NCBI GenBank assembly: GCA_036703075.1
Contig: DATNPT010000463.1
Location: 1 to 12,848, forward strand
Reading direction: 5' to 3'
Source of the DNA: Chroococcales cyanobacterium
Lineage (GTDB): Bacteria > Cyanobacteriota > Cyanobacteriia > Cyanobacteriales > Coleofasciculaceae
Length of the DNA: 12,848 bases
This document shows, one piece after another, positions 1-12,848 of the stretch. Numbering within the stretch: the first letter of the stretch is position 1; every line of letters starts with the position of its first letter. Below the pieces are notes generated by a model. The model searched no databases. It was not told the DNA's origin and saw nothing but the letters and a program-made list of their open reading frames with translations. Made by a program: the position numbers and the translations under genes.

Positions 1-41
1 CATTTTTGAGCGTAAACTTTCCCTGAATGTCTCGCTTCACA

Positions 42-110
42 ACTGGAGCCTTCCATGTGATACATGGTTTAACCTTAGCTCAGTTTTCCGTGTAATACAT
101 GGATAAGGCT
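42..110. repeat. Left IS end module with two near-palindromic 15-mers (53-67 CCATGTGATACATGG; 88-102 CCGTGTAATACATGG)
   Basis: It aligns in direct orientation with 1856-1917: ACTGGAGCCTTCCATGTGATACATGG...CCGTGTAATACATGGATAAGG versus ACTGGCTCCTTCCACGTAATACATGG...CCGTGTATTACTTGGATAAGG. Confidence 0.7.
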
Positions 111-164
111 ATGCTGACAATAGCTTCCATACCTCTTCCCAAGTTTTGTCCCTGGAGGGCAGCA

Positions 165-1814
165 ATGTCTCTACATCCGTGTTGCATCAAGCCAGTTCCC
201 CTCACAACCCGCCAAGTTGCTCAAGCCGCTTTTCCCAAAGGCAACTTATATCTAACGATGCGGGATGAAATTGGGACACTCTATAGTGACTGGGACTTTG
301 CCACTGTGTTCCCTACGGATGGTCAACCTGCTATCTGTCCTTGGCGATTGGCATTAGTTTGTGTGATGCAATTTATCGAAGGCTTATCAGACCGACAAGC
401 CGCCGAGGCGGTTCGCAGCCGTATCGACGGGAAATATGCTTTATCGTTAGAGTTAACTGACCCTGGTTTTGACTTCACTGTGCTGTGTGAATTTAGAACT
501 CGACTGATGAAAGGTGGGGTGGAACAACAACTTTTAGACCTTCTCCTAGAACAATTCAAAGAGCGTGGGTGGTTAAAGGAGAGGGGTAAGCAGCGAACTG
601 ATTCAACTCATGTAGAGGCAGCGATTCGTACCTTGAATCGACTCGAAGGCAATGGGGAAACGCCTCGGGCTGCGCTCAATGCCATTGCTACGGTTGCCCC
701 AGAATGGTTACGCTCCTGGGTTCCCCCGGAGTGGTTTGAGCGATATAGTCGGGCTGTCGATGAGTATCGCTTGCCCAAAGGAATTCCTGCCCGAACCAAG
801 TATGCTGAAACCATCGGGACGGATGGGATGCAGTTACTGAAAGCTCTGTGGGAGACTCCTAGTGTTACCTATCTGCGTCAGATTCCAGCGGTGGAAATCC
901 TGCGAGTGACCTGGATTCATCAATACTATGTTGAGAATGACCGGGTGCGCTTGCGGGCTGCGACTGATTTACCACCAACTGGGAGTCGGATGGATTCGCC
1001 TTATGACAGAGATGCTCGCTACGGCAACAAGCGTTCTGTCACCTGGACTGGATACAAAGTCCATATTACTGAAACTTGTGATCGAGATGAAGTTCATTTG
1101 ATTACTAATGTGGAGACCACTCAAGCACACATCAGCGATGTAGACCAGACCGAACCGATTCATGAGTCTTTGGCTTCCATTGCCTTGCTCCCGAACGAGC
1201 ATATTGTTGATGCGGGTTATGTTGATGCCACTTTACTTGTAACCAGCCGCAAGCAGTATGGGGTGGCAGTGGTCGGTCCAGTACGTCCCAATGTTAGTTG
1301 GCACTCTCAGATTCCAGGTGGCTACGATATTAGCCAGTTCAAGGTGAATTGGAATACCTTGCGCGTTACCTGTCCAATGGGTAAAAAGAGTCTGAAAAAG
1401 TGGACTCCTTATCAAGACAAGTGGGGTAATCAGGTCATTCGTGTGGGGTTTCCTCGACGGACGTGCCGACTTTGTCCCAGTCGTTCTCTATGTACTCGCT
1501 CAGATTCTGAACCGAGAAGACTGACTTTACGCCCCAAAAGAGAGCATGAACTGCTTCAATCTATTAGAGTTCAACAAGAAACGGACGAGTGGAAAAAAAT
1601 CTACAACACAAGGGCGGGAGTTGAGGGCACAATTTCCCAAGGCGTTAGGGGGTTTGGATTACGAAAGGCTCGCTATACGGGTTTAGCTAAAGTCCAATTA
1701 CAGCACCTGCTCACAGCAACAGCGATTAATGTGGTGCGGATGGTCGCTTGGTTGCAAGGTATGCCTCATGCCAAGACACGAACATCAAGATTTGCCGCAC
1801 TTGCTATCACTTGA
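165..1814 (+). CDS. IS1182-family DDE transposase, apparently intact (550 aa from ATG 165)
   Basis: The N-terminus MSLHP..PVP..AAFPKGN, LSDRQAAEAVRSRIDGKYALSLELTDPGFDFTVLCEFRTRL is typical of IS1182-type transposases (InsH-like N-terminal domain). Catalytic-region motifs are QRTDSTHVEA, IVDAGYVDA and YNTRAGVEGT (the Y-x2-R-x3-E signature of the IS4/IS5/IS1182 superfamily). A Cys cluster (TCPMGKK ... RRTCRLCPSRSLC) is also present. The ORF track opens at ATG 99, but that ATG lies inside the left end repeat and the homologue-like N-terminus begins at ATG 165. Confidence 0.9.
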   Translation: MSLHPCCIKPVPLTTRQVAQAAFPKGNLYLTMRDEIGTLYSDWDFATVFPTDGQPAICPWRLALVCVMQFIEGLSDRQAAEAVRSRIDGKYALSLELTDPGFDFTVLCEFRTRLMKGGVEQQLLDLLLEQFKERGWLKERGKQRTDSTHVEAAIRTLNRLEGNGETPRAALNAIATVAPEWLRSWVPPEWFERYSRAVDEYRLPKGIPARTKYAETIGTDGMQLLKALWETPSVTYLRQIPAVEILRVTWIHQYYVENDRVRLRAATDLPPTGSRMDSPYDRDARYGNKRSVTWTGYKVHITETCDRDEVHLITNVETTQAHISDVDQTEPIHESLASIALLPNEHIVDAGYVDATLLVTSRKQYGVAVVGPVRPNVSWHSQIPGGYDISQFKVNWNTLRVTCPMGKKSLKKWTPYQDKWGNQVIRVGFPRRTCRLCPSRSLCTRSDSEPRRLTLRPKREHELLQSIRVQQETDEWKKIYNTRAGVEGTISQGVRGFGLRKARYTGLAKVQLQHLLTATAINVVRMVAWLQGMPHAKTRTSRFAALAIT

Positions 1815-1855
1815 AGATTTCCTTGGTTGTTAACTCGAATAAACTCCAAATTTAT

Positions 1856-1917
1856 ACTGGCTCCTTCCACGTAATACATGGAAATTCGATTTTACCCGTG
1901 TATTACTTGGATAAGGA
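1856..1917. repeat. Right IS end module with two near-palindromic 15-mers (1867-1881 CCACGTAATACATGG; 1896-1910 CCGTGTATTACTTGG)
   Basis: It is a direct-orientation relative of 42-110 and begins 42 bp after the transposase stop codon. Confidence 0.7.
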
Positions 1918-2381
1918 TTTTTTGGAGCGTGAAGTGCTTGCTTGTTTCATTCCCCTGCGCTGCTCACCAGAGGCTGTCAATTGTGAAGTTCGCCAACAGT
2001 ATCAGCAACTGACCAAAAAAACAACGCTAATGGCAATACTTCTGCATTTTTGTCTATTTATGGGTAAGTTTAAGAGACTTCATCGGTTAGAGGGCTGATA
2101 AAACCGTACCCAGCTTAAAATACTCATTAATCATTTATGGGCAAGTGAGCTTTTGCAGAGTAAGAGTTTCAAGCTTAACGTTGTTTTTTGGACGCTTGCT
2201 ACACGAACGCCTATCGATTGCTACTCAAACCCCGAATTGTGCTCCTCGTTCTATCAAAAAACTCAACTGAGCGTTAGCCGTGCCACGATGGGCAGAACCG
2301 TTGAGAAACTGAAAACGTTCGTGTTGAGCCGTTGCCAAAATTCGTGAAACGAGGTTAGGATTATCCGTTGCGAGATCAGCA

Positions 2382-2858
2382 TCAACCCTCTGACGGTGGG
2401 GGCAGTATCTCTATTCCCTGCTTCTTAGAGACCGCGACAATGTGATCAATGTCTAATGTGCCTGTGGCATTGAGCTTGGACAAATCCTCGAAAAAGTTCT
2501 CGATGCCTGCGGGGACGAAGAGGAGGAGCATTCTCGCGGATGTAGTGCCGATGTTTTTGAAAGAATGCGGAATGCCTTTGGGAATGGTCATAAACCAACC
2601 TGCGGTTCCCCTCAAAGCACGATCGCCAACTTGAAAGGCAAAGGTTCCCTCCAACACGTAAAACGCTTCGGCTTCGCGCCGATGCAGATGCATGGGTGGT
2701 CCCACTTGCGGTTCAACAATGACTTCAATTAACGTGTAGGCACCGTCTGTATCAGCGCTAACCGCTTTCAAAATATGTGTCTCCCCCGGCTGTACCTGGA
2801 GTACTCTGCCTTCGCTGGGTGAAACGGCAAGGCTCTTCAAGAAGTTTTCCATGATCAT
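2382..2858 (-). CDS. Cupin domain protein (cupin_2 type, small single-domain)
   Basis: Both cupin motifs are present. Motif 1 is GPPMHLHRREAEAFYVLEG (G..HxH..E..G). Motif 2, GWFMTIPKGIPHSFKN, fits G-x5-P-x-G-x2-H-x3-N exactly. GGGAGG at 2859-2864 (minus strand) abuts the first ATG (2858) and sits 6 nt before the second in-frame ATG (2852), so the real start is probably 2852. The gene lies 14 nt downstream of the hydrolase stop and is likely co-transcribed with it. Confidence 0.9.
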   Translation of the reverse strand: MIMENFLKSLAVSPSEGRVLQVQPGETHILKAVSADTDGAYTLIEVIVEPQVGPPMHLHRREAEAFYVLEGTFAFQVGDRALRGTAGWFMTIPKGIPHSFKNIGTTSARMLLLFVPAGIENFFEDLSKLNATGTLDIDHIVAVSKKQGIEILPPPSEG

Positions 2859-2872
2859 CCTCCCTGGATGGA

Positions 2873-3715
2873 TTAGTTTTGTCGGGATAAGAACTGCAAA
2901 ACTTGTCGGTTAAACTTTTCCGGATTTTCGATGAACATGAAATGTCCACCACCTTCTGTCTCTTCAAAGATTTCCAATTCAGAGTTCGGAATGCTTTGAT
3001 GAATCCAGGCTTGCGATCGCCACGGAATAATACTTTTTCTGCCGCTCACAATCAGAGTTGGCTGACGAATCCTGACAATTTGATCGCGCCAGTCCATATG
3101 AGCATGGTTGTATAGCAGGGTTGCTGCGATCGCCCGTGGCAAGCGTTGATTGCACTCGACAATCCACTCAAATTGATCTTTCGACATCGTTGGTGTAACC
3201 ATTGACGCCAGAAGGTTGCGGGTAAATTCTGATGCTTCACAACTCTCTAGCGCCTGTACGGAGGCATTGAGCTGTTCAGCAGTAAATACTGCCCCGGACT
3301 CTGCTATTTCTTGAGCATTCCAATGTGATCTTGAAACGACCAACGGAGATTGATCAACGAACACTAATCGATCAATTTCATTGAATCCAAACAGATCGAG
3401 ATAGCTCCAGATTAGGGAACACCCCATTGAGTGACCGAATAGGTGTGTGTTTTTAAGTTGCAAAGCACTGATTAATTCATGAATATCTTGAGCCAAGCGA
3501 GCGATACGATAACCAAACGTCACTTTTTCTGACTCACCGTGTCCTCGTGGATCGATTGCGATCACAGAGTAACGTTCGGCAAAAACGGGAATTTGATATT
3601 TGAATTGTTCCGCTGACTGTGACCAACCGGGAATCATCACGATCGGTTGTCCTTTGCCTGCACTGATGTAGCTCAATCGAGTCCCATCAGACGTTTTGAA
3701 TGTTTTGCGTTGCAT
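2873..3715 (-). CDS. Alpha/beta-fold hydrolase
   Basis: Nucleophile elbow GHSMGC (GxSxG), an early IVMIPGWSQS and PRGHGESE segment, and a C-terminal GGGHFMFIENPEKFN (catalytic His region). A Shine-Dalgarno-like AAGAGGA sits 4 nt upstream of the ATG. Confidence 0.92.
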   Translation of the reverse strand: MQRKTFKTSDGTRLSYISAGKGQPIVMIPGWSQSAEQFKYQIPVFAERYSVIAIDPRGHGESEKVTFGYRIARLAQDIHELISALQLKNTHLFGHSMGCSLIWSYLDLFGFNEIDRLVFVDQSPLVVSRSHWNAQEIAESGAVFTAEQLNASVQALESCEASEFTRNLLASMVTPTMSKDQFEWIVECNQRLPRAIAATLLYNHAHMDWRDQIVRIRQPTLIVSGRKSIIPWRSQAWIHQSIPNSELEIFEETEGGGHFMFIENPEKFNRQVLQFLSRQN

Positions 3716-4005
3716 GTTATCCTCTTGTACACCGACAATTAGGTGCTTTGGCTCTCAATGTTTTAGTCGTGCCAATTGGATGACAAAGGGAAGATGGGAT
3801 ATGGGATGGCTTCATCACTTTTCCTGACCTGTGATGAGGGGACTCAGATAGAGCGATCGCCGGATTGCTGCTCCAACTTAGTATTCCAATCACTTCGATG
3901 TGCTAGTTCAAGATCGTCGAGAAACGAGACATTGTTCTCAACTGGATCGCGGCGAATACGCAAGTGATTAGGGGGAAAGTAATGTGGCGATCGCACACCG
4001 GAAAG

Positions 4006-4812
4006 CTAGCTCTGCTCGGAGGTCGCGAGGTGATAGCGGTCAGCGGCGTGTACCTGGTTGAAGTTTGGAATCATGCTCTGCCGAGCAGCATCAAAGGTAT
4101 TCCACTGCTCTACATCGGGCAGTGATGGAATGGTGATCGTTTCGCGGCGATCAAAGCCAACTAGGGCAGCATCCACCAGTTCATCCACTTCCATCAAAGG
4201 CGGTAGCGCATTCATATCCCATCCTGAACGCTCCCAAACTTCCGTCCGTGTCGCTGCTGGCAGCACAACCTGAACATAGACCCCTTGAGGTCCAAGCTCA
4301 AGGTGAAGACCCTGGGTGAAGAAGAGGACAAAGGCTTTGGTAGCGCCATAGACGGTCAAACCAAATTCCGGTACTAACCCGACTGCCGAACTGATGTTGA
4401 TAATCGCGCCATTGCCAGCCTTAACGAATCGTGGGGCAACGGCACTGGCAAGCCGCGTTAACACTGTGGTATTGAGGCTAATGATTTTAGCCATTTCATC
4501 TGGGCTTTGGTCAACGAAACTGCCGGCAATGCTAGCACCTGCGTTGTTGATCAGGATGCTGATGCGTGTATCGGTGCGTAGCCGTTCTTCCACTTGGGCA
4601 AGTTCATCTGCATGGGTGAGATCTGCCTGAAGAATGTCAACTGATACTCCGGTTTCCCGGTGCAGTTGTTCGGCTAGAGCCTCCATACGAGTGCGATCGC
4701 GCGCTACTAACACGAGATCGTAACCACGTTTTGCGAAGCGATCGGCATAGACGGCACCAATTCCGGTGGATGCTCCAGTTACAAGTGTGGTCTGATTGGT
4801 TAAGTTGCTCAC
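4006..4812 (-). CDS. Short-chain dehydrogenase/reductase (classical SDR oxidoreductase)
   Basis: TGASTGIGAVYA (TGxxxGxG cofactor site), NNAG, and the catalytic Ser region NISSAVG followed by YGATKAF (YxxxK). The start is GTG, with AAAGGAG 7 nt upstream. Confidence 0.93.
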   Translation of the reverse strand: MSNLTNQTTLVTGASTGIGAVYADRFAKRGYDLVLVARDRTRMEALAEQLHRETGVSVDILQADLTHADELAQVEERLRTDTRISILINNAGASIAGSFVDQSPDEMAKIISLNTTVLTRLASAVAPRFVKAGNGAIINISSAVGLVPEFGLTVYGATKAFVLFFTQGLHLELGPQGVYVQVVLPAATRTEVWERSGWDMNALPPLMEVDELVDAALVGFDRRETITIPSLPDVEQWNTFDAARQSMIPNFNQVHAADRYHLATSEQS

Positions 4813-4872
4813 GCTCTTGCTCCTTTATGTATGTGTACAAACGTTGTGCAGTGAATCAATGATTTAGAGAAA

Positions 4873-5340
4873 TCACCGTCCGGGTGCCCGTGTCTTCACT
4901 TCCTGGAGCACCCAACCATTACCATCTGAATCACTGAACGAGGCAAAGGAGGCATAGTCGCGACGTTTCGGATCGGGACCCAGTAACCGTCCCTCGGTTC
5001 CGGCGTGGTGGAAGATCCCGCCGATGTCGTGAAACACTTCACTCACCTCAACACCTCGATCGACCAGTTCTGCACGAGCTGCCTCAATGTCATAAACGAT
5101 GAGGTACAGACCCTGAACTGAACCCGGCGCGGCTAACGTCACTCCTTTACCAAAGATGATTGAAGCTTCCGATCCAGGAGGGGTAAACTGCACTACCCGG
5201 AAGTCTTCACTAGTAACGAAGTCGGCATCCAACCGCCATCCCAATGTTTTGTAGAAGTCCTTGGCTTGATCGACATCGGAGACGGGTATCACCAGAACTT
5301 CGAGTTTCATGTTTTGACTGTTTACGGGATTGCTGCTCAT
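4873..5340 (-). CDS. VOC / glyoxalase-bleomycin resistance family protein
   Basis: N-terminal LEVLVIPVSDVDQAKDFYKTLGWRLD and C-terminal DSDGNGWVLQE are typical of the vicinal oxygen chelate fold. AAAGGAG lies 6 nt upstream of the ATG. Confidence 0.9.
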   Translation of the reverse strand: MSSNPVNSQNMKLEVLVIPVSDVDQAKDFYKTLGWRLDADFVTSEDFRVVQFTPPGSEASIIFGKGVTLAAPGSVQGLYLIVYDIEAARAELVDRGVEVSEVFHDIGGIFHHAGTEGRLLGPDPKRRDYASFASFSDSDGNGWVLQEVKTRAPGR

Positions 5341-5636
5341 CCTGTTCTCCTTTTAGATTGGTGAGCTTGCTGCCCACTTGGTATAGACTTCATTCTTCAG
5401 CGATCGCCCCATACACACCACTCAAGTTCTTTGAGTGAAGACGCAACTTAATCGTTTGCTTGGGAGGGTAAGCAGCAAGAAGTGAGCCAGGAGCAGTCAA
5501 ACCTGATATGCTTCAGGGAAAGATGAAATCATTTGCCGATAGGGTAGCACTACAAAATCCGCTCAGCTTTGATTAAAGACATGCTCGGTTACTGTGAGGA
5601 AAGACTTGCTCCGGCCTTTACACCATCGGCTGATCT

Positions 5637-8600
5637 ATGGATTCCAACCCATCAAAATCTGGACGGAGGAGATCCGCTTCTGGGCGAGTTCGAGGAGTCA
5701 TCCTATCGCCTCAGGGATGGCAGAAATTTCAGACGGCAAAACAACGGGCGGAATCGGACGAAATCTGGGGGAAGCACTTCACCCAGGAAGATCTCAGCGA
5801 TCGCACTGGACTCTCTCTTAATACTCTTTCCCGCCTTTTTAAGCGCGAACAAGGGGTCGATCGACAGACAGTGGAGTACCTCTTCCGGGCGTTTGGGCTG
5901 GAATTAACGCAGGCAGACCTAACATCCTCTGAAGCGTCGGAGATCCACCGGATAAATCTCCAGCAAGACTGGGACATTGCGGTAGATGCCTCAGTGTTTT
6001 ATGGGCGTGAGGCAGAACTAGCGAACCTGTGGCAGTGGGTCGTGTCTGAGCACTGTCGCGTCGTTGGGGTGTTGGGCATTGGCGGCATTGGCAAAAGTAC
6101 GATCGCGGTCAAGGCTGCCCTTCAGATGCAAGCAGAATTTGAGATCGTCGTGTGGCGATCGCTTGCCAACGCACCACCGTTGGACGAACTCCTGTCAAGT
6201 CTGCTGAAATTTCTCATGCCGCTGTTTGGGGAAGATCCCATCATCCCCACTACGCTCGATCAGCAGCTTTCCAAACTGATGCAATATCTGAGATCGCGGC
6301 GGTGTTTATTGATTTTGGATAATGCTGAAATCATTTTGCAGCATGAACAGGCAGGACAATGGCGATCGGGCTACGAAGGGTACGGACAGTTGCTCAGAGC
6401 CATTGGTGAAACGTCCCATCTCAGTTGTTTGTTGCTGACTACTCGAGAAAAGCCACGGGAATTGGCGCTGATGGAAGGCGTACAGGTGCTAGTCAAATCG
6501 CTGCTCTTACCTGGATTGTCACCCGATGACGGACGTGCCATCTTTCGGCAAAAAGGCGCGTTTACAGGGTCGGAAGCTGAATGGCAAACCCTGATCCATC
6601 ACTACGGCGGTAATCCGCTGGCGTTGAAACTAGTGGCAGCCGCCACTCATGATTTGTTTGATGGCAGCATTCCAGAAGTGTTAGCCTATCTTGCTCAGGG
6701 CATTTATGTTTTTGAAGATATCCGCGATTTACTCAATCGCCAGTTTGAGCGATTGTCTGAAGCTGAACAAAAAATATTGTCCTGGTTTGCGATTCTTCGA
6801 GAACCAGTTACGTTTGCAGAGATTCGAGAACATGTGGTTGATCTTGCCACTCAGCAACAGGTGCCCAATTTGATCAACTCGCTGCTCCGGCGATCGCTAA
6901 TCGAAAAAACAGATGGGTTATTCTTCCTACAACCTGTTGTGATGGAATATGTCACAGAACGATTTGTGCAGCAGATTTGTATCGAATTTGAGACGCAGCA
7001 GCTTAACATTTTGCAAACGCATACTTTATTACAAGTACAGGCAAAAGATTACATTCGAGAGATTCAAACGCGCCTAATTATGCAACATGTGATGGAGCAG
7101 CTTCTATCTCGTTTTGGCAGTGTGGCAGCGATCGAGGCACAGGCAAGGCACTTATTGAGGCAGCAGGGGAAGAAACCAGGATATGTGACAGGCAACCTAA
7201 TTAACCTGCTAGTGCAACTTCAAGTCGATTTGCGTGGTTCAGACTTTTCTGAGTTGGTGGTGCAGCAAGCCGACTTGCGACAGGTTGATTTAGCGGGAGT
7301 CAATTTTCAGAATGTTACGTTCGCCAAATCCATCTTTTCAGAAACCATCGGTATGGCGATGTCGATCGATTTCAGTCCAGATGGTCAAACGATCGCTGTG
7401 GGCGATTCCAGTGGCAATATCTATCTCTGGAATATCACGACAACCCAACTCTTAGCCACTTTTGCAGGCCACGCGGGCTGGGTCTGGTCGGTTGCCTTTA
7501 GCCCTGATGGCAGAATGTTAGCTAGCGGTGCTACTGATAGTTCGATGCGCGTATGGAATGTCCAAACTGGTCGATGCTTGCAGGTGTTCACAGAGCATAC
7601 AGCCTGTGTTCGGTCAGTGCGTTTTAGTCCTGATGGTCAGTGGTTAGCGAGTGGCAGTGAAGACAGAACTGTGCGTGTATGGAATTTGCAAGGCGAATGT
7701 CTTCATTTGTTCAAGGGGCACACCCAAAGTGTTTATTCTGTTCACTTTGCTCCTGATCAGCAAACCTTAGTCAGCAGCAGTAATGATACTGACCTGCGGA
7801 TTTGGAATGTGCATGATGGAAACTGCTTGAGTGTCTTACAGGGGCATACCAGCGGGGTTCATTGTGTGCGATATAGCCCAGACGGTCAACTGCTTGCTAG
7901 CGGTTGCCATGATGGGTCAATTCGACTGTGGAGTGGTCATCGCTCCAACCAGCAACCGTCAAAGCCCAGTTTCACAAATTCCAGTACCAGGCTGCTGCAT
8001 AAACATATCGACTGGATTTGGGACATCGCCTTTAGCCCAGATGGTTGTTTTTTAGCCAGTGCTAGCCGCGATGGCACTCTGCGCGTCTGGAGTGTTCAAG
8101 ACGGGCAATCCATCCATAGGCTCGATGATCACACTCGTGATGTTTTTGCGCTTGCGATTAGTGCCGACAGCCAACTATTAGTGAGTGCAGGTCAAGACCA
8201 TACGGTGCGACTATGGAGTTTGCCGAGTGGACGAAGCCTCAAAACATTGCGTGGCTATACCAGTGGCATTCATTCCCTGAGCCTCAGTCCAGATAACCAA
8301 ATGCTTGCTAGTAGTAAGCAGGATGAAACCATCCAGCTGTGGCATTTACAGTTAGATGGCACTCTGTCATCGCTTCGCCCCTACAAAACCTTGTCCAACC
8401 TAACCCGTGGGATTTCATCATTAACCAATTTAAGCTTTAGTCCGGATGGTCAAACGCTGGCAATCAATCAACATGATGGCTCAATCGCCGTGTGGCAGAT
8501 ACAAACCGGGCAGTTTGAACGGTGGTCAGCGCATAACATGCCTGTATGGGCAGTACAATTTAGTCCTGGAGGGCAGATTCTGGCAAGCAGTAGTTATGAT

Positions 8601-9257
8601 TGCACCGTCCGACTATGGGATGTGCGAACTCATCATTGTTTGCAGGTGTTACAGGGGCATGAGAGCGGTATTCACGCGATCGCATTTGCCCCCAGTGGTA
8701 AAGGGTTGGCAAGTGGCAGTTTTGATCGCACCATTCGGTTATGGGATGTGCAAACTGGAGCATGTCTGAAGATATTGCAGGGACATATAGGTACAGTTTT
8801 CACACTCTCATTTGAGCGCAGTGGTCAGATCTTAGCAAGCGGCAGTTATGACCAAACCATTCGGTTATGGAATGTGCAAACTGGAGCATGTCTGAAGATA
8901 TTGCAGGGACATACGGGAATTGTGTGGACGCTTGCTATCAGTTCCAATGGTCAGATCTTAGCAAGCGGCAGTGATGACCAAACCATTCGCCTATGGGATC
9001 TGCAAACCGGGCAGTGCCTGCACATCTTGAGCGAACACACGAGTTGGGTCAGATCCGTCATCTTTAGCGGTGATAGCCAACTCTTATTCAGTAGCAGTGA
9101 CGATCACACCATTAAGCTATGGGACGCGCAGACAGGACGCTGCATCAACACGTTGACAGTTGATCGGCTTTATGAACGCATGAATATTCAAGGTGCAACC
9201 GGGCTGACAATGGGTCAGAGAGACATTCTGAGAACATTAGGGGCAATTGAGCATTAA
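5637..9257 (+). CDS. STAND NTPase: N-terminal HTH, NB-ARC (AP-ATPase) domain, pentapeptide repeats, 14 WD40 repeats (Apaf-1-like architecture)
   Basis: HTH-like segment [41 protein letters not shown] (approx nt 5694-5906). NB-ARC signatures: FYGREAEL (hhGRExE), P-loop GIGGIGKST (nt 6075-6101), Walker B LLILDNAE (D at 6318), LLLTTR (TTR/RNBS-B-like) and GGNPLAL (GLPL-like). About 7 pentapeptide units [35 protein letters not shown] (nt 7227-7346). Then 14 units of the type GH...V.SV.FSPDGq.LASGS.D.TiRLWd, enough for two 7-bladed propellers. The tail [25 protein letters not shown] is common in cyanobacterial WD40 proteins. Confidence 0.95.
8704..9081 (+). repeat. Three tandem 126-bp units (WD40 repeats 11-13) with near-identical DNA scaffold segments
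   Basis: 8730-8787 versus 8856-8913 shows 1 mismatch in 58 nt. 8823-8863 versus 8949-8989 shows 1 mismatch in 41 nt. The intervening ~35-nt patches (8788-8822 versus 8914-8948) are strongly divergent. Confidence 0.85.
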
Positions 9258-9519
9258 TGCGTTCGCCTTACGGGCACTCCGTGCCATCACACCCTCCGAT
9301 TCAGCGCATTCTCTTTTTCTCGGTCGTGTCTAACAGCTGACTAAAGGCGAGATTGAGCGATCGCACTCCTTCCTCATTCAAAAATTGCTCAATTGGCAAG
9401 TGCCTGACCGATGGGCTGTACTCGCCTGCTTGCCCGGTTCCCGCCGCTGGGTATATAAGCATACTTAGGGGAAAAGTGAGGTACGACAGAAAATAGAAGA
9501 TACCTTGTTGTTACAAGCA

Positions 9520-9553
9520 AACATTCCGTAAAACGTTCTTTTTACGGAATGTT
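9520..9553 (-). terminator. Perfect 14-bp-stem hairpin in the convergent intergenic region; possible terminator for the 895-aa ORF
   Basis: AACATTCCGTAAAA (9520-9533) pairs perfectly with TTTTACGGAATGTT (9540-9553), with loop CGTTCT. It lies 80 nt downstream of the minus-strand stop at 9633. The stem is AT-rich and there is no classical U-tract (minus-strand tail TGCTTGT), so the call is tentative. Confidence 0.35.
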
Positions 9554-9632
9554 AAGAATTTGGGGTGAACAGTTGAATTATGCTGATACCAACCTTGATG
9601 AGCTATCGATATCAGCTATGATTCAAGACACC

Positions 9633-12320
9633 TCAAATGGAGGCAGGGTTACCGGATTGGTTTGTTAGGCCTGTCTCATTCAAAACCCGATCCATGTATT
9701 GCATATTGAAGGCGATCGCAGGCTCAATCCGTCTCACGCTAGCCAGCATGTCATACTTTTCATCGTGTATTTTCCGTGAATGCTCCAACGCACAGGCAGC
9801 AGCGTCTTTGACCTCTTGGCTGGCGTTGTGAGCGCTAAGACTCGTGCTGTACATAATGCGAAGGTGTTGGGGCGGAACGCAAACGCCGAATTCCCGATTA
9901 AACATATTCTTAATCCGCGATCGCCAGGTGTCGCAATCGGCAGGTTTATTGGTGTTGCGCTTAACGAAGAAATTATTGTGCCAAGTCGCGCCTAATACGG
10001 GTCTGCCCCAGTCTAACCAGCGTCGGATGTATTGATAAAGTCGGCTCCCATCCGGAAATTCGTAATCGGGAATCAGCGCCCACCAACCAAATTCCCACTC
10101 CCCAGCGATTGTTTTGCCGATTTTTGAGTCATCAACCATATGGTGGATATAGAAGCCAATTCGGTCTTCGTAGTTTTTCAAAATCCCTTCTTTTTCCAAC
10201 TGTTCTTTACTGCGAAATTGCCCTTCCACGAAACATCCCTCCTTAAAGGTTTCGCCAATTCGCAAGTCGTAGTACGTTCTAGAGCGGCTGGGGAACGCGA
10301 TAACGGGCAAGGCAATCGACAGGAAATTTTGCAATTCTTTAGCGAGACCTGTCTCTCTTCTAGATTTGGCGGTGTAGCCCTTTTTGTGCTGACTAGATTG
10401 GTTGTATAAGATGTACCGATCGCACCGCTTTTTCTGAATCATAACAAGCCTTACCGCGTACCCCCAAGGCAGTATATTCTCATGATTAAGACGAACGGTT
10501 CTAGGTGTCGTCTTATTTTGCGCGCCAAGTTCCGCCTGTTTGTTGAGGAGCCGCCAAAGGATAGGAATCGAATTAGGCGTCGGAAAATCTTCGGTTCCGA
10601 TTTCTTCGCGATACAAAAATTTGGCTATAGCAATTATCAGAGCAATTCGCTTTTGTTTAGAGCCGGGGTGGTTTTCTTTCAGGAACTTTAGATATCTCTC
10701 CACCCTTTTCATGTCTTGATTAGCGCGAAACTGGGCGCGTGTTTTTAACAAAACCTTGAGCGAGGCCAGCTTGTTTATCTGCTCGTCATACTGGTCTAAG
10801 TCAGATTCTTCATCAATGTTATCGATGTCAATCTCTAATTCAGGAATTAGTTTGGACTTAGTTATCAGTAGTTCAAGTGCCAATTCTTCGAGTGAAATTC
10901 CTTCATACCTGTGCAGCCACCCAAGAAGCTGCATCAACTGTTCCTCCGTACCGTCTATAGTTCCCTTCACTGCACCTTCGGACTGCCACCATTCCCAAAA
11001 ATTGCGGATCTGGCTATCCAAGGCTTCGTTGATATAATCATCGGGAAATTGTTTAGCGCACAACTGATGTACGGCAACTCTTCTTTCGTGCATTTCTGCA
11101 CCCGGTGTGTGCCTTTTTTTTGTCCGATGTTCCCCGACTTTGCGAATAAGATTAAATTGAATTTCCTCGGTTGAGAAGGCAACAAGTTCAAAGTATCTTT
11201 GGCTCTCTGCCCACTCTAGCCATCCCTTAAGCTCGGTTCTAATTTTGCGGTCAATATCTGCCTCAGTACAGCCATCTTTAAGTTGTTCGGCCGGAATTTT
11301 TTCCAGGTAAGCGATTCCCGCTTTAATTTCATCGGGCGAGGTTCTGGTGCTTTTAGGAGAGGGACCTCCCATAGCTGGTACTAAATAGCGAACGACCGCA
11401 CTCTGAATCTTTCCTACCCCATTGGGCTTGTCAATCGCCTTTAGATGGTCGCAGTACGCCTCATAAATCTGGAGAGACGTGTATGAGCATTTGACCAACT
11501 CATCTTTTCTATCTTGAACACCATCGGCAGCGTCAAGCCAGGGAGGTGCTGGAATTGAATCGGGGATTAGAGGAAGATACCTTTGCTTGCGGCACCAATC
11601 GAGAAAATCTTTCAGTGCGCTTCGCAAACGTGTCCTTTGAGTCAGCGATACCCCGAGCGCTTTCATGGCGACAGTAGCCAACTCCACCGCTTTGTCCAGG
11701 TGTGCCATCGAAACCGTTTCAAGGCACTGGTGAGCTGCATCCATCTCGACACCAGTAAACTGAAGGTGCGTGACCAGCGGACCACCTACTGCTGGAACGA
11801 AATACCTAGCTAACACATTTGTGATGTTATTTTGTTGTTCTCGTCTACCTTCCAAGTGTTTGTGGTACTCAAGGTAGGCGTGTAGTGGAGTGGTAGGCTC
11901 TAAATCGTACTCGCCCAGGTTCCTCAGTGGGATTTTGGCGCATGTTTCCTGGGGGATTGGATTATGGGGAGGAGGAAGGTATTCCTCATTAAGTCCCCAG
12001 TCCACGAACTGATGCAGGGCACGTCTTATCCGTTCGCGTTGAGCATCTGAGACTTTTAGCTCGGATAGTGTTTTGGTTGCGTGTTCGTGGCAAGAAGCCA
12101 GTTGAGCGAGCGATACCTCGCTATTTAGATAATTAAGTGCTGCTTCAATCTCAATTTGAGATAACGGTCTGTACTTTTCAGCATTAGGAATAGGACCCCC
12201 TAAAGAGGGGATGAAGTATTTAATTATCCCACTCCTAAAGTTGTTCATAGCTTCCCGGTCATCTTGTAAGGTTTCCAGGTATCTTGTATAAATTTCATTA
12301 GCCGTTAATTTAGTCTCCAA
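9633..12320 (-). CDS. Giant (895 aa) atypical tyrosine recombinase-like protein: triplicated N-terminal helical module, SAM-like core-binding region, C-terminal catalytic domain
   Basis: The 2.7-kb ORF starts at TTG, with AAGGAG (12330-12335, minus) 9 nt upstream. C-terminal pattern in canonical order: IAFPSRSRTYYDL (R679/R681), DSKIGKTIAGEWEF (K733/K736), PPQHLRIMYSTSL (R821, codon 9858-9860), LEHSRKIHDEKYD (H847 at 9780-9782, Y856 at 9753-9755, H-to-Y spacing 9). aa 6-378 form three tandem related modules, each with (K/R)Y(F/L)(I/V)P(S/A)xGGP. That it is a gene is near certain. The family assignment rests on motifs read by eye only. Confidence 0.8.
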   Translation of the reverse strand: METKLTANEIYTRYLETLQDDREAMNNFRSGIIKYFIPSLGGPIPNAEKYRPLSQIEIEAALNYLNSEVSLAQLASCHEHATKTLSELKVSDAQRERIRRALHQFVDWGLNEEYLPPPHNPIPQETCAKIPLRNLGEYDLEPTTPLHAYLEYHKHLEGRREQQNNITNVLARYFVPAVGGPLVTHLQFTGVEMDAAHQCLETVSMAHLDKAVELATVAMKALGVSLTQRTRLRSALKDFLDWCRKQRYLPLIPDSIPAPPWLDAADGVQDRKDELVKCSYTSLQIYEAYCDHLKAIDKPNGVGKIQSAVVRYLVPAMGGPSPKSTRTSPDEIKAGIAYLEKIPAEQLKDGCTEADIDRKIRTELKGWLEWAESQRYFELVAFSTEEIQFNLIRKVGEHRTKKRHTPGAEMHERRVAVHQLCAKQFPDDYINEALDSQIRNFWEWWQSEGAVKGTIDGTEEQLMQLLGWLHRYEGISLEELALELLITKSKLIPELEIDIDNIDEESDLDQYDEQINKLASLKVLLKTRAQFRANQDMKRVERYLKFLKENHPGSKQKRIALIIAIAKFLYREEIGTEDFPTPNSIPILWRLLNKQAELGAQNKTTPRTVRLNHENILPWGYAVRLVMIQKKRCDRYILYNQSSQHKKGYTAKSRRETGLAKELQNFLSIALPVIAFPSRSRTYYDLRIGETFKEGCFVEGQFRSKEQLEKEGILKNYEDRIGFYIHHMVDDSKIGKTIAGEWEFGWWALIPDYEFPDGSRLYQYIRRWLDWGRPVLGATWHNNFFVKRNTNKPADCDTWRSRIKNMFNREFGVCVPPQHLRIMYSTSLSAHNASQEVKDAAACALEHSRKIHDEKYDMLASVRRIEPAIAFNMQYMDRVLNETGLTNQSGNPASI

Positions 12321-12329
12321 AATTAGAAT

Positions 12330-12335
12330 CTCCTT
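12330..12335 (-). promoter_or_regulatory. Shine-Dalgarno sequence AAGGAG for the 895-aa ORF
   Basis: The minus strand reads AAGGAG-ATTCTAATT-TTG, giving a 9-nt spacer to the TTG at 12320-12318. The next in-frame ATG is codon 25 and has no comparable SD. Confidence 0.6.
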
Positions 12336-12350
12336 GTTATTATTTACTGA

Positions 12351-12668
12351 GTTTCTAATTGTCGTATAAGCTATAGATAAATTGCCAACAAAAAAGAACT
12401 ATACGTATAGTTCAAAATTTGAATATTTGGTTTTAATTTTATTTAATTATACGACAAAAATGTTTCTAATTTACAGACTATTTTGATGATGTTGAGTTAG
12501 TAGCACAACAATCCAACATTTTGGGATGAGGGACAAAGGTCAGAACTCTTGTCTAATAAGGGTTTTAGCTTTTAAACCATCTCTTATCTCAAGGAAATGT
12601 CGTATAAGAATGTCGTATAGTTATACGACACCTTATACGACTCATCTCCTTCGTCGTATACGTATAGT
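12351..12668. repeat. Array of GTCGTATA(A/G) motifs in both orientations; candidate recombinase or regulator binding sites
   Basis: Exact GTCGTATA occurs at 12361, 12599, 12612 and 12653. Exact TATACGAC occurs at 12448-12455, 12622-12629 and 12634-12641. The 10-mer GTCGTATAAG is identical at 12361-12370, 12599-12608 and, in reverse, 12632-12641. GTCGTATA-GT-TATACGAC forms an 8+8 inverted pair at 12612-12629. The related CGTATAG/CTATACG half-sites occur in the palindrome at 12396-12413 and at 12661-12667. The motif was not seen elsewhere in the window. Confidence 0.85.
12396..12413. repeat. Perfect 18-bp palindrome GAACTATACGTATAGTTC
   Basis: The sequence is exactly self-complementary. It lies 76-93 nt upstream of the start codon of the 895-aa ORF. 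Its inner 12 bp, TATACGTATAGT (12400-12411), recurs at 12657-12668. Confidence 0.95.
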
Positions 12669-12848
12669 CTCAATGCTTTTGTATTAGCTTTTCGGTTGTT
12701 TTTTGTTAATAATTAGGGCTTGCTGCGAAAAGCGGAAACCCTGAGCTATCAATAGGTTGAGCGGTATTGAAAGTTGCTCAACTCCAAGGCAATCAGGTAA
12801 AATCCAACAAAACCCTTGCACCTCCACCAGGGAAAATGTACCGGAAAG

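Follow-up and report, generated by a model that had tools for sequence, protein, structure and literature searches.

The window (the whole stretch of DNA analysed, 12,848 nt) carries on its reverse strand a recombinase-like gene at 9633..12320, taken from the ORF list, with a TTG start codon at 12318-12320, a stop codon at 9633-9635 and a product of 895 aa, which in the database comparison was a 100% match to a hypothetical protein of a Chroococcales cyanobacterium MAG. An AAGGAG Shine-Dalgarno sequence is found 10 nt upstream of the TTG start, and the same start context is kept in a homologous locus (L014). The ORF and the peptides quoted in a preliminary description of this DNA were all recovered in place. 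A hairpin with a 14-bp stem, AACATTCCGTAAAA-cgttct-TTTTACGGAATGTT (9520..9553, unstranded, read from the sequence), is located between the recombinase gene and a convergent WD40 gene and is likely to act as a bidirectional terminator; it was not listed by a simple terminator scan. Neither the ORF list nor a domain scan yielded a second recombinase gene in the window. At the opposite end, the last 13 bases (12836..12848, forward strand), ATG TAC CGG AAA G ('MYRK'), are cut by the contig end and represent the probable 5' end of a divergently transcribed ribbon-helix-helix (RHH) gene.

The DNA upstream of the recombinase gene contains an array of short sites. All seven TCGTATA copies of the window lie within 12362-12660, against an expectation of 0.86, and none of 200 shuffles reached seven, which bears out the earlier observation of a multi-copy site array beside the gene. 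The proximal site triplet (12361..12455, unstranded) consists of GTCGTATA at 12361-12368 (+ orientation), the perfect palindrome GAACTATACGTATAGTTC at 12396-12413 and TATACGAC at 12448-12455 (- orientation). The L005 and L016 homologues have these three elements upstream in unchanged order, and L013 keeps the proximal palindrome, with both flanking sites degenerate. The distal site block (12599..12668, unstranded), kept site for site in L005, L013 and L016, comprises four GTCGTATA sites at 12599, 12612, 12622 and 12634, arranged as -> -> <- <-, followed by GTCGTATACGTATAGT at 12653-12668. The site spacing within this block is 10-13 bp centre to centre; the inner sites are 10 bp apart, which leaves little room for recombinase half-sites unless motif and spacer overlap.

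The N-terminal part of the protein contains three copies of one module, R1 (aa 6-121, 11958..12305), R2 (aa 144-253, 11562..11891) and R3 (aa 281-379, 11184..11480), all encoded on the reverse strand and spaced 138 and 137 aa from start to start. The boundaries were taken from a family-wide module HMM, which detected each copy at E<=1e-29 (5.4e-33, 1.7e-34 and 1.1e-29 for R1, R2 and R3, respectively). Using BLASTP, R1 and R2 shared 36% identity over 113 aa (E=1e-21), with E-values of 6e-11 for R1 vs R3 and 1e-11 for R2 vs R3; module-module profile-profile probabilities were 99.6-99.9% (hhalign R1 vs R2, 99.9%). The triplication with a period of ~138 aa that had been read from the translation is thus upheld by BLASTP, by profile-profile comparison and by the module HMM. 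In the N-terminal AF2 model (mean pLDDT 80) the modules are predicted to be all-helical, six-helix bundles; the helices of R1, a core-binding-like module, span aa 7-17, 22-39, 55-68, 71-75, 77-87 and 92-111, with a block-mean pLDDT of about 75-92. R1 and R3 are acidic (pI 5.5 and 5.8), and R2 is the sole basic module (pI 9.1). The module profile matched the canonical core-binding domain end to end (hhalign 67%, E 5e-5), whereas the controls, one reversed and 20 shuffled, gave at most 1.4%, and its two best PDB matches were integrase/XerD N-terminal domains. A Foldseek search with the three-module model gave no significant match. On this sequence evidence the N-terminal region is regarded as a genuine triplication of a divergent SAM-like, core-binding-like domain.

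The modules are followed by a putative core-binding region with an LGWLHRYE motif and then a long helix and linker (aa 430-600, 10521..11033, reverse strand). Residues G467, W468, L469, H470 and R471 are invariant in 19 homologues. A match to the second half of the canonical core-binding domain was obtained for the family region equal to aa ~400-510 (hhalign 56%, E 1e-4), the Foldseek alignments to XerA described below cover this region as well as the catalytic domain, and a weak match to 3nrw was seen at profile positions 450-488. The SAM-like core-binding domain proposed earlier for aa ~430-590 accordingly has moderate support, the likeness being to the second half of such a domain and lying over aa ~400-510. 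As read from sequence comparison, the architecture of the lineage is one of four predicted core-binding-like domains ahead of the catalytic domain. The acidic insert ELEIDIDNIDEESDLDQYDEQ (aa 494-514, 10779..10841, reverse strand, coordinates checked) is confined to the protein's own subclade (P0001-P0006) and is missing from the clade at ~40% identity.

The catalytic domain (aa ~641-895, 9636..10400, reverse strand) was assigned from Foldseek, a family profile and residue conservation. In the AF2 model of aa 400-895 (mean pLDDT 72.6) the blocks of this domain mostly reach 80-96, and the only confident Foldseek matches of the model in the PDB were to XerA (5hxy), with probabilities of 0.98-1.00. 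Among the viral structures of BFVD, seven of the nine top matches had probabilities of 0.94-1.00 and the remaining two 0.87 (best E 7.7e-6); the named ones were, with one exception, integrases or proteins with a Tyr-recombinase domain. The protein itself gave no significant Pfam, NCBIfam or PDB sequence match, and the profile of its own clade did not match four small recombinases significantly (probability 1%, E 0.055). Family member P0093 clears Pfam PF00589 (34.2 bits vs a cut-off of 27.1), and a profile of 78 single-module members matched XerD (E=1.1e-7), a XerC-like recombinase (7.8e-7) and Tn1549 Int (5e-4), the matches falling in the correct catalytic register. Since there is no direct sequence match, the catalytic assignment of the clade rests on predicted structure and transitive homology, which agree with the proposal that the C-terminal ~250 aa are a tyrosine recombinase catalytic domain.

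The five catalytic residues (Arg-I, Lys, Arg-II, His-II and Tyr) stand in canonical order, and the codons, all on the reverse strand, were verified for R679 (10284-10286), K733 (10122-10124), Q818 (9867-9869), R821 (9858-9860), H847 (9780-9782) and Y856 (9753-9755). When the family profile was compared with XerD, R821, H847 and Y856 aligned with the R, H and Y of the SPHVLRH and GHSDLSTTQIY motifs; H847 and Y856 are 9 residues apart. Within the family (n=131) these three residues, as previously proposed, are conserved in 130, 124 and 129 members, respectively. For Arg-I, offered earlier as R679 or R681, the choice falls on R679 (131/131 vs 102/131), and the lysine had been misplaced: K736 is kept in only 79 of the 131 members, the conserved residue being K733 (128/131). 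The strict conservation of the catalytic residues argues for retained chemistry. The slot of the first His in the HxxR box, three residues before R821, is occupied by Gln818, as had been guessed. Across the family this slot holds His in 62, Lys in 35 and Gln in 14 of the 131 members, and it is not conserved within the three-module clade. First-His substitutions are tolerated in parts of the tyrosine recombinase superfamily, and Gln818 is therefore compatible with membership, although the activity could be reduced or altered. Judged from the predicted fold and the sequence comparisons, the protein is a real, very divergent tyrosine recombinase in which the catalytic residues are kept.

The family profile seeded by the 895-aa protein (A1) retrieves 591 clusters. 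Of the members sampled, most have a single module and ~600 aa; the usual layout is one extra N-terminal helical domain, then the core-binding region and the catalytic domain; natural members have one, two or three modules. R3 is the counterpart of the single module of the ~600-aa members, which match profile positions ~282-876 only. No Pfam model covers this recombinase family, and some relatives are already annotated as "integrase". The protein, at first taken for an oddity outside any described family, is therefore the three-module form of a large family.

All 15 PLSDB matches were cyanobacterial plasmids of 14.8-159 kb, including four plasmids of one Geminocystis strain with one copy on each, and in reference genomes the three-module genes were found on contigs of 36-43 kb. 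All copies that could be located lie on replicons of plasmid size that have Rep and/or ParA, and the gene repeatedly adjoins DUF3854/D5_N/DUF5906 or primase-type Rep genes. On the smallest carrier, a 14.8-kb Calothrix plasmid, it is the sole recombinase among the proteins scanned and lies beside a CyRepA-type Rep. In cyanobacterial plasmids the family probably belongs to the maintenance backbone. A small Xer-like recombinase, which could be an alternative agent of multimer resolution, is encoded as well by several of the carriers.

Among known systems, the Xer recombinases (XerD, XerC and archaeal XerA) share the catalytic fold, the residue order and, putatively, a helical core-binding domain ahead of the catalytic domain, the closest matches being XerA by structure and XerD by profile, and their task of plasmid and chromosome multimer resolution is the one suggested here for the 895-aa protein. 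In contrast to Xer proteins of about 300 aa, the 895-aa protein has three added helical modules, a long linker with an acidic insert, Gln for the first His and no direct Pfam match, and is plasmid-borne and restricted to cyanobacteria. At cer or psi, Xer recruits accessory proteins to define the synapse. In TnpI/IRS (Tn4430) and IntI/attI (integrons) the gene lies beside a compound site in which an inverted core pair is joined by directly repeated motif copies that give selectivity; the -> -> <- <- block may recall this layout, as a resemblance only. TnpI and IntI differ in their size (about 280-340 aa), in their single DNA-binding N-terminal domain, and in that the accessory repeats are bound by additional protomers and not by additional domains; neither a Tn3-family transposase nor an integron cassette array is present here.

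RitA ('recombinase in trio') has two sequential core-binding domains (PMC8138268) and was the only documented precedent found for tandem core-binding domains in a tyrosine recombinase. It differs, by description, in having two such domains, compared with four core-binding-like ones here. RitA genes form recombinase trios; membership was rejected, as the window lacks three adjacent tyrosine recombinase genes. Heterobivalent integrases of the lambda-Int type likewise combine one or more extra N-terminal domains with core-binding and catalytic domains and have many sites near the gene, but their arm-binding domain is a small beta-sheet domain, as opposed to six-helix bundles, and there is no phage or ICE context here. 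Assignment to the arm-binding-domain class (lambda Int, Tn916, CTnDOT) was rejected because the modules are predicted to be all-helical and the classical beta-sheet domain is lacking.

The explanation favoured here, and considered rather probable as a whole, is that of a divergent tyrosine recombinase of the plasmid backbone that carries extra modules and acts, for example, in multimer resolution. This rating is a blend: identity and architecture, a tyrosine recombinase with a triplicated domain, are held with high confidence, and plasmid multimer resolution as its role is put forward tentatively. Y856 would cut and rejoin DNA through a 3'-phosphotyrosine at a target site inside the control region common to the recombinase gene and the divergent RHH gene, where GTCGTA-TAGTTA-TACGAC (12612-12629), the centre of the distal block, would be the best candidate for a core site. 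The enrichment of the site motif, its conserved layout and its difference between clades (GTCGTATA vs CTTGCAA or CTTGTAA) speak for this reading. The extra modules may bind neighbouring repeats or partner subunits and so give a defined synapse, the RHH protein could serve as repressor and/or accessory factor, and the plasmid would be kept monomeric or undergo a related plasmid-specific recombination. Neither a recombination product nor a second site or a multimer has been seen. A bolder version, speculative and rather unlikely, holds that the self-duplicated core-binding domain provides up to four DNA-reading heads per subunit, which would grip the core half-site and neighbouring GTCGTATA repeats at once and offer a single-polypeptide route to a topologically defined synapse, the module number (1, 2 or 3) co-evolving with array complexity.

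The array may instead be the operator through which a divergent RHH repressor controls both divergent promoters, and contain no arm or core sites of the recombinase, with the modules acting otherwise; this is a serious possibility, if a somewhat doubtful one. RHH gene and array occur together in L005, L013 and L016, and probably in the window. The gene, of ~88 aa, was found at the matching position in L005 (2802-3068; Pfam RHH_1, 20.9 bits vs a cut-off of 20.5) and L016 (2340-2609), and as an uncalled ORF in L013 (2349-2612). Joint absence of gene and array is seen in L017; the 11.6-kb contig that carries a homologue of 90% identity has neither, and beside a 68%-identical one they are almost entirely missing. 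From this co-occurrence and joint absence it follows that the array is perhaps an RHH operator and not a set of arm sites, and the tie between modules and array made in the preliminary description is unproven in the face of this strong rival. The distant single-module members L007 and L012 have divergent RHH-like genes upstream as well, and the best promoter-like match of the region (12382-12411) overlaps the proximal palindrome. Sites of 8 bp that lie 10-13 bp apart in mixed direct and inverted orientation are typical of cooperative RHH operators (omega, MetJ, Arc), and such a spacing is better suited to small RHH dimers than to recombinase core sites; the acidic character of R1 and R3 points the same way. 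On the other hand, the three-module clade at ~40% identity has a repeated motif of its own, and palindromes, ahead of the gene, where no recognisable RHH ORF was found. In the inner inverted pair the arms are kept but the 6 bp at the centre vary (TAGTTA, in L013 TAGCTA), as would be the case for a crossover spacer, a recombinase site is normally found near its own gene, and in the array-less homologue L014 the homology breaks off at the edge of the 12361-12368 site. An RHH operator is compatible with the protein being a recombinase, whose modules would then serve in protein-protein contacts or at plasmid sites elsewhere.

The L014 breakpoint, where other DNA takes over upstream of the proximal site, precisely at the site edge and as at an old recombination junction, would also suit an integrase with an attP-like site upstream, extra modules that bind its arm sites, and the RHH protein as directionality factor, so that the plasmid or part of it integrates and excises. 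Extra N-terminal DNA-binding domains together with many gene-side sites are a hallmark of heterobivalent integrases (PMC8138268), and some relatives bear that annotation. Such a role is nevertheless improbable: no hybrid half-site is present at the L014 junction, the located copies are all on plasmid-sized replicons with Rep and/or ParA, no chromosomal copy with flanking half-sites was seen among them, the window has no tRNA gene, no phage match was obtained, and the helical modules are not of the beta-sheet arm-binding fold. A switch in which the protein inverts or deletes the DNA between the two TATACGTATA palindromes (12396-12413 and 12653-12668) and so alters expression of the divergent genes is very improbable; two copies of the same palindromic element do bracket the four-site block ~250 bp apart, with divergent promoters within the region, but the four loci in which the region occurs are all colinear here, and their assembled consensus sequences, in which minority orientations are invisible, show neither an inversion nor a deletion. 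Least credible, and for the most part refuted, is a replication initiator with the repeats as iterons, or a telomere resolvase of a linear plasmid, in spite of an array directly upstream of the gene, neighbouring replication genes, perfect palindromes and some carriers without an annotated Rep. An enzyme that forms a 3'-phosphotyrosine leaves no 3'-OH primer, and invariant catalytic residues would be needless for a pure iteron binder. Assignment to the plasmid Rep proteins (CyRepA, CyRepX) was rejected, the protein having neither DUF3854/primase nor DEXDc/helicase-like domains (CyRepX is described as helicase-like, PMC10899382) and the smallest carrier and several others encoding a separate DUF3854/D5_N/DUF5906 Rep of the CyRepA type (PMC10899382). 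The suggestion of a telomere resolvase (TelK, TelN, ResT) was likewise dropped: no such family appeared among the Pfam or PDB matches, the carriers have circular records, and the palindromes lie inside the contigs.

Tyrosine recombinases, workhorses of genome maintenance and engineering, normally owe their site selectivity and directionality to accessory proteins or a beta-sheet arm-binding domain. Read as a plasmid-backbone tyrosine recombinase with a triplicated domain, the protein and its family would represent a different evolutionary route, the serial duplication of a helical core-binding domain. Should the extra domains not read DNA, there would still be a new and cleanly delimited family of recombinases, together with a conserved RHH-recombinase pair worth annotating. 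If they do, the members would be self-contained, multi-site-specific recombinases, a missing maintenance function of cyanobacterial plasmids would have been identified, and the finding would be useful for vector design.

The recombinase gene (positions 9633-12320, minus strand) is a single long ORF of 895 amino acids (aa) with a TTG start, 10 nt upstream of which lies AAGGAG; this start context is common to the 90%-identical homologue, and every peptide quoted in the preliminary description was found in the ORF. Compared alone with Pfam, NCBIfam and PDB sequences, the protein yielded no match except one to Bac_globin on the second of its three N-terminal modules (R1, R2 and R3), which was below the cut-off (E 0.0017) and was dismissed as helical-bundle noise. 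A word-indexed search yielded 19 relatives, all labelled hypothetical and cyanobacterial where the source names the organism, and an exhaustive profile search retrieved 591 clusters. The family is tied to the tyrosine recombinases by three independent lines, i.e., Pfam, solved structures and predicted fold. The Pfam threshold for Phage_integrase is passed by the distant member P0093 (34.2 bits vs. 27.1), and three further members score just under it. For the solved structures, the profile used was built from 78 single-module members; it matched XerD (1.1e-7), a XerC-like enzyme (7.8e-7), the XerD-FtsK fusion, Tn1549 Int and XerA, and it placed the family motifs '..sPheLRkiyvT..' and '..HS.......Y' on 'SPHVLRHAFAT' and 'GHSDLSTTQIY' of XerD. 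An AlphaFold2 model of aa 400-895 had a mean pLDDT of 72.6, with mostly 80-96 in the blocks of the catalytic domain. Using Foldseek with this model, XerA gave the only confident matches in the PDB (probability 0.98-1.00), and seven of the nine top matches in BFVD had probabilities of 0.94-1.00 (best E 7.7e-6), all but one of the named top matches there being integrases. The C-terminal profile of the three-module clade was in the right register with four small recombinases in hhalign but not significant (probability 1%, E 0.055), so that the catalytic assignment for this clade rests on predicted structure and transitive homology. Homologue P0005 was left out of one structure-tool alignment.

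Conservation was counted in 131 family members, each of at least 540 aa. Arg-I and the catalytic Lys, for which R681 and K736 had been proposed, are instead R679 (131/131) and K733 (128/131). R821, H847 and Y856 were correctly picked out from the sequence, being kept in 130, 124 and 129 of the members, respectively. The slot of the first His is occupied by His in 62 members, Lys in 35 and Gln in 14; the protein studied here has Gln818, as had been noted.

The triplication of the N-terminal module is statistically solid by BLASTP, profile-profile comparison and a module HMM. BLASTP between the three segments gave E-values of 1e-21 (36% identity over 113 aa), 6e-11 and 1e-11, and the profile-profile comparison among them probabilities of 99.6-99.9%. 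With the HMM, for which 40 diverse copies were used, the modules map to aa 6-121, 144-253 and 281-379 (each E≤1e-29). In an AlphaFold2 model of aa 1-400 (mean pLDDT 80) they form three separate six-helix bundles with low-confidence linkers between them; how the bundles are placed relative to one another is arbitrary (pTM 0.50), and Foldseek with this model found nothing significant (all probabilities ≤0.11). The modules differ in charge, R2 being basic (pI 9.1) and R1 and R3 acidic (pI 5.5 and 5.8). The two best PDB matches of the module profile, both weak, were the N-terminal domains of the integrase 3nrw (E 0.13) and XerD (E 0.81). Against a core-binding-domain alignment made from four small Xer-like recombinases encoded on the same plasmids, the profile aligned end-to-end over 87 columns (hhalign probability 67%, E 5e-5), with all controls (the reversed and 20 column-shuffled references) at ≤1.4% and E≥0.036. 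When 40 modules were scanned one by one against Pfam, only scattered single matches appeared (Phage_int_SAM_1 and Phage_int_SAM_6, for example, each in one member at E ~0.01), which are not evidence alone, and hhalign found no relation between the modules and the protein's own core-binding, middle or catalytic regions. With moderate confidence, the module is regarded as a diverged further copy of the SAM-like core-binding domain. A likeness to the second half of such a domain (56%, E 1e-4) is also seen in the region read as core-binding in the preliminary description; taken with the modules, the protein would thus carry four core-binding-like domains in tandem.

Family members occur in 15 PLSDB records, each of which is a cyanobacterial plasmid (14.8-159 kb); nearly all of these plasmids are non-mobilizable, and one Geminocystis strain has four plasmids with their own copy on each. 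Full-length homologues are found on Trichormus variabilis plasmid D (27 kb, circular), a 39.5-kb record of Nostoc sp. C110 and a 36-kb Cylindrospermum record. Three-module genes in reference genomes are on contigs of 36-43 kb, as seen at only three loci in a genome scan with a narrow peptide pattern, so that the family is under-sampled. No family match was obtained in 50,697 phage genome records, which speaks against a phage origin. A replication gene of the DUF3854/D5_N/DUF5906 or primase type repeatedly adjoins the recombinase gene; the smallest carrier, a 14.8-kb Calothrix plasmid, encodes such a Rep and the large recombinase, with no other recombinase among the proteins scanned. The family is not the missing Rep of these plasmids, because a separate Rep of the CyRepA type is present; the experimentally defined cyanobacterial plasmid Reps CyRepA and CyRepX are helicase-like (PMC10899382). 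Regarding the telomere resolvases, a family named for comparison in the preliminary description, the circular carrier records and the internal position of the palindromes speak against this reading.

Upstream of the recombinase gene, the seven copies of TCGTATA in the window all fall within 12362-12660 (0.86 expected). The array is made up of a proximal triplet (12361-12455), in which the perfect palindrome GAACTATACGTATAGTTC stands between one site and another that is inverted, and of a distal block of four sites (12599-12641), two forward and then two inverted, followed by GTCGTATACGTATAGT. This layout is kept site for site upstream of the homologues at L005, L013 and L016 (75-87% protein identity). 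The inner inverted pair of the distal block (12612-12629) reads GTCGTA-TAGTTA-TACGAC; in L013 the central 6 bp are TAGCTA and the arms are unchanged, as a crossover spacer would be expected to behave. A three-module clade of ~40% identity has another upstream motif, CTTGCAA or CTTGTAA, which changes from the one to the other across related plasmids with the layout unchanged. This motif forms long, perfect palindromes of 26-30 bp (L001 9611-9640, L006 16016-16043, L010 some 150-180 bp ahead of the gene) flanked by A and T runs, e.g., AAAACCTTGCAATATATATTGCAAGGTTTT; they may serve as binding sites, as bidirectional terminators or as both.

At the far side of the array, close relatives have a divergently transcribed gene for a ribbon-helix-helix (RHH) protein of ~88 aa (L005 2802-3068, which passes Pfam RHH_1; L016 2340-2609; L013 2349-2612, an uncalled ORF), and the last 13 bases of the window (12836-12848), where the contig ends, look like the start of this gene. 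Since a divergent RHH-like gene recurs even near distant single-module members from Calothrix and Geminocystis (L007 2504-2701, L012 1657-1902), a conserved RHH-recombinase gene pair is suggested. Another small gene (~90 aa, motif IQNSP..LP..FAGNE...MTK.ELETFID.RW, no Pfam match) is conserved and also recurs (L005 2424-2687, L013 1932-2222, L014 2659-2937): it follows closely on the far side of the RHH gene or, at loci lacking the latter, adjoins the recombinase gene on its upstream side.

Other features of the window include a hairpin at 9520-9553 (perfect 14-bp stem AACATTCCGTAAAA / TTTTACGGAATGTT, 6-nt loop) between the convergent recombinase and WD40 genes, which is probably a bidirectional terminator; a simple terminator scan did not report it. 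The WD40 gene (5637-9257, plus strand) encodes 1206 aa with a P-loop-like centre (GIGGIGKS) and at least 13 WD40 repeats. Plasmids with recombinase homologues (L001, L012) also encode NACHT or pentapeptide proteins, which may be conflict or defence cargo. At the other contig end there is an IS4-like DDE transposase (99-1814, plus strand; DDE_Tnp_1_6, DUF772), and beyond it a minus-strand block of small metabolic genes (cupin, alpha/beta hydrolase, SDR, glyoxalase).

An integrase role is a less likely rival reading; an attP with a tRNA target was rejected, as no tRNA gene lies within the window. An inversion switch, another unlikely rival, is at odds with the colinearity of the array loci. The array might instead belong purely to the RHH protein as its operator. 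Sites of 8 bp at a spacing of 10-13 bp have the look of cooperative RHH operators, and on the 11.6-kb contig of P0003, the 90%-identical homologue, array and RHH gene are both missing; at the locus of P0006 (68% identical) only a degenerate proximal palindrome is kept. The array is thus linked no less closely to the RHH gene than to the recombinase. The preliminary description had suggested an arm-site architecture: the adjoining site array is real, and the idea is attractive, but it is neither established nor favoured over an RHH operator. Overall, what that description observed is borne out, and its interpretation is supported in part. Both proteins may bind the array sites. For the P0003 loci (L014 2937-3001, L017 8331-8395), similarity to the window (12355-12375) sets in precisely where the proximal GTCGTATA site has its edge. 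Either a junction left by an old recombination or a simple rearrangement could explain this. Within the replaced DNA lies the HIP1 palindrome of cyanobacteria, GCGATCGC.

Judged from sequence and models, the protein is a tyrosine recombinase with its active site intact, which belongs to a plasmid-backbone family and carries three additional core-binding-like domains. It would recombine DNA at a site inside the control region shared with the RHH gene, the best candidate being the inner inverted pair; the RHH protein would regulate or assist recombination, and the extra modules would help to build a defined synapse via DNA or protein contacts. The purpose would be plasmid maintenance, most simply multimer resolution. 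The main weakness of this proposal is that several carrier plasmids also encode a small Xer-like recombinase, which could do the same job as the large one.

Among 166 sampled family proteins, the full-length ones comprise 103 with one module, four with two and 20 with three, and the typical member (~600 aa) covers only profile positions ~282-876, i.e., R3 and the rest; the protein studied here is therefore no singleton and represents the elaborated end of a series of one, two and three modules. Some single-module members carry the RefSeq labels 'integrase', 'site-specific integrase' or 'tyrosine-type recombinase'. Far longer members exist (P0119, 1369 aa; P0143, 1382 aa), which match the profile in 4-5 separate stretches and in which the recombinase part begins near residue 715 after ~700 aa without a Pfam match. 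The family is absent from a published tyrosine recombinase classification, in which tandem core-binding domains are recorded only for the recombinase-in-trio protein RitA, with two copies (PMC8138268). Neither the fold nor the chemistry is new. The family itself is unnamed and unstudied, and beyond RitA with its two domains no counterpart is described for the triplicated core-binding-like domain.

Follow-up and report, generated by a model that had tools for sequence, protein, structure and literature searches.

The IRS of transposon Tn4430 consists of an IR1–IR2 core with a 4-bp asymmetric spacer and of the accessory repeats DR1 and DR2, all sharing one common 9-bp sequence (PMC2847244). The accessory copies have been proposed to impose selectivity on resolution by the recombinase TnpI (PMC2847244). 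On our best reading, TnpI/IRS is the closest known system to the array of short repeats that we analysed beside the gene for an 895-aa recombinase-like protein, within a 12,848-bp stretch of cyanobacterial DNA (the window). Both sites lie directly upstream of the recombinase gene, and in both a single short motif makes up the inverted core pair, whose asymmetric spacer is very short, as well as the accessory copies; in Tn4430 the same recombinase binds core and accessory copies, and we predict the same here. However, the IRS has four motifs in 116 bp against at least seven copies in ~310 bp here. TnpI is small (~280 aa) and part of a Tn3-family transposon, whereas the 895-aa protein is plasmid-borne without an adjacent tnpA, carries three additional modules at its N terminus as well as a long helical insert, and has a conserved RHH partner gene in relatives. 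No Tn3-type transposase was found in the window, where the sole transposase is an IS1182-family gene ~10 kb away, and relatives of the 895-aa gene sit on plasmid backbones rather than in a Tn3-family transposon.

Other described systems share fewer or different features with this locus. Xer recombination at cer, psi and difH resembles it in that the closest solved fold is XerH, the core of ~28 bp has two arms and a short centre, and there is a single site per replicon, where ~150–200 bp of one-sided accessory DNA would serve as a topological filter. In the Xer systems, however, the accessory sequences are not copies of the recombinase motif but binding sites of host PepA with ArgR or ArcA, and Xer proteins are chromosomally encoded, have ~300–360 aa and show no similarity to the 895-aa protein detectable by Pfam. 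Cre/loxP of the P1 plasmid prophage likewise pairs a plasmid-borne recombinase with a single site near its own gene for dimer resolution, and the loxP arm ..TTCGTATA happens to resemble the repeat motif GTCGTATA; yet loxP consists of nothing more than a 13+8+13 site, with no accessory copies, and Cre (343 aa) shows no sign of homology to the 895-aa protein beyond the superfamily. Lambda integrase has an extra N-terminal DNA-binding part and an attP site of ~250–300 bp with binding sites far from the core, but it uses a small beta-sheet arm-binding domain where helical repeat modules occur here. The initial annotation had compared the array to core-type plus arm-type sites; the likeness to a recombinase site holds, but not the distinct arm-type and core-type sequences of lambda, as one motif is reused throughout. 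We saw no attB site or integrated form in the window, the fetched relatives or a complete relative (plasmid D), and the hosts are free plasmids. Finally, RHH dimers such as Arc, CopG and omega recognize arrays of short motifs, and the repressor arrays of omega of pSM19035, ParG, CopG and Arc resemble this locus in placing a small RHH gene beside short direct or inverted repeats over divergent promoters, whereas the array here persists in a clade without the RHH gene and co-varies with the large protein.

A predicted tyrosine recombinase of cyanobacterial plasmids

The array lies upstream of a gene with the following features:
9633..12320, minus strand: gene for the 895-aa tyrosine-recombinase-like protein, TTG start
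11925..12320, minus strand: N-terminal repeat module 1, residues 1–132, all-helical
11535..11924, minus strand: N-terminal repeat module 2, residues 133–262 (hhalign and AF2 model)
11166..11483, minus strand: N-terminal repeat module 3, residues 280–385 (hhalign)
10476..11078, minus strand: core-binding-like helical region and long helical linker, residues 415–615, with the invariant motif LGWLHR
9666..10475, minus strand: predicted catalytic domain, residues 616–885, with candidate nucleophile Y856 (codon 9753–9755)

A Shine–Dalgarno sequence, AAGGAG (complement of 12330–12335), lies 9 nt upstream of the TTG start. No Pfam or NCBIfam family matched the 895-aa protein. The three repeated N-terminal modules first proposed from the translation were borne out by hhalign, which matched module 1 to module 2 at a probability of 99.9% (E = 1.5e-37) and to module 3 at 99.7%, and the AF2 helices of module 1 have a pLDDT of ~80–90. 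The core-binding-like region gave a weak profile match to an integrase N-terminal domain, 3nrw (E = 0.11).

Among 137 relatives, the candidate catalytic residues are nearly invariant (R679 in 137, K733 in 135, R821 in 136, H847 in 129 and Y856 in 134) and stand in the order expected for tyrosine recombinases, Arg-Lys-(His)-Arg-His/Trp-Tyr, although the family lacks a conserved first His in HxxR. R821 and H847 are 26 residues apart and H847 and Y856 are 9 apart; the corresponding spacings in Cre are 23 and 9 residues. PF00589 gave no match above the Pfam threshold in the window protein or its close relatives, and a phmmer search matched the C-terminal half with the catalytic region (E ~1e-8) to three distant relatives, P0029–P0031, the only ones in which PF00589 was found, so the link to the superfamily is transitive and not direct. 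An AF2 model of residues 415–895 (pLDDT 83) had XerH (up to 0.97) and Tn1549 Int as its top five Foldseek matches in the PDB, with probabilities of 0.54–0.97 and weak E values (0.05–0.2), and the XerH matches cover both the core-binding-like and the catalytic domains. Top matches in BFVD were tyrosine recombinases and viral integrases (probability 0.98–1.0; E weak, at least 1e-3). The C-terminal half was modelled separately, as the full-length model (pTM 0.37) returned nothing but noise when its fold was searched. PDB sequence searches with the protein and with the family profile gave nothing significant. The catalytic residues, the PF00589 link and the fold matches to XerH and integrases support the earlier description of this neighbour as recombinase-like. 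We conclude that the 895-aa protein is, by these sequence and fold comparisons, a divergent tyrosine recombinase keeping its catalytic residues and that it looks active; because those residues are near-invariant across the family, the enzyme must cut DNA somewhere.

All 19 close homologues were cyanobacterial and every one was named hypothetical, as were all the named members, again cyanobacterial, among the 591 cluster representatives (50% identity) recovered by a profile search. The family is mostly plasmid-carried and ~600 aa long. Most such matches cover profile positions ~282–876, and module 3 is the sole N-terminal module in these common relatives; the 619-aa "integrase" of plasmid pANACY.05, 24% identical, aligns to query residues 287–869. 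On small plasmids, the neighbours of homologues include ParA, primase-helicase and toxin-antitoxin genes, and several host plasmids also carry an ordinary Xer-like recombinase of ~290 aa. The family was absent from viral contigs, and a scan of species-representative genomes returned just three loci. Our literature searches found no account of this protein family or its site.

Composition of the motif array

Exact copies of GTCGTATA occur seven times in the window, all inside 12361–12660 and none outside, with four on the plus strand (12361, 12599, 12612 and 12653) and three on the minus strand (12448–12455, 12622–12629 and 12634–12641). In 200 dinucleotide-preserving shuffles of the whole window, the mean was 0.14 copies and none reached seven, confirming the clustering that the initial annotation had reported. 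CTATACGTATA was found three times against 0.00 expected. Allowing one mismatch in GTCGTATA added just two matches elsewhere in the window, which is at chance level, and the three additional CTATACG/CGTATAG half-sites described earlier were recovered at 12399, 12404 and 12661. The surroundings were also as first reported: 12321–12848 is without any ORF of at least 60 aa, and its GC content is 0.31–0.34 against ~0.48 for the remaining window. As every window copy sits in the array, we rejected a dispersed genomic repeat, the outcome that had been named as fatal to a link with the gene. At least seven copies and a second palindrome type thus fall into two clusters over ~310 bp, both of them extended imperfect palindromes (single-stranded DNA folding z = -3.05 for A and -5.69 for B). 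An Rfam scan of 12200–12848 gave nothing except a sub-threshold miRNA match, and promoter and terminator scans did not rise above shuffles.

Cluster A, which is proximal to the gene, and the adjoining spacer contain:
12359..12370, plus strand: left arm of cluster A, the motif copy closest to the gene (TTGTCGTATAAG), 41 nt upstream of its start codon
12396..12413: second-type 18-bp perfect palindrome GAACTATACGTATAGTTC, centre of cluster A
12446..12457, minus strand: motif copy, right arm of cluster A, read on the minus strand as TTGTCGTATAAT
12351..12360 and 12462..12471, plus strand: 10-mer GTTTCTAATT flanking cluster A, with a 9/10 inverted copy at 12321–12330
12472..12497: short conserved spacer element between the clusters, gene-strand reading ..CTCAACATCATCAAAATAGTCTGTA..

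The left arm is kept in relatives L001 and L003 and has one substitution in L009, and in all three it overlaps the called ATG start. The right arm forms an 11-bp perfect inverted repeat with 12359–12369, and its minus strand contains a TATAAT hexamer that faces the gene, is retained in L001, L003 and L009, and might, judging from its sequence, be a -10 element. The 18-bp palindrome was located as first described; it is kept in the same three relatives and near-identical in L006 (GAACTATGCGTATAGTT). The spacer element is conserved in the window, L001, L003, L009 and L006, with a similar CACATCGTCAAAG in L011. The flanking 10-mers proved correctly placed, but GTTTCTAATT barely exceeds chance (4 matches against 1.04 expected, with 6 of 200 shuffles reaching 4) and is conserved just partly in relatives, so that the significance of these repeats is uncertain. 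A MITE with target-site duplication was rejected: GTTTCTAATT does not directly abut the inverted repeats, cluster B contains the same motif again, and relatives keep the positions.

Cluster B is a near-symmetric palindrome of four sites (two sites, dyad, two sites) centred at 12620/12621, an arrangement that recurs in L020, and it includes one further copy:
12598..12608, plus strand: outer accessory-type copy TGTCGTATAAG, 13 bp to the next copy, kept in relatives
12611..12630: core-like inverted pair TGTCGTATA-GT-TATACGACA, containing the 8+8 inverted pair 12612–12629
12632..12641, minus strand: outer accessory-type copy, CTTATACGAC on the plus strand, 12 bp to the neighbouring copy, mirroring 12598–12608
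12652..12668: fifth copy, with GTCGTATA at 12653–12660 (plus strand) fused to a second TATACGTATAG element (12657–12668)

The 8+8 pair had already been noted at this position. In the core-like pair, the arms GTCG and CGAC surround an AT-rich asymmetric centre, TATAGTTATA. The fifth copy is conserved in relatives.

Conservation of the array across relatives

A footprint alignment of the window with L001, L003 and L009, whose proteins are 75–87% identical to the window's, revealed that 87 of 101 site columns (86%) were invariant, against 96 of 275 non-site columns (35%; Fisher p = 1e-19). Motif positions are therefore conserved at syntenic loci, the comparison that had been recommended from the sequence. 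More widely, an inverted motif pair lies upstream of the gene in all 12 loci that were laid out, and in most of them an adjacent motif copy stands 12–13 bp or 23 bp from the pair. A distal copy 140–170 bp toward the gene is present in L002, L011, L013 and the window clade. The layout is the same in pANACY.05, as GCGTTCTA-tttat-TAGAACGC, then TAGAACGC. The conserved core-like element lies in cluster B, and the 18-bp palindrome of cluster A does not hold as a family-wide core.

The arms of the motif differ with the protein clade. The window clade has GTCG and a clade of ~40% protein identity has CCTTG, with the centre TATAACTATA common to both; L021 combines the centre TATAACTATA, as in the window, with CCTTG and CAAGG arms. 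In L006 (68% identity), both cluster A arms are altered together, from GTCGTATAAG to GTTAGATA(A/G)G. Some upstream repeat or palindrome is kept in every relative examined except L010, a deletion variant whose protein is 90% identical and whose gene has the same start codon and Shine–Dalgarno sequence as the window gene. L010 has no array anywhere in its 11.6-kb contig, and its homology to the window stops exactly at the outer edge of the 12359–12370 copy. We considered L010 as a recombination product and rejected this, as the deletion, which took the array and the RHH gene, runs from a HIP1 site to the outer border of the proximal copy and involves no crossover within the core.

Homologous RHH genes are divergent across the site in L001, L003, L009, pANACY.05, Calothrix p9 and two Geminocystis plasmids, and in the first three of these a TATACGTATAG element lies ~15 nt from the RHH start codon. 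The ~40%-identity clade keeps the array without an adjacent RHH homologue, and plasmid D of Trichormus variabilis ATCC 29413 (homologue WP_016562540), which is complete, circular and 27 kb long with the motif confined to a single array that includes a 28-bp palindrome, has no RHH homologue at all. The persistence of the array without the RHH gene indicates that the large protein is the common denominator. An RHH gene is the ancestral neighbour, and the small RHH protein is still a candidate for an alternative or additional binder of the array, possibly at the TATACGTATA-type palindromes.

The GTCGTATA array is non-random, selectively conserved, tied to the gene family and co-varying with the protein clade. 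Most likely, these repeats are real, conserved protein-binding sites and the predicted DNA target of the adjoining recombinase-like enzyme. The initial idea of a cognate enzyme-site pair draws support from the footprints, the upstream repeats and the clade-wise change of arms; the loss of the array in L010 speaks against it.

Function of the array

On balance, we favour the view that the array is a cis-acting multi-site recombination locus of the adjacent enzyme that overlaps the enzyme's own expression signals, a reading that we put only a little above even. The crossover core would be the inverted pair 12611–12630, with two protomers on the GTCG and CGAC arms and strand exchange within the AT-rich asymmetric centre. 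The copies at 12598–12608, 12632–12641 and 12653–12660 would be accessory sites, occupied by more protomers or by the three additional N-terminal modules; the two cluster A copies (12359–12457), ~165 bp nearer the gene, would be further accessory sites, and the small RHH protein that relatives encode divergently may bind the array too. Such an assembly would restrict recombination to directly repeated copies on one molecule, which is the logic of plasmid multimer or cointegrate resolution by TnpI at the IRS and by Xer at cer or psi. With two copies lying over the TATAAT hexamer and the region around the ribosome-binding site and start codon, a bound protein would at the same time repress the gene, and the array is probably its operator as well. 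From the comparisons above we infer three things together: which protein binds, that strands are exchanged at the array, and that this serves multimer resolution.

Several observations count against a recombination site. Apart from the arrayless L010, L006 and L092 are without cluster B, and we found no natural recombinant in which the crossover fell within the core. Because the core-like motifs are 8–9 bp long and just 2 bp apart, the sequence does not fix the exact arms or overlap region. The ~290-aa Xer-like recombinase on several host plasmids could be the multimer resolvase instead. The initial annotation had also raised a second array as a partner site; we found none in the window, in those parts of relatives' contigs that were fetched or anywhere on plasmid D (complete, 27 kb), a result that speaks against an element delimited by a pair of sites. 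A metagenome-wide scan for GTCGTATANNTATACGAC gave 66 matches, none encoding a homologue and none a partner or attB-like site, and none was array-like save unrelated tandem repeats in L062 and L082.

The array could be an operator only: its sites would control divergent promoters without any strand exchange, and their ligand would be the RHH protein, the large protein's N-terminal modules or both. The divergent RHH genes of several relatives fit this, as do the motif copies over the TATAAT hexamer and start region and the TATACGTATAG element close to the RHH start codon, and a short mixed-orientation motif at 12–13-bp spacing would suit cooperative binding by arrays of RHH dimers as well as it suits a recombinase. 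We nevertheless hold an operator alone to be unlikely, if clearly worth keeping in mind, since the architecture of the array survives in the ~40% clade without an adjacent RHH gene and in plasmid D without any, the catalytic residues are near-invariant while the array is the sole conserved repeat linked to the gene, and resolution sites are built in this way, with an inverted pair around an asymmetric AT-rich centre and further copies of its motif as accessory sites. A replication origin, in which the copies would be iterons and the large protein an initiator or origin-nicking enzyme, seems improbable to us. Upstream regions in relatives are indeed AT-rich and ORF-free over 330–1360 bp, the gene lies near primase/helicase-type replication genes on several plasmids, and one Geminocystis strain has four different plasmids with a separate paralogue on each, as for an incompatibility determinant. 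The iteron reading, already raised from the sequence, fails on the motifs themselves, which are 8–11 bp long and in mixed orientation around dyads rather than 17–22-bp direct iterons, and the window contains no DnaA box. Moreover, the residues and probable fold of the protein are those of a tyrosine recombinase and not of a known Rep family, the plasmids have separate primase-helicase-type Rep candidates, and the cumulative GC skew of plasmid D was uninformative for an origin.

Three further possibilities involve a DNA-processing enzyme but a different reaction. In an invertible, phase-variable switch, a 77-bp or ~145-bp segment would be flipped to toggle divergent genes, and perfect 10–11-bp inverted repeats do flank short segments beside a tyrosine recombinase gene; we consider this very improbable, as every segment has the same orientation in all four alignable relatives and the element conserved across the family is a tight inverted pair, not separated repeats. 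An oriT nicked by the recombinase-like protein as an atypical relaxase, with the RHH protein as relaxosome accessory factor, has a precedent in TcpM of Clostridium pCW3, and mobilisation modules likewise combine an RHH gene, an inverted-repeat region and a large DNA-processing gene; 12 of the 13 plasmids were typed as non-mobilizable and so have no known relaxase. Even so, such an oriT is highly improbable, given that conjugation genes were seen in no context, L018 carries a MobA/MobL fragment of its own, the full recombinase catalytic set is conserved, and a dyad core with accessory copies is atypical of a nic site. Palindromes directly upstream of a large tyrosine-recombinase-like gene also recall a linear plasmid with hairpin ends, on which a protelomerase acts at a telomere-resolution site; TATACGCGCGTATA occurs in the centre of N15 telO, and pANACY.05 is recorded as linear, with 361 bp between the gene and one end. 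This proposal is largely refuted and retains next to no probability. We rejected it because a replicated hairpin telomere needs a perfect dyad, whereas 8 of the 12 loci, the window among them, have an asymmetric centre in the pair, and because plasmid D and other host plasmids are circular records; in addition, the two ends of pANACY.05 do not match as inverted repeats, and no protelomerase appeared among the fold matches.

A more speculative proposal, which we regard as doubtful, is that the protein represents an unrecognised class of plasmid-maintenance recombinase whose N-terminal modules, with the RHH protein, build the topological filter without host proteins. With tandem helical modules, each protomer would be able to hold on to accessory copies of the motif that forms its core, with one module in the ancestral ~600-aa proteins and three in the 895-aa protein. 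In a radical variant of this proposal, the dyad would be nicked for plasmid replication or transfer, with no conservative recombination.

Implications for cyanobacterial plasmids

Our analysis delineates a sizeable, unnamed protein family and the DNA that is probably its target. The comparative data predict the position of the core, the accessory sites, the catalytic Y856 and the arm bases that would determine specificity. If the pairing is true, the family would represent a new tyrosine recombinase architecture in which DNA-binding modules are repeated at the N terminus and an RHH protein acts as partner. It would also offer naturally diverged, probably orthogonal recombinase-site pairs for cyanobacterial genome engineering, with GTCG, CCTTG and GTTAGATA as the candidate arm types. 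The pairing would also account for a backbone module that is conserved on small cyanobacterial plasmids, about whose maintenance functions little is known.

Motif array in the window and its close relatives

The motif GTCGTATA occurs in seven exact copies in the 12,848-bp window, all within 12361-12660, as the initial annotation had claimed; 200 shuffles preserving dinucleotide content gave a mean of 0.14 copies, and 0/200 reached seven. A one-mismatch search of the window added two matches outside the array, which is the chance level. The palindrome, half-sites, inverted pair and repeats described beforehand were all recovered in place, in DNA that is ORF-free and AT-rich as reported (no ORF of at least 60 aa; GC 0.31-0.34).

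Features of the array and the adjoining gene
9633-12320, minus strand: 895-aa ORF, TTG start behind an AAGGAG Shine-Dalgarno
12351-12360 and 12462-12471: GTTTCTAATT repeats
12396-12413: 18-bp palindrome
12399, 12404 and 12661: CTATACG half-sites
12612-12629: 8+8 inverted pair

Cluster B (12598-12668) is a near-symmetric four-site palindrome, with two sites on either side of a dyad at 12620/12621. Because of extended dyad symmetry, clusters A and B both fold as single strands far better than shuffles (z = -3.05 and -5.69). Elements such as AAAGCTGAAA or GGCTTTTCAG recur in many family members, on one or both flanks of the core-like inverted pair: in the window at 12540-12575, and in the relatives' loci L011, L017, L019 and L020 at 40-70 bp to either side of it. 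They could belong to the recombinase site itself or be bound by a host bending protein.

The upstream regions of three close relatives (loci L001, L003 and L009; proteins 75-87% identical) align with the window, and the motif positions form conserved islands amid diverged DNA: across the four sequences 87/101 site columns are invariant versus 96/275 other columns (Fisher p = 1e-19), so the positional conservation proposed as a check was borne out. Loci L006 and L092 (protein 68% identical) retain the cluster-A layout and central palindrome and lack cluster B, and both cluster-A flanking arms have changed together, from GTCGTATAAG to GTTAGATA(A/G)G. The expectation that homologues keep an array nearby held only in part: all loci examined save L010 keep an upstream pair or palindrome, whereas L010 (protein 90% identical) lacks the whole array. 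Homology between L010:8331-8395 and window 12351-12361 ends at the exact outer edge of the gene-proximal copy, beside a HIP1 site (GCGATCGC); the deletion spans HIP1 site to proximal-copy edge and also removed the neighbouring RHH gene, so that the recombinase gene and the next one are now 64 bp apart.

L001 has a further, small motif cluster (1305-1440) at a distance of 1.9 kb from the main array. On one side of it is a truncated Tn3-type transposase gene (DUF4158) and on the other a 298-aa Phage_integrase gene, the two being divergent as in tnpA-res-tnpI. The cluster contains CAGAAC-TATAGTTATA-CGACAAAA, a cluster-A-type half-site joined to a cluster-B core half, with one GTCGTATAAG 57 nt off, and could be a shared operator or a recombination site of secondary or hybrid type.

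Array across the wider family

At every other locus examined, the gene is preceded by a long stretch of AT-rich DNA (330-1360 bp) that is poor in ORFs and contains a short motif as an inverted pair. Between clades the centre of the pair is common and the arms differ.

Inverted pairs in the window and relatives' loci
Window (gene strand): left GGTGTCG, centre TATAACTATA, right CGACATT
L021: left AAAACCTTG, centre TATAACTATA, right CAAGGTTTT
L019: left AAAACCTTG, centre AATAACTATT, right CAAGGTTTT
L002 (plasmid D): left AAACCTTG, centre TAAGATATCTTA, right CAAGGTTT
L013: left AAACCTTG, centre CAATATATATTG, right CAAGGTTT

The centre is asymmetric in 8/12 loci, and the site therefore has a direction. 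In the window, L020, L021 and plasmid pANACY.05 the pair is accompanied by an extra motif copy at a distance of 12-13 bp (23 bp in L011). L002, L011, L013 and the window clade also have a distal copy, displaced 140-170 bp toward the gene. The suggested partner array did not materialize: in complete plasmid D, examined whole, the motif is confined to one array. Tandem GTCGTATACGTATACGAC arrays also occur on two unrelated metagenome contigs (L062:2020-2170 and L082:480-550), where there is no recombinase homologue; the match is either coincidental or due to another family of repeats.

A probable divergent tyrosine recombinase

The 895-aa protein had no match in Pfam or NCBIfam; all 19 close homologues come from cyanobacteria and carry the name "hypothetical". 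A family profile search of 1.84 billion representatives yielded 591 relatives (215 at E <= 1e-30), the named ones being hypothetical proteins of Nostoc, Microcoleus and Spirirestis; most are ~600 aa long and match only profile positions about 282-876. Other findings nevertheless speak for a divergent tyrosine recombinase, in line with the initial description of a recombinase-like gene. Its C-terminal 481 aa match three PF00589-carrying proteins (E ~1e-8), and R679, K733, R821, H847 and Y856 are each kept in 129-137 of 137 aligned family members; the His that normally opens the HxxR motif is not conserved in this alignment. An AF2 model of residues 415-895 (pLDDT 83) has XerH and the Tn1549 integrase as top PDB matches, with probability up to 0.97 but E of only 0.05-0.2, and its top viral matches are again tyrosine recombinases and integrases; neither list of matches includes a protelomerase.

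The three repeated N-terminal modules claimed beforehand were confirmed: residues 1-132, 133-262 and 280-385 are genuine copies of a single helical module (hhalign probability 99.7-99.9%), and the common 600-aa form carries the third only. Two far longer relatives, P0128 and P0152 (1369-1382 aa), match the profile in 4-5 separate stretches and may be tandem fusions or bearers of extra modules. At L092:803-3531, on a 25-kb contig, an L006-type homologue is broken into ORFs of 574 aa and 322 aa, through either a frameshift or stop (a possible pseudogene) or sequencing error.

A conserved ribbon-helix-helix partner

A small ribbon-helix-helix (RHH) gene, divergent in orientation, flanks the array on the side away from the recombinase gene in L001, L003 and L009 (Pfam RHH_1, E = 3e-4), and likewise in pANACY.05, Calothrix p9 and two Geminocystis plasmids. 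These proteins, which have a basic N-terminal tail, are homologous (pairwise E 1e-4 to 1e-11), so the pairing with the recombinase is old; the conserved gene pair is not annotated as such, and the L009 RHH gene is absent from the gene calls.

RHH genes, all minus strand
L001:2802-3068
L003:9340-9609
L009: about 2840-3110
L088 (pANACY.05):20306-20633
L089:2315-2512
L090:1569-1814
L091:329-520

The 180 bp between array and window end have no homology to the RHH gene, the clade at about 40% identity (the 40% clade) has none adjacent, and complete plasmid D has no RHH homologue at all. Palindromes of the TATACGTATA type were seen only in the window clade, where an RHH gene adjoins the array, and in L001, L003 and L009 one of them is some 15 nt away from the start codon of that gene; from this we infer that they are candidates for RHH binding. 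After the RHH gene comes a conserved 87-96-aa protein (L001:2424-2687, L009:2525-2815 and L010:8053-8331, all minus strand; motif ..SPV.LP..FAGNE...MTK.ELETFID.RW..), which in L010 directly abuts the recombinase gene.

Genomic setting

A translated search of plasmid records located full-length homologues in Trichormus variabilis ATCC 29413, on its 27-kb plasmid D, and shorter relatives, some annotated "integrase", on plasmids of Calothrix, Anabaena cylindrica, Nostoc, Aulosira, Leptolyngbya and Oscillatoria; one Geminocystis strain carries one relative on each of four different plasmids. Metagenomic and genomic neighbourhoods are plasmid-like, with ParA, ParG, toxin-antitoxin and restriction-modification genes and primase-helicases of the D5_N/DUF5906, DUF3987 and DUF3854 types, and the family is absent from the viral contigs searched. 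The pANACY.05 record (NC_020056.1) is flagged linear; its 619-aa 'integrase' gene is 361 bp away from one terminus, and the opposite terminus carries the RHH gene. Since the termini are not inverted repeats, an unclosed circle is a likelier explanation than genuine linearity.

At the opposite end of the window is an IS1182-family transposase gene (99-1814, plus strand; NCBIfam NF033551, E = 1e-99). Tail-to-tail with the recombinase-like gene lies one for a 1206-aa protein (5637-9257, plus strand), with 13 WD40 repeats in its C-terminal half and weak N-terminal matches to an FxSxx-COOH-system TPR protein and the SARP-family regulator AfsR.

Proposed function

The array is conserved, co-varies with the protein and is the sole repeat linked to the gene; the protein in turn retains a full catalytic set. 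Together this points to a putative cognate protein-DNA pair. The TnpI recombination site (IRS) of Tn4430 is a 116-bp site whose IR1-IR2 core motifs have a 4-bp asymmetric spacer and cleavage sites 6 bp apart, and whose accessory motifs DR1 and DR2 bind additional TnpI subunits and impose resolution selectivity (PMC2847244). Because the array shares this design of core pair and accessory motifs, 12611-12630 may be read as the crossover core; the remaining copies would then serve additional protomers, or the extra N-terminal modules, as accessory sites. Resolution of multimers or cointegrates would fit one array per plasmid, with the caveat that an ordinary Xer-like recombinase (about 290 aa) is also on several host plasmids, and autoregulation would fit the overlap of the array with a TATAAT hexamer and the start region.

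Other readings were ordered by likelihood. The leading one, that the array is an operator only, is unlikely; the array is retained in the 40% clade despite the missing adjacent RHH gene. For the window clade, a caveat to the preferred reading is that much of the array could be accounted for by RHH binding. That it is a replication origin seems distinctly doubtful, and an invertible switch is very improbable, as, still more so, is an oriT served by an atypical relaxase. A telomere-resolution site is scarcely credible, since the asymmetric centre of the pair is incompatible with a replicated hairpin telomere and the structure matches include no protelomerase.

A tyrosine recombinase with a multi-site target beside its own gene, our preferred reading, is a known kind of system; a literature search found no paper describing this protein family or site. 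The new features are a protein built with a long helical insert and between one and three helical modules at its N-terminus, an RHH partner that is conserved, the extent of the site and its division into two clusters, and the niche on cyanobacterial plasmids.
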